Shown here: positions 1 to 64,000 of the stretch, in pieces
Layout of the letters: every line of letters starts with the position of its first letter
Numbering within the stretch: position 1 is the stretch's first letter
Assembly (NCBI GenBank): GCA_948465965.1
Contig: CAOJYR010000002.1
Span: forward strand, 5,839-69,838
DNA from: an uncultured Mycoplasmatota bacterium
GTDB lineage: Bacteria; Bacillota_I; Bacilli_A; RF39; UBA660
DNA: 64,000 bases
Reading direction: 5' to 3'
Made by a program: the position numbers and the translations under genes
Notes under the pieces: model-generated
Databases searched by the model: none
What the model was told of the DNA's origin: nothing
What the model saw: only the letters and a program-made list of their open reading frames with translations

Positions 1-876
1 GAAAAATTAAATGTATCTGAAGAATTAGAGTATACAATAGAAGCTAACTTTGATAGCATTGATGAAGAAAAACTAAATTTATTAAAAAAATATGGAGTAA
101 ATAGAATTAGTTTTGGTCTCGAGACCACCAATAATAAATTATTAAAATTATTAAATAGAACACTGGATAAGAAGGGTGTAATAAATATAATCAATTATTG
201 TAAAAAAATAGGCATCACAAATATAAATGTAGATTTAATGTATGCACTCCCAAATGAAACAATAGAGGACCTAAAAGAGGATATAAAGTTCCTAAAACAA
301 TTAGATATTCCGCACATCTCAACATACGCATTAATGATAGAAGAACATACAAAACTATATATTAATAATATCAAAAACATAGAAGAAGAAAAGGATGCAG
401 AAATGTATGCATTTATTTGTAACGAATTAAAGGACTACAACCACTATGAAATAAGCAATTTTGCAAAACCTGGTTATGAGTCCAAACATAACAAATGTTA
501 TTGGCATAATTTAGAGTATTATGGTTTTGGATTAGGTGCATCAGGATACATAAAGGAAAGACGATACACAAATACAAAAAGCATTAATAAATATATAGCA
601 GGAAAACACATCAAAGAGTTGGATAGTATTAATTTTTATGATAAAATAGATTATGAGATAATTCTAAATTTAAGATTAAAAGAAGGTATCAATAAAAAAA
701 CTTTTTATAATAAATACAATAAAACAATTGAAGAATTATATGATTACAAAATACTTGTTAAAACAGGACTTTTAATCGAAGATAAAAACAATATCTATAT
801 ACCAGAAGATAAATGGTATATAAGTAATGAAATATTAGTAAAATTTTTAGAAGGTGGAAAATATGAAGAAAACTGA
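1..876 (+). CDS. hemW: Radical-SAM heme chaperone HemW / oxygen-independent coproporphyrinogen-III oxidase-like protein (N-terminus outside window)
   Basis: Frame 1 is open from base 1 (EKLNVSEELEYTIEANFDS...). Motifs RISFGLETTNNKLLKLLNR, NVDLMYALPNET and HISTYALMIEEHT plus a HemN_C-like tail. The CxxxCxxC part lies upstream of the window. Confidence 0.8.
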   Translation, partial: EKLNVSEELEYTIEANFDSIDEEKLNLLKKYGVNRISFGLETTNNKLLKLLNRTLDKKGVINIINYCKKIGITNINVDLMYALPNETIEDLKEDIKFLKQLDIPHISTYALMIEEHTKLYINNIKNIEEEKDAEMYAFICNELKDYNHYEISNFAKPGYESKHNKCYWHNLEYYGFGLGASGYIKERRYTNTKSINKYIAGKHIKELDSINFYDKIDYEIILNLRLKEGINKKTFYNKYNKTIEELYDYKILVKTGLLIEDKNNIYIPEDKWYISNEILVKFLEGGKYEEN

Positions 877-1447
877 TAAATTTAAAATAGAATTAGAATA
901 TATAAAAAAAGAAGAAATAAGAAAAGACTGTATGAAAATGATAGAATTACTACCAGACTATTTTTTTGAAATACCTGCATCTTCTACTGGTAAATACCAT
1001 CCATCCTATTCACTAGGAGAAGGTGGACTTTTAAGACATACGAAGGCCGCTGTTAGAATTGGTTATGAGTTACTTAATGATCCATCCATTGGAGATAAAT
1101 ACACCAGTGATGAAAAAGATATAATGCTTATGGGATTAATGCTTCATGATGGATTAAAATCAGGGCTTAATCACTCTAAATATACTTTGTTTAATCATCC
1201 AATACTAATGGCCAATTTTATTGATGAAAATAAAGAAAAACTGACTATGTCAGAAAGTAATCGTACCTTGCTTACTTCAGTAATCAAAACCCATATGGGG
1301 CCTTGGACTAAAGATTACAACGGAGAAGAGGTGTTAGAAAAACCAAAAACAAAGTATCAAAATTTTGTCCATATGTGTGATTATCTAGCTAGTCGTAAAT
1401 GTCTACTACTACCATTTGATGATAATGATAATATAAGTGTCCAATAG
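863..1447 (+). CDS. HD-domain phosphohydrolase
   Basis: The ORF-track start at 854 is GTG. ATG 863 lies 5-6 nt after AAGGTGG. Has the LRHTKAA...MLHDGLK H/HD pattern. Overlaps the hemW stop. Confidence 0.6.
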   Translation: MKKTDKFKIELEYIKKEEIRKDCMKMIELLPDYFFEIPASSTGKYHPSYSLGEGGLLRHTKAAVRIGYELLNDPSIGDKYTSDEKDIMLMGLMLHDGLKSGLNHSKYTLFNHPILMANFIDENKEKLTMSESNRTLLTSVIKTHMGPWTKDYNGEEVLEKPKTKYQNFVHMCDYLASRKCLLLPFDDNDNISVQ

Positions 1448-1531
1448 ACACTTTTAATTTGCTAGTTTGTATAAAATGATTGTGAGAGAAAATATATTTT
1501 GATATGATTAAATTAGAAGGGAGGATAAATA

Positions 1532-2113
1532 ATGAAAAGTAAAAAAAGAAGAAAGAAAAAAGAAAAGCAAGTAAATATAATCCTTCCTATTATCGGAGTT
1601 TTTATTCTAATCATAGTAGTATTAATAACCAGTTATCATTCTCTTTTAAAAACAATAATGCCATCTTTAAAAACTCAAATAACAAAAGACTACATGACCT
1701 TTAATTATATAGAGAATAAAAACAATATTATTACCATAACAAATAATTATAAAACGTCAGATAATATTGGTAAAAAATCAAAAATAAATAAATTTGACTT
1801 TACTATAGCAAACGACATAAACACTAACAAAAACAATTATGAAGTTCAGCTTATTAAAATAGCAGCTGATATAGATACGAAGTACCTAAAATTTTACTTA
1901 ACTGATAAAAGCAACAATCCAGTATCCAATTTTAATGAAATCAAAAACTATGATACGTTAGAAAATACAACAGAAGGTAAAATTTTATATAGAGGATCCT
2001 TAAATAAAAAAAGAGAAAAATTAAGACTAAGAGTATGGATTAGTAAAGATTATAAAGAAAAAGATACTACTAAAAGTGCTTCATTCAAAATAAAAGTAGT
2101 ACCCCTAGATTAA
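1532..2113 (+). CDS. Membrane-anchored hypothetical protein (Lys-rich N-terminus, one TM helix, extracytoplasmic domain)
   Basis: RBS GGGAGG upstream. MKSKKRRKKKEK is followed by the hydrophobic stretch ILPIIGVFILIIVVLI. No recognisable catalytic motif. Confidence 0.5.
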   Translation: MKSKKRRKKKEKQVNIILPIIGVFILIIVVLITSYHSLLKTIMPSLKTQITKDYMTFNYIENKNNIITITNNYKTSDNIGKKSKINKFDFTIANDINTNKNNYEVQLIKIAADIDTKYLKFYLTDKSNNPVSNFNEIKNYDTLENTTEGKILYRGSLNKKREKLRLRVWISKDYKEKDTTKSASFKIKVVPLD

Positions 2114-2132
2114 AGAAAATAGGTGATTATAT

Positions 2133-2810
2133 ATGAGTATAGAAAAGGGAAAAATTATTGTAATTGAAGGAACTGATTGTTCCGGAAAGGAAACACAAGC
2201 AAAATTATTAGAAAAAAGGCTCAATAACAAAGGTATAAAGTGTATCCGTATGGCATTTCCAATGTATGATACCCCAACAGGAAAGATTATAGGTGGGGCA
2301 TATCTAGGAAACACAGATATCTCAGAAAGCCTCTTTGAAGAAGGAGCGGTTAATGTAGATCCTCACATCGCCTCTTTATACTATGCTGCCGATAGAAAAT
2401 ATAACATAAATAAAGTTCTAAATTACCTAAACAAAGGATACTATGTAATCCTAGATCGCTATACTACATCAAATTTAGCACATCAAGGCAGCAAAATAGA
2501 AAATAAAGACGAAAGATTTAACATGTACCAATGGATTGATAAATTAGAGTATTGGTTATTACAACTTCCTAAACCGGATAAAACGATATTTTTGCATGTT
2601 CCCTATAAGTATACAAAAGAATTGATGAAAAACAGAAAAATAATCGATGAAGCCGAAAAATCAGAAAAGCACTTAAAGCAGGCAGAAGAAGCATATATTG
2701 AGCTTTCCGAACTCTATAACTGGGATAGAATAGAGTGCATAGAAAACAATAAAATAAAAAGTATTGAACAAATAAATAATGAAATTTTAGAAAAAATAAA
2801 AAATATATAA
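2133..2810 (+). CDS. tmk: Thymidylate (dTMP) kinase family protein
   Basis: P-loop IVIEGTDCSGKETQAKLLEKRL, then LYYAADRKY and ILDRYTTSNLAHQG, as in dTMP kinases. RBS AGGTGA upstream. Confidence 0.7.
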   Translation: MSIEKGKIIVIEGTDCSGKETQAKLLEKRLNNKGIKCIRMAFPMYDTPTGKIIGGAYLGNTDISESLFEEGAVNVDPHIASLYYAADRKYNINKVLNYLNKGYYVILDRYTTSNLAHQGSKIENKDERFNMYQWIDKLEYWLLQLPKPDKTIFLHVPYKYTKELMKNRKIIDEAEKSEKHLKQAEEAYIELSELYNWDRIECIENNKIKSIEQINNEILEKIKNI

Positions 2811-2845
2811 AAGAAGCTATAAACAAGAATATAGCTTCTTTTTTA
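2811..2845. terminator. Bidirectional rho-independent terminator between tmk and the convergent transglutaminase-like gene
   Basis: AAGAAGCTATA (2811-2821) pairs with TATAGCTTCTT (2830-2840), with A/T runs on both sides. Confidence 0.6.
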
Positions 2846-3754
2846 ATTAAATTCTTTATATATATTTAAATCAAAAGAATGTTGTCCTGTTTCAATCTTC
2901 TTTAACTCCTCTGTAGTAATTAGAAAAAAATCATCCTCTAAGACATCACTTCCATCAGAAGTTACAGGATCATCCCAAGTTAAGTCCAAATGTCTCCATT
3001 CTCCATTTATGTATATAGCATTCCAAACATGATTTTCAGAAGAGATTTTATAGTTTTTAACATTCATATCCTCTAAAAATAACTCCATAGCATCAGTATA
3101 TCCACCACATAAACCATACCCCTGAATTAAAGTTCCATAAGCAATATCAGACTTATAATTCACTATATTTCTATCACTTCTATCCGAATCATACTTACTA
3201 TTATTAATAATATAATCATGGATATTTTTAATATTGTCCTCTAATCCCAAGCTTATATTAACAACTTCATTCTCAATAGTTAACACTTTCTTTTTAACCT
3301 CTGCTATATCAGAATCAGAATAGCTCTTTTGAATATGAATTTTTACTCTTCCTAATGAATCATATTCAGTTTCAACATTTTTAAACCCATTAAAAGGGTG
3401 AACATAATTATTAATATGAGAAAGAATAGTTTGATCATTAGCAATAGAATTAACCTCGCTTAAGCATTCACTATAATCACTAGGGCAATAAAAGGTAAAT
3501 TCATCTTTTCCAGCATTTATAGCTGTATAATATATATTTAAAATATCTTGCCTTGATTTAGGAGAAAAGTCCCTTGTATTTTGAACAAATAAAAAGTCAT
3601 AGTCTCTATAATATTCATTAACTTCCCCAATAGTAACTTTCTCAATATCATTTTTTAAGAACACTTTATTATATATTTTAATTAATTCCTCTTTTTGTGA
3701 AATCGTTATTCCTAATAGTAGCATTAAAATACCTAAACTAATAAATTTCTTCAT
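2843..3754 (-). CDS. Secreted transglutaminase-like cysteine protease domain protein
   Basis: N-terminal signal/anchor MKKFISLGILMLLLGI. Cys-His-Asp triad context GLCGGYTDAMELF, HVWNAIY, LDLTWDD. RBS GGAGGT upstream. Confidence 0.65.
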   Translation of the reverse strand: MKKFISLGILMLLLGITISQKEELIKIYNKVFLKNDIEKVTIGEVNEYYRDYDFLFVQNTRDFSPKSRQDILNIYYTAINAGKDEFTFYCPSDYSECLSEVNSIANDQTILSHINNYVHPFNGFKNVETEYDSLGRVKIHIQKSYSDSDIAEVKKKVLTIENEVVNISLGLEDNIKNIHDYIINNSKYDSDRSDRNIVNYKSDIAYGTLIQGYGLCGGYTDAMELFLEDMNVKNYKISSENHVWNAIYINGEWRHLDLTWDDPVTSDGSDVLEDDFFLITTEELKKIETGQHSFDLNIYKEFN

Positions 3755-3855
3755 AAAACCTCCAGTAAAAGTACATCTTCTAGTATCAATTTCATTTTAT
3801 CTTATTTTAAAATGAATGTAAATAAAAAACCAATCATTTATCAGATTGGCACTTA

Positions 3856-4116
3856 TTACATAGCATTGTTCATTTTAGTTAATCTAGATTTTAAACGAGC
3901 AGCCTTATTCTTATGGATTTTTCCACTTGACATAGCCTTATCAATTCTTTGAATAGCTATGTTTAACTTGTTACTAGCTTCTTCTTTATTTCCAGCTTTA
4001 ACTTCTTTTTCAAACTTCTTAATTGCTGTTCTCATGCTTGAAATAATTAAAGTATTAACATTAGTCTTTTTAGCATTAGAACGAACACGCTTCTTAGCAC
4101 TTTCAATATTTGGCAT
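3856..4116 (-). CDS. rpsT: 30S ribosomal protein S20
   Basis: MPNIESAKKRVRSNAKKT... is a typical S20 N-terminus and the length is 86 aa. Conserved rpsT/gpr/spoIIP neighbourhood. Confidence 0.95.
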   Translation of the reverse strand: MPNIESAKKRVRSNAKKTNVNTLIISSMRTAIKKFEKEVKAGNKEEASNKLNIAIQRIDKAMSSGKIHKNKAARLKSRLTKMNNAM

Positions 4117-4217
4117 TTTTTCACCTCACTTTTTATAAACATATTAATTTTACCAAACATTACAAAAAAAAGCAAATAATTTTTCATTATTTGTAAATAT
4201 TATTAATAGGTGATAAG

Positions 4218-5255
4218 ATGCATACGATTGATTTAAAAAAATTTAATATTAGAACAGATTTAATAATAGATGAAGTTGGAGTAAATAGAAAGGATATAAC
4301 CCCTTACCAAAAAACAACTACATATAAAAGTATAATAGTGGACGAGATAGAAATAACAGAAGAAAATAGACATTTATTTAATAAAAAAATAGGGCATTAT
4401 AAAACTATCACTTTTGAAGATGTAACTGATAAAGACAATTATAAAGAAGTAGAAAAAATATTTATAGAAACATTAAAAAAATTATTAGAAGAATTAAAGA
4501 TCAAAGAAGACGCCAGTGTTCTAATTGTAGGTTTAGGTAATGAAAAGTCAACCCCGGATGCCTTAGGACCTAAAGCTATAGAAAATATATTAGTAACCAA
4601 TCATTTATTTTCTTTAGGAGAAGTAGAAGATGGATATCGTAAAACAGCAAGCTTCAAGCCAAATGTTACTGGATCTACTGGAATTGAAACAAAAGATATG
4701 ATTACATCCCTTATAGATACAGTAAAACCTGATTTTTTAATTGCAATAGATGCACTGGCTTCTTCTTCTATCTCTAGACTAAACAAAACGATTCAAATAA
4801 CTGATTCAGGAATAAACCCTGGAAGTGGGATAGGAAACAACAGAAAAGAATTAAGTTACGATACCCTAAATATTCCTGTAATAGCAATAGGGATACCAAC
4901 AGTTGTAGATGCTACTACCATTGTGAATGATACATTTAATTATATGTTAAAACATCTAAGTTACAAAATAGAAAATAAAGACAACAAAAAATTAAAATTA
5001 GTACCAAACGAAAATCAAGATTATAGTAACCATCCAAATACATTATCACAAGAAGAGAAAGAACAAGTTTTAGGTTATATTGGCACACTAGATGAAGACG
5101 AATTTAAAAGATTCATTTACGAAGTATTAGTACCAATAAATTCAAACCTAATGGTAACCCCCAAAGAGGTTGACTTCGTAATTGAAAAATTAAGTTTCCT
5201 AATAGCAAATGGAATCAACAAAAGTCTACATAAAAGATTTAATCCGACAAATTAA
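4218..5255 (+). CDS. gpr: Germination protease GPR
   Basis: LIVGLGNEKSTPDALGPKA, AIDALASSS and GINPGSGIGN motifs. Divergent from rpsT and followed by spoIIP, as in Bacillus and Clostridium. Confidence 0.9.
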   Translation: MHTIDLKKFNIRTDLIIDEVGVNRKDITPYQKTTTYKSIIVDEIEITEENRHLFNKKIGHYKTITFEDVTDKDNYKEVEKIFIETLKKLLEELKIKEDASVLIVGLGNEKSTPDALGPKAIENILVTNHLFSLGEVEDGYRKTASFKPNVTGSTGIETKDMITSLIDTVKPDFLIAIDALASSSISRLNKTIQITDSGINPGSGIGNNRKELSYDTLNIPVIAIGIPTVVDATTIVNDTFNYMLKHLSYKIENKDNKKLKLVPNENQDYSNHPNTLSQEEKEQVLGYIGTLDEDEFKRFIYEVLVPINSNLMVTPKEVDFVIEKLSFLIANGINKSLHKRFNPTN

Positions 5256-5291
5256 TCCATATACAAGTATTATTATAAATATGGTGATTAT

Positions 5292-6254
5292 ATGAAAAAG
5301 AGATTTATAGCTAAAAAAAAGAAAAGAAAAATCAGTTATAAACTTTTTTTCTTTTTTATATTCTTTTCAATAGGATTAATGATAAGTTTTCATCTCCTAT
5401 TAAAATCAAACATAAAAATAGAGGACAAAGAACTAGTACAACTTCTACTAAACAATACAAATCATCACAATAAATATAAATATAGTAATATACTAAATAA
5501 AATCATTACAACCATAACACCAATAGATTATACAACCCCAGCATCTATTCTAGATACAAACTATAAAAAATTAATAATAGAAAAAAAAGAAGCAAAGAAA
5601 ATAATAAATACAAATAAAGAAAACAGCAATAATACAAACCCAATAATTTATATATATAACACACACCAAACAGAAGAATATGCCGCTAGTAATTTTATAG
5701 AATATAGTGTAAAACCAACCGTTCAAATGGCTAACTATATATTAGAGGATGTATTCACAAAAAATAATCTAAACACCAAAGTAGAAGAAACAAAAGTAAA
5801 AGATATTTTAAACACAAATGGATGGAATTACGCACATAGTTATAAAGCAAGTCGTCTTTTATTGGAAGACGCTAAAAAGAACAACCCAAGTCTTAAATAT
5901 TTTATAGACCTTCATAGAGATAGTATCTCTAAAGAAAAAACAACTATAGAAATAGATGGCAAAAACTATGCAAAGATCCTTTTTATAGTAGGATTAGAGC
6001 ATGAACACTATCAAGAGAATTTAGATTTTACAACAAAAATTAATAATAAATTAAATGAAAAATATCCAAATCTTTCAAAAGGAATATACAAAAAAGAAGG
6101 AGAGGGAGTAAATGGTATATATAATCAAGATTTTTCTCCCTATACTATATTAATAGAAATGGGGGGAAAAGATAATACTGTAGATGAAGTTTTAAATTCA
6201 TCACTAGCATTTTCTGATTGTTTTATGGAGGTGATAAAAGCAAATGAAGGGTAA
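5292..6254 (+). CDS. spoIIP: Stage II sporulation protein P (SpoIIP)
   Basis: N-terminal TM helix. IYIYNTHQTEEY and FIDLHRDS amidase-like motifs. Position directly after gpr. Confidence 0.8.
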   Translation: MKKRFIAKKKKRKISYKLFFFFIFFSIGLMISFHLLLKSNIKIEDKELVQLLLNNTNHHNKYKYSNILNKIITTITPIDYTTPASILDTNYKKLIIEKKEAKKIINTNKENSNNTNPIIYIYNTHQTEEYAASNFIEYSVKPTVQMANYILEDVFTKNNLNTKVEETKVKDILNTNGWNYAHSYKASRLLLEDAKKNNPSLKYFIDLHRDSISKEKTTIEIDGKNYAKILFIVGLEHEHYQENLDFTTKINNKLNEKYPNLSKGIYKKEGEGVNGIYNQDFSPYTILIEMGGKDNTVDEVLNSSLAFSDCFMEVIKANEG

Positions 6255-6567
6255 AAATATTGCCAAACTAGTTATGCTTACATTGCTTGTTTTCTTCATA
6301 GCACTTTATATAAGCCAATTAACTGGCTATTACGAATATACTGAAAGTAAAAAAACTACACTAACCAAAGAAGCTATAGAAAAATTTGAAAAAGACGTAA
6401 AAAATGGAAAAGAAGTAGAAGCAAAAAACTATTTACAAGAAGAAAAAGAATACAACAATAAGGCTTCAAACCTAGGAATAAAAATATCGGGTCTGATAGA
6501 AAAGGGGTTCAATAAGACAATGAATGCATTATTTAAAGAAATAGATAAAGCAGTAAACGAAAAATAA
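6244..6567 (+). CDS. Small membrane protein, YqxA-like by position
   Basis: Overlaps the spoIIP stop. RBS GGAGGTGA upstream. Single TM helix. B. subtilis carries yqxA in the same place after spoIIP. The call rests on synteny only. Confidence 0.45.
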   Translation: MKGKNIAKLVMLTLLVFFIALYISQLTGYYEYTESKKTTLTKEAIEKFEKDVKNGKEVEAKNYLQEEKEYNNKASNLGIKISGLIEKGFNKTMNALFKEIDKAVNEK

Positions 6568-6658
6568 GATTCCTTTCTAATACTAAAAAGAAAATAATAA
6601 AAAAATAAGAGGTTTCATCTCATGAACAAAGAAGAAACCTCTTAATTATAATAAACGT

Positions 6659-7534
6659 TTATTGATATAATTCTTGTTTAAGTAAATCTAAATTATTATT
6701 CATTATAGTTAAATAATCCCTTTTATTAGACCGATCACTATCAGACAAATTATCTAATTTATGTAGTTCTATTTTTTTTACATCAGAATTTTCATCCAAT
6801 AATTCAATAGCATTATCACTTAGCTTGTCATCTTTAAAACAATAGATATAACGAATTGTCCCATTTTTAATTAACTTTTTAGCATCACTAATTGTTTTAT
6901 CAGTAGCATCACTATCAACACAAATAACTTCCAAACCAAACTTTTCTAAATACTTTAAAGAAGAATTAGCCACTACAATTGTTTTATTGTTCGTGTTTTC
7001 AACCGCAACTCTATAGTCTGCATCTAATTCGGACAATTCTACTTTTAACTTTTCGTAAGCCTCATCTATTTCTTTTTCTAAATAAGTACTTGTTGCATAT
7101 TCTTCAATTCCCAGTCTTACATTTTGTGCCATCATAAGCAAAGAAGAAGGATTAAGCCATAACTCCTCTGGAGAATAATCAGTCTCTAAAACATATGCAG
7201 TATCAATAATTTTTAAATCTTGATTCAAATCCAACAGATCAAAAGCTAAATTACTTTCTTTTTCTATACGACCATTATAAACAAATAAATCTTTTTTACT
7301 AAAATCGCGTTTTCTTTTAGTATTTATTTTATAATTATTAATATCAACTCCATCAGGATAAACAGAACTAATACTTGCATGTGTTCCATATAATTTTTTA
7401 GTAATATATTCATTAGGATAATTAGTAACAATAATACTTATATCTTCCATGTTATCTTGTTTGCAACCAGTCATTGTAAATAAAACTCCTATAAATAATA
7501 AAAACAACAATATAATCTTTTTATTTCTTTTCAT
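6659..7534 (-). CDS. ZnuA/TroA-fold solute-binding lipoprotein (orphan, metal ligands apparently substituted)
   Basis: Lipobox LFTMTGC. Overall cluster-A SBP pattern ([22 protein letters not shown]). No permease or ATPase gene nearby. Its start overlaps the yidD stop (ATGA). Confidence 0.55.
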
Positions 7535-7761
7535 TCTTTTTTCTCCTTATCTATATTAGGTACAGGATCATACCCATATTTACCCCAGGGATTACACCTT
7601 AAAATTCGCTTTATACTAAGATATCCCCCTCTAAAAACACCATATCGATAAATTGCTTCCATAGCATAATTTGAACAAGTAGGGTAATATCTACATCTAC
7701 TATGCCAAGCACCTGGTATTTTTTGATAAATACGAATAAGAAATAGTAAACCCTTTCTCAT
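7531..7761 (-). CDS. yidD: Membrane protein insertion efficiency factor YidD
   Basis: [19 protein letters not shown] and RILRCNPW signature. 76 aa. Confidence 0.9.
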
Positions 7762-7878
7762 AATATCACCTAGTTTTACAATACTTCTCGTATAATAATT
7801 CTACTATAAAAAATTTAAAATAGCAATTATAAGTATACTAATTTAATAATTTTTGTTATAATGTTCATGGTGATTAAA

Positions 7879-8544
7879 ATGGAAAAACTATTTAAAAAGC
7901 TAAATATCAAACCCAAAGACTTAAAATTATATACAACTGCCTTTTCACATAGTTCCTATGCAAATGAGCATAAAGCAAAAAACGATTATGAGAGACTAGA
8001 ATTTTTAGGAGATGCCGTTGTTGACTTGGCTATAGCCGATTATCTATACTCTAACAAAAAGGAAAAAGAGGGAGAAATGACTAAACTAAGAGCAAGCTAC
8101 GTTTGTGAAAATGCCCTATATGAATATTCAACTTCACTAGGATTAAATAACTATATAAAGGTTGGCCATGGGGAAGAAAAAGAAGGTGGAAAATATAAAA
8201 AAGCAATTGTTGCAGATATATTCGAAGCCCTAATGGGAGCTATCTATCTAGATTTAGGTTATGCAACAGCAAGAAATATAATTTTAAAAATAATAGTCCC
8301 TTATATAGAAGATCCTAATATTATCTTTTTTAACGACTATAAAAGTGCTTTACAAGAATATGTGCAAACAGAACAAAAAAATCTTCACTATGAATTAATA
8401 AAAGAAGAAGGACCCGCTCATAATAAAACATTTACAGTTGAAGTTCTTCTTGATGATATAGTATATGGTATCGGTTCATCTGGTTCTAAAAAAGAAGCAG
8501 AACAAGAAGCCGCTAAAGTCGCTTTAGAAAAAATCGCTCTATAA
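7879..8544 (+). CDS. rnc: Ribonuclease III
   Basis: ERLEFLGDAVVDL catalytic signature, DIFEALMGAIYLD, and a C-terminal dsRBD (GPAHNKTF...GSGSKKEAEQEAAK). ATG 7861 lies inside a TGTTATAAT -10 box, so ATG 7879 (after GGTGA) is preferred. The start is uncertain. Confidence 0.9.
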   Translation: MEKLFKKLNIKPKDLKLYTTAFSHSSYANEHKAKNDYERLEFLGDAVVDLAIADYLYSNKKEKEGEMTKLRASYVCENALYEYSTSLGLNNYIKVGHGEEKEGGKYKKAIVADIFEALMGAIYLDLGYATARNIILKIIVPYIEDPNIIFFNDYKSALQEYVQTEQKNLHYELIKEEGPAHNKTFTVEVLLDDIVYGIGSSGSKKEAEQEAAKVALEKIAL

Positions 8545-8598
8545 TTGTAAAATATAGATTATTATGTTATAATAAATTTTGCTTTAGGGGGATTCAAT

Positions 8599-9111
8599 TT
8601 GTTAATAAAAGAAGTTCAAGAAGAATTACAATCTATAATAGAATTACTTTCTATCAGTAGCCAAAAGCAAAGATTACAGATAGTAAACGTTGTATATAAA
8701 AATAGATACACACTCGAAAAAGATCCGACGTTATTTGAAGAATTGGTCTATCAAAAAAAACAGCAGGAAAATTTATGTAAACTATTGAAAGAGTATGTAG
8801 AAAAAATAGCAAGTATCAACCCCAACGATATAGATAGCTTTGCTACACTACTTAAAGATATAGATTTGTTGCTAGATACTAATAAATTACTAAAAGATGA
8901 TTTAATCCTATTAAAAAATCTAGTCATTATCTATCAGATGACAGACAAAGACTTCATCCATATAAAATACAGAATGAATACTTTCATTCCAACATTAAAG
9001 GAAAAATATAATAATAGAGAAGAGTTATACACAGCTACACTAACAGAAACACAGAAAACAAAAGAAAAAATAAATAATAATTATAAATACTTGCAAAAAA
9101 GAAAGGAGTAA
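8599..9111 (+). CDS. Hypothetical protein
   Basis: TTG start 7 nt after AGGGGGA. 170 aa, helical and charged, no recognised motif. Confidence 0.5.
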   Translation: MLIKEVQEELQSIIELLSISSQKQRLQIVNVVYKNRYTLEKDPTLFEELVYQKKQQENLCKLLKEYVEKIASINPNDIDSFATLLKDIDLLLDTNKLLKDDLILLKNLVIIYQMTDKDFIHIKYRMNTFIPTLKEKYNNREELYTATLTETQKTKEKINNNYKYLQKRKE

Positions 9112-9114
9112 CAA

Positions 9115-10767
9115 ATGAGTAAAATAAAAATATTTAGTTTAGGAGGACTAAACGAAAATGGTAAAAACATGTATATAGTTAATGTTGATAGAGATATATA
9201 TGTATTTGACGCTGGACTTAAATATGACAATGATATCAATTTAGGAATAGACTATATTATTCCAAACTTTGATTATTTAATAAAAAATAAAAAGAATATA
9301 AAAGGAATATTTTTAACGCATGGACACGAAAGTAACATGGGAGCTGTACCAGATATTTTAGAAGCTATTCCGAACATAAATATATATGGAACTAAATTAA
9401 CATTAGAGATGGTAAAAAAAGATTTAACAAAGGAACAAATTGCTAAATCAAATTTTAAAGAAATAAGACCTCACGCAAAAATAGAGTTTGGTAAAAACTA
9501 TATTTTCCCAATTAGTGTGACTCACTCTATACCAGATGCTTTATGTTATGTATTATACACAAAAGATGGGGCTATCGTCTATACAGGAGATTTTGTTTTT
9601 GATGCAACTATGACTGGAGCATATAAAACTGATATTGGAAAACTAGCATATGTTGGTAAGCAAGGTGTTCTATGCCTGTTATGTGAGTCTATGTATGCCG
9701 AAAAGCAAGGACACACAAGCCCTAATAACCGTGTTTCAAGTTTTATTAGAGAAGTATTACATAAAAACGAAAATAGAATTATTGCTACCATTTTTCCAGC
9801 ACATTTCTATCGTATTCAAGAAATATTCAATGAAGTATCAAAAACAAATAGAAAAATAGTAATTATGGGAAAAAAATTACAAGAAACAATCAATAAGGCA
9901 ATAGAGAACAACTATTTAACTATTGATAAGAAAAAAATAGGAAGTCTAACTGATTTAGAGGTAAAAGATACAGTAATATTAATATCTGATGAGAAAGAAA
10001 AACCATTTGCGAATTTAGAGAGAATAATAAAAGGGTATGATAAGTATATCAAGATTAAAGAAACAGATACAATTTTCATCACTGAGCCAAGTTATCCAGG
10101 AATAGAAAAAAGAACTGCTGTTATAATGGATGAAATAGCTATGCTGGGAGCAAATGCAGTAAGTCTATCAAATAAAAAACATTTATTACATCATGCATCA
10201 CGTGAAGATTTAATGCTAATGATTAACCTTATGAATCCAAAATATTATTTCCCAGTAAAAGGAGAATACAGAAATCAATATGCTAATGCTGAAATAGCTG
10301 AAGAATTAGGTATACCAAAGGAAAATATTATTCTAAAACAAAATGGAGATGTTGTTGAATTTATCAAAGGAAAATTAACAAATAATCGTGAGCATATAGA
10401 AGTAGATCAAATTCTAATTGATGGAAAAAGTCAAGGAGACATTGGAAATTTAGTTTTAAAAGATCGTGAAATGCTAGGTGAAAATGGTATTGTTATAATA
10501 AGTTGTACATTAGATAAGCAAACCAAAAAAATTATTGGTGGGCCAGAAATACTAACAAGAGGATTTGTCTACGTAAAAGAAAGCCAAGACCTGCTGGAGG
10601 AAACAAAACGTTTGTCTCGTGAAGCGATTGAAGATAATATAGAAGAAAATGTAAAAAGAGTAGACTATTCAAGAATTAAAAATGAAGTAAGAGAAAGACT
10701 TGGAAAATTCTTTTATAAAGAAACAGAATCAAAACCTATGATTATAACAGTAATTCAAGAAGTATAA
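9115..10767 (+). CDS. rnj: Ribonuclease J family protein (metallo-beta-lactamase/beta-CASP), J2-like
   Basis: IFSLGGLNENGKNMY, VFDAGLKY, SVTHSIPDA, YTGDFVFD and a HHASREDL beta-CASP layout. 550 aa. Motif II reads HGHESN instead of HxHxDH. Confidence 0.9.
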   Translation: MSKIKIFSLGGLNENGKNMYIVNVDRDIYVFDAGLKYDNDINLGIDYIIPNFDYLIKNKKNIKGIFLTHGHESNMGAVPDILEAIPNINIYGTKLTLEMVKKDLTKEQIAKSNFKEIRPHAKIEFGKNYIFPISVTHSIPDALCYVLYTKDGAIVYTGDFVFDATMTGAYKTDIGKLAYVGKQGVLCLLCESMYAEKQGHTSPNNRVSSFIREVLHKNENRIIATIFPAHFYRIQEIFNEVSKTNRKIVIMGKKLQETINKAIENNYLTIDKKKIGSLTDLEVKDTVILISDEKEKPFANLERIIKGYDKYIKIKETDTIFITEPSYPGIEKRTAVIMDEIAMLGANAVSLSNKKHLLHHASREDLMLMINLMNPKYYFPVKGEYRNQYANAEIAEELGIPKENIILKQNGDVVEFIKGKLTNNREHIEVDQILIDGKSQGDIGNLVLKDREMLGENGIVIISCTLDKQTKKIIGGPEILTRGFVYVKESQDLLEETKRLSREAIEDNIEENVKRVDYSRIKNEVRERLGKFFYKETESKPMIITVIQEV

Positions 10768-10778
10768 AGGAAGATCCT

Positions 10779-11234
10779 ATGAAAAAATTCTTAGCAATTA
10801 TAACATTGTTAATAGTAACCATAGTAACGAGTGCATGTCAAAGTAAAAGTGGTCAATTAACTTGTAGCATAACAACTACTCCTAATGAAAATACAACACT
10901 TTCTTCTGAATATATCATCAATTACAAAAACAACTATGTAACAAAATTAAAAACAAAGGAAATAATAACCTCTGAAACGAAAGAAGATTTAGAAACCTAT
11001 AAAGAGGCATTAAACGCAGCTTATTCTAGCTATAATGATATTGAGTATTATTCAAATACTGTATCAATAGAAGATAATAACTTAATTAGCTCAACTATAA
11101 TTAATTATGAAAAAATTGATACAAATAAACTAATAGAAATAGATAGTAATAATCATTCATTGATTAAAAATGGAAAGGTCTCTATAAAAGACTTAAAAGA
11201 CATGTACATAAAAAATGGTTGTACCTGTAAGTAA
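10779..11234 (+). CDS. Lipoprotein of unknown function
   Basis: Signal peptide with lipobox IVTSAC. 151 aa. Confidence 0.6.
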   Translation: MKKFLAIITLLIVTIVTSACQSKSGQLTCSITTTPNENTTLSSEYIINYKNNYVTKLKTKEIITSETKEDLETYKEALNAAYSSYNDIEYYSNTVSIEDNNLISSTIINYEKIDTNKLIEIDSNNHSLIKNGKVSIKDLKDMYIKNGCTCK

Positions 11235-11260
11235 AACTTTAGCTATTGCTAAAGTCTATG

Positions 11261-11337
11261 TTCTCGTAGCTCAGTTGGATAGAGCAATCGCCTCCTAAGC
11301 GATAGGTCGGCAGTTCGAATCTGCCCGGGAACACCAT
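11261..11337 (+). tRNA. tRNA-Arg (anticodon CCU)
   Basis: Hand-folded cloverleaf. Acceptor GTTCTCG/CGGGAAC, D-arm AGCTCAGTTGGATAGAGC, anticodon loop CT-CCT-AA, T-arm GGCAGTTCGAATCTGCC, encoded CCA. Confidence 0.9.
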
Positions 11338-11379
11338 TGAGCAATCTATTCTAACTTTTGTTAGATTTTAACATATAGT

Positions 11380-11407
11380 ATCAACTTCAAAAGAAGTTGA
11401 TTTTTTG
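11380..11407 (+). terminator. Rho-independent terminator after tRNA-Arg
   Basis: ATCAACTTC-AAAA-GAAGTTGAT followed by TTTTTT. Confidence 0.6.
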
Positions 11408-11604
11408 CATTTAAGAAAAGAAAGGATAGACTTAGATGATTAAATTAAAAAATAAATGAGTAAATTGAACCATCGATTATATAATTATATTATCAACTAT
11501 CTCTTCTAAATATAGAATATAGAAGAAAAGAAAAATTTAAAATATTAGCAATTTACATTCGACCATTTTCCGTATATAATTAATTTAAGAGTTAGGAGAT
11601 TATT

Positions 11605-12258
11605 ATGGAATATTTAGATATTTATGATGAAAGTGGTAATCATTTAGGAAAAGAAGATAGAAATATCGTTCACAAAGATGCTTTATGGCATAATACAGTT
11701 CACTGCTGGTTATATGATCAAGAGGGGAATATTTATTTTCAAATCAGAAAAGAAGAACAAAAATTATATACAACAGCATCTGGGCATGTAAAAGCAGGAG
11801 AGAGTATCAAAGAAGGTTTTGGAAGAGAAATAGAAGAAGAAATAGGTATAAAAGTTGATTATGATAAAGCTGTCTTTGTAAATATTTATAAGTTTATAAT
11901 GGATAAAAAAAAGAAAGATGGAAGCCTATTTAGAGATCGTGCCTTTTCTAACGTTTATGTTTGTTCCTTTGAGGGATCATATGATGATTTCAATTTTGAT
12001 GAGGAAGAATTAACTGGTCTAGTTAAAATAAACGCAAAACAGACTTTAGAATTATTAAAAAAAGAGAATGGAAAAATAAAAGGTACAGTTATAAAAAAAG
12101 AAAGTGACAAAAATATCGCTAAGGAACAGGACATAGAATTTAAAAACTTTTTAGTAAATAAGGGAGAAACTGCTATTGATAAATATGGAGATGTTTTAAA
12201 GAAAGTAATTGAATTAACCAGTAAAAAAGGAACTATTCAAATAAATATAACAAAATAA
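11605..12258 (+). CDS. NUDIX hydrolase
   Basis: Nudix box GHVKAGESIKEGFGREIEEEIGI (GX5EX7REUXEEXGU). RBS AGGAGA upstream. Confidence 0.8.
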   Translation: MEYLDIYDESGNHLGKEDRNIVHKDALWHNTVHCWLYDQEGNIYFQIRKEEQKLYTTASGHVKAGESIKEGFGREIEEEIGIKVDYDKAVFVNIYKFIMDKKKKDGSLFRDRAFSNVYVCSFEGSYDDFNFDEEELTGLVKINAKQTLELLKKENGKIKGTVIKKESDKNIAKEQDIEFKNFLVNKGETAIDKYGDVLKKVIELTSKKGTIQINITK

Positions 12259-12362
12259 GTAACCAGATAGAATCTAAAGCAAAAAAATACAAATAAAAAA
12301 ATCAAATTATACTATTGAACAAAAATTACATTTATGTTAAACTTATAATGTAATTTTGAAAT

Positions 12363-12439
12363 GGCCTGTTGGTGAAGTGGTTTAACACGCGCGCCTCTCA
12401 AGCTCGTATTCACGGGTTCGAACCCCGTACAGGCTACCA
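12363..12439 (+). tRNA. tRNA-Glu (anticodon CUC), slightly non-canonical
   Basis: Closely resembles Firmicute tRNA-Glu as I recall it (GGCC.GTTGGT.AAG.GGTT...ACGGGTTCGAA.CCCGTAC.GG..ACCA). Anticodon loop CT-CTC-AA. C29-U41 mismatch in the anticodon stem and a G1-U72 wobble. Encoded CCA. Confidence 0.75.
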
Positions 12440-12476
12440 TAGTAAGTAAGTTCAAAATAGTTGAACTTAATATACA

Positions 12477-12512
12477 AAAACCAATCTAAATTAACGATTG
12501 GTTTTTCTTTTT
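12477..12512 (+). terminator. Rho-independent terminator after tRNA-Glu
   Basis: AAAACCAATC...GATTGGTTTTT hairpin followed by a T-run. Confidence 0.5.
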
Positions 12513-12524
12513 TGTTCTTTACAC

Positions 12525-12541
12525 ATACCCTGATAGGGTAT
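12525..12541. promoter_or_regulatory. CsoR operator (ATACCCT-N3-AGGGTAT) abutting a TATAAT -10 box
   Basis: Perfect 7-3-7 inverted repeat ATACCCTGATAGGGTAT. Its last T is the first base of TATAAT (12541-12546). Matches the GC-core TACCC...GGGTA CsoR box type. Confidence 0.7.
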
Positions 12542-12563
12542 ATAATTGTAATAGGTGATAGAA

Positions 12564-12866
12564 ATGAAAGAAATATGCAAAAATTGTACTAGAAAAAAAC
12601 ATAGAACAGAAGAAGAAAAGAAAACATTGATTAAAAGATTAAACGTAATTGAAGGGCAAGTTAAAGGAATTAAACAAATGATTCAGGATGATAGATATTG
12701 TGATGATATTTTAATTCAAATATCTGCTATCAATAAATCTTTAAAAAGTTTAGGAACCAAAATTCTTAAAAATCATATGGAAACTTGTGTAGTAAAAGAC
12801 ATAAAAAATGATAAGTTAGAAGTAATTGATGATATTATAGATCTATTCAAAAAACTAAATAAATAA
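12564..12866 (+). CDS. csoR: Copper-sensing transcriptional repressor CsoR
   Basis: RLNVIEGQVKGIKQMI...RYCDDILIQISAI...H..C pattern of the CsoR/DUF156 family. ATG 12564 follows AGGTGA. The ORF-track start 12555 is GTG. Confidence 0.85.
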   Translation: MKEICKNCTRKKHRTEEEKKTLIKRLNVIEGQVKGIKQMIQDDRYCDDILIQISAINKSLKSLGTKILKNHMETCVVKDIKNDKLEVIDDIIDLFKKLNK

Positions 12867-12916
12867 AAGTTCTAAAGATGGAATAAAAAAAGGTACTATG
12901 AAAGGAATTAATACAC

Positions 12917-15145
12917 ATGAAAAAAGCAATTTTAAAAATAGGGGGTATGAGCTGCAGTGCTTGTTCCTCATCTCTTGAGAAGCATTTAAATAAGCAAAAA
13001 AGCATTATATCCGCAAGCGTCAATCTTGTATCGGCACAAGCACTAATCGAATATGAAGACAATATAACAATTAATGATTTAAATAATTACATTAAAAATG
13101 CTGGATTTATTAGTTTAGGAATATACAAAGCAGAAAAAGAAGAAGAAAAAAAGAAGAACAAAGAATTCCATACATTACTTATTTTTACCATTCTTTCAGT
13201 ACTATTCTTATATATATCCATGTCTCACATGATAGGGGTGCCAACTATACAAATACTAGATATGAAAAAACATCCCATTAATTATGCTATAAGTCAACTC
13301 GTTCTAACCATTCCATATCTTATATATGGTTTTGATATTCTAAAAAAAGGGATTATAAACCTATTTCACAAAACACCTAATATGGATACATTAGTTACAA
13401 TTGGAGTTATATCAAGTTTTATATTCAGTATTTATTCTACAGTTATGATTTTATTAAATCATGTTATCTACACAAAAAGTCTTTACTTTGAGTCTTGTGC
13501 AATAGTTATTTTCTTTATTAAACTAGGACGCTTTATTGATCAGAGAAGCAAAGAAAAAACACAGAGCGCAATAAAAGAGTTAGTTCAAATTACTCCAGAT
13601 AAAACCTTATTAAAAAAAGAGAATAAAGAAATGGAAGTGACACTAGACGAAATAAAAAAAGATGACATTTTAATTGCAAAACCAGGAATGAAAATAGCTG
13701 TAGATGGAATCATCATAAAAGGAATTACCCATCTAGATGAAGCGCTTATCACAGGAGAATCCGCTCCAGTAAAAAAGCAAAGAAATGATAATGTAGTAGC
13801 TGGCAGCATTAATTTAGATGGCTATATTGAGTATAGCGCCAAAAAAATAGGAAAAGACTCAACCATATCTGAAATAGTTAGATTAGTAGTAGAGGCAACA
13901 AATACAAAAGCACCAATCGCTCATCTTGCCGATAGAGTAAGTACATACTTTGTTCCCACAATCCTACTAATCTCTATAATAACATTTATAGCTTATCTAG
14001 TTTTAGGATATAGTTTTAGTTTTGCACTAGAACACTTCGTAACGGTTCTGGTAGTAGCATGTCCTTGTGCACTAGGCCTCGCAACTCCACTTGCAATTGT
14101 AGTAAGCGAAGGATTATGTGCAAAAAATGGAATATTAGTAAAAGCAAGTAAAACTTTAGAAAATGCGCATAAAGTAGATACAATAATATTTGATAAAACA
14201 GGAACTCTTACCTATGGAAATTTAACAATCGCGAGCATATTCAATTATAGTAACTATAACGAGAAAGAATTAATTCATATGGTTGGAAGCATAGAAAAAA
14301 AATCTACTCATCCTATTAGTAAAGCATTTATTAATTATATGAAAAAAAATGATATCCATATAAAGGAAGTAAATAATTTTAAAAATTTATCTGGTATTGG
14401 CATTTCTGCTACTATAGATAAAAAAGAAATTTTTTTAGGAAACAATAAATTAATAACTAAATTAAAATTAAAAAACACACATGAAAGTGATGAAGAAAAC
14501 TTAAAGAAACTAGGAAATACTATTGTCTATGTTATAGAGAATAAAAAAATAATTGCCTTAATTGGAATCAAAGATATCATAAGAGATAACGCAAGAAGTA
14601 CAATAGACAAATTAAGAAAGTTGAACAAAGAAGTAATAATGCTTACAGGAGATAATGAACAAGCAGCAAAAATAATTGCAAAAGAGGTTAATATTGATCA
14701 TGTTATCGCTGATGTATTGCCAAAGGAAAAAACAAATGTAATAAAAAAACTAAGCAAAGAAGGAAAAAAGGTGATGATGGTAGGAGATGGAATAAATGAT
14801 GCCCCTTCTCTTGCCACAAGCCTTATAGGAATAAGTGTTAATAGTGGTACTGATATTGCCACCAATTCCGCTGACGTAATTTTAATGACTGATAATTTAG
14901 AAAAAATAATTAACTTAATAACAATTAGCAAAAAAACAATAAAAAATATAAAGCAAAATCTTTTTTGGGCCTTTTTCTATAATATTTGTATGATCCCAAT
15001 CGCAGTAGGTATATTTGAAAACATAAATATTTCAATGAACCCAATGATAGCTAGTTTTGCAATGACAATCAGCAGTCTAACAGTTGTATTCAACGCCTTA
15101 AGACTAAAAAAAATAAAATTAGAAACGAGGAATAATAATGTTTAG
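12917..15145 (+). CDS. copA: Copper-translocating P1B-type ATPase CopA
   Basis: N-terminal HMA domain GMSCSACSSS, CPC motif (VACPCALGLATP), DKTGTLT phosphorylation site, GDGINDAP hinge. Confidence 0.95.
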   Translation: MKKAILKIGGMSCSACSSSLEKHLNKQKSIISASVNLVSAQALIEYEDNITINDLNNYIKNAGFISLGIYKAEKEEEKKKNKEFHTLLIFTILSVLFLYISMSHMIGVPTIQILDMKKHPINYAISQLVLTIPYLIYGFDILKKGIINLFHKTPNMDTLVTIGVISSFIFSIYSTVMILLNHVIYTKSLYFESCAIVIFFIKLGRFIDQRSKEKTQSAIKELVQITPDKTLLKKENKEMEVTLDEIKKDDILIAKPGMKIAVDGIIIKGITHLDEALITGESAPVKKQRNDNVVAGSINLDGYIEYSAKKIGKDSTISEIVRLVVEATNTKAPIAHLADRVSTYFVPTILLISIITFIAYLVLGYSFSFALEHFVTVLVVACPCALGLATPLAIVVSEGLCAKNGILVKASKTLENAHKVDTIIFDKTGTLTYGNLTIASIFNYSNYNEKELIHMVGSIEKKSTHPISKAFINYMKKNDIHIKEVNNFKNLSGIGISATIDKKEIFLGNNKLITKLKLKNTHESDEENLKKLGNTIVYVIENKKIIALIGIKDIIRDNARSTIDKLRKLNKEVIMLTGDNEQAAKIIAKEVNIDHVIADVLPKEKTNVIKKLSKEGKKVMMVGDGINDAPSLATSLIGISVNSGTDIATNSADVILMTDNLEKIINLITISKKTIKNIKQNLFWAFFYNICMIPIAVGIFENINISMNPMIASFAMTISSLTVVFNALRLKKIKLETRNNNV

Positions 15146-15368
15146 TAAAAAGATAAAGAAACAAATTATAATAGAAGGAATGGGATGTAAACAGTGTGCT
15201 ATGAAAATTGAAAAAGCATTAGACAACCTAGAAAGCATTACAAAAACTAAAGTTAATATAAATAAAAAAGAGGCTATAGTTACACTAAAAAAAGATATCA
15301 ATATTAATATTTTAAAAGAGGTAGTCGAAAATTTAGAATACAAAGTAATAGATATAAAGAATCTATAA
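15138..15368 (+). CDS. copZ: Copper chaperone CopZ-like HMA-domain protein
   Basis: GMGCKQCAMKIEKAL (MxCxxC) ferredoxin-like HMA fold. 76 aa. Overlaps the copA stop. Confidence 0.8.
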   Translation: MFSKKIKKQIIIEGMGCKQCAMKIEKALDNLESITKTKVNINKKEAIVTLKKDININILKEVVENLEYKVIDIKNL

Positions 15369-15420
15369 CACAAAAAATATTACACCATTTTACTAAATAC
15401 TATAAGGAGATAAATAAAAT

Positions 15421-15906
15421 ATGAAAAAGACAAACAAAGAAACAAGAGAGAAAAATAAGTATTTATTTTATAACGAAAATAGAAATATACTTTGTTTTAC
15501 AACTATTAATAGCAATAACAACAAAGAAATTCTAATACCAGGAACCCCGTCTTTCAACCCAAGCAATTTAGAATTCAATGAGAAAATCATTAATTTATTG
15601 TTAAATGGGAATGAAGTATTTCTATATAGAACAAAAGAAAATAGGCAAATATTTAATAGCAAGAATGGAAAACTGATAAAACAGGAACAAAAAACAGTTA
15701 GAAACTATTATTCTTGTTATAAGGAATCTGATGAAAAGGAGCAAGAAGAGATTTTAGAGCTATGTTACTTATATGACTTTATACCTGAATACTTTTCACT
15801 TGAAGAATTAATAAATACTAAGGATATAAGGAATGGGGATGGGTTAATAATGGATAGGAGTTTCTATGAACCACTAGAAGAATTACAAAAAAAGGTTAGA
15901 GTATAA
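15421..15906 (+). CDS. Hypothetical protein
   Basis: RBS AAGGAGA upstream. 161 aa, no recognised motif. Confidence 0.5.
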   Translation: MKKTNKETREKNKYLFYNENRNILCFTTINSNNNKEILIPGTPSFNPSNLEFNEKIINLLLNGNEVFLYRTKENRQIFNSKNGKLIKQEQKTVRNYYSCYKESDEKEQEEILELCYLYDFIPEYFSLEELINTKDIRNGDGLIMDRSFYEPLEELQKKVRV

Positions 15907-15927
15907 AAAATATTAATGAGGATGTAT

Positions 15928-16755
15928 ATGGAAAAATATAAAGAAATTGAAAGAAGTATAATTAAAAAATACCGTAAAGATATTTGGTCCAAATTTGTCA
16001 AAGTCGTAGCCGAATATGAATTAATTAAGGAAAATGATAAAGTAATGGTTTGTATCAGTGGAGGAAAAGATTCCTTCTTACTTGCTAAATGTATTCAAGA
16101 ATTAAAGCGTCATGGCAAGTTCAACTTTGAAGCAAAATACGTGATAATGGATCCGGGATATAATAAAAAAAATAGAATTAAAATCGAAAACAATGCAAAA
16201 AAATTAAATATTCCTATTGAAATATTTGAAAGCGATATTTTTAATATAGTTGAAAAAATAGATAAAAGTCCATGTTATTTATGCGCAAGAATGCGAAGAG
16301 GTTTTCTATATAGTAAAGCAAAAGAATTGGGATGTAATAAAATAGCCCTTGGGCATCATTTTGATGATGTGGTTGAAACAACTCTCCTTTCTATGTTTTA
16401 TGGATCAGAAATAAAAACTATGATGCCAAAACTTCATAGTGATAACTTTGAGGGTTTAGAGTTGATTAGACCTCTTTATTTAGTAAAAGAGGAAGCAATT
16501 ATTGCCTGGAAAAATTTTAATGAACTTGAATTTATTAACTGTGCTTGTCGCTTTACTGAGAACTATTCCAAAACAAATGATGGAACGAGTAAAAGGGAAG
16601 CAATGAAAAGTTTAATTAAAGAGTTAAGAAAAGATAACCCAAATATTGACTATAATATTTTTAAAAGCTTAGATAACATCAATATAGATTGTATTTTAGG
16701 ATATACAAAGGGCAAAGAAAAACATAGTTTTCTAGAAGAATATGATAAAAGATAA
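15928..16755 (+). CDS. ttcA: PP-loop ATPase of the TtcA / tRNA 2-thiocytidine family
   Basis: PP-loop VCISGGKDS. CxxC pairs SPCYLCARMRRG and NCACRF. Three in-frame ATGs (15916, 15922, 15928); 15928 has the best spacing to GAGGA. Confidence 0.75.
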   Translation: MEKYKEIERSIIKKYRKDIWSKFVKVVAEYELIKENDKVMVCISGGKDSFLLAKCIQELKRHGKFNFEAKYVIMDPGYNKKNRIKIENNAKKLNIPIEIFESDIFNIVEKIDKSPCYLCARMRRGFLYSKAKELGCNKIALGHHFDDVVETTLLSMFYGSEIKTMMPKLHSDNFEGLELIRPLYLVKEEAIIAWKNFNELEFINCACRFTENYSKTNDGTSKREAMKSLIKELRKDNPNIDYNIFKSLDNINIDCILGYTKGKEKHSFLEEYDKR

Positions 16756-16851
16756 AATGAACAGCAAAAATAGATAACTCGGCTAACTAAACGTAAAGTT
16801 TATTGTCAAAAAATAAGACTATAATTATAATTAAATTATGGAGGTAAAAAG

Positions 16852-17565
16852 ATGAAAAAGAAAGTTATAATAATTGGTTTAATATTTATGTCATTATTTA
16901 CATTAACAGCTTGCCATAAAGGAGAAGAAAAATTAACGGATGCAAAAAGATTTAAAGAAGAGTATGAAAGTTTAAATGATATAAAAAGAAAAAAAGATGG
17001 TAAAAAAATTCGTTCCATTACTATTTCAGATGATAATCCTTTTATTTATAAAGATGCTAGTGACATAGTAGATGCAATTAATAACAAAGAAACTTTTGTT
17101 GTATATTTTGGGTTTGCTGATTGCCCTTGGTGCAGAAGTGTAATACCAACTTTAATAGAAGTAGCCAATGATTTGGGTTTAGATGAAATCTATTATGTTG
17201 ATGTAAAGGATATAAGAGATATATTGGAAATAAATGATCAAGGAGAAATTTCCACGACTAAAAAAGGTAGTGCTGACTACTATAAATTATTAGAATTATT
17301 AAAACCAGTTTTAGAAGATTACAAGTTAACTGATAAAGACAATAACGAAATAGATACCAACGAAAAAAGGATATATGCACCAAATATAGTATCAGTAGTA
17401 CAAGGAATTCCTACTGAACTAGAAAGTGGTATTAGCAAGAAACAAACAGACCCATATATGAAATTAACTAAAGAGATGAAAAGAGAAACATATAATAAAT
17501 TCAAGTGTTCCATTAAATGTGTAGTAGAAAATAATACAACATGTACAAAAGATAAAGCTTGCTAA
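16852..17565 (+). CDS. Thioredoxin-fold lipoprotein
   Basis: Lipobox LFTLTAC. FGFADCPWCRS redox CxxC. Cys-rich C-terminus KCSIKCVVENNTTCTKDKAC. Confidence 0.65.
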   Translation: MKKKVIIIGLIFMSLFTLTACHKGEEKLTDAKRFKEEYESLNDIKRKKDGKKIRSITISDDNPFIYKDASDIVDAINNKETFVVYFGFADCPWCRSVIPTLIEVANDLGLDEIYYVDVKDIRDILEINDQGEISTTKKGSADYYKLLELLKPVLEDYKLTDKDNNEIDTNEKRIYAPNIVSVVQGIPTELESGISKKQTDPYMKLTKEMKRETYNKFKCSIKCVVENNTTCTKDKAC

Positions 17566-17630
17566 TGTATACAAAAAAGTTTAATGTGTATTATACTAAA
17601 TATAGTAGTGCTATAGATAGGAGCTAAGAC

Positions 17631-18089
17631 ATGAAATTGATTAAAAACATGGAAAAAGATATATTATTGCATGGAGCAGATATTATTAATTCAGAATATA
17701 TGCAATTAGAAAAAGGGTTTCTACAGCATGGTAAAGTAACTGTTTTTGAACATTCACTAAGAGTGGCTTGCCTTAGTATTTACATTGCTAAAAAACTAAA
17801 TATTAATGTAAATAAAAGATCTCTTATTAGAGGTGCATTATTACACGATTATTTTCTATATGATTGGCATATAGCAGACCCTAGTCACAGATTTCATGGT
17901 TTTATTCATGCAAAACGCGCTTTAAGTAATGCTACACGTGATTTTTCTCTTAATAGTATAGAAAAAGACATTATAAAAAAGCATATGTTTCCCTTAAACA
18001 TAACCCCACCAAAATACAGAGAAAGTATTATCGTATGTATTGCTGATAAAATTAGTGCCTTATGGGAAATGCTAAGTTATATTAGGTAA
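17631..18089 (+). CDS. HD-domain phosphohydrolase
   Basis: HSLRVA...LLHDYF...H motif series. 152 aa. Confidence 0.65.
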   Translation: MKLIKNMEKDILLHGADIINSEYMQLEKGFLQHGKVTVFEHSLRVACLSIYIAKKLNINVNKRSLIRGALLHDYFLYDWHIADPSHRFHGFIHAKRALSNATRDFSLNSIEKDIIKKHMFPLNITPPKYRESIIVCIADKISALWEMLSYIR

Positions 18090-18182
18090 ACTAGCATATA
18101 GAAATACATTAGTCATTTTAAACAAAAATAAAGAGGGTATGCTTTAAAGAAAATTAATTTTATTAATTTCTTTTTCTTTGTC

Positions 18183-18211
18183 TTGACAATGACAACTTGT
18201 CATAATATAAT
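18183..18211 (+). promoter_or_regulatory. Sigma-A type promoter of the tetR-ABC operon
   Basis: TTGACA (18183-18188), 17-bp spacer, TATAAT (18206-18211). The spacer is filled by the palindrome ATGACAACTTGTCAT. Confidence 0.55.
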
Positions 18212-18268
18212 GGAATAGCATGTGACAACATGTCATAATATAATGGAATAGCATGTGACAACATGTCA
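18190..18268. repeat. 33-bp tandem repeat (2.4 copies) carrying three phased TGACAAC(A/T)TGTCA palindromes
   Basis: Units 18190-18222 and 18223-18255 differ at 1 of 33 nt. A third partial unit starts at 18256. Palindromes lie at 18190-18202, 18223-18235 and 18256-18268. Confidence 0.85.
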
Positions 18269-18291
18269 TAACATAAGAAGGGATGATTATT

Positions 18292-18891
18292 ATGCCTAGC
18301 CAAACATTCAAAAATCTTGATAAAGGAAAACAGGAAAAACTAATGAAGTGTGCTATGATAGAGTTTGCTAATAATATGTATCATGAAGTATCCATTAATA
18401 AAATAATTTTAAATGCAAAAATACCCAGAGGTAGTTTTTATATGTATTTTAAAGATAAGGATGACTTATTTGAGTATATTTTAGAAGAACATAGCACAAG
18501 GATAAAAAAGATAGTTAAAGAAATTTTAATAAAAAATAAAGGAGATTTAAGAGATACTTTTATATGTTTGTATGAATGTATGATAAAAGGAATCACAAAA
18601 AAAGAAATAGTAGGTATTTATAAAAATATTATTACTTATATTAGTCTTCATAAAAAGAAGGATCCATCACCACCTGGTTATGAATTATTCTTATATGTAA
18701 AAGATGATATAGATACATCTAAGTTAAAAAGTGAAGATCTTGTATTTATCTTTGACATATTACTTCATAGTTTATTATTATCAATTGATAGTTTGCTTCA
18801 TAATAATGATCCTTTAGAAAATAAAAAACAATTTTTACAAAAAATCGACATAATATGTTATGGAATATACAAGGAGGGAAAATATGCTTAA
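18292..18891 (+). CDS. TetR/AcrR family transcriptional regulator
   Basis: N-terminal HTH AMIEFANNMYHEVSINKIILNAKIPRGSFYMYFKDKDDLF. ATG 18292 is better spaced from AGAAGGG than ATG 18283. Confidence 0.85.
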   Translation: MPSQTFKNLDKGKQEKLMKCAMIEFANNMYHEVSINKIILNAKIPRGSFYMYFKDKDDLFEYILEEHSTRIKKIVKEILIKNKGDLRDTFICLYECMIKGITKKEIVGIYKNIITYISLHKKKDPSPPGYELFLYVKDDIDTSKLKSEDLVFIFDILLHSLLLSIDSLLHNNDPLENKKQFLQKIDIICYGIYKEGKYA

Positions 18892-20644
18892 ATTATTTAA
18901 AGATTTCACAAAGAAAGATCTACTATATATTGTAATTTGTCTAACGTTAGTAGTATTTCAAGTATGGCTTGAGTTAAAAATGCCAGATTATATGAGTTCT
19001 ATTACTAGGCTCGTTCAAACCGAAGGTAGTACAATAAAGGAAATAGCAGAACAAGGTTTTTATATGTTATCTTGTGCATTTGGAAGTCTAATATCTGCAA
19101 TTATTGTTGGTTACTTTGCTGCCAATGTTGCTTCTAGTTTTTCTGCTAGTTTGAGAGGTTTAATCTTTGGTAAGGTGCAAAACTTTGGAACAGAGGAGAT
19201 TAAAAAGTTCTCTACTAGTAGTTTAATTACTAGAACGACAAATGATGTAACGCAAATAGAAATGTTAATTGGTATGGGATTACAAATGCTAATTAAGGCT
19301 CCAATTATGGCAGTATGGGCTATTTTAAAAATACTTAATAAGGGTCTTGAATGGAGTATTCTTACAGCTTGTTGTGTATTGGTTTTATTAATCACAATTG
19401 GCACATTAATGATTATTGTTTTACCTAGATTTGCGAAGGTACAAAAATTAATAGATAAAATAAATGGAGTAACTCGAGAGAACTTATCAGGTATTCGTGT
19501 TATACGTGCATTTAATGCTGAAAAATACCAATCCAATAGATTTGAAGATGTTAATAGCAATTTAACAAATATGCAGTTATTTAATCAAAGATGTTTCGCA
19601 GTAATGATGCCAATTATGAACATTATCATGCATGGATTAACATTAGGAATTTACCTTATAGGGGCATACCTAATCAATGCTGCAAATATAAGCGATAAGA
19701 TTACTTTGTTTAGTAATATGGTTGTATTTTCAAGTTATGGTATGCAAGTTATTTCATCATTTTTAATGCTTGCTATGATATTTATGATGTGGCCTCGAGC
19801 TAATATTTCGGCAAAACGTATTAACGAAGTATTGGACGAAGAAATCAGTGTGGTTGAAGGAGAATTTACTGGAGAAACGAAAGATATTGGAACAGTTGAA
19901 TTTAAAAATGTCTCATTTAAATATCCTGATGCTGATGAATATTTACTAAAAAATATTTCTTTTAAAGTGAATAAGGGAGAGACAATAGCTTTTATTGGTT
20001 CTACAGGATCAGGCAAATCTAGTTTAATCAACTTAGTACCAAGATTTTATGATGCAACAGATGGAGAAGTTTTAGTAGATGGAGTAAATGTTAAAGAATA
20101 TAGTGCAGAAGCTCTAAATAATAAATTAGGATACATTCCACAAAAAGCAGTCATGTTCACAGGTACAGTAAAGTCTAATGTTAGTTATGGAGAAAATGCA
20201 AAAAAAGAAATTACTGACAAAGAGATAAAACAAGCGATAAAAGTTGCACAAGGAACTGATTTTGTTGAGAAAATGGAAGGGAAATATGATGCTCATATAG
20301 CCCGTGGTGGTACCAATGTATCTGGTGGACAAAAGCAAAGACTAGCTATTGCTAGAGCTATTGCTAGAAATCCTGAAATTTATATATTTGATGATTCTTT
20401 TTCGGCACTAGATTATAAAACAGATGCAACACTTCGAAAAGAATTAAAGAAATATACAAAAGATGCAACAAACATGATTGTTGCACAAAGAATTGGTACT
20501 ATTATTAATGCGGATAAGATTATTGTATTAGATAATGGAGAATGTGTTGGACAAGGAACACATAAAGAATTATTAAAAAGTTGTGATGTCTATAAAGAAA
20601 TAGCACTATCACAATTATCAAAGGAGGAATTAGAAAATGCCTAG
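18884..20644 (+). CDS. ABC exporter half-transporter (TMD-NBD), degenerate-site partner
   Basis: Six TM helices. Walker A GSTGSGKSS, signature VSGGQKQR, Walker B IYIFDD followed by S (catalytic Glu replaced by Asp). ATG 18884 follows GGAGGG and overlaps the tetR stop. Confidence 0.9.
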   Translation: MLKLFKDFTKKDLLYIVICLTLVVFQVWLELKMPDYMSSITRLVQTEGSTIKEIAEQGFYMLSCAFGSLISAIIVGYFAANVASSFSASLRGLIFGKVQNFGTEEIKKFSTSSLITRTTNDVTQIEMLIGMGLQMLIKAPIMAVWAILKILNKGLEWSILTACCVLVLLITIGTLMIIVLPRFAKVQKLIDKINGVTRENLSGIRVIRAFNAEKYQSNRFEDVNSNLTNMQLFNQRCFAVMMPIMNIIMHGLTLGIYLIGAYLINAANISDKITLFSNMVVFSSYGMQVISSFLMLAMIFMMWPRANISAKRINEVLDEEISVVEGEFTGETKDIGTVEFKNVSFKYPDADEYLLKNISFKVNKGETIAFIGSTGSGKSSLINLVPRFYDATDGEVLVDGVNVKEYSAEALNNKLGYIPQKAVMFTGTVKSNVSYGENAKKEITDKEIKQAIKVAQGTDFVEKMEGKYDAHIARGGTNVSGGQKQRLAIARAIARNPEIYIFDDSFSALDYKTDATLRKELKKYTKDATNMIVAQRIGTIINADKIIVLDNGECVGQGTHKELLKSCDVYKEIALSQLSKEELENA

Positions 20645-22811
20645 ACCAGGAGGACCTAGAGGTGGAGCACCAGAAAAATCAAAAGATTTTGTTGGCTCTA
20701 TGAAGAAATTACTTAGTAACTTAAAACCTTGGCGAATACTTTTAGGCCTAGCCTTAATACTTGCGATGGCTAGTGCAATACTTGCTCTAATTTCGCCTAA
20801 TAAATTATCAGATTTAACAGATACAATTACAAAAGGGATTAGCCCTAATACAGAGGTACTACAAGAAATTAGTAAAAAGATGAGTGCTAATTTTACTGAA
20901 GAAAAAATGAGGCAAAAAATACCTGCTATTATGACTTCAAGTGCTATTAGTAATGAAGAAAAGCAATTATTTACAGAAACAATGACTACTATCTCATCTA
21001 CAGATAATAAAGAAGATGCTACAAAATTAATGTTAAGTCTACCAGACAGCATTATGAATGAATTACTAGAAGATATCAATATAGAAGGAAAAACAATTTC
21101 TATAAAAGACCAAATAGAAATGCTTAAGCTTACTTCTAAAATGGGAGATAAAACAAAAACAGAAGAGGGATTAAAACGAATTGATCAATTACCTAAATCA
21201 ATTTATAAACTAGTTAAGCCAAGTATAGATATGAAAAAAGTGAAAAGTATTGCTTTATTTATTGGGACTTTATATTTATTAAGCGCTATATTTAGTTACA
21301 TACAAAGTTTTTCTATGGCAACAGTTTCAAACAAATTTGCAAAAAGCCTAAGAACTAGAATAAGTAAAAAAATAAACACTTTACCATTGAAATATTTTGA
21401 TACACATGAAACTGGTGATGTATTATCCCGCGTAACAAATGATGTAGATACGATTGCTATGAACTTAAATCAAAGTCTAGCCTCACTAGTTAGTAGTGTA
21501 ACTTTATTTATAGGTTCTATTGTAATGATGTTTACAACGAACTGGATAATGGCAATAACAGCAATTGTAGCTAGTTTAATTGGATTTTCATTCATGTTCC
21601 TAATATTAGATAAGTCACAAAAATACTTTGCTAAAAAACAAGAAGAATTAGGTAACTTAAATGGTTATATCGAAGAAATTTATTCTGGACACAATGTTGT
21701 AAAAGCCTATAATGGTACAAAAGAAGCAATCAAGGAATTTAGTGACTTAAATACAAAATTGTATGATGCTAATAGAAAAAGCCAATTCTTATCTGGACTA
21801 ATGCAACCAATTATGATGTTTGTTGGTAATTTTGGATATGTAGCTGTATGTATAGTTGGTGCGCTATTAGTAATGAATAACCATATTACATTTGGTGTAA
21901 TCGTTGCTTTTATGATTTATGTTAGGTTATTTACAAATCCACTTTCGCAAATAGCACAAGCAATGACTTCACTTCAGTCAACCGCTGCAGCTAGTGAAAG
22001 AGTGTTTGAATTCTTAGAAGAAGTAGAAATGAAAGAGCAAGGAGCAATAACTAAACATTTAGATAAATCAAAAGTAAAAGGGGAAATCGAATTTAAACAT
22101 GTTAAATTTGGTTATGATCCATCTAGAACAATCATTAAAGACTTTAGTATCAAAGTAAAACCCGGACAAAAAATCGCTATTGTTGGACCAACTGGTGCTG
22201 GAAAAACGACAATGGTTAATTTACTAATGAAATTTTATGAAATTAATGATGGTGATATCTTAATTGATGGAGTATCAACAAAAGAGTTAACAAGAGAAAA
22301 TATTCATGAATTATTCTGTATGGTTTTACAAGATACCTGGTTATTTGAAGGAACCATCGGTGAAAATATCAAATTTAACAAAGAAAATGTTTCTGAAAAA
22401 GAAGTTTGGGAAGCCTGCAAAACAGTTGGTGTAGATCACTTCATTAAAACACTACCTGGAGGATTAAATGCGACAATTGGTGATAATGATTCGGTAAGTC
22501 AAGGGCAAAAACAGTTATTTACGATAGCTCGTGGAATGCTTGAAGATGCGCCTTTCTTAATTTTAGATGAAGCCACAAGTAACGTAGATACTAGAACTGA
22601 AGAACTAGTTCAAAAAGCAATGGATAAGTTAACAATTGGTAGAACATCTTTTATCATTGCACATAGATTATCTACAATAAAAAATGCTGATTTAATTCTA
22701 GTAATGAATGAAGGAAACATCATAGAACAGGGAAATCATGAAACCCTTATGAAAAAGAAAGGTTTTTATGCTGATTTATACAATTCACAATTTGAGATGA
22801 CAGGAGAATAA
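20637..22811 (+). CDS. ABC exporter half-transporter (TMD-NBD), consensus-site partner with a large TM1-TM2 insertion
   Basis: Walker A GPTGAGKTT, Walker B FLILDEATS (Glu present), atypical signature VSQGQKQL. About 150-170 aa of polar sequence lies between the first two hydrophobic helices. Confidence 0.9.
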   Translation: MPRPGGPRGGAPEKSKDFVGSMKKLLSNLKPWRILLGLALILAMASAILALISPNKLSDLTDTITKGISPNTEVLQEISKKMSANFTEEKMRQKIPAIMTSSAISNEEKQLFTETMTTISSTDNKEDATKLMLSLPDSIMNELLEDINIEGKTISIKDQIEMLKLTSKMGDKTKTEEGLKRIDQLPKSIYKLVKPSIDMKKVKSIALFIGTLYLLSAIFSYIQSFSMATVSNKFAKSLRTRISKKINTLPLKYFDTHETGDVLSRVTNDVDTIAMNLNQSLASLVSSVTLFIGSIVMMFTTNWIMAITAIVASLIGFSFMFLILDKSQKYFAKKQEELGNLNGYIEEIYSGHNVVKAYNGTKEAIKEFSDLNTKLYDANRKSQFLSGLMQPIMMFVGNFGYVAVCIVGALLVMNNHITFGVIVAFMIYVRLFTNPLSQIAQAMTSLQSTAAASERVFEFLEEVEMKEQGAITKHLDKSKVKGEIEFKHVKFGYDPSRTIIKDFSIKVKPGQKIAIVGPTGAGKTTMVNLLMKFYEINDGDILIDGVSTKELTRENIHELFCMVLQDTWLFEGTIGENIKFNKENVSEKEVWEACKTVGVDHFIKTLPGGLNATIGDNDSVSQGQKQLFTIARGMLEDAPFLILDEATSNVDTRTEELVQKAMDKLTIGRTSFIIAHRLSTIKNADLILVMNEGNIIEQGNHETLMKKKGFYADLYNSQFEMTGE

Positions 22812-22827
22812 ATTTTCTCCTTTTCTT
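22802..22827 (+). terminator. Rho-independent terminator after the ABC operon
   Basis: AGGAGAA...TTCTCCT hairpin spanning the stop codon, followed by TTTTCTT. Confidence 0.5.
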
Positions 22828-22891
22828 ATACATTTTTATTGTTTGCAATTCTAATTTATTGTATAATTATCTATGATAGGAGGGGTAGTTA

Positions 22892-23761
22892 ATGATTAAA
22901 TTTAAAAATCCAATTATAAAACAGATGATGATCTTTTTCATGTTAACTTTCGGAGCAATACTAGCAGCATACGCTCTTGAATGTTTCTTAATTCCAAATA
23001 CGATTCTTGATGGTGGTATTACAGGTATTTCAATTATTATATCTAAATTGACAAAATTGCCACTCAGTATATTGGTACTACTATTAAACATTCCTTTTAT
23101 TTATATTGGCTTTAAAAATATGGGAAAAGGATTTTTATTAAGGACAATCTATAGTATGGTTATATTTTCTCTATCCTTATCACTTTTTCAATACTTTGAT
23201 GCCATAACAGAACAGATACTCCTTGCAACAGTATTTGGTGGAGTTTTGTTAGGCGTAGGGGTAGGGCTAATCATTCACTTTGGCGGTTGTGTGGATGGAA
23301 CAGAGTCCGTTGCTCTCGTAATCAGTAAAAAAACATCCTTTTCAGTTGGACAAATTGTTTTAATGTTCAATTTAGTAATTTATACTGTAGCAGGATTTAT
23401 ATTCGGTATTGATAGAGCAATGTATTCTCTTTTAACATATTTTATAACTTTTAAGGTAATCGACTTTGTGTCTGAAGGATTAGAACAGGCAAAAGCAGCC
23501 TTAATCATTACAAAAAAAGGTACTGATATGGCTGATGAAATATATAAACGATTGGGTAGAACAGTAACGACAATAAAAGGAAAAGGATTAATCAGCGGTG
23601 AAAAAGAAGTCTTATATTGTGTTCTTACTCGTATCGAAGTTTTTGAACTAAAACACATTGCCGAAGAAATGGATGAGAGTGCTTTTATAACAATTCTAGA
23701 GGTTAACGAAATAATCGGGGAACACATAAAATCTAATAAAAAAAGGAAAAGAATAAAATAG
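22892..23761 (+). CDS. YitT-family membrane protein (DUF2179 C-terminal domain)
   Basis: Multi-TM N-terminal part with ILDGGITGISII, and a soluble C-terminal domain RLGRTVTTIKGKGLISGEKEVLYCVLTRIE typical of YitT/DUF2179. Confidence 0.8.
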   Translation: MIKFKNPIIKQMMIFFMLTFGAILAAYALECFLIPNTILDGGITGISIIISKLTKLPLSILVLLLNIPFIYIGFKNMGKGFLLRTIYSMVIFSLSLSLFQYFDAITEQILLATVFGGVLLGVGVGLIIHFGGCVDGTESVALVISKKTSFSVGQIVLMFNLVIYTVAGFIFGIDRAMYSLLTYFITFKVIDFVSEGLEQAKAALIITKKGTDMADEIYKRLGRTVTTIKGKGLISGEKEVLYCVLTRIEVFELKHIAEEMDESAFITILEVNEIIGEHIKSNKKRKRIK

Positions 23762-23773
23762 GATGTGATAACA

Positions 23774-24694
23774 ATGAATAACAATCTAAATAATAACCAA
23801 CCAGTAAATCAAAACATACCTCAAAGTAATGTACAAAATAATCCGCAAGCACAACCACAGGCGATAAATAGAGTAAGTCAAATCCAAGTTCCACCAGCTA
23901 GTAATGGTGTAAATCTGCAACCGCAAGTTCAAACACAAATAGTAAATTCGTCTCCAACGCAGGTACCAAAGCAGAAAAAATCACATGGAAAAACATTCTT
24001 AATCATTATTTTATTTCTTATAATCATAGGACTTGGGTTCTATATTTATACTGATTATCAAAAGGATTTAGCAACAAAATGTAGTCCACTTGTACAAAAT
24101 ACGAAAGAAAAAAAGAATTTAGATTTAAATTCCACTATCGTCCAAGACTTGTATAACAAGGTAAAAACAACAGTTAGAGAAGACGTTGCATCGAATGAAT
24201 TAAATGATAAAATGAAATTATACTTAGCCTTTAGACAAATTCCAGAAAGTAAGATATATGATTCTAATTGTAATTTATTTGATAATGCTATCATGCAATC
24301 GGTAACTTGTGAAAAGTCTCTAGAATTTTCTCCTCGTGCCTTTAAAGAAGAAACATTAAAATTGGAACTAAAAAAATTATTTGGAGAAGATACAAATATA
24401 GAAAATGCTAATATCCAACTAGGAAATAGTTGTTTTGGAGGATATCAGTATATTGCTGAAAGAGGAGAGTATGTAGAAGGGTATTGCAAGGAGGTTAATA
24501 CAACTCTATATAATGTTGATAAAAAACTAATAGAAGCAACAGTATTTAATGATACCATAACCTTAAAAGAAAAAGTAAGATACTATAGTAGTGAGGGAAT
24601 AAATACAGAAAGATTAAAAAATGGTACCTACGTTTATACATTCAAACTTGATAACAATTACAACTATGCATACATAAGTAAAACTATTGAATAA
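23774..24694 (+). CDS. Membrane-anchored protein with a Q/N/P-rich N-terminal tail
   Basis: About 70 aa of low complexity (NNNLNNNQPVNQNIPQSNVQNNPQAQPQ...), one TM helix (FLIIILFLIIIGLGFYIY), and an extracytoplasmic domain of about 215 aa. The ORF-track start 23765 is GTG. Confidence 0.5.
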   Translation: MNNNLNNNQPVNQNIPQSNVQNNPQAQPQAINRVSQIQVPPASNGVNLQPQVQTQIVNSSPTQVPKQKKSHGKTFLIIILFLIIIGLGFYIYTDYQKDLATKCSPLVQNTKEKKNLDLNSTIVQDLYNKVKTTVREDVASNELNDKMKLYLAFRQIPESKIYDSNCNLFDNAIMQSVTCEKSLEFSPRAFKEETLKLELKKLFGEDTNIENANIQLGNSCFGGYQYIAERGEYVEGYCKEVNTTLYNVDKKLIEATVFNDTITLKEKVRYYSSEGINTERLKNGTYVYTFKLDNNYNYAYISKTIE

Positions 24695-24731
24695 AAATCT
24701 TTTTTATGATATATTTAGTAAGGTGGTAAAT

Positions 24732-25256
24732 ATGGAAATAATAAAAGTAATAACAGGAACTCTTGATGAAAACTGTTATGTATTAAAAGAAAAAAATACT
24801 TGTTTAGTTGTTGATCCAGGAGATGACTATCCAAAAATCAAGGAAGTAATTGATGATGCCAAAGTTTTAGGAGTACTAATTACCCATTCTCACTTTGATC
24901 ATATAGGTGCACTAAGAAACTTTCTAACAAAAAGAAGTGTAAAAATATTTAAAAAAAGCAACCTAGAAGAAAAAGAATATGAAATAGGAGACTTTAAATT
25001 TAAAGTCATCTATACTCCAGGACATTCAAAAGATTCAGTAACCTTCTATTTTGAAGATAAAAAAGTTATGTTTGTAGGGGATTTTATCTTTAAAGAATAC
25101 ATTGGAAGAGTAGACCTACCTGGAGGAGATAATAATGAAATGCAGGAATCTATCAAGAAAATAAAGACCTATCCAACTGATATTATTTTATATCCAGGCC
25201 ACTATGAAGAGACAACTTTAAAAGATGAATTAGATAATAATCCTTATTTGAAATAA
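24732..25256 (+). CDS. MBL-fold metallo-hydrolase (glyoxalase II-like)
   Basis: ITHSHFDHIG (HxHxDH), TPGHS, GDFIF, PGH motifs. ATG 24732 follows AAGGTGG. The ORF-track start 24687 is TTG. Confidence 0.85.
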   Translation: MEIIKVITGTLDENCYVLKEKNTCLVVDPGDDYPKIKEVIDDAKVLGVLITHSHFDHIGALRNFLTKRSVKIFKKSNLEEKEYEIGDFKFKVIYTPGHSKDSVTFYFEDKKVMFVGDFIFKEYIGRVDLPGGDNNEMQESIKKIKTYPTDIILYPGHYEETTLKDELDNNPYLK

Positions 25257-25417
25257 GGGTTGTTTTTGTTTAGAGAAAAAATTATAACGACTATAAAATT
25301 TATTAAAGGGAGATTTGAAATGTTTGATAAGAAAAAAATAATAAAATGAAAGTAAAAAATAGTAGAATTTTATAATAATTTATGATACAATTGACTAGAA
25401 AATAGAGGTGTAGTTAT

Positions 25418-25732
25418 ATGTATATAGATTTAGTTATATTGATTGCTTTAATAGTGATTGTTGTTATGTTTTTCAAAAGATTTTCATCATTTGTCTTCTT
25501 TATGGCAATCATTGATATCTTACTTAGAATACTTACATTTATAAAAAATAATATTGGGCTGCCTGATGTAAGTGCTTTGATAGGAAAATACGTTCCAAGC
25601 AGTATGTTTGGTATCATTGATAAATATGCAACAGGTACTATAAACATTATATTAAAGTGGGCATTTGTATTTATTATGTGTATTTTCTTATCTTATATTA
25701 TTAAGATATTTATCCATAAGAAAAAAATTTAG
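25418..25732 (+). CDS. Small integral membrane protein
   Basis: RBS GAGGTG upstream. Three hydrophobic helices. 104 aa. Confidence 0.45.
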   Translation: MYIDLVILIALIVIVVMFFKRFSSFVFFMAIIDILLRILTFIKNNIGLPDVSALIGKYVPSSMFGIIDKYATGTINIILKWAFVFIMCIFLSYIIKIFIHKKKI

Positions 25733-25795
25733 GTAAGTATTAAGATTTGACATTATAAGTCAAATCTTTTTTTTATAATAATTGTGGTGATATAA

Positions 25796-26566
25796 ATGAA
25801 AATATATCTAGATTTAGTAATTCTAATTAATTTTTTCTTTGATTTCATTATTATTTTTGCTACAAAGTGTATTTTAAAAGAAAATGCAAAATTAATTAGA
25901 CTAATCATGGCAGCTATTATTGGTAGTGCATCCATTATATTACTTTTTATACCACTAAATAGTTTTAGTTTATTTCTATTAAAACTATTAATCAGTATCA
26001 TCATAATATTAACAGCATTTGGAAGGAGGAATTTTTTTAAAAATTTAACATATTTTTATTTGGTAAGTATTATTCTAGGAGGATTTTTATATTTATTAGA
26101 TATTAGTTATACCTATGAAAATAAGGGATTATTATTTTTTAATAATGGTTTAGTTTTAAATTTTGTTGTTATGATAATTATTAGTCCAATCATTATTTAT
26201 CTCTACGTAAAAGAGCAAAAAAGTTATAAAAATAAATACTCCAGTATTTATACAACTGAAATATATATAAACAATAAAATATATAAATTAAAATCTATAT
26301 TAGATACAGGGAATAATCTAAAAGATCCCTACAGTAAAAAAAGTGTTATTTTAATAAATAATAATATAAAAATCACAAAAAAAGAATTCTTATATGTTCC
26401 ATATAAGGCATTAAATACTGAGGGTATAATAAAATGTTTTAAACCAGACAGAGTAATAATAAATGATAAATTATTTAAGAATTGTCTAATTGGTTTAAGT
26501 AAGGAAAGATTTAGTTTAGATGATATTGATTGCATATTACCGAACACATTTAAGGAGGATTTATGA
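25796..26566 (+). CDS. spoIIGA: Sigma-E processing aspartic peptidase SpoIIGA
   Basis: MKIYLDLVILINFFFDF N-terminus, five TM helices, LDTGNNLKDP active-site motif. Overlaps the sigE start. Confidence 0.85.
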   Translation: MKIYLDLVILINFFFDFIIIFATKCILKENAKLIRLIMAAIIGSASIILLFIPLNSFSLFLLKLLISIIIILTAFGRRNFFKNLTYFYLVSIILGGFLYLLDISYTYENKGLLFFNNGLVLNFVVMIIISPIIIYLYVKEQKSYKNKYSSIYTTEIYINNKIYKLKSILDTGNNLKDPYSKKSVILINNNIKITKKEFLYVPYKALNTEGIIKCFKPDRVIINDKLFKNCLIGLSKERFSLDDIDCILPNTFKEDL

Positions 26567-27255
26567 AAAGATTAATTCGTTTTTTTAAGAAATTATTTTA
26601 TAAAGTAAACAGTGTTTTTTATGTAGGACAAACAGATATGCTTCCAGAACCCTTAACAAGAGAAAAAGAAGAATATTATGTCTCTTTAAAAGAACAAGGT
26701 GATGAGAAAGCAAAAGATACTCTAATAGAGCATAACCTAAGGTTAGTAGTGTTTTTAGCTAAAAAATATGAAAATACCGGTGTGGATTTAGAAGATTTAG
26801 TAAGTATTGGAACTATCGGTTTAATCAAGGGAATCAATACCTTTAGTAGTGACAAAAACATTAAACTCGCAACCTATGCGTCACGTTGTATAGATAATGA
26901 AATTTTAATGTATTTAAGAAAAAACAAAAAAATAAAAACAGAAATTAGTATAGATGCCTCTCTTTCTTTAGATGGAGAAGGAAATGAATTACATCTAGAG
27001 GATGTCTTAGGAACAGATCCTGATATTGTAACAAAAGGAATAGAAGAGGAGTCAGAAAGGAAATTAATGCTTAGTGAAGTACAAAGGTTAAAACCAAGAG
27101 ATCGTGATATAATTATACTAAGATATGGACTTATGGGGCATGATGAACTCACACAAAAAGAAGTAGCTGAAAAATTAGGAATATCTCAATCCTACATTTC
27201 AAGAATAGAGAAAAAAGTTATTAAAAGGTTAAAATTACTAGTTAATACGAATTAA
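26563..27255 (+). CDS. sigE: Sporulation sigma factor SigE (pro-sigma-E)
   Basis: Basic/hydrophobic pro-sequence MKRLIRFFKKLFYKV, region 2 LVSIGTIGLIKGINTF, region 4.2 LTQKEVAEKLGISQSYISRIEKK. Follows spoIIGA. Confidence 0.9.
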   Translation: MKRLIRFFKKLFYKVNSVFYVGQTDMLPEPLTREKEEYYVSLKEQGDEKAKDTLIEHNLRLVVFLAKKYENTGVDLEDLVSIGTIGLIKGINTFSSDKNIKLATYASRCIDNEILMYLRKNKKIKTEISIDASLSLDGEGNELHLEDVLGTDPDIVTKGIEEESERKLMLSEVQRLKPRDRDIIILRYGLMGHDELTQKEVAEKLGISQSYISRIEKKVIKRLKLLVNTN

Positions 27256-27481
27256 TTAGTATTATAATTGATAATTATTATATTAAACTTTATATTTTTG
27301 TATAATAGAATAGCAATGCATTATTTAGCGGAGTGATTTATTTATGAATTATAAAGAAAATCAACTAGTTTACAATGTAAATGACAACTAAGTCATTTTT
27401 TTCTTATATTTATTGTTTATATAGAAAATACAGATTATAATAGTATAGAAAATAAGTGAAATAAAAATGGAGCTGATTATA

Positions 27482-28321
27482 ATGAATAATAATAGTAATA
27501 ATATTAAAAATAAAAAAACTGGTTTTAGAAAATTTGCAATTTTTATAGTAGTAATATCACTAATTGCAATTGCAAGTGGTATAGGTATTATGTACTTTTC
27601 TAAGGATCAATCTAGTGATAAAACATCTAAAAATGATTCTTCTAATAATAAAACATCAAAAGAAAAGTGGTACGAAAAAGTAGATATGTCTAATAAAAAA
27701 GACAGTTGGGTTTCTTGGTTATTTTATAACAACGTAACAAACCTCCCTATAAAATCTACTGATATTTTTGATAACTTTACAACTGATGTTATGGAACAAC
27801 CAGTTACCGATTTTCTTAATAATTCACTAGAACCTAGTAAAAGTAAGAAATATATAGTGAGAGAAACAGGTAAAAGCAAAAACGGTACTATTGATATTAT
27901 TGTAGAAAACAATTCAGATTCTAATCTTACTGTAAAGCAATGTATCGAAAATGGTTGGATTGATATAATAACAGAAGCAGCAAGCTCTAATTCACATCAG
28001 TTCATTCCTGGAGATTTTTTAGATATTGATTCACCTTCAAATTATGATTTTGATGATACGTCTTTAATAAATAAACAATTTAATGAAATTCTATCTAAGG
28101 AAGGTTCACCATCGATTATATATGCAGGATTAGATTTAGGTACAACTACATCCGAAGGATCAGGAGAGGTGATATATGAATATGATAACTATACGATTGT
28201 TTTCTTAGTATCTGGTTCAACTAATGTTGATTATATTACGCATATTTATTATTATAATAAGGACAGTTGGGACAAAGAAAAGGATTCATTTGGGAATTCT
28301 TGGACCATAAAAAAACAATAG
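27482..28321 (+). CDS. Membrane-anchored hypothetical protein
   Basis: N-terminal Asn/Lys-rich tail, TM helix FAIFIVVISLIAIASGIGIMYF, extracytoplasmic domain. ATG 27482 is preferred over 27467 on GGAG spacing. Confidence 0.5.
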   Translation: MNNNSNNIKNKKTGFRKFAIFIVVISLIAIASGIGIMYFSKDQSSDKTSKNDSSNNKTSKEKWYEKVDMSNKKDSWVSWLFYNNVTNLPIKSTDIFDNFTTDVMEQPVTDFLNNSLEPSKSKKYIVRETGKSKNGTIDIIVENNSDSNLTVKQCIENGWIDIITEAASSNSHQFIPGDFLDIDSPSNYDFDDTSLINKQFNEILSKEGSPSIIYAGLDLGTTTSEGSGEVIYEYDNYTIVFLVSGSTNVDYITHIYYYNKDSWDKEKDSFGNSWTIKKQ

Positions 28322-28327
28322 TGTAAA

Positions 28328-28903
28328 TTATTGTTTTTTTATAAGTAATTCTTTAATTATTTTTAGATTATAAGAAGTTAGTTTATCTAAATCTTCTTTT
28401 TTTATTAACACATTATATTTTATAGTTTCTCTAAATTCTTTATTTATAATTTCACTTTCTTTCAGTAGATAATTTATCTTTTTTTCTTCTTCATATTTAA
28501 ATGTTATTTCTATTTCTAATCCTTCCATTAGCTCTTTTTTTTCAGCCTTTTTAATTGCTTCTTTTGTAGACTTTGAATAAGCCCTTACCAAGCCACCAGC
28601 TCCAAGTTTTATTCCTCCAAAATATCTGATAACAACAGCCAAAACATTCATAATTTTTTCTTTTTCCAAAACATTCAAAATAGGCATACCAGCCGTACCT
28701 CCTGGTTCACCATCATCACTTGATTTCTTATAATTTTCAGTTATATATGCATAACAATAATGTGTTGCTTTTGGATACTCAATCTTTATACCATTTATTA
28801 TTTCTTTTATATTAGAATCATCATCAATTTTTATTAATAACGTAATAAATCTAGAATTTTTAACTACGAGTTCATTAACCGAATTAGACAAAATAGTTTG
28901 CAT
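28328..28903 (-). CDS. YigZ / IMPACT family protein (UPF0029)
   Basis: KNSRFI...HYCYAY...DDGEPGGTAGMPIL...RYFGGIKLGAGGLVRAY signature. Confidence 0.8.
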   Translation of the reverse strand: MQTILSNSVNELVVKNSRFITLLIKIDDDSNIKEIINGIKIEYPKATHYCYAYITENYKKSSDDGEPGGTAGMPILNVLEKEKIMNVLAVVIRYFGGIKLGAGGLVRAYSKSTKEAIKKAEKKELMEGLEIEITFKYEEEKKINYLLKESEIINKEFRETIKYNVLIKKEDLDKLTSYNLKIIKELLIKKQ

Positions 28904-28986
28904 AAAATCACCTAAAAATATTATACAATTAAATAGTGTTTATTTCTAGTATTTATGATATACTTAATAAAGAGTAGGAGGATTTT

Positions 28987-30135
28987 ATGTTTAAAAAAAG
29001 AAACAAAGAATTAGATGTTGAAAATTTGAATGAAGTAATTAATATAAGTAAAAAAATATTAAAAATTGGTTTTGCAATGGCCATAGTATGCATAGTTCTT
29101 TTAGGAACATATCTTATAAAAGAGTGGCATATTTTAGAATTTATAAAAGAATTCCTAATTGTTATATCACCTATATTTATAGGTCTCATTATTGCTTGGT
29201 TATTTGATCCTCTAGTAAAATGGCTCCAAAGAAAAAAACTTCCTAGAATCATAGCCTGCCTATTAGTATACTTAGTCTTTATAGGCAGTCTGCTTCTAAT
29301 CATCTCTTTAATGCTACCAACATTCGTTGATCAAATTAAAGATTTTGTTACTACAATTCCATCTACATTAAAAGATGTAAAACACTTTACCAATAATTTA
29401 ATAAGAAATATAAGTGACACCTTTAATTATGACTTAACAGTATATAAAAAACAAATCTATACAGCGATTGAAGACTTTGGAATTAAAATGACAACAAACT
29501 TACCAGACACACTAATCAACTGTCTTAAGTCGCTACTAAATGGTGGCATAACCTTTATATTAGGACTTATGATCGGTTTTTATATGTTATATGATTTTGA
29601 TAAAGTAAATAAAAATATGTTAAAGATAATGCCTAGAAGTTGGAGAAAAAATGCTGCAGAATTAACAGTTAGAATTAATGAGTCTTTAAGAAGTTACGTC
29701 CAAGGAGTATTCCTAGTCATGTGTTTAGTTTTTATCACACAAAGTATTGGTCTAACCTTAGCTGGAATAAAGGCACCTCTTATATTTGCATTATTCTGCG
29801 CTATAACTGATATTATTCCATACTTTGGTCCATATATTGGAGCAATACCCGCTGTAATTGTAGGATTTGCAATGGATCCATTAATTGGAGTCTTTTGTAT
29901 CATATCAATTGTTGTAGTTCAAACATTAGAAAACAATTTCTATCAACCTCTTATTATGGGACACACTATGAAACTACACCCTGTAACAATTATGATAGGA
30001 CTATTGATTTTCCAACATTTCTTTGGTATTATAGGTATGATTATTGCAACTCCTGTAATAGCATGTTGTAAAGTAATATTTGCATATATTGATGAAAAAA
30101 TTGATGTAATGCGAAAAGTAACTGGAGAAGATTAA
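28987..30135 (+). CDS. AI-2E family transporter (PerM/UPF0118)
   Basis: Eight predicted TM helices. ITDIIPYFGPYIGAIPAV and LENNFYQPLIMG motifs. Confidence 0.85.
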   Translation: MFKKRNKELDVENLNEVINISKKILKIGFAMAIVCIVLLGTYLIKEWHILEFIKEFLIVISPIFIGLIIAWLFDPLVKWLQRKKLPRIIACLLVYLVFIGSLLLIISLMLPTFVDQIKDFVTTIPSTLKDVKHFTNNLIRNISDTFNYDLTVYKKQIYTAIEDFGIKMTTNLPDTLINCLKSLLNGGITFILGLMIGFYMLYDFDKVNKNMLKIMPRSWRKNAAELTVRINESLRSYVQGVFLVMCLVFITQSIGLTLAGIKAPLIFALFCAITDIIPYFGPYIGAIPAVIVGFAMDPLIGVFCIISIVVVQTLENNFYQPLIMGHTMKLHPVTIMIGLLIFQHFFGIIGMIIATPVIACCKVIFAYIDEKIDVMRKVTGED

Positions 30136-30174
30136 AAAAATATAAAACATTGAATAAAGATAAGTATTAAAATA

Positions 30175-30330
30175 CAAATTATTAAAAGAGAGTTAATGGT
30201 TGGTGAAAATTAACAATAATTATTTTAAGAAGCTACTTTATGAGTTTTATCGGATAAAACCGTTATCTTAATTAAGACCAATTTAGGATGGTACCGGACA
30301 AATTGTCCTCCTAAGTATGGTCTTTTATTT
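30175..30330 (+). promoter_or_regulatory. T-box leader, alanine specifier (GCU)
   Basis: AGAGAG bulge (30186-30191), distal hairpin GTTAAT-GGTTGGTGAAA-ATTAAC, specifier context GAA-GCU-A (GCT at 30232-30234), T-box core AGGATGGTACCGG (30285-30297; UGGU pairs with an ACCA end), and a terminator helix AAGACCA...TGGTCTT followed by TTATTT. Confidence 0.7.
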
Positions 30331-30347
30331 GAATAAAGGGAGGATTT

Positions 30348-30893
30348 ATGAAAATATTTTTATTAGCTGGAAAAGCAAGTTCAGGAAAAGATTTACTAGG
30401 AAAATATATAAAGGAACAGTATGATTTTAAAGACCAAAACACATGTATCCTACATTTAACAGCTCCATTATATGAATATGCCAGAAATTATTTTAGCTGG
30501 AATGGAGATATGAGTGAAAAACCTCGAGAGTTTTTCCAAGAAATGGGAATAGAAATTATTCAAAAAAAATTAGGAAAAAAATATTTTTTAATTGATAGAT
30601 TATGTGAAGATATTGATATTTTAAAGAATTTCTTTGATGTTTTTGTGATCACTGATGGAAGATTAATCACAGAATTTATAGAATTAAAAAAGAGATTTCC
30701 CGATATAAAAACAATTCATGTAATAAGAGAAAATTATGAGAATAACTTAAGTGAAAAAGAAAAAAATCATATCACAGAAACAGAATTAGAAAAATATAAA
30801 GACTATGACTACACTATATATAACACTTCAAAGGAGGATCTACTAAAGCAAACCGATAAAATGATCGCAGAAATCGAAGGAGATATAATATGA
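30348..30893 (+). CDS. P-loop kinase resembling phage-type deoxynucleoside-monophosphate kinase
   Basis: GKASSGKDL P-loop, VITDGRLITE and EKNHITETEL motifs. These parallel T4 gp1 (GVKRSGKDT, VPDTRQDHE, NDTHITEAGL) as I recall it. Confidence 0.6.
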   Translation: MKIFLLAGKASSGKDLLGKYIKEQYDFKDQNTCILHLTAPLYEYARNYFSWNGDMSEKPREFFQEMGIEIIQKKLGKKYFLIDRLCEDIDILKNFFDVFVITDGRLITEFIELKKRFPDIKTIHVIRENYENNLSEKEKNHITETELEKYKDYDYTIYNTSKEDLLKQTDKMIAEIEGDII

Positions 30894-31453
30894 AAAAGTT
30901 AATCGCAATAGTAGGAATGAGTGGAAGTGGAAAAAGTATTGCCTCTGATTATTTAGAAAGTTTAGGATTTAATAAAATTTATTTTGGAGGAGTTGTTCTT
31001 GAACAAATAAAAGAAAGAGGACTAGAAATAACCCCAGAAAACGAAAAAAAGGTTAGAGAAGATTTAAGACGTGAATATGGTATGGCTGCCATGGCGACAA
31101 TTCTTCTTCCAAAAATTAAAGAAAGTTATAAGAAACAGGACACTGTCCTAGATGGATTATATTCTTGGGACGAATATCTTATCTTAAAAGAGGCATTTAA
31201 AGAAGACCTAAAATTAATTTGCATTACAGTTGATAAAGATATTAGATATGAAAGAGTAGAAAAGAGAACAATACGTCCCCTAAATAGGCATGAAATAGAA
31301 ACAAGAGATAAAGTTGAAATAGAAAATCTAGCTAAGGGAGGACCTATTGCCATAGCTGATTACTATTTACTAAATAATGGATCAGAAAAAGATTATAAAA
31401 CACAATTAAATAAAATATTAGAAACAATAGATAAAACAAAAGGAGAGAAGTAA
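30890..31453 (+). CDS. P-loop nucleotide/dephospho-CoA kinase-like protein
   Basis: IAIVGMSGSGKS Walker A and a small lid region with R residues (VEKRTIRPLNRHEIETRD). Start overlaps the previous stop. Its stop lies 1 nt before the alaS ATG. Confidence 0.55.
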   Translation: MKKLIAIVGMSGSGKSIASDYLESLGFNKIYFGGVVLEQIKERGLEITPENEKKVREDLRREYGMAAMATILLPKIKESYKKQDTVLDGLYSWDEYLILKEAFKEDLKLICITVDKDIRYERVEKRTIRPLNRHEIETRDKVEIENLAKGGPIAIADYYLLNNGSEKDYKTQLNKILETIDKTKGEK

Positions 31454-31454
31454 A

Positions 31455-34148
31455 ATGAAGTATAGAACGCATAATGATATTAGGAACATCTGGTTTAAAT
31501 TTTTCCAAAAGAAGGGGCATAAAATATATGAAAGTGCACCATTAATACCAATTAATGATGATAGCTTACTATGGATAAATGCAGGAGTTACCCCATTAAA
31601 AAAATATTTCGATGGAACAGAAGTTCCTGAATCTAGAAGAATTGTTAATATACAAAAATGTATTCGTACAAATGACATTGAAAATGTAGGAATAACTAAA
31701 AGACATCAAACCTTCTTCGAAATGATGGGAAACTTCTCAGTTGGAGATTATTTTAAATCTGAAGCTATTGAATATGCTTTTGAATTACTAACAAGCGAAG
31801 AATACTTCGGAATAAATAAAGATTTATTATATGTAACAGTATATACTGCCGATCAAGAAGCAAAAACAAAATGGATAGAAGTTGGAATGAAGCCTGATCA
31901 CATCATTCCTCTTGAAGGAAACTTTTGGGAAATAGGAGAAGGTCCTTGTGGACCAGATTCTGAGATATTCTTTGATCGTGGTGAAAAATATGATCCGTCA
32001 GGGGATGCTTTAGAAAAATTTAAAGCAGATGAGGAACAAGAACGTTATGTTGAAATTTGGAATAATGTATTTAGTCAATTTAATTCTACAGAAGAATTAA
32101 AAAGAGAAGAATATGAAGAACTTCCAAGTAAAAACATTGATACTGGTGCTGGCCTTGAAAGATGGTGTTGTATCTTTCAAAATGTTGATAGTAATTTTGA
32201 AACAGATTTATTTAAACCGATAATTGAACATATTGAATTATTAGCTAATGCTAAATATACCGGTCAAAAAGAAATGAAAATTATTGCTGACCATATTCGT
32301 GCTATAACTTTTGCCTTGGCAGATGGTGCTTATTTTGAAAATATTGGTAGAGGTTATGTATTAAGACGTCTTTTACGTCGTAGCGTGCGTTTTGGAAAAC
32401 ATTTAGGTCTAGAGTGTCCTTTCATGTATAAAATTGTCTCAGATGTAGTAGATGTTATGAAAGATGCTTATCCATATTTAGTAGAAAAAAGACCACATAT
32501 AGAAGCAACAGTACTAGAAGAAGAAGAGTTGTTCCTAAAAACTCTTGAATCTGGAGAAAGACGCCTAAAAGAATTAGTAAAAGAATCGAATGATGGTTCT
32601 ATTAGTGGAGAAGAAGCTTTTAAGTTATATGATACTTATGGATTCCCATTTGAACTTACTTTAGAGTATTTATCTGATTTAGGATATACAGTATCTCGTG
32701 AAGAATTCGATAAATATATGAATATGCAAAAAGAATTAGCCAAGAAAAACTCTAAAAATAAAACCGCTATGGCAAGTCAAAAAAAGGTTCTGTTAGATTT
32801 TAAAAAGCAAAGTCAATTTGTCTATGGAATTTATCGTTTAAAAACGAATGTTATTGGCATTTTCTCAAAAGATAATTTAGTAGATAAAATTGATCATGAT
32901 ACTTACATAGCCCTAGATAGAACGTGTTTTTACGCTGAGTCTGGTGGACAAGTAAGTGATACAGGAATGATTATTGGTAAAAACTTTAAAGCGCGTGTGC
33001 TAGATGTTTTTAAAGGGCCAAATGGGCAACATATTCATAAAGTTAAACTATTAGATGGAATTATTTCTATGAACGATGAATGTGAATTAGTTATTGATAG
33101 AGATAGAAGAAAAAAGATAGAAGCAAATCACTCTAGTGTACATATTCTTCAATATGCACTTCAACAAGTAGTGTCAAATACAATTAAGCAAGCAGGAAGC
33201 TATGTAGACGGAGAAAAGTTAAGATTTGATTTTACCTATGCAGGAAAGATGACTGATGAAAAGATAATGGAAGTAGAAAAATTCGCAAACGAAATGATAG
33301 CTAAAAACTTAATTGTTTCCACTGAAATTATGCCTCTTGATAAGGCAAAACAATTAGGCGCTATGGCTTTATTTAGTGAAAAATATGGAGAAATGGTAAG
33401 AGTAGTAAAGATTGGAAAATCAATTGAGTTATGTGGAGGAACACATGCCGCAAATACAAAAGATATTGAACAACTTGCTATTTATTCTTGTGAATCAAAG
33501 GGAAGTAACTTATACAGAATAGAAGCTGCGACATCTTCTAAAATAACAGATGCATTATTTGAATCTATCAAGCCATATAATGATGAAATGATTAAACTTT
33601 TAATGAAAGCAAAAACTATTTTAGATGAAGCTAAAGAAGAAGGAATAAAATTAACTTTTGATGTAGACATTGATAATAGTAAGCCAACCTCTTATAAAGA
33701 TATCATTTATAATCGTAATGAACTTCAATATGTACACCATGAAGTAAAAGAACTAGAAAAAAAATATCTAGAATTAAAAGAACAAAAAGTCTTATCTAAT
33801 TTAGATATATATAAAGAAAAGATAAAAAATTATAACGGAATTCTTGGATTAATTATGGAAGTTCACAATAAAGATATTAATATTTTAAAAACAATAGCGG
33901 ACGCTCTAATAAATAATAATAGTGCTAATTTTATCTTCTTTGCCAATATAAAAGACGATGAAAGCGTTAACTTTATAGCTCGTAGTAATTGCCATGCTAA
34001 TAGTGGTTTAATCGTAAAAGATGCATCTGTTTCTTCCAATGGAAATGGAGGGGGTAGTCCAACATTTGCTCAAGGTGGAGGAAAAACAACTTCAATGTTA
34101 AAAGATATTTATTTACATATAGAGAAAGTATTAAAAAATGAAGTATAA
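31455..34148 (+). CDS. alaS: Alanine--tRNA ligase
   Basis: FFEMMGNFSVGDYFK, WNNVFSQFN, editing-domain HSSVHILQ...CGGTH, C-terminal DHHA1-like GGGSPTFAQGGG. 897 aa. Confidence 0.97.
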   Translation: MKYRTHNDIRNIWFKFFQKKGHKIYESAPLIPINDDSLLWINAGVTPLKKYFDGTEVPESRRIVNIQKCIRTNDIENVGITKRHQTFFEMMGNFSVGDYFKSEAIEYAFELLTSEEYFGINKDLLYVTVYTADQEAKTKWIEVGMKPDHIIPLEGNFWEIGEGPCGPDSEIFFDRGEKYDPSGDALEKFKADEEQERYVEIWNNVFSQFNSTEELKREEYEELPSKNIDTGAGLERWCCIFQNVDSNFETDLFKPIIEHIELLANAKYTGQKEMKIIADHIRAITFALADGAYFENIGRGYVLRRLLRRSVRFGKHLGLECPFMYKIVSDVVDVMKDAYPYLVEKRPHIEATVLEEEELFLKTLESGERRLKELVKESNDGSISGEEAFKLYDTYGFPFELTLEYLSDLGYTVSREEFDKYMNMQKELAKKNSKNKTAMASQKKVLLDFKKQSQFVYGIYRLKTNVIGIFSKDNLVDKIDHDTYIALDRTCFYAESGGQVSDTGMIIGKNFKARVLDVFKGPNGQHIHKVKLLDGIISMNDECELVIDRDRRKKIEANHSSVHILQYALQQVVSNTIKQAGSYVDGEKLRFDFTYAGKMTDEKIMEVEKFANEMIAKNLIVSTEIMPLDKAKQLGAMALFSEKYGEMVRVVKIGKSIELCGGTHAANTKDIEQLAIYSCESKGSNLYRIEAATSSKITDALFESIKPYNDEMIKLLMKAKTILDEAKEEGIKLTFDVDIDNSKPTSYKDIIYNRNELQYVHHEVKELEKKYLELKEQKVLSNLDIYKEKIKNYNGILGLIMEVHNKDINILKTIADALINNNSANFIFFANIKDDESVNFIARSNCHANSGLIVKDASVSSNGNGGGSPTFAQGGGKTTSMLKDIYLHIEKVLKNEV

Positions 34149-35076
34149 TTATTTAATAGAGAGTAGTGACTCTCTTTCTTTAAAGAAAAAGATTAATGAA
34201 TTAATAGAAAAAAATAATTTCCAAGATATTTCTATAAATAATTATGATTTAGAGGAAGTTGAACTTTCTGTTCCTTTAGAAGACCTAGATACTTATGGAC
34301 TCTTTTCTACAAAAAAAATTATTATAATGAACAATATAGAAAACCTAAACGTAGATACATGTAAATCGGATTATAACCACTTAATAAATTACTTAGACAA
34401 TCCAAATCAAGATAATCTATTAATTATTACTGCTAAAAAATTGAATAACACAAAAAAACTAACCAAAGAATTAAAAAAGAAAATGGAATTTATTCCAATT
34501 TCTTTAAATGGAGTAGATTACGCAAAACAAGAGTTAAAGGGGTATAAATTGGAAAATGGAGTAATAAGAAAACTAATAGACTATTGCAAAGAAGATATTA
34601 CAAAAATACATAATGAGTGTAAAAAATTAAAAAACTACCGCTATCAAGAAAAAGAAATAAAGTTAGCTGATATTGATCAATTGGTAATAAAAAAACAAGA
34701 GGATATCACTGAACTTACTTTTGAATTTGTAAGAAAACTTGCTATTAAAGATAAAAAGAATGCTTTAAAAATCTATAAAGAGTTAGAAGAAAACGAAATA
34801 GAACCCATTTCTTTAGTGGGTTTACTTGCTAGTCAGATTAGAATAATTTATCAAGTAAAAGTATTAGATAAAAAAAGACTATCAAACGAAGAAATAGCCT
34901 CTACTTTAAAAGAAAAATCTTCATACAGAATAAAAAAAACACAGGAGTTAATAAACTATTACACAGAAGATGAATTATTAGCATTAATGCAAAAATTAGC
35001 GGATATTGACTTAAAAATAAAAACGACTGATGTTGATGGTAGGTTTTTAATAGAATTGTTTATTTTAAATATATAG
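34138..35076 (+). CDS. holA: DNA polymerase III subunit delta
   Basis: 312 aa. HolA-like layout (N-terminal clamp-loader domain, LLASQIRIIYQVKVL helix). No Walker A. Assignment by pattern only. Confidence 0.65.
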   Translation: MKYNYLIESSDSLSLKKKINELIEKNNFQDISINNYDLEEVELSVPLEDLDTYGLFSTKKIIIMNNIENLNVDTCKSDYNHLINYLDNPNQDNLLIITAKKLNNTKKLTKELKKKMEFIPISLNGVDYAKQELKGYKLENGVIRKLIDYCKEDITKIHNECKKLKNYRYQEKEIKLADIDQLVIKKQEDITELTFEFVRKLAIKDKKNALKIYKELEENEIEPISLVGLLASQIRIIYQVKVLDKKRLSNEEIASTLKEKSSYRIKKTQELINYYTEDELLALMQKLADIDLKIKTTDVDGRFLIELFILNI

Positions 35077-35097
35077 ATAACAACTAGCAATAATAAT

Positions 35098-35136
35098 ACT
35101 AAAAAATACCGACATGATTATTCGGTATTTCTTTTG
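35098..35136. terminator. Bidirectional terminator between holA and convergent rarA
   Basis: AAATACCGA (35104-35112) pairs with TCGGTATTT (35122-35130), flanked by an A-run and a T-run. Overlaps the last rarA codons. Confidence 0.55.
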
Positions 35137-36347
35137 TTATTATTAATTTTTTCTAGTCGTTCATAAATTTCTTTACATTGTTTTTCATATCCTATATCTT
35201 TAGGAACATAATATTTTTTACTCCTAATTTTATCAGGTAAATATTGTTGTACAACATAAGCCCCTTTATAGTTATGAGGATACTTATAATCTTCTGCATT
35301 CGTTTTAATGTGAGCAGGAATTGTTCCGACATTACCAGCCTCTATATCGGCAAGTGCAGCATCAAACCCTGTATGGGCTGTATTACTTTTAGGAGATAGC
35401 GCCATTTCTGCAACTATTGTTCCAAGTGGAATTCTAGCTTCTGGTAACCCAACTCGCTCAGCTGCATGAATTGCCGCATCAAGTCTAGGTCCGATAGCAG
35501 GATTTGCAAGACCAATATCTTCATAGGCTATAACTGAAAGTCTTCTATAGATTGAATCTAAGTCACCTTCAGCAACAAGTCTTCCAAGATAGTGCCAAGC
35601 AGCATTGATATCACTTCCACGAATAGATTTTTGAAGCCCACTTAATACATCATAATGTCCTTCACCATTTTTATCAGAGAAAAATACAGGTTTATTATTT
35701 ATACTTCTAATCTTTTCTTCAGTAATTGTTTTATCATCAGTAGAGTAGTAGCATATCTCTAATAGATTATAAGCATATCTTAAGTCATTTCCAGAGAGTT
35801 TTGCGATTAAATCGATACTTTTATTATCAATTTTAATTCCATTCAAATCTGGGTGTTTTATGGCTTTTTTAAGACCCTTTATAATATCTTTCGTATCTAA
35901 TTCATGAAGTTCAAATAGTTGACATCTACTTCTAATAGCAGGATTTATCGCATGATAGGGGTTAGAAGTAGTCATACCAATTAAAGTAATTAATCCACTT
36001 TCAAGTTGAGGAAGCAAAATATCCTGTTTATCTTTATTTAAACGATGGATCTCATCCATAATCAAAACAATTCCATCATACATCTTTGCCTCTTCAATAA
36101 CTATATCTAAATCTTTCTTAGTATTAATTGTTGCATTTAAAAAACGATATCTAACACCTAAATCATTAACTATTGCATTAGCAATCGAAGTTTTACCAAT
36201 ACCAGGTTTACCATAAAGTATCATTGAAAATAATTCTTTATTTTTAACCAAATTCGTTAAAATTTTTCCTTTTCCTATTAAATGAGTCTGTCCAATAACA
36301 GCATTTAGGTCTTTAGGAGCAAGTTTTAAAGCCAAAGGTTTATTCAT
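35118..36347 (-). CDS. rarA: Replication-associated recombination protein A (AAA+ ATPase RarA/MgsA)
   Basis: GKPGIGKTS Walker A, LIMDEIHR Walker B, C-terminal MgsA domain HYDVLSGLQKSIRGSD...YEDIGLANP. Confidence 0.9.
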   Translation of the reverse strand: MNKPLALKLAPKDLNAVIGQTHLIGKGKILTNLVKNKELFSMILYGKPGIGKTSIANAIVNDLGVRYRFLNATINTKKDLDIVIEEAKMYDGIVLIMDEIHRLNKDKQDILLPQLESGLITLIGMTTSNPYHAINPAIRSRCQLFELHELDTKDIIKGLKKAIKHPDLNGIKIDNKSIDLIAKLSGNDLRYAYNLLEICYYSTDDKTITEEKIRSINNKPVFFSDKNGEGHYDVLSGLQKSIRGSDINAAWHYLGRLVAEGDLDSIYRRLSVIAYEDIGLANPAIGPRLDAAIHAAERVGLPEARIPLGTIVAEMALSPKSNTAHTGFDAALADIEAGNVGTIPAHIKTNAEDYKYPHNYKGAYVVQQYLPDKIRSKKYYVPKDIGYEKQCKEIYERLEKINNNKRNTE

Positions 36348-36396
36348 ATAATCACCACCTATATTCTAACAAATTTTTAATATAAATAAAATATAA

Positions 36397-37587
36397 TCAG
36401 CAGATTATTAGATCTTCTTCAATACTTTTATTCATTTCATTGATGTTGTTATTTATATAGTCTCTTATTCTTCTAAGAGAATCTACTAACTTATTTCTTG
36501 GTTCAATAAGAGATATATCAGCGCTTTCATTTTCTTTATTTTTACTAACAATATTCTCGTTAAAAATAATCAATGGAGAATGGATATCTTTACTATTAAA
36601 GTCGGCATCTTCCTTTATTTCTAAATAGATACCCTTATCAGCATGGATAGAATTGTCTTTATTACTTATGATTGTAAGATTATCAGATTTAATGAACATA
36701 TTTTCAGATATAAGGTTTGAGTTTGTTAAGTCACTATATTCACTATTAATATCAATTTTAGGCGCAATTATAAATGAATCTGTGCTTTCGAATTCGTTAC
36801 ATTTTATTTTTATTTTTTCAGAACCTATTAATATTGAGCTTTTGACTAAAGATGTTTTTTTAAAATTTTCAAATGTTTTTCCAAATGTTACAGAGCTACT
36901 CACTTCAACATTTGTATTTTTTAAATTTAATATTTGAAGATTTGTTTTAAAAATGTTACATCTAATTTTTGATCCTATTATATCAATAACATCATTTACT
37001 GTCCATCCAGCATCCATGTTGAATGCATAAATATTGGGACTATGGATATTACAATTTTCAATTTCTATTTTTTTAATATTAATACCGGAAATTTCTAAGT
37101 CATATTTTTCGGGAATAGCTTCGTCTTCTAAGTGAGTGTGGCTACCATATATATTTATTTTTTTTTGAGAGTCACTTACTATTTCATAATCATTTCGTTT
37201 CATACTTATTCTATCTGCATATATCTCCATGTTACCCTTAAAAGTACAATCTTCACATTTTATGTTATTTGCTGCTAGAGTTGTATTATCCTCAAAACCA
37301 CATTCATTGTATTTTAAATTTAAATCAGATAAGTTAATTTTAATATTATCTTTAAAATGAATAAACTCAAAAATATATGTAATGTCTTTATCATAAATTA
37401 TATTTTTAATTAGAGTCTCACAATCTATATCCATTACATCAAAGTTTTCATCATTTTTTGATTTCTTTAATATTTTCTTTTTTAGTAATTTATTTTTATC
37501 TAAATAACAGAGTTTCCTCCCATCCATTTCTGCATATTCTCCTACTTTATTTAATTTTCTTTTATATGTTTGTTCTATAATATTCAT
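36397..37587 (-). CDS. Hypothetical protein, tandem paralog B (396 aa)
   Basis: Shares blocks with the upstream ORF: KLCYLDKNKL, ITYIFE, ECGFEDNTTLAANNIKC, HADKGIYLEIK...IHSPLIIFNENI. No signal peptide or TM helix. Confidence 0.55.
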   Translation of the reverse strand: MNIIEQTYKRKLNKVGEYAEMDGRKLCYLDKNKLLKKKILKKSKNDENFDVMDIDCETLIKNIIYDKDITYIFEFIHFKDNIKINLSDLNLKYNECGFEDNTTLAANNIKCEDCTFKGNMEIYADRISMKRNDYEIVSDSQKKINIYGSHTHLEDEAIPEKYDLEISGINIKKIEIENCNIHSPNIYAFNMDAGWTVNDVIDIIGSKIRCNIFKTNLQILNLKNTNVEVSSSVTFGKTFENFKKTSLVKSSILIGSEKIKIKCNEFESTDSFIIAPKIDINSEYSDLTNSNLISENMFIKSDNLTIISNKDNSIHADKGIYLEIKEDADFNSKDIHSPLIIFNENIVSKNKENESADISLIEPRNKLVDSLRRIRDYINNNINEMNKSIEEDLIIC

Positions 37588-37663
37588 ATATTTTACCTCT
37601 TTCTTTAATATTTCAAGTCCTTTTTCTCAAGAGTTTATATTGTTTTATAATGTATCATTACAA

Positions 37664-38782
37664 TTAAATTTTCTTTGTATTTACTTTTTCTTTTTCTTCT
37701 GCCCTCAAATCAGAATTAAATGATACTAAGTAATCATAAAAGGACGTATCAGTAGCTGTAGAATTTTGTATTTTATGATCATTATAAATGATAGTAGGGG
37801 AGTAAATACTAAGAGAATTTATAGACGTTTCAGTCTTTATGTAAATACCATTATCAGCTTGAATATTTCCACTATTTGTTCCAGTGATACAGAAGGTTGA
37901 GTCCATTATAACATTAAATCCATGTATTTTTGAAGCAGTACTAAATGTTGTATAATTAGCTATTATTTTAATATCAGGAGAGTCTATATAAGAGTTATTA
38001 GCTAATAATATAGTATCAGCTTCTATATCTGCACGAATACTATTAATCTTAGCATTATTTAATATCAAACTAAAATTATCAGGATCTATATTATTAATAT
38101 TTTTTAATTTGATATCTGTATTTTTAGAGAAGATAGAATTTTTTATAATCATCTGGGAAAAATCAGCCTGTAGTAAAGATCTTTTATCTGGTTTTAGATT
38201 CGAGTTTGAAAACTCTATTTTATATTCTTTTTCGTTATTTAAATACATCATTTCATCTGTCCAAAGAGAGATATCTTTAAATTTTAAAGTACTATCTATA
38301 AATTTTACAGTATTTTCTACACCCTCATAACTAAATACATTAACGTCCCAGCAAGAACTATTATGATGTTCATTATCAAATACAATATGATCCCCCTGTA
38401 TTTCTAGATTATGATGATGTAAATCATCATGAACACAACTGTCTAAATAGGAATTATTAGTCATTTTAACATTGTTTGCTAAAATAGATACATCATCTTC
38501 AAAAGAACAATTTTCAAACTCAATATGAAATAACTTCTTATTAGGAGTATTATACGCTATAACATCTAATTTTTCTTTAAAATTATAATCTTTAAATATA
38601 TAAGTTATATTATCTATATCTGCATACACGTCTGGTAAAATAACTTTCATTACTTTAGAATTACTAATTAATTTTTTTTCTTTTTCTAACTTATTTAAAT
38701 CTAAGTAACATAACTTACCCTTATCCTTATCAATTACTAGTTTCCCAATCTTATTGATTGATCTTTTACCCTTTAGGTTCAT
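37664..38782 (-). CDS. Hypothetical protein, tandem paralog A (372 aa)
   Basis: Blocks KLCYLDLNKL, ITYIFKD, NCSFEDDVSILANNVKM, QADNGIYIKTE...IYSPTIIYNDHKI match paralog B. RBS GGGAGGG upstream. No signal peptide. Confidence 0.55.
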   Translation of the reverse strand: MNLKGKRSINKIGKLVIDKDKGKLCYLDLNKLEKEKKLISNSKVMKVILPDVYADIDNITYIFKDYNFKEKLDVIAYNTPNKKLFHIEFENCSFEDDVSILANNVKMTNNSYLDSCVHDDLHHHNLEIQGDHIVFDNEHHNSSCWDVNVFSYEGVENTVKFIDSTLKFKDISLWTDEMMYLNNEKEYKIEFSNSNLKPDKRSLLQADFSQMIIKNSIFSKNTDIKLKNINNIDPDNFSLILNNAKINSIRADIEADTILLANNSYIDSPDIKIIANYTTFSTASKIHGFNVIMDSTFCITGTNSGNIQADNGIYIKTETSINSLSIYSPTIIYNDHKIQNSTATDTSFYDYLVSFNSDLRAEEKEKVNTKKI

Positions 38783-38918
38783 GTTTATCCCTCCCGTTTT
38801 AATTTCCTTATTACGCTTTTATATACATATGATATTCTTCTTTTCGTAGTTTGTATTATAACACAAACCTTGTATTTATACAATTATTTTTATATAATGG
38901 AAAAAGAAGGTGAGAGGT

Positions 38919-39812
38919 ATGAAAATAAGCCACGCAATAGAAGATTTCATTAATTATTGTATCTTTGAAAAAGGGCTTTCTGATAAGACAAGGGATTCCT
39001 ATTTAAACGATCTAAATATTTATAAGGAGTTTTTAAAAAAAAGACAGATCACTGATGTAAAAAATATTAAAAGTGATGATATAAAAGAGTTTCTAAAAGA
39101 CAGAAAGAGTGTAGAAAAAACAACTACAATTGCTCACAATTTAACTGTAATCAAAAACTTCCATAAATATCTTTTAAAACAAACAATAGTAAAAGATGAT
39201 GTGGCCTTATTTGTTGAAAGACCAAAATTAAAGAAATCCCTTCCTAAAACTTTAAATTTAAAAGACGTTGATAAGCTATTAGATATTGAGTTAAAGAGTC
39301 AATTTGACTATCGCAACAAGGCTATGTTAGAATTGATGTATGGAACTGGTTTAAGAGTGAGTGAATTAGTATCTTTAACAGTAAATGACATAGATTTAAC
39401 AAATTGTATAATTAGGGTAATGGGAAAAGGAAGTAAAGAGCGAGAGATCCCTTTAGGGGAATATTCTATATACTATTTAAAATTATATTTAGAACTAAGA
39501 CCATCTATGTTAAAAAGCAATAATACTGATGCATTATTTTTAAATAATCATGGTAAAGGTATGACAAGACAGGGTTTTTTCAAAAACCTAAAAAATATAT
39601 TAAAGGAGAAAAATTTAAATTCAGATGTTTCTCCTCATACTCTTAGACACAGTTTTGCAACTCACTTACTAAATAGGGGAGCAGATCTTAGAAGTATTCA
39701 AGAAATGTTAGGACACTCTGATATTTCTACTACTAAAATATATACCCATATCAGTGATGATAAAGTAAGCAAAGACTATAAAAAATACCATCCAAGAGAA
39801 CACAAAAACTAA
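38919..39812 (+). CDS. xerD: Site-specific tyrosine recombinase XerD
   Basis: LMYGTGLRVSELVSL, HTLRHSFATHLLNRGADLRSIQEMLGHSDISTTKIYTH. ATG 38919 follows GAAGGTGAGAGG. The ORF-track start 38910 is GTG. Confidence 0.85.
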   Translation: MKISHAIEDFINYCIFEKGLSDKTRDSYLNDLNIYKEFLKKRQITDVKNIKSDDIKEFLKDRKSVEKTTTIAHNLTVIKNFHKYLLKQTIVKDDVALFVERPKLKKSLPKTLNLKDVDKLLDIELKSQFDYRNKAMLELMYGTGLRVSELVSLTVNDIDLTNCIIRVMGKGSKEREIPLGEYSIYYLKLYLELRPSMLKSNNTDALFLNNHGKGMTRQGFFKNLKNILKEKNLNSDVSPHTLRHSFATHLLNRGADLRSIQEMLGHSDISTTKIYTHISDDKVSKDYKKYHPREHKN

Positions 39813-39825
39813 GGAGATAATATTT

Positions 39826-40992
39826 ATGAAATTTAAAAGAATATTTTTAATGGTACTAGACTCACTAGGTGTTGGAGAAACTACTGATGCCAGTAATTAT
39901 GGTGATACTGGAGCAAACACATTAGGACATATTAAAGAAAATTATGATCTATTTATTCCCAATTTAAAAAAGATTGGTTTTCTAGACACTTTAAATATGA
40001 ATGAAAATAGGGATGTTGAAGCCTATTATACAATTGCAAAACCAACCAATGCTGGAAAAGATACATTAAATGGCCATTATGAAATGATGGGTATAAAGAA
40101 TAATATACCATTTAAGACATTTAATATGGGCTTTCCCTTTGATATATTAAATGGAATAGAACAAGTTACTGGTAGACGTGTAATTGGTAACAAATGTTGT
40201 ATTGATGACTCCATAATCCAAGAATTAGGAGAACGTCAACAAAATTATGGATCATTAATTATTTATACTTCTGCGGATTCAGACCTACAAGTTGCAGCTC
40301 ATGAAGATTGTATTCCAGTACCTACTTTATATCAATATTGTGAACGAATAAGAGCCCTAACTTTAAAAGAGGAGTGGAGAGTAGGTAGAGTAATTGCTAG
40401 ACCTTTTACAGGTACACCAGGGCATTACAAATTACTACACAGTAATAGGAGAGACTATTCTGTAAAACCACCTGAAAAAAGTGTATTAGATAATCTAATA
40501 GAAAACAGTTATAATGTTATAGGAATTGGAAAAATTAACGATATATTTGATGGACAAGGAATCAACAAAAATATAAAAGCATCTAACAATATAGAAGCAA
40601 TTAATAAATTCACTGATATAATGGATAAAAATTTCACAGGATTATGCATGGTAAACTTAGCTGATTTTGATAGTTTATATGGTCATACTAGAGACGTTGA
40701 AGGATATGCCAAAGCAATAGAAGAATTGGATGTAGAAATCCCTATTATGTTAAACAAATTAGAAACAGACGATTTATTAATTATAACTGCTGATCACGGT
40801 AATGATCCAACATTCCAAGGAAATGATCATACCAGAGAAAATGTTCCAGTAATTATTTATAGTAGAAATCTAAAAAATCCAAAAAGATTACAACCATTTG
40901 AAACATTTGCAAATATTGGTGCAACCATCGCTGATAATTTCGATGTAGAACTACCAAGCTTTGGAACCAGTATTTTAGATGAGTTAGAATAA
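39826..40992 (+). CDS. deoB: Phosphopentomutase
   Basis: MVLDSLGVGE, NLADFDSLYGH and TADHGNDPT motifs. 388 aa. Confidence 0.92.
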   Translation: MKFKRIFLMVLDSLGVGETTDASNYGDTGANTLGHIKENYDLFIPNLKKIGFLDTLNMNENRDVEAYYTIAKPTNAGKDTLNGHYEMMGIKNNIPFKTFNMGFPFDILNGIEQVTGRRVIGNKCCIDDSIIQELGERQQNYGSLIIYTSADSDLQVAAHEDCIPVPTLYQYCERIRALTLKEEWRVGRVIARPFTGTPGHYKLLHSNRRDYSVKPPEKSVLDNLIENSYNVIGIGKINDIFDGQGINKNIKASNNIEAINKFTDIMDKNFTGLCMVNLADFDSLYGHTRDVEGYAKAIEELDVEIPIMLNKLETDDLLIITADHGNDPTFQGNDHTRENVPVIIYSRNLKNPKRLQPFETFANIGATIADNFDVELPSFGTSILDELE

Positions 40993-41013
40993 AAAGAGTA
41001 GAGTAGAAACAAC

Positions 41014-41046
41014 AAAAAAAGAAGAATAACCTTATTCTTCTTTTTC
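41014..41046. terminator. Bidirectional terminator between deoB and the convergent DUF1540 gene
   Basis: GAAGAATAA/TTATTCTTC inverted repeat flanked by an A-run and a T-run. Confidence 0.5.
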
Positions 41047-41322
41047 TAATTCCTCATCTAAATCATCTGCCTCAGCTTCTACTTCATATTCAGTATCTGT
41101 AATTCTTTCCTCATACTCCTCATCACAATCGTCACATACATCTTCATCAGTCGCAAAACTTTCACATACAGTTTCACCAGTGTCCTTACAATTGTCATTA
41201 TCACAAGTACACCCTACTTTAATTTCATCTAATTCACAATACCCTTCTTCACAATTATTATGTTTACAACTTTCAACATCACATTTAATTGAATTATTAG
41301 TTTTTTCTTTCTTTTTACTCAT
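41032..41322 (-). CDS. DUF1540-like Cys-rich protein with a polyacidic C-terminal tail
   Basis: KCDVESCKHNNCEEGYCELDEIKV repeat type of DUF1540. Tail DDCDEEYEERITDTEYEVEAEADDLDEELEKEE. ATG 41322 follows GGGAGGA. The ORF-track start 41337 is TTG inside the RBS. Confidence 0.6.
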   Translation of the reverse strand: MSKKKEKTNNSIKCDVESCKHNNCEEGYCELDEIKVGCTCDNDNCKDTGETVCESFATDEDVCDDCDEEYEERITDTEYEVEAEADDLDEELEKEE

Positions 41323-41789
41323 TTTTATTCCTCCCAATTATAGTATTTGTTTTTTTCTTAAAAATATACAAAATTTAAAATGTTCTAAAATAAATTTAGA
41401 TGAACAATTATCCATCTTATCAAAGTTAAATCGCTTAGAATTAACTCTAACTCTAATTTACTCCCCCTACTTTTATTAAATAAAAAGAAAAAAGAGAGTA
41501 GGAATAACAGTAGTATATTTATAACCATATTATCTTGCAATAACACTATTATATGTATCATAAATACCAATATAAACAACTATAGATATAAATAGATCAA
41601 ATAAAATTATTACAAAATATATATTGTTTTAATATCACTAATACATTAATTATTATGTCAAAATTTTAAATAAAATATTAAATCATATAAAATAGAAACA
41701 AAATACTAAAAATAGTAGTATATAATATATATTTATAGTACTACATTTAACTCCATTATAGAAGTTAACATAATATCAATTATAGGAAG

Positions 41790-42218
41790 TTATATTATTT
41801 CTTCATTAAGCTCTAAATCATAGATAGATTCAATTTCCTTTTTTATCTTACTTATAATGCTTTTTTTACTTTTATAATTTAAATATTTAGAATAAAACGT
41901 TATCAGTTTAATATTTACACTATCACATATTTTTCTAACCTTAATATCTCTTAATCTGCGTTTATGTTGACTATGTGTTTTATCATTAATTTCTATTAAT
42001 AATAAAACTTTAGAATAATCTTTAGTGCAAACTGCAAAATCAACATTTCTAAATAAATCTGTATAATAGTAATTATTATTCTCTTTCCTTATTATACTAG
42101 CTAAGTTTAATTGGGGAACAATTTTATAATCTCTTTCTAATTCTTTTATTATACTATAAAAGAACATCTCAGTTTTTGTTATTAAAGATTTTCGTTCATA
42201 TATTGTTTCTTTATTCAT
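41790..42218 (-). CDS. DUF2726 (PD-(D/E)xK nuclease-fold) protein
   Basis: VDFAVCTKDYSKVLLLIEINDKTHSQHKRRLRDIKVRKIC matches the D...E-x-K core and basic helix of DUF2726. ATG 42218 is better spaced from AGGGG than ATG 42227. Confidence 0.6.
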   Translation of the reverse strand: MNKETIYERKSLITKTEMFFYSIIKELERDYKIVPQLNLASIIRKENNNYYYTDLFRNVDFAVCTKDYSKVLLLIEINDKTHSQHKRRLRDIKVRKICDSVNIKLITFYSKYLNYKSKKSIISKIKKEIESIYDLELNEEII

Positions 42219-42322
42219 AAATAGCATCCCCTATTCTTTTATCCATCAACAAATAAAATATATATCATAAATATTAATGAACGTACTATCAAAATAGACT
42301 AAAAATGTAAACTAATGTAAAA

Positions 42323-42350
42323 CAAAAAACTAGTATGATAATCATACTAG
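42323..42350 (-). terminator. Rho-independent terminator after the HTH gene
   Basis: On the minus strand, CTAGTATGA-TTA-TCATACTAG is followed by TTTTTT. Confidence 0.6.
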
Positions 42351-42372
42351 CAATAATATAAAACGATTTAAT

Positions 42373-43140
42373 TTACACTTTTCTAGATTGAATCTCTGCT
42401 ATTTTTTCAAGCACCTCTTTAGCATTATCCTCATTAATCTCTGTATAACCCAACTCTTTTAAAGCCTGAACTTTAGCTGTATTTAATTCCTGCGTACGAG
42501 AAAGTTTCTCTTCGTTTTTGTGTTCGATATCTTGAACAAATCTCTTATGAGACTCACTTAATTTATTCTTAGAAGCCCCTCCATTATTATATAAAGTCAT
42601 AGCGCTAAACATAATACTTTCAAAAACAAACTGTTTATCTTTGTTAAATACAAACTCCATAGGATCAGTAAAGCCTAAGGATTTAGACATATAGGCCAAA
42701 ATATACCTTAATTCTTCTGTAGTCTCCATTGACTGTAAAAAATGATAAAGATATAAATAAGTATTATATGTATCCTTTGTTTTATCACTAGAAAGTTTTT
42801 CTTTCAATAAATTAATTACATCAGATAATAATTCTTGCTCCCTTTTATTAAAACCTTTTAAATCAGCTATAACTTCTCTATTTGATGAATCCTTTACTCC
42901 CTCTTTTAATCTATGTTCCACTTCGATTATATATTCACCAGTAATTTTAATATCTTTAATATCATTTTTATTTTCTATATTTAGCAAACTAAGCAATTTA
43001 GCAGACTTTTCCTTAGGCCATTTATCTAAATCTTCAAGTGCTAAATAATTATATAACATTTGCCTAGAAACTCCCAAGTACTTAGACAAACGTACCTTAC
43101 TAATACCTAATTCTGTCAATACAACATTCAATTCCTTCAT
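42373..43140 (-). CDS. Helix-turn-helix (XRE-like) domain protein, 255 aa
   Basis: N-terminal LTELGISKVRLSKYLGVSRQMLYNYL. Long helical C-terminal region with no known motif. RBS GGAGGG upstream. Confidence 0.6.
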   Translation of the reverse strand: MKELNVVLTELGISKVRLSKYLGVSRQMLYNYLALEDLDKWPKEKSAKLLSLLNIENKNDIKDIKITGEYIIEVEHRLKEGVKDSSNREVIADLKGFNKREQELLSDVINLLKEKLSSDKTKDTYNTYLYLYHFLQSMETTEELRYILAYMSKSLGFTDPMEFVFNKDKQFVFESIMFSAMTLYNNGGASKNKLSESHKRFVQDIEHKNEEKLSRTQELNTAKVQALKELGYTEINEDNAKEVLEKIAEIQSRKV

Positions 43141-43269
43141 GTTTTACCCTCCTAATATAATTATAGACACTTACTTGTAAATAATCAAGTGTAAATTGAC
43201 ACATTTTTTATTTTTCACTATAAAAATTAGATTAGAAAGATAATTAAATTTAAGAGTATTTATCTTACA

Positions 43270-43869
43270 TTATATAAAGAACTTTAAAATATTCGGTATT
43301 ACAAAAACCTCAATCAAAGAAGAAACAACAAAACAAAGACTACATACTAAAAAAATCTTTATATATCTAGTAACTATAACTCTACGACTGTAATCTTTTT
43401 TTCTAAATAAATAGTTAAAAAGCATGATGGAAAAACTAATTGCATAATAACAAAGAATCAACGAAAAAAATAAATTAATTGCTGCAGGAATTATATAAAT
43501 TAAAGATAAAATAATCCCCTTAAAACCATATGACATTAAAAGACTACTAAAAGAAAATCCTAATAGAAAACTCCTAAATATTAAAACAAAAATTATTATA
43601 GGAATACCAATTATAGATATACCCAATAACCATATAAACAAATCAATAATAATATTATTAGATAAACTGGAAATCAAAGCACCAACATAATTAAGCCTCC
43701 CCTTAGAAATTGATAAAAAGAAATTATCTAAAGAGGATTGAACCAATTTCTTATTTACATCAGATAAAACAGCAGGAAATAAGATTCCCAATAGAAAAGA
43801 AATAATAATTATTAAAAATAAAACAACTAGTAACCTTTTTGTTTTGAACTTTGCTATAATTTTTTTCAT
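43270..43869 (-). CDS. spoIIM: Stage II sporulation protein M (SpoIIM)-like membrane protein
   Basis: About 200 aa with five hydrophobic helices in a SpoIIM-like layout. Lies near xerD/deoB, as spoIIM does in B. subtilis. ATG 43869 follows AAGGAGA. Confidence 0.6.
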   Translation of the reverse strand: MKKIIAKFKTKRLLVVLFLIIIISFLLGILFPAVLSDVNKKLVQSSLDNFFLSISKGRLNYVGALISSLSNNIIIDLFIWLLGISIIGIPIIIFVLIFRSFLLGFSFSSLLMSYGFKGIILSLIYIIPAAINLFFSLILCYYAISFSIMLFNYLFRKKDYSRRVIVTRYIKIFLVCSLCFVVSSLIEVFVIPNILKFFI

Positions 43870-43977
43870 ATATATATCTCCTTTATATATTAATATTAAA
43901 GATAACAACATATAATGATTAAAACAATTTTACTTTTTCCAACATTTATCTTATAATTAAATTGAGGTGTATATAAT

Positions 43978-44064
43978 ATGAATAAAAAACTAATTAAAAT
44001 TATATCAATAATCTTAGTGGTAGCGATGCTAATCGGTTTCTTTAGTGTATTGCTTTATTTATAG
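43978..44064 (+). CDS. 28-aa hydrophobic micro-protein (MNKKLIKIISIILVVAMLIGFFSVLLYL)
   Basis: Not in the ORF track (too short). RBS GAGGTG lies 8 nt upstream. Charged N-terminus plus one TM helix. Its stop is 24 nt before the next gene. Confidence 0.35.
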   Translation: MNKKLIKIISIILVVAMLIGFFSVLLYL

Positions 44065-44088
44065 CTATAAAAAGAAAGGAAAATAAAA

Positions 44089-44859
44089 ATGAAAAAAAAT
44101 TTATTAAGAGATTCTATTTCAATAGCTCATAATTTAAAAAGAAAAACAAAAATATTTTTATTACAGGACAAAACCTACTTTGAATGCATAGAAGACTCTA
44201 TCTCAATATCTAGTAATTTAAATAAAAGTGCTAATAAATTATATATATTATTAGATACTAATATGTCAAATGAATATCAAACAATTTTCGAAACAATAAA
44301 CGATTGGTTTATTCATATTAGTAAAGAAGATTTAGAAAAGCCTGAAAAACTATCACATAAACTAAAATTCAAATTAGATTTAGTCAATAGTAAAATATAT
44401 CATAATGGCAATAATAAAAACTTAATAAGTCTAACTATGGCAATTGTTCTAGATAATAATACTATTATTACAACTATAGGAAACCCTAGAACTTACCTAT
44501 TAAAAGATGGCAGCTTAAGACAAATTAGCGAAGATCAAACACGTGGTTGGATTTCATATCAAAAAGGTCAAATAACAAAGGAAGAGTTGAAAATTAATTC
44601 TAACAATAAATTAATGAATGCATTAGGATATGCAGAAGTTAATTTTCAAAAACCAGATATAAAAATTATTAGTAATGATTCCTATGACACTCTTCTACTA
44701 TTTAATAGTAAAATTACGGACCTATTGAGTGATGATAAAATACAAGTTATTAGTAAAAATACTTCTAAAGAATATTTGGCAGATAAAATAATTGACGAAG
44801 CTGCTAATATAAATAATAATAGAAAGTTATCAACAATTATATATACAAAAGTCAAATAA
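44089..44859 (+). CDS. PP2C-fold protein with degenerate catalytic motifs (probable pseudophosphatase)
   Basis: Collinear with bacterial PP2C (PrpC-like): ISLTMAIVL...IGNPRTYLLKDGSLRQISEDQT...NALG...LLLFNSKITD. The GDSR, DGL and D-N metal ligands are replaced. Confidence 0.55.
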   Translation: MKKNLLRDSISIAHNLKRKTKIFLLQDKTYFECIEDSISISSNLNKSANKLYILLDTNMSNEYQTIFETINDWFIHISKEDLEKPEKLSHKLKFKLDLVNSKIYHNGNNKNLISLTMAIVLDNNTIITTIGNPRTYLLKDGSLRQISEDQTRGWISYQKGQITKEELKINSNNKLMNALGYAEVNFQKPDIKIISNDSYDTLLLFNSKITDLLSDDKIQVISKNTSKEYLADKIIDEAANINNNRKLSTIIYTKVK

Positions 44860-44955
44860 AAGTAGACATTAAAACCCTGATTCAACTTTATATTGAATTG
44901 GGGTTCTATAATTTAGTACATAACTTAATCCTTTATTATTGTAATAATTAATCTT

Positions 44956-44998
44956 TAAAAAAATGTAGACTATGCATTTTTTACATTGTCTACATTTA
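44956..44998 (-). terminator. Rho-independent terminator after the 100-aa ORF
   Basis: 10-bp inverted repeat AAATGTAGAC/GTCTACATTT (44962-44971 and 44989-44998), followed on the minus strand by a T-run. Confidence 0.55.
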
Positions 44999-45023
44999 GT
45001 TTATCACTTCAATTAGCTATTTT

Positions 45024-45326
45024 TTATCTATCAATATAACCTTCAAGTTCAGGAATTATTTCACTAACAATTCCATCTGGAATATTATACTTATTTACAA
45101 TATTATTAATTCTATTTGTATCTTTTGCCATATAAAGCATTAAAAGACCAGCAATTCTATTCGCAGTATATTGGTCAATTATCTTTCTATCAGCCTCTTG
45201 TATTTTATATTTTCTCACCAAGTCTCTAATAGGTCCATAACCATACAAAAAATTAGTTAAAGATTTAGAAATCAATTCTACTTGCTTATTTCTATCCTTC
45301 AGTCTTACTTTTGTCCATACTTTCAT
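45024..45326 (-). CDS. Hypothetical protein (100 aa)
   Basis: RBS GGGGA upstream and its own terminator. No recognised motif. Confidence 0.45.
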   Translation of the reverse strand: MKVWTKVRLKDRNKQVELISKSLTNFLYGYGPIRDLVRKYKIQEADRKIIDQYTANRIAGLLMLYMAKDTNRINNIVNKYNIPDGIVSEIIPELEGYIDR

Positions 45327-45380
45327 CCTATCATCCCCTATTGATTTTATATAATAACATATTTTATAAAAAAAATAAAG

Positions 45381-46091
45381 TTATTCTAAAACATCTTTCG
45401 GCTCTTTATGTGTTTTCTCATACACAGTTAGTGTATTATCTTTATAAGTAGCAAGCAAAATATTATCATAATCAGTATACCCTTTTACTTTTAATTCATG
45501 AACAAACCAATCAAGAGATTTGTCTGTGTTCTTTATATTCTTTAACATTAAATTCTTATCAATTATAATATTACTAGTTAAGGAATTTGGACTAGGTTTC
45601 AAATTTAAATCACTTCGTGTAGTTGGTTTGTCCTTATCTTTTGGTAAAAAACTAATCTTACCACTAGCCTCCATAATAGCATAGGCCACCTCCGAAATAT
45701 CAAAATATCCAGAGATTCTAGCTTCCTCTAATAAATCGTTTATATCTATATTAACTTTCTCCATAGATTTTTCTAAAATCTTACCATTTTCTATTACTAT
45801 AGTAGGAACACCAATAACAAGTCTCCTAACTAAAATACTTTTCATAGACAATATAGAAATAAAATAGGCAAATAAACCAAACGTACCCATCGCAATTACC
45901 CCATTCAAATATTGGCCATCTATATCCATAACCATCTCCGCTGTAAAATTACCAATAGATATTCCTATAACATAATCAAATAAGCTAAGTTCAGACACCT
46001 GTTTTTTACCAATTAACTTAGTAACCAAAAACAAAACAATTAAACTAACTAAACTTCTTGGAACAATTCTCAAAGCTTCTAACCAATCCAT
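45381..46091 (-). CDS. DUF421 (YetF/YrbG-like) membrane protein
   Basis: LVTKLIGKKQVSELSLFDYVIGISIGN plus a C-terminal soluble domain typical of DUF421. ATG 46091 follows GGTGA. ATG 46106 has no RBS. Confidence 0.75.
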   Translation of the reverse strand: MDWLEALRIVPRSLVSLIVLFLVTKLIGKKQVSELSLFDYVIGISIGNFTAEMVMDIDGQYLNGVIAMGTFGLFAYFISILSMKSILVRRLVIGVPTIVIENGKILEKSMEKVNIDINDLLEEARISGYFDISEVAYAIMEASGKISFLPKDKDKPTTRSDLNLKPSPNSLTSNIIIDKNLMLKNIKNTDKSLDWFVHELKVKGYTDYDNILLATYKDNTLTVYEKTHKEPKDVLE

Positions 46092-46145
46092 AATATCACC
46101 ACTCATAGTATTATCATTTAATTATAATCTTATACACTCAAAGAC

Positions 46146-46175
46146 AAAAAAAACTACATAATAGGTATTATGTAG
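46146..46175 (-). terminator. Rho-independent terminator ending the GNAT-393aa-ABC operon
   Basis: On the minus strand, CTACATAATA...TATTATGTAG is followed by TTTTTTTT. Confidence 0.65.
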
Positions 46176-46183
46176 AATTGTTT

Positions 46184-47920
46184 CTATAATTCTTCTATCT
46201 TACTAACACTAGCAAAACATCTATTTTTTAAATCTCTATATAAATTTGAATTATTATATACTGCCTGATTTTTACCTTTAGCAGATACACGACCATCATT
46301 TAAAACAATAACCCGATCAGCAATATCCATCATTTCAGGCTTATGCGTAATCATTATAATTGTATGATCTGTTTTTAAATCTAGTAATACATTTGCAATA
46401 TGAGAAGTAGTTGCAGGATCAATATTACCTGTGACTTCATCAAATAGTAAAATTTCGGCATTAGTTAGTAATGCTCTAGCAATAGCTAAGAGTTGTTTTT
46501 GTCCTGCTGAAATAGTAACAGCTTCATCACTAATAACCGTATTATATCCATTAGGTAAATTCACTATATAATCATGTATTCCTACCCTCTTGCAAGCTTC
46601 TATCTGATCATCTCTATTAGGATTAATCAAACTCAAATTATCTTTAATACTCATCTCAAAAACAAAAGGTTTTTGATATACACCAGATACATTAGAGAAA
46701 TAAACATCCTTAGAATAATTATAAATGCTCTCACTATCAATTAAAATTTCTCCTGATTTAATTCTACTAAGTCTATATAATAAATTAACAATCGTTGTTT
46801 TTCCACTTCCACTATGACCAACAATTGCATTAATCTCATTAGGATAAATCTTAAAAGACACATTATTTAAGATTTTCTTACCCTTAACCTCATAGTGAAC
46901 ATGCTTAAATTCAACAACTCCATTTATATAATCATTATCAATATCACCAAAATCAATTCCTTTTTGTGGGGTATAACTAAGAATTGTTTTTATTCTATTT
47001 ACTCTAACACCATAGTTACTCAAATTCAAAAGATTATCTAACATTAGATCAGTACATGTTATAGTCATTTCAAAATAACTTATCAATAAGACTAATTTAT
47101 CTAAAGCCATTTGCCCATTAATAACTAAATAAGCTAAAAATATATATAATAATATCTTGCCTATATACACAATATAAGGAATTAAACAATATCGAAGTGT
47201 CATATGATCCCTTTTACCCCTATACTGTTCTTTCCATCTTTTTCTCGTTTTATCTAAATTTTTATTAAGCATTGGCATCATATTAAGTGTTTTAACTTGT
47301 CTCAAATTAGTAAGCATCTGATTTAATGTATCAAGAATTTTATCTTCATATTTTCTGGTACCTTCATAATACTTTGAAACCATTTTTGAATTATCGTTCA
47401 TAAGTTTTAAATACAAAAGATCCAATAATAAAACCATCGTAGCAACCAAAACATTATAATACATAAAAATCAAAAATATAATAATTAATTTAAGAATACT
47501 CATGGAAGCCTTTACTACACAATCTACTACATCAACTAAATATCTAATATCATCACTACAAGTATCAACAATTTTTCCTTTAGAGATTTTTTCAAAGATC
47601 GCATCATTATTAGCAACTTTCTCAAATAACATCTTCTGAACCTCTAAATGATAATAATCAGCTAACACTGTATATGTATAATAATTCCAATGTAAAGAAC
47701 CAAAATACATACAATAAAATAGCAAATACAAAAATACATAATACCAAATACCATTAAAATTATTAGCTGTTATCATCGCGATTATACCAGCTGTTGCTAT
47801 AGGGGGAAGTAGACTAGAAATGTTATTTAAACCTGAACTTATAAACATTTGAACAATCAGCCACATTCTTTTGTTAGCAATCTCTAAAAGAGTTTTAAAT
47901 GTATCAATATAACTTCTCAT
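46184..47920 (-). CDS. ABC transporter, fused permease/ATP-binding exporter
   Basis: Six TM helices. Walker A GHSGSGKTT, signature ISAGQKQLL, Walker B ILLFDEVTG, H-loop ITH. Confidence 0.88.
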   Translation of the reverse strand: MRSYIDTFKTLLEIANKRMWLIVQMFISSGLNNISSLLPPIATAGIIAMITANNFNGIWYYVFLYLLFYCMYFGSLHWNYYTYTVLADYYHLEVQKMLFEKVANNDAIFEKISKGKIVDTCSDDIRYLVDVVDCVVKASMSILKLIIIFLIFMYYNVLVATMVLLLDLLYLKLMNDNSKMVSKYYEGTRKYEDKILDTLNQMLTNLRQVKTLNMMPMLNKNLDKTRKRWKEQYRGKRDHMTLRYCLIPYIVYIGKILLYIFLAYLVINGQMALDKLVLLISYFEMTITCTDLMLDNLLNLSNYGVRVNRIKTILSYTPQKGIDFGDIDNDYINGVVEFKHVHYEVKGKKILNNVSFKIYPNEINAIVGHSGSGKTTIVNLLYRLSRIKSGEILIDSESIYNYSKDVYFSNVSGVYQKPFVFEMSIKDNLSLINPNRDDQIEACKRVGIHDYIVNLPNGYNTVISDEAVTISAGQKQLLAIARALLTNAEILLFDEVTGNIDPATTSHIANVLLDLKTDHTIIMITHKPEMMDIADRVIVLNDGRVSAKGKNQAVYNNSNLYRDLKNRCFASVSKIEEL

Positions 47921-47927
47921 TTATAAT

Positions 47928-49109
47928 TTATTTTATATCCTTATCATAATCAATATCAGATATTTCATATTTTCTAGTACTAGATATAATATTTATAAGT
48001 TTTGTCGAGCCCCATCCAATAAAAGCCAAAATAAAGAAATATATAATTCCAAACGAGGTAAATTCAGGTTTTGTCTTAGTTAGTAACGAAATAATAGAAG
48101 CACCTGCACTCATAGAGGTAACTATAGTTAGTGTATTAACCGAACTAGAAGTAACATTTTGCTTTATTCCAGCAAACAAACTTTGAGCTGAAGAAACATA
48201 ATTTTTGGTCATATCCCATAAATATTTTATATAATCTAAAGTATCCCTCAATGTCTCATATCTATAACCAGATATAGCTAAAAATTCCGCAAGATCTTCA
48301 TCACTTTTTGCAATCTTCTCTCTCGTTGAAATATAAGTAGACATCTGCTTAATTCTTCCATCAATCAAGTTAATTGTCTTTGCATACCCCTCTAATTTTG
48401 TTGTAAATTTAACAATCTCTGATCCCTTAACATTAACATTTTCCTTTACTGTATCAATTTTTTCCCAAATGATTCTATGTAAATTTAAATATCTATGCAA
48501 CTGTCCTTTAAATTCACGAATAAAAACTTGCTCTTCTATATATCTTTCAATATTATCAAACGATTGCTTTTTATTATTAATAAAATAATATTTATCTCCT
48601 CTAACAACATCATAATTAGTATTTTGAAATTCAAAATATTTTTGCTTTTCAGTTCTTGCAAGTAATTCAGACATTTCATCCTTAGTAGCATTGTCACACA
48701 CTACAAAATAAGGATAAACAGTCTCAATATTGGCAAGTTCTTTTGGAACTGGTGCTCCTAAACTAAACAAATAACTAAAAGCTGGAGATAATTTATTTTC
48801 ATAATAATCCGTAACCTTATCTATATCAGCAAATAAAGTATCTTCACTTACATTAGTATTATTAAGAACAATAAGACCATCTTCAAACACCTTAACAGTT
48901 ATATTTTGTGCAGTAGTAAATTGAATATACTCCTCACCTGAAACACCATAATCAATTTTTCCAATTTCTAGCTTTTTTCTATGTTCCATTAGTTTTTCTT
49001 CATCCAGGTTAATTTGTGTTTTACACTCTCTCAAAAAATCATATATTTCAGATAGTTGTAACATCGTTCTTTGAAACCAACCACCTATATAAACATTAGT
49101 TATTTTCAT
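47928..49109 (-). CDS. Hypothetical protein, soluble domain of about 330 aa plus two C-terminal TM helices
   Basis: RBS GGAGGT upstream. Conserved-looking N-terminus VYIGGWFQRTMLQLSEIYDFL. C-terminal helices LTIVTSMSAGASIISLL and GIIYFFILAFIGWG. The topology recalls CorA/DUF155 but there is no GMN motif. Confidence 0.55.
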   Translation of the reverse strand: MKITNVYIGGWFQRTMLQLSEIYDFLRECKTQINLDEEKLMEHRKKLEIGKIDYGVSGEEYIQFTTAQNITVKVFEDGLIVLNNTNVSEDTLFADIDKVTDYYENKLSPAFSYLFSLGAPVPKELANIETVYPYFVVCDNATKDEMSELLARTEKQKYFEFQNTNYDVVRGDKYYFINNKKQSFDNIERYIEEQVFIREFKGQLHRYLNLHRIIWEKIDTVKENVNVKGSEIVKFTTKLEGYAKTINLIDGRIKQMSTYISTREKIAKSDEDLAEFLAISGYRYETLRDTLDYIKYLWDMTKNYVSSAQSLFAGIKQNVTSSSVNTLTIVTSMSAGASIISLLTKTKPEFTSFGIIYFFILAFIGWGSTKLINIISSTRKYEISDIDYDKDIK

Positions 49110-49120
49110 ATTACTACCTC

Positions 49121-49558
49121 CTATATTTTTTTAGAAAAGAACCCTGCATCATCTAAATGAAATCCAAATTTTTTATAACATGCATGAGCGGGAACTCTAA
49201 CGTTATTAGACCACAATTCCATAGCCTTGCAATTATATTCCTTACAAATTTTCTGTATTTCCTCTAACATTTTTGTCGCAATATTATGTCTTCTATAATC
49301 GGGTTTTACACAAACATGATTTAAAATAGCATAAATATTCATATTTTCATAAATAGTTTTAATAATTGTAATCTTTGCATGTGCAATTATTTTCCCATCT
49401 GCTTCCCCAACTAGATAAATATCATTAGGATCATCCTTTGTCTCATTAAAAATTTTTCTAGCATATTCCATACTAGTCTCCTCAAAAAAACATTCATTAC
49501 ATAATGAAATAACAGCTTCTAAATCTTCCTCTGTTGCTTTTCTAAAATTAACTTTCAT
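49121..49558 (-). CDS. GNAT family N-acetyltransferase
   Basis: VKPDYRRHNIATKMLEEIQKICKEYNC acetyl-CoA binding (R/Q-x-x-G/N-x-A) region. 145 aa. Confidence 0.8.
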   Translation of the reverse strand: MKVNFRKATEEDLEAVISLCNECFFEETSMEYARKIFNETKDDPNDIYLVGEADGKIIAHAKITIIKTIYENMNIYAILNHVCVKPDYRRHNIATKMLEEIQKICKEYNCKAMELWSNNVRVPAHACYKKFGFHLDDAGFFSKKI

Positions 49559-49628
49559 CTCACTTCTCCTTATCTTTTTTAATAAAATTTACCATTTATT
49601 CGCAAAGTAATATACTTAAAGAAAAAAA

Positions 49629-50579
49629 TTAGTTCATCGGTTTTAACTTATTCATCATAAATACTTTATTGTCATATGAAGGATGAACATATCTCTCTAG
49701 AGTTATTTTAACACTAGAATGTCCCAAAATTTCACTTAATAGTTTAGGATCAAATCCTGACTCAACACATCTTGTTGCAAAAGTATGCCGCAGTGCATGA
49801 AAGTTATAATCCTTTATACCCAATTTTTTCATAATACGTTTGTAATAATTAAAATAATTTCTAGGTTCTATATAATTTTTAGTACCAGTTAAAAAATAAT
49901 CGGACTCATTTACATTCTTTATAGTTGTTTTAAATAAATGTGTTAAAAAAGCAGGTAGAGGAATAACTCTAAAAGAAGACATTGATTTAGGAGAATCTAT
50001 TAAAATTATTGTTTTTTGTTTTGATTTAGAATCAGAATTTTTAATTCTAGTAATCGTCTCCTTAATATAAATATTTCCATTTTCTAAATCGATATTTTCC
50101 CATTTTAATGCACATATTTCACCAATTCTAAGTCCCGTATAAAGACAAAGATATATACCTAAATTTTTAAAACTTATATTTTCTTGTAAAAATTTTTCTA
50201 AAATTTGCTGCTCTTTTTTTTCTAATATTTGTATAGAATTCTTTTTAACCTTTGGCATAGAAATAACAATATCAATTCCTGCATATTTACAAATTTGTTT
50301 TACAATTACCAATATATCTTTCACAGTCTTAGCCTCTAACTTATTAGCCAACAATTTTTCTGTAAAACTATTTACTAAGTCATTATTTAAATCTTTAATT
50401 TTAATATCTTTAAATTCTGGCAAAATGTGTGCATCAACAATATATTGATAATTAGAATATGTTGTCTTTTTACATCTGATTTTTGCACTTTTTAACCAAC
50501 TATAAACACTTTTAGAAAATTTGGTATTCACCTTTAATCCTCTATTAGAGTTTAATTGTACTCCATTATTTATCATCAT
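49629..50579 (-). mobile_element. Tyrosine site-specific integrase (phage-integrase family)
   Basis: N-terminal SAM-like core-binding domain. TGLRIGEICALKWENIDL, HALRHTFATRCVESG, LGHSSVKITLERYVH (R-H-R-Y residues). Confidence 0.85.
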
Positions 50580-50641
50580 TATTTTTCACCTCCTTTTAAA
50601 TTCATTTTGCCCAATTTAACAAAAAAGAGACAAAAAGTCCC

Positions 50642-51625
50642 TTATTTTTCCCCTTCTTCCAACATCGTAGTAATAAATATTCCATATCCCTTTGTTGTAT
50701 CATTTACTATAACATAATTAACAGCTCCTATAATTTTATTATTCTGAATAATTGGTGAACCGCTCATCCCCTGAACAACACCACCAGTTTTCTCTAACAA
50801 ATTATTATCAGTAATTTCAAACAAAATATTTTTAGTTTTACTAGCAGTATCAAGGCCTAAAATATTAATAGAAAATTCTTCTACCACATTATCTTTAATA
50901 ACAGTTCTAATAACAGCATCCCCAGTCTTAGCTTCCTCCTTCTTTCCTACTTCTATCATATCAAGACCAGAAATATTATCATTATATGTACCATATATCC
51001 CTGTTACATCATTATCCTTTATTTCTCCATCAATATTTTCCTTATCATAATTAGCATTTTTTTCTCCTGCACTTCCACTCCTACTCTTTGTTATACTAGA
51101 AACACTTGCTCCAAAAATTTTACCATCTCTTATTTCAAATTTTTTAGCTGTTGTGTTTTCTAATATTTCGTGACCTAAAGCACCAAATATTTTAGTTTCT
51201 GGATCAATATATGTAAGTGTACCTACTCCATTAATCTGATCTTTTACATATAAACCAGTCTTCAAAACACCTGTATCATCTTTAATTAAATTTAAATCAA
51301 CAGTTAGAGTTTTCTTATCTCTTAATATAGTAAAGTTTACCTTATTAGAATCACCTTTATTTATAGTTTCTATCATTGAAGAAATACTATCCACTTCTAT
51401 TCCATTAACCTTAGTAATAGAATCTCCCATCTGAAATCCCGCTTCTTTTGCTATATATTTATCATCAATTTTATAAAAACCAACCACTAAAATTCCTTTT
51501 GAATTCACTTCAATTCCTATTGTTTTACCTGAAGCTATTATATAATCTGAATAAGCAAATACATTTAAGGGTATTATAAAAAGAAGAGAAATTAAAATTT
51601 TTAAAAAAATTTTCTTACATTTCAA
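50642..51625 (-). CDS. spoIVB: SpoIVB peptidase (S55), sporulation signalling protease
   Basis: Signal anchor, PDZ segment (GFQMGDSITKVNG), GTLTYIDPETKIFGALGH and QGMSGSPII catalytic motifs. Confidence 0.88.
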   Translation of the reverse strand: MKCKKIFLKILISLLFIIPLNVFAYSDYIIASGKTIGIEVNSKGILVVGFYKIDDKYIAKEAGFQMGDSITKVNGIEVDSISSMIETINKGDSNKVNFTILRDKKTLTVDLNLIKDDTGVLKTGLYVKDQINGVGTLTYIDPETKIFGALGHEILENTTAKKFEIRDGKIFGASVSSITKSRSGSAGEKNANYDKENIDGEIKDNDVTGIYGTYNDNISGLDMIEVGKKEEAKTGDAVIRTVIKDNVVEEFSINILGLDTASKTKNILFEITDNNLLEKTGGVVQGMSGSPIIQNNKIIGAVNYVIVNDTTKGYGIFITTMLEEGEK

Positions 51626-51776
51626 AAAATCACCTCTTAAAACTTTACTACACTTTTATTATTTGAAAATTAATAAAAATTATAGCATTTAAAATTTACC
51701 ATTTACACCTAAATTTGACATTTTTTTTGACATCTACTCTATATATAAACTATAATTAAAATAGAGGTGAAATAAT

Positions 51777-52460
51777 ATGAATTATGAAAGTGATGAATTA
51801 AAACCAACTTTTATGGAAACAGATCTGAATAAAAGAAAAAAAGAAATAGCATATGCTAAGTCAACCCAAAAAAGAACTCCAATAAATATTAAAAAACAAG
51901 AAAAAAAAAGACATAGCAAAAAGCAATTAATTGCAGCTATTGCTGTTGCAGTTGTACTAAGTAGTGTATCTAGTTTTGCAACAACAAAAGTTAGTAATTT
52001 TGTGGAACAAATGGAAATAGATGATACAGTTGACAAGGCTTGCAGTAATTATCGTGCATTAATTAAAGATGCAGTTAATACTTCTTCTATAAAAGAAAAA
52101 ATTCAGGTAGGATGGGATCAACATACAGCAGATGGAAAAATTGTTGATTATGATAGAGGTGAAATCGCTAGTAAAATTAAAGATTTTATAAAAACGAAAG
52201 AGGAAAGAGATATTGCCATTTATACTCTGTATGATACATATGGAAAAGTAACAGTAGAACCTGCTTTAAATAATATTACAAACGATACAATTACCTACTT
52301 TTCAAAAGATGATAATACAAATTATGAAGGATTAAACGACTATATTAATGATCTAGGCTATAAAACTTTAGAGGAATACGAAGAAAAAATGAGAGAAAAA
52401 ATAGTGGCCAAATACAATTATGAAAAATTAAATGAAACAAACACCATAGGAGGAAAATAA
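51777..52460 (+). CDS. Membrane-anchored hypothetical protein
   Basis: Basic N-terminus, TM helix LIAAIAVAVVLSSVSSF, extracytoplasmic domain. RBS GAGGTG upstream. Confidence 0.45.
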   Translation: MNYESDELKPTFMETDLNKRKKEIAYAKSTQKRTPINIKKQEKKRHSKKQLIAAIAVAVVLSSVSSFATTKVSNFVEQMEIDDTVDKACSNYRALIKDAVNTSSIKEKIQVGWDQHTADGKIVDYDRGEIASKIKDFIKTKEERDIAIYTLYDTYGKVTVEPALNNITNDTITYFSKDDNTNYEGLNDYINDLGYKTLEEYEEKMREKIVAKYNYEKLNETNTIGGK

Positions 52461-52684
52461 TGGAAGAAGTAATGGTTGATACAATAGAAATTGATAACAA
52501 AGAATACATAATATTAGATAAACTTACAAATAATAACAATACATATTACTATCTAAGCAACGCAAACGATCCCAAAGATTTCTTTATTCAAAAACTTGAT
52601 AATCAAAAAGAAAATCTAATTCCGCTTGATTCTAAAGAAGAATTTAACATAGCCATGGAAATCTATTCAAAAAAATATAATTAA
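52460..52684 (+). CDS. Small acidic protein, DUF1292-like
   Basis: TAATG overlap with the previous ORF. The pattern IEIDNKEYIILDKL...YYYL...LIPLDSKEEF resembles DUF1292. Weak call. Confidence 0.4.
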   Translation: MEEVMVDTIEIDNKEYIILDKLTNNNNTYYYLSNANDPKDFFIQKLDNQKENLIPLDSKEEFNIAMEIYSKKYN

Positions 52685-52740
52685 AGTGTTGCAATTGAAA
52701 TTTAAATAAAGAAAAAAGATGTTAAAATAAACATCTTTTT

Positions 52741-52968
52741 TTAGTCTTCTACTTTAAAATCAGATAAAGATCCATCCTCATTAACGATTTTAGTAATAGC
52801 TTCTTCAGCAGTTTTTAACTTTTCATCACAAATTTTTGCTAGTTTCATAGCTTCATTAAACTCTTTTATTGCATCATCTAAAGGGACTTCTCCACCCTCT
52901 AATTTTTTTACAATCCCTTCAAGTTTTTCTAGATTTTCTTCAAAATTTAGTTCTTTTTTATATGCCAT
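52741..52968 (-). CDS. xseB: Exodeoxyribonuclease VII small subunit
   Basis: FEENLEKLEGIVKKLEGGEVPLDDAIKEFNEAMKL is a typical XseB helix-hairpin. Confidence 0.9.
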   Translation of the reverse strand: MAYKKELNFEENLEKLEGIVKKLEGGEVPLDDAIKEFNEAMKLAKICDEKLKTAEEAITKIVNEDGSLSDFKVED

Positions 52969-52977
52969 AATTCCTCC

Positions 52978-53223
52978 TTATTTTACTACACTTTCTATAT
53001 TTTGTAATTCAAAACGATACTCCTGGTCAACATTAGGATATTTTTTCTTGTCCACTTTTTCTAAAAACATTCCAAGTGGTCTTACACATAAAGAACCATC
53101 ACCATATAAATGTCTATATATAACCATAGTCTCCTTCGTTTCACTATTCATAGCAATATCCTCAACTAGATAATAATCTCCCTTAAAATGTTTATAAACA
53201 CCATGAATTTTTAACTCTTGCAT
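52978..53223 (-). CDS. DUF1653 domain protein
   Basis: GVYKHFKGDYYLVEDIAMNSETKETMVIYRHLYGDG matches the DUF1653 signature. RBS GGAGGT upstream. Overlaps the xseA stop. Confidence 0.75.
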   Translation of the reverse strand: MQELKIHGVYKHFKGDYYLVEDIAMNSETKETMVIYRHLYGDGSLCVRPLGMFLEKVDKKKYPNVDQEYRFELQNIESVVK

Positions 53224-54479
53224 TTGCTTATTACCTCCGCATTTACTACTCCATCTGAAAAATCAATATTTATTTTATCACCTTTAGAAAGATCCTCAAA
53301 AGAAGTTATAGCTCTACCTTCTTTTTTCGTAATTGTATAACCTCGCTGTAATGTCTTTAAAGGACTTAATGTCTCCAATTTTGAAATAATTTGTAAATAC
53401 TTATTTTTAGATTTTTCTACTAACAAATTAGGATTTTTCAAAATATATGAACTATTCAAATTATTAAATTCTTTTTGCTTGATAGTAACCAAATTAGTAG
53501 TACTAAACTTCAATCGATCAAGAATCGCATCAAACATCAATTCCTTAGCCTGATAAATCGCTATTGGATTTGTAAATATATATCTACTTTTTATCTCATT
53601 TAACCTCTGCATATTCATATTTGTCTTATTTTGTATCGCCTTATTACATCTAATCTTCAACTGATCAAGATAATTTTTAACATCACCTATCTGAGGAACT
53701 GCAAGCTCTGCTGCACCTGTTGGTGTTGGAGCACGTAAATCAGCTACAAAGTCAGCTATAGTAAAATCAATTTCATGTCCTACAGCACTAATTACAGGAA
53801 TAGGACAATCAAATATAGCTCTTGCTACTATTTCTTCATTAAACGCCCATAAATCTTCAATAGATCCTCCACCACGTCCAACAATCAAAGTATCTAAATT
53901 ATAACCACTAGCACTTTCTATCTGTCTCACAATATCCTCTTTAGCATTTTCTCCTTGAACTAAAGCAGGAAATAAAATAATTTCAGCTAAAGGCCAACGT
54001 CTTTTAATTGTAGAAATAATATCTTTAATAGCCGCACCAGTTGGTGCAGTAATTACCCCAACTCTCCTAGGAATCTTAGGAATCTGCTTTTTATATTCAT
54101 TTCTAAATAGACCTTCAGATTCTAATTTTTTCTTTAATTGCTCATAGGCAATATATAAATTACCAACACCATCTTCTAGCATATCATTAACGTAAATTTG
54201 ATAAGCCCCATTTGCCTCAAATACACTAATTTTACCAGTAATTAAAACTTTCATTCCATCCTGTGGCAAAAACTTAATCTTCTTAGTACTAGACGCAAAC
54301 ATAATCGCATTAATCCTACTACCTTCATCTTTTAACGTAAAATAAAAGTGCCCTCTACTATGTGCTTTAAAGTTAGATATTTCTCCCTTTAAAAACACCT
54401 CGTTTAAATTAACGTCATTATCTATTTTATATTTTATATATTTAGTTAGTTGTGTTACTGTAATATATTTATCTTTCAT
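53211..54479 (-). CDS. xseA: Exodeoxyribonuclease VII large subunit
   Basis: N-terminal OB fold ([20 protein letters not shown]), [32 protein letters not shown] 54479 follows GAGGAAGAGG. The ORF-track start 54491 is GTG. Confidence 0.9.
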
Positions 54480-54879
54480 CCTCTTCCTCACTATGATAAA
54501 TATTATCTAAAACACCATTAATCATTTTAGTAACAGCTTCTTCTGAATACTTTTTAGAAAGTTCAATTGCCTCATTAATCGCAACAATACTAGGAATATC
54601 TGTATACTTAAGTTCATAAATTCCCAAAGAAAGAATAGCTCTATCAACATTATTAAGCCTATCAATCGTCCAATCCTTCATATATTTATTCGCAAGAGTA
54701 TCAATATCTTTTTGATTTTCAAGAATTCCTTCAACACAATTATTTACATATTCATTTTCAATTTCTAATTGCTCTTTTATCAAAGATTGAGTATCAAAAC
54801 CCAACTTAGTTTTACCAAGTATATAAGTTTGATAAACCACTTTCATTATAACTTCTCTAAGTTCACTTCTGTTCTTCAT
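54469..54879 (-). CDS. nusB: Transcription antitermination factor NusB
   Basis: [14 protein letters not shown]..., [33 protein letters not shown] 54879 follows AGGTGA. Confidence 0.9.
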
Positions 54880-55161
54880 TTTAATCACCTAACTAATTTT
54901 AACATATATAAGAAAAAAAGTCACAGAACAATTGTAAAAAAATAAATTTTATTATTTATGACAGATTATTTAGGGAAAATTTATTACTTTTTTTATAAAT
55001 ATACTCAATATAATCTATCAAACTTCATAGTACCCACCTCTTATGGTGTAATATTATACTGTTTTTTTGTGCATAATAATGTAATAACGCAGAGAAAAAC
55101 AGTGCATTTTCTTCGCAAAGAATTTGATATAATTACTACATAATAAAGGTGGTATGTAGTA

Positions 55162-55260
55162 ATGAATAGAAAAATAAGACGTAGGTTAAGAAAAGATAAG
55201 GATTTAGTGTGTCTAAGAAGAAAATGTTGTAAGATAGAAAATGAAGGATTTTACACGTAG
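55162..55260 (+). CDS. Possible 32-aa Arg/Lys/Cys-rich micro-protein (MNRKIRRRLRKDKDLVCLRRKCCKIENEGFYT)
   Basis: Not in the ORF track. RBS AAAGGTGG lies 9 nt upstream. Sits in an otherwise non-coding gap of about 950 bp. Coding status unproven. Confidence 0.25.
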   Translation: MNRKIRRRLRKDKDLVCLRRKCCKIENEGFYT

Positions 55261-55704
55261 AAATATAGAACTTTTAATAAACTCATTTTAACAGTAGAAT
55301 TGGTACTGCTATGAAAAATAATTATTTATTCAATTTGCTCATACCATAAGGCAATTATTAGAGTTAGGAAATATACTAACAAAATCATTAAATCCAAAAA
55401 TAAAAGAAGTAAGTGCCATCCTTCTAAAAACACTTACCTCAACCATCTCAGATCTTAACACTTTAGAAACAAACTTTCAGTTAAGATTTGATGATTAAAT
55501 TATACACCATTTGTTCTTTGAAATCACTATTTTTATTAACTTTTTTAAACGCATTCTGCGTCTTTTAGTCATGACTATAATTTCTTGGTTTTGAGAAGAA
55601 AAAAATATGAGTCATGATTTTCATCGAATTATTTCATATTTTTCGTTTAAAACTTATTTACTTTTTTACTGTAATAATGTAACACTATCACAGTTGTCTG
55701 AATC

Positions 55705-55744
55705 TACAATATAATAGAAATTGTTAAAATTCTATTATATTGTA
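55705..55744. repeat. 15-bp perfect inverted repeat (hairpin) in the nusB-DUF402 gap
   Basis: TACAATATAATAGAA (55705-55719) pairs with TTCTATTATATTGTA (55730-55744) around a 10-nt loop. No flanking T-run on either strand. Confidence 0.7.
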
Positions 55745-55835
55745 ATTCGAAAATCACATTAATTAAAAAATATTATATGTATAATTAATGAGATTACATA
55801 TTTTTATATAAATATGCTTAAAAAAGTCTAGATAA

Positions 55836-56384
55836 TTATTTTTTCTTTTTTTGTTTACAAACAATATTATTTGTAAACAAACTTTGAAGCAATAATTTTT
55901 TATTTATATTAATTAAGAAATTTTTACCATTTTTTATTTCATCTATTATTTTTTTTGCTGTTACTATAGCTAAATTATATTCTGATTGAGTGATTTCATT
56001 TTTGCTTAAAGCATCTCTTAACTCGTCCTCATCATCTATTATAATTTTATCCCTTTGATAGGGACAATAAATAACATCCAAATATAAATCATAATAATAA
56101 GGTATATTATTTATTACACCATTTTTACGACTAATGTCAAAATAATAAAATATTACATTTCTTTCTTTATCAAGAAATACCCTACCATTATAATTTTCTT
56201 CTAATGGAGTAAATTCCACTATATAATAACCATTATCCATATATACCAAATTGCCATATTTAAATTTTTTATCTATTTCATTTATTTTTTTTATACTAAT
56301 GTAATAATTTTTAAAATTTATTAGCTTCCAATCCCAACTATTAACATAGTCCATATATGTATTATTAATAAATCTTTTTCTCAT
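55836..56384 (-). CDS. DUF402 family protein (Ntdp/FomD-like nucleotide hydrolase fold)
   Basis: YYYDLYLDVIYCP...IIIDDEDELRDALSKNEITQSEY is the DUF402 core. RBS AAGGAG upstream. Lies 90 nt downstream of the radical-SAM gene. Confidence 0.75.
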   Translation of the reverse strand: MRKRFINNTYMDYVNSWDWKLINFKNYYISIKKINEIDKKFKYGNLVYMDNGYYIVEFTPLEENYNGRVFLDKERNVIFYYFDISRKNGVINNIPYYYDLYLDVIYCPYQRDKIIIDDEDELRDALSKNEITQSEYNLAIVTAKKIIDEIKNGKNFLININKKLLLQSLFTNNIVCKQKKKK

Positions 56385-56474
56385 TTTGTAAACTCCTTAT
56401 GAAATACTTTTCATATTTTTTCTCATATTATTAAATAAAGTACTTAAGTAATAAGAAAAACAATAATGGATTTA

Positions 56475-57326
56475 TTATTTATAATATTCTCTTAGCAGTA
56501 CTAATCTTTTTTCTGACTTAGTAAGTTCAGTTTCTATTTCAGGCTTTTTTTGAATGTAATTCGTTCTATTATGAGCAAAATGATCCAATATAGTGCCATC
56601 AGGTTCAACATTAAATTTTAAATGACCCAAATTAAGTGATTTGTTTGAAAGCCTGGCTACTACTCCATTAGGAAGTCTAAAAGCAGCTTTATTAGACATG
56701 CAAAAAATTTTATCTATAGATATTTCTCTAAACATTTTTTCTAAATATTTTACCAATTGATGTTCATATGAATATTGATCAATTGGATTCATAGTATTAA
56801 CATTTACCATCATGCCCAGATCACGTGCTTTTTCAGTAATATCTATTAATGAATCAAGAGTAGGAAAACATTCTTCTGTTGTCAATAATTGAAGGAGCAA
56901 TTTACTTTTCCAATCTGCTTGTGATAAAAAAATTGAGCTATTATCAGATAAATTAGGGCGAAATGATAAAAAAATAATATCTAATATACCATCTAATTTT
57001 TCAAGGACATCCATTTTTATAGCGTTTGTAAACATTTTAACAGTAAAGCCATATTCTTTAGCTTGCTTTGCATAATCAATTACAGATGGGTGAATTGTAG
57101 GTTCCCCACCATGAAGATAAATTGTACTGAATCCGTTTTCTTTAGCAAAATTCAATGTTTTTGTAAAAGTCTCCTGATTCATCATAACAGGAGTATGAAC
57201 ATTATCATTAATACAATAAGGACAATTAGCATTACAATTCAATGTTATTGTAATGAAAAGTTCATCCAAATTAAGAATTTCAAAAGGATGAGACTTAACT
57301 TTATATTCTAATTTATTTTTTTCCAT
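56475..57326 (-). CDS. Radical SAM enzyme, minimal single-cluster type, substrate unknown
   Basis: ITITLNCNANCPYCIN (CX3CX2C) and LHGGEPTIH SAM-binding motif. Only two further Cys, so no SPASM/twitch cluster. ATG 57326 follows AGGTGA. The ORF-track start 57335 is GTG. Confidence 0.85.
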   Translation of the reverse strand: MEKNKLEYKVKSHPFEILNLDELFITITLNCNANCPYCINDNVHTPVMMNQETFTKTLNFAKENGFSTIYLHGGEPTIHPSVIDYAKQAKEYGFTVKMFTNAIKMDVLEKLDGILDIIFLSFRPNLSDNSSIFLSQADWKSKLLLQLLTTEECFPTLDSLIDITEKARDLGMMVNVNTMNPIDQYSYEHQLVKYLEKMFREISIDKIFCMSNKAAFRLPNGVVARLSNKSLNLGHLKFNVEPDGTILDHFAHNRTNYIQKKPEIETELTKSEKRLVLLREYYK

Positions 57327-57487
57327 AATAATCACCTTTTTTAAATAATTATACTTGAGAACTAATGTTTAGTTTCTTGCTAAACACTTTTTAGCGTGAA
57401 ATAATTTATTTGATAAGGGAGAAATTATTTAAAAACTTCCATATTTTTTATCTTGACATATTACCAGATGTCTTTCTTTGATAAATT

Positions 57488-57515
57488 ATTATAACATTCT
57501 CTAAAGGAAAATCAA
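57488..57515 (-). promoter_or_regulatory. Candidate sigma-A promoter for the radical-SAM/DUF402 pair
   Basis: On the minus strand, TTGATT (57515-57510), a 16-nt spacer, then TATAAT (57493-57488), starting 2 nt after the mutS stop. This leaves a leader of about 150 nt with alternative GCTAAA/TTTAGC and TTTAG/CTAAA pairings. Confidence 0.4.
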
Positions 57516-57516
57516 T

Positions 57517-60069
57517 TTATTTTGACTTTGTGACCTCTTTTTTTAAATCATATAAATAACTTAATGCTTCCATAGGCGTCATTTCCAAAGGATTAATCTC
57601 TTTTATTTTCTCTTCTACTTCATTTATTTTTGGTTCTACTTCACTTTCAGTAAGTTCAAAAAGAGATGTTTGAGTAAATGTTTCCTTTTTTACATTTTTC
57701 TTTTCATATATATTAAGTATTTCATCTGCTCTATCAATAAGTGATTTAGGAAGATGAGCAAGACTTGCTACATGGATACCATAACTTTTATCGACTGCTC
57801 CAACTTTTACCTTATGAAGAAAGGTAATCTCTCCATCTTTTTCTACAGCTGATACATGGACATTTTTTAAATGTTTCAAATCCTTTTCCAAAGAAACAAG
57901 TTCATGATAATGAGTAGAAAACATGGTTTTAGCTTTAATCTTATCATGAATATGTTCAAGGATTGCCTGAGCAAGACTCATTCCATCATATGTGGCAGTA
58001 CCACGTCCTAATTCATCAAATAAAATTAAACTATTCTCAGTTGCTTCGCTAATCGCATAATTTGCCTCTTTCATTTCAACCATAAAAGTAGATTCACCCG
58101 AAACCAAATCATCACTAGCACCAATTCTTGTAAAAATCTTATCAAAGATTGGCATAGTACAACTTTTACAAGGAACAAAACAACCAATTTGAGCCATGAT
58201 AACAGTAATGGCACATTGCCTCATATAAGTAGATTTACCAGCCATATTAGGGCCTGTTATAAGTAATATATCTGTAGTTTTATCCATAACAATATCATTA
58301 GCAATATACTTATCCTTCATAACCTGCTCAACCACCGGATGACGACAATCAATCATCTTAATCACTTTCTCATCTGTAATGGTAGGTCTTACAAACTTAT
58401 ACATATCACTAACAATAGAAAATGATTGTAACATATCTACTTCGCTAATAATCTTAGCTATTCTTTGAATTTTGGAAATATATCTTTTTACTACTTCCCT
58501 AATATCCATAAAAAGCTTATATTCCAAATTAACAATTTTCTCTTCAGCCCCTAGAATAATATTTTCTTTTTCTTTTAAAACTGGAGTAATAAATCTTTCA
58601 CAATTAGCCAAAGTCTGCTTTCTCTCGTATCCATATTCATCTTTCACTAAAGACTTTTGTCCCCGAGAAACTTCTATATAATAACCAAACACCTTATTAA
58701 AACCAACTTTTAAATTCTTAATACCAGTTCTTTCACGTTCAGTCTTTTCCATCTCTAAAATAAAGTCTTTTGAACCACTACTAATCTTCTTCAATTCGTC
58801 TAACTCTTCATTATAACCCTCTTTGATTAAGTGACCTTCATGTAGAGAAAATGGAGCATCTTCCAAAATTGTTCTTTCAAGCAAAGAATATAGTTCATCT
58901 AAAGTCTCTAACTTTTTATCATATTTAATTTCCTCTAAAATCTCTTTTATCCTAGGCAAACTTGATAAAGAACTTTTTAACTGTAATAAATCTTTAGCAT
59001 TTAAATTCCCATAAGTAATTCTTCCTGCCAATCTTTCTAAATCATAAACATTTCCAAGTTCTTTAATTAAATCATCTCTTATAATAAACTCAGTAGATAA
59101 TTTTTCAATCATATCATAACGTCTATTAATTTCACTCTTATTCGTAAGTGGATTTTCTATATTACATTTTAAAAATCTAGAACCCATAGCCGTCTTATTC
59201 TTATCAAGTAACCATAATAAACTATATTGACGCTCTCTGTTACGAAGTGTTTCAACCAGTTCTAAGTTTCTCTTAGTGTTACTATCAAACTCTAAATATT
59301 CACTACTTTTAATAATTTGACATGCCTGAAGATGATGCAAATCCCCCTTCTTAGTATCGATAACATAGTTTAATAAATGTTTAATAGTAGTAGTAATTCG
59401 AATATCTTCTATTCCCTTATAAATATACTCATAATTCTTATCATTCAACTCTTCCTTAGTAATAGTTACTAATATATTATAATTTGCTCTTAATATTTCA
59501 ACGATTTCTCTATCAATCGTATCATTAACAATTATTTCCTTAAAACCATGTTTTATAACTTCTTTTATTACTTTATCCCTATCACCTTCAATAAGCATAA
59601 CATAAACTTCTCCAGTAGAAACATCAGCAAAACTAATTCCATAACAATAATCAAAATTATAAATATTAGCTATATAATTATTACTTTTCGAATCAATATT
59701 TTCATCAATTCGAGTTCCCTTAGTCACAACTTGAATAACATCTCGTTTTACCATACCCTTTGTTTGTTTAGGATCCTCAAGTTGCTCACATATCGCAACT
59801 TTATAGCCTTTATCAATTAACTCATCTACATAATTTGCATATGCATGATGTGGAATTCCACACATTGGTACTTTCTCCTCAAGTCCCGCCTGCTTTCCGG
59901 TTAAAGTTAACTCTAAAATTCTAGATGCCAAAATTGCATCATCAAAAAACATTTCATAAAAGTCGCCTAGTCTAAAAAAGATAATACTATCTTCATAATT
60001 GTCCTTTATTTCCATATATTGCTGCATCATTGGACTCAATTTATTTCTATCTACTTCACTACGTTTCAT
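57517..60069 (-). CDS. mutS: DNA mismatch repair protein MutS
   Basis: LSPMMQQYMEIK, FFRLGDFYEMF, GPNMAGKSTYMRQ, FDELGRGTATYDG, THYHEL. 850 aa. Confidence 0.97.
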   Translation of the reverse strand: MKRSEVDRNKLSPMMQQYMEIKDNYEDSIIFFRLGDFYEMFFDDAILASRILELTLTGKQAGLEEKVPMCGIPHHAYANYVDELIDKGYKVAICEQLEDPKQTKGMVKRDVIQVVTKGTRIDENIDSKSNNYIANIYNFDYCYGISFADVSTGEVYVMLIEGDRDKVIKEVIKHGFKEIIVNDTIDREIVEILRANYNILVTITKEELNDKNYEYIYKGIEDIRITTTIKHLLNYVIDTKKGDLHHLQACQIIKSSEYLEFDSNTKRNLELVETLRNRERQYSLLWLLDKNKTAMGSRFLKCNIENPLTNKSEINRRYDMIEKLSTEFIIRDDLIKELGNVYDLERLAGRITYGNLNAKDLLQLKSSLSSLPRIKEILEEIKYDKKLETLDELYSLLERTILEDAPFSLHEGHLIKEGYNEELDELKKISSGSKDFILEMEKTERERTGIKNLKVGFNKVFGYYIEVSRGQKSLVKDEYGYERKQTLANCERFITPVLKEKENIILGAEEKIVNLEYKLFMDIREVVKRYISKIQRIAKIISEVDMLQSFSIVSDMYKFVRPTITDEKVIKMIDCRHPVVEQVMKDKYIANDIVMDKTTDILLITGPNMAGKSTYMRQCAITVIMAQIGCFVPCKSCTMPIFDKIFTRIGASDDLVSGESTFMVEMKEANYAISEATENSLILFDELGRGTATYDGMSLAQAILEHIHDKIKAKTMFSTHYHELVSLEKDLKHLKNVHVSAVEKDGEITFLHKVKVGAVDKSYGIHVASLAHLPKSLIDRADEILNIYEKKNVKKETFTQTSLFELTESEVEPKINEVEEKIKEINPLEMTPMEALSYLYDLKKEVTKSK

Positions 60070-60133
60070 TTATACTTCACCACGCTTACTATTATAACAA
60101 AAATTCATTTCAAATAAAAGAAAAAGAAAGGTT

Positions 60134-60925
60134 TTATTTCCCTTTCTTCATTAACAAAATTTTCTGATAATCATCCTCTGTTTTTTTTAAATACCTTTTT
60201 AATTCATAAATATCTGTAGTAGAATGAATATTACTTCTTAATCCTTCTAAAAAAGGTGTAGTATCCAACCCTAAATTTCTGCTAACAATAATAGACTTTA
60301 TGCTTTTATCTAATTGTTCACTAGCCTCAAGTAAACTTAAATTGGCAATAGCCCTACTTGCGCTATGATAATCTCTATTAGTAATATTACCAGTTAATAC
60401 ATGGTAATTCTCACTTATTTTCTCATCACTATTATAATTTTTTTGTAAATAATGATCAACCACACTTGAAACCAAATAATTTAAAATAGAAATATCATCG
60501 CTACATATACTAATTTGTACACCATCAATAACAGTCTCATCAAACCTTTTTATGCTTAATTTAATTCTAAAAAATTCAGTGAATTTATCTATATCCATGA
60601 AATTTTCTACATCTAGAACTAGACTTAAATTCTGATTAATAGCTCTATTAGTAAAAAGGATACTATCAAAGACATCATACACATTCCTATAGACTTTTAA
60701 CCATTCATCACAATATTTAATATATTTATTATTAGACTGCTTAATATAGCGATTATCACTCTTAGTAGAAACAACATTTATAAGATCCACATCTCCTACT
60801 ATATCAAATCCCTTACCAGACCCATTATTTACAAAAATGTAATTCTCTTTATCAGAAGTAATGGCAATATTTTCACCATTTTCTAGCACAATAACATTTC
60901 CATCATCTGTATGATAATATTTCAC
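60134..60925 (-). CDS. Hypothetical protein (263 aa)
   Basis: GTG start 5 nt after AAGGGGGGA. No recognised motif, signal peptide or TM helix. Confidence 0.5.
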   Translation of the reverse strand: MKYYHTDDGNVIVLENGENIAITSDKENYIFVNNGSGKGFDIVGDVDLINVVSTKSDNRYIKQSNNKYIKYCDEWLKVYRNVYDVFDSILFTNRAINQNLSLVLDVENFMDIDKFTEFFRIKLSIKRFDETVIDGVQISICSDDISILNYLVSSVVDHYLQKNYNSDEKISENYHVLTGNITNRDYHSASRAIANLSLLEASEQLDKSIKSIIVSRNLGLDTTPFLEGLRSNIHSTTDIYELKRYLKKTEDDYQKILLMKKGK

Positions 60926-61038
60926 ATTTATCCCCCCTTCTTCAAACAGTTACTAATTATACCAAAATAAACTAATAATGTCAAAAAAAGAGGATCTATA
61001 AAAACCTATAGTCCCCCAAACAAATGTCCCATACACTC

Positions 61039-61296
61039 TTATTTCCTATTACTCATAACCATTCTCGATTCCAATAAAGCATCGTTTTCTACTTCACATA
61101 AAGTATGATTCATAATAAAATTCATTTCTTCCTGTTTTCTATCATCTTTGGTTGGTAAAACCACTCTTTCTAGCGTATTATCACATTTTAATGCAATATA
61201 CCAATCCTGTCCAATATATACCTTTTTATAATTATCCTCATTAACTAAATCAAAGTTTTCCTTTAATACTTCTCTTTTTTGTAAATCATTCTCCAT
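61039..61296 (-). CDS. Hypothetical protein (85 aa)
   Basis: Open frame with a weak RBS. No motif. Confidence 0.4.
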   Translation of the reverse strand: MENDLQKREVLKENFDLVNEDNYKKVYIGQDWYIALKCDNTLERVVLPTKDDRKQEEMNFIMNHTLCEVENDALLESRMVMSNRK

Positions 61297-61418
61297 AAAA
61301 ATCTTGACCTTTTTTTTACTCCTGTAGCGATAGCTATTTTTGTAGTCAAAGAATTTAATAAAAAATCTTTATTATCTTCATTTATTTTTCTAAAAGTACA
61401 TAACACAATTTCATCTAT

Positions 61419-61601
61419 TTAATTTATTGAAGAAAAAGCCAATCTCATACATTCATTATCATATTTTAAAAGAAGTATCGCATCAATAACCTTATCTAAA
61501 ATTTTATAATATTCTTCTTGAACATTAGGACCTTGATCATTTAGTTTATATTGTAGTTTATCAAAAAATAAATTAATATCCTCATCTTTATCTATATTCA
61601 T
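61419..61601 (-). CDS. Hypothetical protein (60 aa)
   Basis: Strong RBS AAGGGGGG lies 7 nt upstream of the ATG. Acidic helical peptide. Confidence 0.45.
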   Translation of the reverse strand: MNIDKDEDINLFFDKLQYKLNDQGPNVQEEYYKILDKVIDAILLLKYDNECMRLAFSSIN

Positions 61602-61734
61602 AAAATACCCCCCTTATTTATAATCGTAAATCAATTTATGTTATAACATAGAAATAATTCTTTTAAAATTGTAACTAAAAAATCCTTAAAATATTAAGGA
61701 TTATTATTGATTTTAACATATTAATTTTTAAAGA

Positions 61735-63039
61735 TTATTTAGCTATTTCCTTAAAGGAATTTATAAGACCATCTACATAAGCACATCCCATAAAGCAAAT
61801 TACTGCATCAGTATAATCTTTTAACTTATCAATCGTATCAACACTAATGATATCTCCATCATCTAATTTATCAATTATAGTATGTGATGTAATTCCTGGA
61901 TAATCCTTTGGATCTTCCCTATTGCAATCTATTTCTGTTAAATAAGTCTTATCAGCAAGATTAAATGCATTTACAAATTCTTCTGTAAAATCTCTTGTTC
62001 TGGAATATGTATTAGGAACAAATACAACTACTAATTTTTTATTTGGATATTTTTGTCTTACAGCATTTAAAGTAACACTTATTTCTGTTGGATGATGAGC
62101 ATAGTCATCAATAATAACAGTATTTCCTACTTTTTCTTCTGCAAAACGTCTTTTGGCATTATGAAAAGTTTCAAGTAAATGATGAATAGTATCTTTTTCA
62201 AGACCTATCTCATGAGCGATTGTTATTGCTGCAGCTGCATCCATAACCATATGTTCTCCATATAATGGTATATCAAAATGACCAAACATTTCCCCATCAA
62301 TATATAAATCAAATACTGAACCACTCTCCAAAAGTTCCATATTCTTAATAACTACATCATTATCTTCATTAAACCCATAAAATTTAACGGGTGTTTTAAA
62401 ATTAATCTTTCTAACCTCTGTATTATCCCCATTTGCAACCACTAATTTCTTCGTTTGATTCGCAAAAATAGCAAATGTATCTCTAATATCATCTATATCC
62501 TTATAACATTCTAAATGTTCCGCTTCAATATTCGTAATAACTGAATAGTTCGGCTTATAGGAAGTAAAATGCCTATTGAATTCATCACTTTCTACAACAA
62601 AATATTCATTATCTTTTGTAGCGTGACCATCACCCGCTCCAATAAAATAATTACACCCTACAGTCTCTTCTAATAAATGACGAATCATAGAAGAAGTCGT
62701 CGTCTTTCCGTGAGTACCACTTACTCCAATAGAATTAAACTGATCTATAACATCTCCCATAATTTCGCAATATTTCTTTATAGTTAACCCTAATTCTTTA
62801 ACACGCTTCATCTCTGGATGATTTTCATTGAAGGCTACACTATAGGTAACTATAGTATCTTTATCTATGTCATGATCTTGATCATAATAGATTGGAATAT
62901 TTCTCTCATCTAACCCTTCTTGTGTAAACTTATGTCCTCGTGCATCATCATAACCACTAACTTCATTTCCCAAGTCGCTAAGTATTTGGGCAAGAGTAGA
63001 CATTCCTGTACCCTTTACACCTATACAATAATATTTCAT
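61735..63039 (-). CDS. murC: UDP-N-acetylmuramate--L-alanine ligase
   Basis: YYCIGVKGTGMSTLA, GVSGTHGKTTTSSM, DDYAHHPTEI. Confidence 0.95.
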   Translation of the reverse strand: MKYYCIGVKGTGMSTLAQILSDLGNEVSGYDDARGHKFTQEGLDERNIPIYYDQDHDIDKDTIVTYSVAFNENHPEMKRVKELGLTIKKYCEIMGDVIDQFNSIGVSGTHGKTTTSSMIRHLLEETVGCNYFIGAGDGHATKDNEYFVVESDEFNRHFTSYKPNYSVITNIEAEHLECYKDIDDIRDTFAIFANQTKKLVVANGDNTEVRKINFKTPVKFYGFNEDNDVVIKNMELLESGSVFDLYIDGEMFGHFDIPLYGEHMVMDAAAAITIAHEIGLEKDTIHHLLETFHNAKRRFAEEKVGNTVIIDDYAHHPTEISVTLNAVRQKYPNKKLVVVFVPNTYSRTRDFTEEFVNAFNLADKTYLTEIDCNREDPKDYPGITSHTIIDKLDDGDIISVDTIDKLKDYTDAVICFMGCAYVDGLINSFKEIAK

Positions 63040-63119
63040 AGTATCACTTCTTTCTCTATATTTTATTATAAACTAGAAAAAATTATAAGTAAATATTTAA
63101 AAGCAAATGAAAAGATCAA

Positions 63120-63305
63120 TTAATATTGATCCTTATTAAAATTACTTCTTTCTTGACGTTCTGCTTTTCTCTTATCACGACAAGATTTACATCTTTTTGG
63201 TTCATTATCTAAACCTTTTTCCTTATAAAAGCTTTGCTCACCTGCAGTAAAAACAAACTCATTACCACAATCTTTACAAATTAAAGTTTTATCAGTAAAT
63301 TCCAC
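63120..63305 (-). CDS. Zinc-ribbon protein (CxxC...CxxC) with a basic tail
   Basis: LICKDCGNEFVFTAGEQSFYKEKGLDNEPKRCKSCR is a conserved small zinc-ribbon family. GTG start 6 nt after AAGGAGGT. Confidence 0.7.
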   Translation of the reverse strand: MEFTDKTLICKDCGNEFVFTAGEQSFYKEKGLDNEPKRCKSCRDKRKAERQERSNFNKDQY

Positions 63306-63445
63306 TATATAACCTCCTTATCTTATAATTGGACCAATTTAAAAGGAAAAACCGCAACTTATAAAATAAGAATAGTTAATAGCCTAATTAAAATTTAAAA
63401 ATCCAGTGATTATCTCACATTAATAATATACCACAACAAGAATAA

Positions 63446-64000
63446 TTATTCAATATTATTTTTTCTTAACTGCCTCGCCCTTTTTGAATAAATACATCCA
63501 CAATAATCTTGCCTATATAAATTGAATTCTTTCGATAATTCAATACTTCTCTTGTATCCATTTTTCTTTTTAAAATCAGAATATAAAAAATTACTCTGGT
63601 ATTCTTTGTTTAAAGATTCTCCTATTTCATTTATCCAATTACTATTTTTATAAGGACTTAAACTTAGTGTTGTTGTAAAATAGGAAAAATTATTTTCTTC
63701 TGCTATTTTAGCAGTCTCTTCAAGTCTTAACAAATAGCACTTATAACAGCGTCGTCCCCTTTCTGGTTCATTTTCTAAATCCCTTGCCATAGAAAAAAAT
63801 TCATTTTGATCATATCTTCCCTCTATTAAAGATATAGGATATTTTGTTTTGATTTTTTTAATAAACTTTTTAATTTCATCAAGTCTTTTTTGATATTCAA
63901 GTCTCTCAGTAATATTAGGATTATAAAAAAAGATTGTTATCTTAAACAGATTCCCAAGTCGCTCCAATACTGCCGATGAACATGGCGCACAACAAGCATG
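63446..64000 (-). CDS. queH: Epoxyqueuosine reductase QueH (DUF208), N-terminus outside window
   Basis: The frame stays open to the window edge: HACCAPCSSAVLERLG...FFYNPNI...RCYKCY...DYCGC, the QueH Cys pattern. Confidence 0.8.
   Translation of the reverse strand, partial: HACCAPCSSAVLERLGNLFKITIFFYNPNITERLEYQKRLDEIKKFIKKIKTKYPISLIEGRYDQNEFFSMARDLENEPERGRRCYKCYLLRLEETAKIAEENNFSYFTTTLSLSPYKNSNWINEIGESLNKEYQSNFLYSDFKKKNGYKRSIELSKEFNLYRQDYCGCIYSKRARQLRKNNIE

Follow-up and report, generated by a model that had tools for sequence, protein, structure and literature searches.

The window, a 64,000-nucleotide stretch of contig CAOJYR010000002.1 from an uncultured Mycoplasmatota bacterium, carries a two-gene cassette on its minus strand between the core genes mutS upstream (57517..60069, minus strand; TIGR01070, 1026 bits) and nusB downstream (54469..54888, minus strand; PF01029, E 6e-32). 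The first gene encodes a radical-SAM (rSAM) enzyme of 283 aa (56475..57326, minus strand; PF04055, E 9e-12) with a single CX3CX2C cluster and belonging to an uncurated family, while the second encodes a DUF402 metal-dependent phosphohydrolase-type protein of 182 aa (55836..56384, minus strand; PF04167, E 2.6e-10). The two are separated by a 90-nt intergenic spacer (56385..56474, minus strand) in which a terminator search detected none. The gene pair beside mutS is real, as first described from the sequence. The rSAM open reading frame spans 56475..57335 on the minus strand; its true start is the ATG at 57326, which is preceded by AAGGTGA, and the alternative start, a GTG at 57335, falls within this ribosome-binding site. 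The rSAM and DUF402 genes are probably co-transcribed in the window, and same-strand pairs in orthologous loci show gaps of about 40-100 nt between them. Genes for a kinase, a nucleotidyltransferase, a NUDIX protein or a transporter do not adjoin the pair in the window, and a glycyl-radical enzyme is also absent nearby, in agreement with the original prediction. A 32-aa Cys-containing open reading frame (55162-55260, plus strand) was considered as a precursor peptide and rejected, as it is conserved in no other locus.

Upstream of the rSAM gene lies a sigma-70-like promoter candidate, TTGATT-16-(TG)TTATAAT (57488..57515, minus strand; 10 of 12 matches, with a TG extension), followed by a 5' leader of about 155 nt (57327..57487, minus strand) without supported structure. 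The proposed TTGATT-16-TATAAT pair is indeed present 1 nt past the mutS stop and is one of five joint top scorers, being the sole TG-extended site among them, yet it is only a candidate, since the DNA is AT-rich and contains as many promoter-like sites as expected by chance (24 observed vs 24.8 in shuffles). The small hairpins and regulatory role proposed for the leader were not borne out, as its fold resembles that of shuffled sequence (z = -0.60). An Rfam search of positions 55000-58000 and eight related loci returned nothing except an RNase P RNA, and with no Rfam match at the leader and a fold like the shuffles, the riboswitch idea was dropped. The leader common to loci L005 and L012-L015 showed no covariation. 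On the other side of the cassette, 3' of the DUF402 gene, an 18-bp near-perfect hairpin (inverted repeat I12; 55705..55744, minus strand) lies in a region (55680-55840) folding with z = -4.64 and may serve as a terminator or boundary element.

The mutS-nusB slot in related genomes

Ten related loci, whose MutS is about 89-90% identical, share the gene order mutS-[variable slot]-nusB-xseA-xseB. In these, the slot is either vacant or filled by an unknown protein of 307-311 aa or by a DUF4234 protein. The 307-aa slot protein was considered as an rSAM enzyme or MutL and is neither. The initial framing, in which mutL was expected at this position, is wrong for the lineage, as mutL follows mutS in none of the ten loci; the accompanying statement that mutL is absent from the window holds, all open reading frames of at least 550 aa encoding other proteins and MutL motifs not being found there (a DNGSGI motif at about 16142 is part of a PP-loop ATPase). 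The rSAM gene is likewise absent from the slot in the ten loci, and the mutS-rSAM arrangement is not core synteny.

DNA homology with four close relatives (74-85% nt identity) ends at 57528-57538 and restarts at 54882-54945. The strain-specific insert in the slot is roughly 2.6 kb long (54946..57527) and consists of the two-gene cassette and about 900 bp of non-coding DNA. Neither spacer nor cassette DNA has a match in relatives L112-L121, no direct or inverted repeats were found at the insertion ends, and a search of the 900-bp spacer for PHP or NUDIX remnants found none. The rSAM gene has a GC skew atypical for its strand. Among the matches listed, MutS has 119 other homologues, all 88-90% identical, and the listing for the rSAM protein comprises its own cluster and then drops to 44-51% identity. 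The cassette is strain-specific and accessory, and even a conservative reading marks the mutS-nusB junction of this genus as a hotspot for integration.

The two proteins and their pairing

The rSAM protein contains the motifs LNCNANCPYC and LHGGEPT and matches PF04055 with 45.9 bits (gathering threshold 29.5). CNANCPYC and LHGGEPT are kept in seven of the eight rSAM family members, namely those covering the N-terminus, the eighth (P0008) being an N-terminally truncated fragment without the CX3CX2C region. C212 is the sole further cysteine conserved across the family, so that both a SPASM and a twitch cluster are lacking, and a search with PF13186 (SPASM) gave no match. The enzyme is a single-cluster rSAM protein without auxiliary-cluster cysteines, as originally claimed. 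Pfam searches matched neither a B12-binding domain in the rSAM protein nor an HD domain in its partner. The protein also falls outside the housekeeping families, as no NCBIfam cut-off was reached: the glycyl-radical activase (NrdG/PflA) model TIGR02495 gave 48.7 bits vs a cut-off of 131, and the MoaA model TIGR02668 gave 42.7 bits vs 325, the C-terminal cluster cysteines of the latter being absent. The AlphaFold2 model (pLDDT 82) displays alternating strands and helices in a partial barrel, and the top Foldseek matches are all rSAM enzymes, including BlsE, PqqE, MoaA and viperin-like structures (TM 0.49-0.57). The likeness to nucleotide users (BlsE, MoaA, viperin) is no better than that to peptide modifiers (PqqE, SuiB), with TM about 0.5-0.57. 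The core family comprises only three 50%-identity clusters, and a distant homologue, P0093, carries a fused NTP_transferase domain (34 bits vs cut-off 21).

The DUF402 protein shows the core YYYDLYLDV...DDEDEL and matches PF04167 with 40.8 bits (gathering threshold 23.9). Its AlphaFold2 model has a pLDDT of 93, and at E <= 0.001 Foldseek matched only DUF402 structures (RNase W, Ntdp/Sa1684, FomD, SC4828 and 2p12); at the sequence level, Ntdp and FomD gave no match to this subfamily at E <= 1. Metal-ligand positions have been described for the DUF402 family (PMC11602121). In its phosphatase type (Ntdp, FomD, SC4828, Bph), these ligands are acidic or Asn, with a third acidic residue at the place of a Lys in RNase W. 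Here, the invariant residues D83, D99, D103 and D118 correspond in the alignment to N404, D420, D424 and D437 of Pf RNase W, and E121, also invariant, likewise falls on the RNase W metal ligands. As the alignment to RNase W is weak (E 0.04), these residues can only be proposed as phosphatase-type metal ligands, yet with its metal-binding acidic residues kept, the protein looks catalytically competent. Invariant cysteines or a glycyl-radical-like motif were not found in this DUF402 family.

A DUF402 gene lies beside the rSAM gene in 20 of 20 related loci carrying the rSAM family, so that the predicted co-conservation of the two genes was confirmed. Three gene orders occur among these loci (rSAM then DUF402, DUF402 then rSAM, and divergent), and the other neighbours vary; mutS lies next to the pair only in the window, not at any of the 20 other loci. 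Across 13 non-redundant loci, the pairwise identities of rSAM correlate with those of DUF402 (r = 0.90), and 0 of 2000 Mantel permutations reach this value. The neighbour family F14, considered as xseA, proved to be tyrosine recombinases, which leaves no shared housekeeping gene to calibrate divergence. It is strongly supported that the rSAM and DUF402 proteins form a real, co-conserved functional pair.

Several neighbours in other genomes encode enzymes with a nucleotide theme. In five divergent-order loci, rSAM and DUF402 have a NUDIX gene (54 bits) between them. Eight loci have a PHP gene downstream of the pair, its type being that of RNase RNM / pAp-phosphatase, and this adjacency could reflect shared synteny among related genomes. 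A P-loop ATPase gene adjoins the pair in one locus group, L002-L004, its ABC_tran match barely reaching the cut-off (25.1 vs 25). In locus L009, two DUF402 paralogues share an operon with a guanylate-kinase-like gene and two further rSAM enzymes. HIT-like and dNK-like genes come after another distant rSAM homologue, both of them weak matches below Pfam cut-offs. A "HAD-like" label for neighbour family F9 was discarded, as only a DMDGT motif was behind it and neither Pfam nor NCBIfam gave a match. Elsewhere, the pair is flanked by a Mob_Pre relaxase, a serine recombinase or a DDE transposase. Its carriers found so far are uncultured gut Firmicutes. A metagenome scan used a pattern back-translated from a broad alignment, which was too general, and only L032 and L033 were informative. 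A phage origin is not supported, since matches in IMG/VR and fold matches in BFVD are generic.

Proposed function and comparison with known systems

The pair is most likely a small, so far undescribed nucleotide-modifying unit. In the fuller form of this reading, to which we give about an even chance, the two genes constitute one accessory, horizontally transferred nucleotide-modifying unit that has landed in the hypervariable mutS-nusB slot. We infer the substrate class, the biological role and the order in which the two enzymes act. The rSAM enzyme, with a single [4Fe-4S] cluster, no auxiliary cluster and no B12 domain, would use the 5'-deoxyadenosyl radical to alter an NDP or NTP or a nucleotide-linked small molecule (NMP-X, NDP-X). 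As a divalent-metal phosphohydrolase, DUF402 would cut a phosphoanhydride of the rSAM substrate or product, which may either trim phosphates or take off a nucleotide handle. In other genomes, NUDIX and PHP phosphoesterases would be added to the unit. The nucleotide theme is strengthened by the NUDIX, PHP and, in one group, P-loop ATPase neighbours, as well as by the nucleotidyltransferase fusion of the distant homologue. More tentatively, and with the odds clearly against it, it could be speculated that the pair represents an unrecognised mobile system in which rSAM makes, and DUF402 (NUDIX/PHP elsewhere) processes, a modified nucleotide or nucleoside through a new radical reaction, the product acting as an anti-phage effector unlike ddh-nucleotides or as a nucleoside-analogue antimicrobial that gut Firmicutes secrete.

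A viperin-like antiviral module would be a special case of the nucleotide-modifying reading. Here, during phage infection, rSAM would act on an NTP to yield an analogue that terminates chains or is toxic in another way, and DUF402 (NUDIX/PHP elsewhere) would tune or detoxify the pool or convert the product to another active form. Consistent with such a role, the cassette occupies a strain-variable slot between core genes, is missing from close relatives and is patchily distributed with mobile-element genes nearby. The pVip models are the sole PADLOC defence matches (56.8 and 51.5 bits), and viperin-like structures are among the best fold matches (TM 0.55-0.57). Furthermore, a minority of viperins have a linked nucleotide kinase, and in a few the protein is fused to a domain of the triphosphatase or cyclase kind (bioRxiv 10.1101/2023.09.13.557418). 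However, membership among the viperins, to which the original prediction likened the pair, is not supported: the viperin model NF038283 gave 48.4 bits, far below its cut-off of 180, the 56.8-bit pVip match is limited to residues 29-125, which form the generic N-terminal rSAM core, and the 51.5-bit match (to residue 200) is no stronger than those to unrelated rSAM families. The TM scores of viperin-like structures equal those of BlsE, MoaA and SuiB. A PADLOC search with DUF402 gave no match, no known defence gene was seen near the pair among the neighbours examined, which are housekeeping or mobility genes, and the IMG/VR matches are generic ones to the rSAM N-terminus, with no close homologue among them. 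An NTP/NDP hydrolase as obligatory partner would, in addition, tend to destroy a triphosphate effector. Taken together, the antiviral module appears unlikely.

The pair may instead be directed at RNA, DUF402 being an RNase W-type ribonuclease and rSAM modifying or repairing RNA. The best sequence and Foldseek matches of DUF402 are RNase W / FAU-1 C-terminal domains, the archaeal DUF402 domain has potent RNase activity when isolated (PMC11602121), and the PHP protein that accompanies the pair comes nearest to RNase RNM. Yet, the window protein, with 182 aa and the DUF402 domain alone, does not belong to RNase W, and E119-E121 are acidic where, by the same weak alignment (E 0.04), RNase W has a lysine whose presence abolishes the second metal site of the phosphatase type. 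The stand-alone bacterial DUF402 proteins tested so far, among them Bph and SA1684, are NDP/NTP phosphatases (PMC6753144), and no RNA-modifying rSAM family reaches its cut-off on the rSAM protein, making an RNA-directed role improbable.

The strict one-to-one pairing with tight co-divergence, and the two DUF402 and two rSAM genes of L009, would also fit a maturase and its substrate, in which rSAM modifies DUF402 post-translationally, as anSME does sulfatases, and thereby creates or activates a catalytic site. Protein- and peptide-modifying rSAM enzymes usually carry an auxiliary cluster or SPASM domain, which this rSAM protein lacks, and the DUF402 family offers no invariant cysteine or glycyl-radical-like motif. 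Characterised DUF402 enzymes are, moreover, active without a maturase (PMC6753144, PMC8158854), and this relationship is very improbable. Finally, that the cassette replaces mutL or is tied to mismatch repair, as might be suggested only by a location directly behind mutS in a window that contains no mutL, is effectively refuted, since mutS adjoins the pair in none of the 20 other loci, nusB or unrelated genes rather than mutL follow mutS in the ten related loci, and neither protein resembles MutL.

The nucleotide-modifying reading gains interest from earlier rSAM and phosphohydrolase pairs, which gave unusual nucleotide chemistry in the form of oxetanocin, fosfomycin intermediates and viperin ddh-nucleotides. 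The present pair is worth testing, being compact (about 1.5 kb), strictly co-inherited and horizontally moving, with an rSAM protein in no curated subfamily. If rSAM acts on a nucleotide, a new reaction would join this short list, and a new antiviral or antimicrobial nucleoside of the gut microbiome could emerge; a conservative reading would still give an orphan DUF402 clade a testable function.

Among known systems, the phage rSAM family phrog_13987 is matched over most of its length by the distant full-length rSAM homologues P0091, P0098, P0099 and P0109. The gene at L033 is a further distant relative of this kind. The relation is one of superfamily to subfamily only (21-31% identity), and these homologues have no DUF402 partner; one of them lies on a phage-like contig with many short same-strand open reading frames, in which no phage hallmark gene was found. 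The pVips are likewise small single-cluster rSAM enzymes of about 280-300 aa that form a partial barrel. They resemble the window protein weakly in HMM and fold comparisons, and they share an accessory distribution and, in some loci, nucleotide-enzyme neighbours. In contrast to their occasional kinase, the window rSAM has an obligatory hydrolase partner, and it is not found among known defence genes.

In oxetanocin-A biosynthesis of Bacillus megaterium, the rSAM enzyme OxsB and the phosphohydrolase OxsA act jointly on dAMP, dADP and dATP (PMC7074753). They too form a two-gene unit of an rSAM enzyme and a metal-dependent nucleotide phosphohydrolase, theirs making a nucleoside analogue (PMC7074753). 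However, OxsB is large and cobalamin-dependent, whereas the window rSAM has 283 aa and no B12 domain, and OxsA is an HD-domain enzyme rather than a DUF402 one. A sequence relationship was not detected, and the analogy is functional only. The fosfomycin enzymes Fom1, Fom3 and FomD likewise combine rSAM with DUF402: Fom3, the rSAM enzyme, acts on a nucleotide-tagged substrate, and FomD then splits the phosphoanhydride of the resulting CMP conjugate, setting CMP free (PMC8158854). The window DUF402 shares the fold of FomD (5zdm/5zdn, TM 0.56-0.58) at only about 10% identity. Fom1 is a cytidylyltransferase, and a distant homologue of the window rSAM is fused to a nucleotidyltransferase, although the window itself contains no such enzyme. 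Unlike the window rSAM, Fom3 belongs to the class B methyltransferases and depends on B12, and no phosphonate genes lie near the window pair. For the DUF402 protein itself, Ntdp/SA1684 of S. aureus, Bph of E. faecalis and SC4828 of S. coelicolor have the same size (about 177-182 aa), fold and acidic metal ligands (PMC6753144). What sets the window protein apart from these characterised stand-alone phosphatases is that it is tied to an rSAM gene.

The slot between mutS and nusB

The radical-SAM (rSAM) and DUF402 genes lie 3' of mutS (60069..57517, minus strand; 850 aa; TIGR01070, 1026 bits), as originally predicted, and Pfam searches confirmed both families. The rSAM ORF spans 57335..56475 on the minus strand, but its actual start is the ATG at 57326, which is preceded by AAGGTGA and yields a 283-aa protein identical to one on record (P0001); the upstream GTG falls inside that ribosome-binding site. 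The protein carries the motifs LNCNANCPYC and LHGGEPT (PF04055, E 9e-12). After a 90-nt gap (56474..56385) follows the DUF402 ORF (56384..55836, minus; 182 aa; PF04167, E 2.6e-10), whose product contains YYYDLYLDV...DDEDEL. A spacer of ~900 bp (~55835..54889), with no ORF of at least 50 aa on the minus strand, leads to nusB (54888..54469, minus) and then xseA and xseB.

The promoter earlier described as good is present, as TTGATT-16-TATAAT with a TG extension and its first base 1 nt past the mutS stop, and is the only one of five sites scoring 10/12 with such an extension; promoter-like sites as a class, however, are no more frequent than in shuffled sequence (24 vs 24.8). The hairpins proposed for the leader did not hold up, as the 155-nt leader shows no folding advantage over shuffled sequences (z = -0.60) and an Rfam search of the cassette region returned zero matches. 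Directly 3' of the DUF402 gene, 55680-55840 folds far above shuffles (z = -4.64), and an 18-bp near-perfect hairpin without a T-run at 55705-55744 may be a terminator or an insert boundary element. The ~900 bp of strain-specific DNA at 54946-55835, lacking ORFs of at least 50 aa on the DUF402 strand, also contains a terminator-like hairpin with a T-run (~55440-55395, minus strand) and, on the plus strand, an ORF for a basic, Cys-containing peptide of 32 aa (55162-55260, MNRKIRRRLRKDKDLVCLRRKCCKIENEGFYT) preceded by a good ribosome-binding site; this peptide lacks conservation in other loci.

The window holds no mutL, as previously noted: MutL motifs are absent and all ORFs of at least 550 aa encode other proteins. 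The genus is heavily sampled, since all 119 other MutS homologues among the matches listed are 88-90% identical, and in ten mutS loci from such relatives (L112-L121) genes run queH-murC-[variable]-mutS-[slot]-nusB-xseA-xseB-...-spoIVB peptidase. The slot is empty, with a 4-nt gap, in L114 and L115, and holds a 307-311-aa uncharacterised protein in L113 and L116-L121, a DUF4234 membrane protein in L112, and the rSAM-DUF402 cassette in the window alone. With mutS-[slot]-nusB-xseA-xseB in 10/10 of these loci, the premise that mutL is expected here is wrong for this lineage, and the cassette is not a mutL substitute. On the murC side, a second variable slot (60070-61734) has three unassigned ORFs in the window (263, 85 and 60 aa) and either a Y-family-polymerase-like (IMS) gene or unassigned genes of 726 and 254 aa in relatives. 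With variable slots on both sides, mutS therefore sits between two hypervariable junctions.

The cassette was acquired and sits in this variable slot as an accessory insert. DNA homology to four relatives (74-85% nucleotide identity) stops at 57528-57538 and restarts at 54882-54945, and the intervening 2.6 kb matches none of the ten loci L112-L121 at the DNA level. One short contig from a different sample (L027) carries the cassette at 99.7% identity. Among 5.8 billion proteins, no rSAM homologue fell between 100% and 51% identity, and the cassette is thus absent from the many close relatives sampled. In addition, GC skew is -0.04 to -0.13 within the rSAM gene, against -0.3 to -0.5 in neighbouring minus-strand genes. 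A tyrosine recombinase gene (Phage_integrase, 49629-50579) adjoining the SpoIVB-type peptidase gene is shared with the closest relative, L112, at the same position and is not part of the cassette; L113-L119 have a 100-aa unassigned ORF there instead.

Linkage of the two genes across loci

Searches of metagenomes and one genome per GTDB species recovered the rSAM family in 20 further loci, and a DUF402 orthologue adjoins the rSAM gene in all of them. The 13 genome-collection records are all uncultured-metagenome bins; two bear the titles Clostridium sp. CAG:343 and CAG:571, and gut samples are indicated by several of the titles. Gene order is rSAM to DUF402 in the window, L005-7 and L011-15, the reverse in L001, L008/L018 and L016, and divergent in L002-4, L010, L017 and L019-22. 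Across 13 non-redundant loci, pairwise identities of the two proteins correlate at r = 0.90, a value attained by 0/2000 permutations in a Mantel test. The two genes very probably form a functional unit, and the core of the original prediction, an rSAM enzyme paired with a nucleotide phosphohydrolase, is strengthened.

The DUF402 subfamily (76 clusters) is somewhat wider than the rSAM family, and L009 is its only sampled member without a window-type rSAM gene. Here, an operon (L009:106-9426; JGI 3300027373, 429-kb contig) combines a pair of DUF402 paralogues and two rSAM enzymes from outside the window's family with AAA_28 P-loop, guanylate-kinase-like, HAD, methyltransferase, pyruvyl-transferase, FrhB-like and GT2 genes, and is a second, larger DUF402-rSAM association.

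Other neighbours vary by locus. A NUDIX hydrolase gene (PF00293, 54 bits) lies between the pair in five divergent-order loci, and a PHP phosphoesterase, with RNase RNM and 3',5'-bisphosphate nucleotidase as nearest models, lies 3' of DUF402 in eight. A P-loop ATPase gene adjoins DUF402 in L002-4, and L001 encodes a THEP1-type NTPase and a NUDIX protein and has an additional rSAM gene. Mobility genes beside the pair comprise a Mob_Pre relaxase (L011-13), a serine recombinase (L010, L014) and a DDE transposase (L020), the last on the far side of the rSAM gene; L020 also has an RNase P RNA gene (L020:6821-7171; RF00010, 300 bits) ~100 bp from DUF402. Several rSAM-first loci share a leader of ~110 nt 3' of a strong -10 (L005:6930-7064, L012/L013:9812-9946, L014:159-293, L015:9806-9940), for which neither covariation nor a known RNA family supporting a structure was found; the window's leader is unrelated to it.

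Distant rSAM homologues include a 467-aa fusion to an NTP_transferase domain (P0093, L025:933-2336), P0092, which is followed by HIT-like and dNK-like genes (weak matches), and others matching phage rSAM family phrog_13987. Upstream of the P0093 gene, its short contig carries a fragment of a CfrBI-type restriction endonuclease. In L033:2500-11500, a 232-aa distant relative (P0098/P0109-like) sits amid dense short ORFs, mostly on one strand; the contig looks phage-like, with no PHROG family match to its other ORFs.

Families, folds and active sites

Both proteins are members of known superfamilies. The rSAM protein reached the cut-off of no NCBIfam model, the closest being the W-cofactor maturase (56 bits; cut-off 380), NrdG2 (49; 131), viperin (48; 180) and MoaA (43; 325), with matches confined to the N-terminal core. 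When 1.84 billion cluster representatives were scanned in full with an HMM, 18 proteins fell below 1e-30, and the core family comprises only three 50%-identity clusters. It lacks auxiliary-cluster cysteines and has conserved C-terminal motifs of its own (MFTNG, DGIxDxIxxS, T.NP, Y.HQ, C..NK, RLSNKSLNPGHLKY). Its AF2 model (pLDDT 82) is about equally like BlsE, PqqE, SuiB, MoaA, viperin-like enzymes and AbmM (TM 0.48-0.57), a likeness that, as modelled, is superfamily-level only.

The DUF402 AF2 model is confident (pLDDT 93) and retrieved only DUF402 structures at E <= 0.001 (RNase W, Sa1684/Ntdp, FomD, SC4828, 2p12). In a weak sequence alignment, invariant D83, D99, D103 and D118 match the P. 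furiosus RNase W metal ligands N404, D420, D424 and D437, and E119-E121 is acidic where, in RNase W, a lysine eliminates the second metal of the phosphatase type (PMC11602121). On this weak alignment, a phosphatase-type site is favoured over an RNase W-type one.

Proposed activity and precedents

We propose a self-contained, mobile two-enzyme unit acting on nucleotides, in which the rSAM enzyme would use radical chemistry to transform a nucleotide or nucleotide-tagged metabolite and DUF402 would hydrolyse a phosphoanhydride of its substrate or product; such a mechanism has about an even chance of being correct. The accessory status and patchy distribution of the cassette are compatible with a metabolic or natural-product role and equally with an antiviral one. 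An antiviral, viperin-like unit is nonetheless unlikely: the rSAM protein falls short of viperin family membership, defence genes were not seen beside the pair, and a triphosphate effector is hard to reconcile with an obligatory NTP/NDP hydrolase. Among PADLOC defence models, only pVip gave matches to rSAM, all weak, and none matched DUF402. A pair directed at RNA is decidedly improbable, and a maturase with its substrate slightly more so. As mutS adjoins the pair in the window alone, a link to mismatch repair can practically be dismissed.

The curated libraries searched contain neither this rSAM subfamily nor its obligatory DUF402 partnership, and in the literature searched a single paper, on fosfomycin, mentions rSAM and DUF402 together. 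The logic of an rSAM enzyme acting with a nucleotide phosphohydrolase already has precedents. Stand-alone bacterial DUF402 enzymes are NDP/NTP phosphatases (PMC6753144). In the fosfomycin system, a cytidylyltransferase installs a CMP tag, and once the rSAM enzyme Fom3 has acted, the DUF402 enzyme FomD takes CMP off (PMC8158854). The same logic is seen in OxsB/OxsA, an rSAM enzyme and a phosphohydrolase that jointly act on dAMP, dADP and dATP (PMC7074753).
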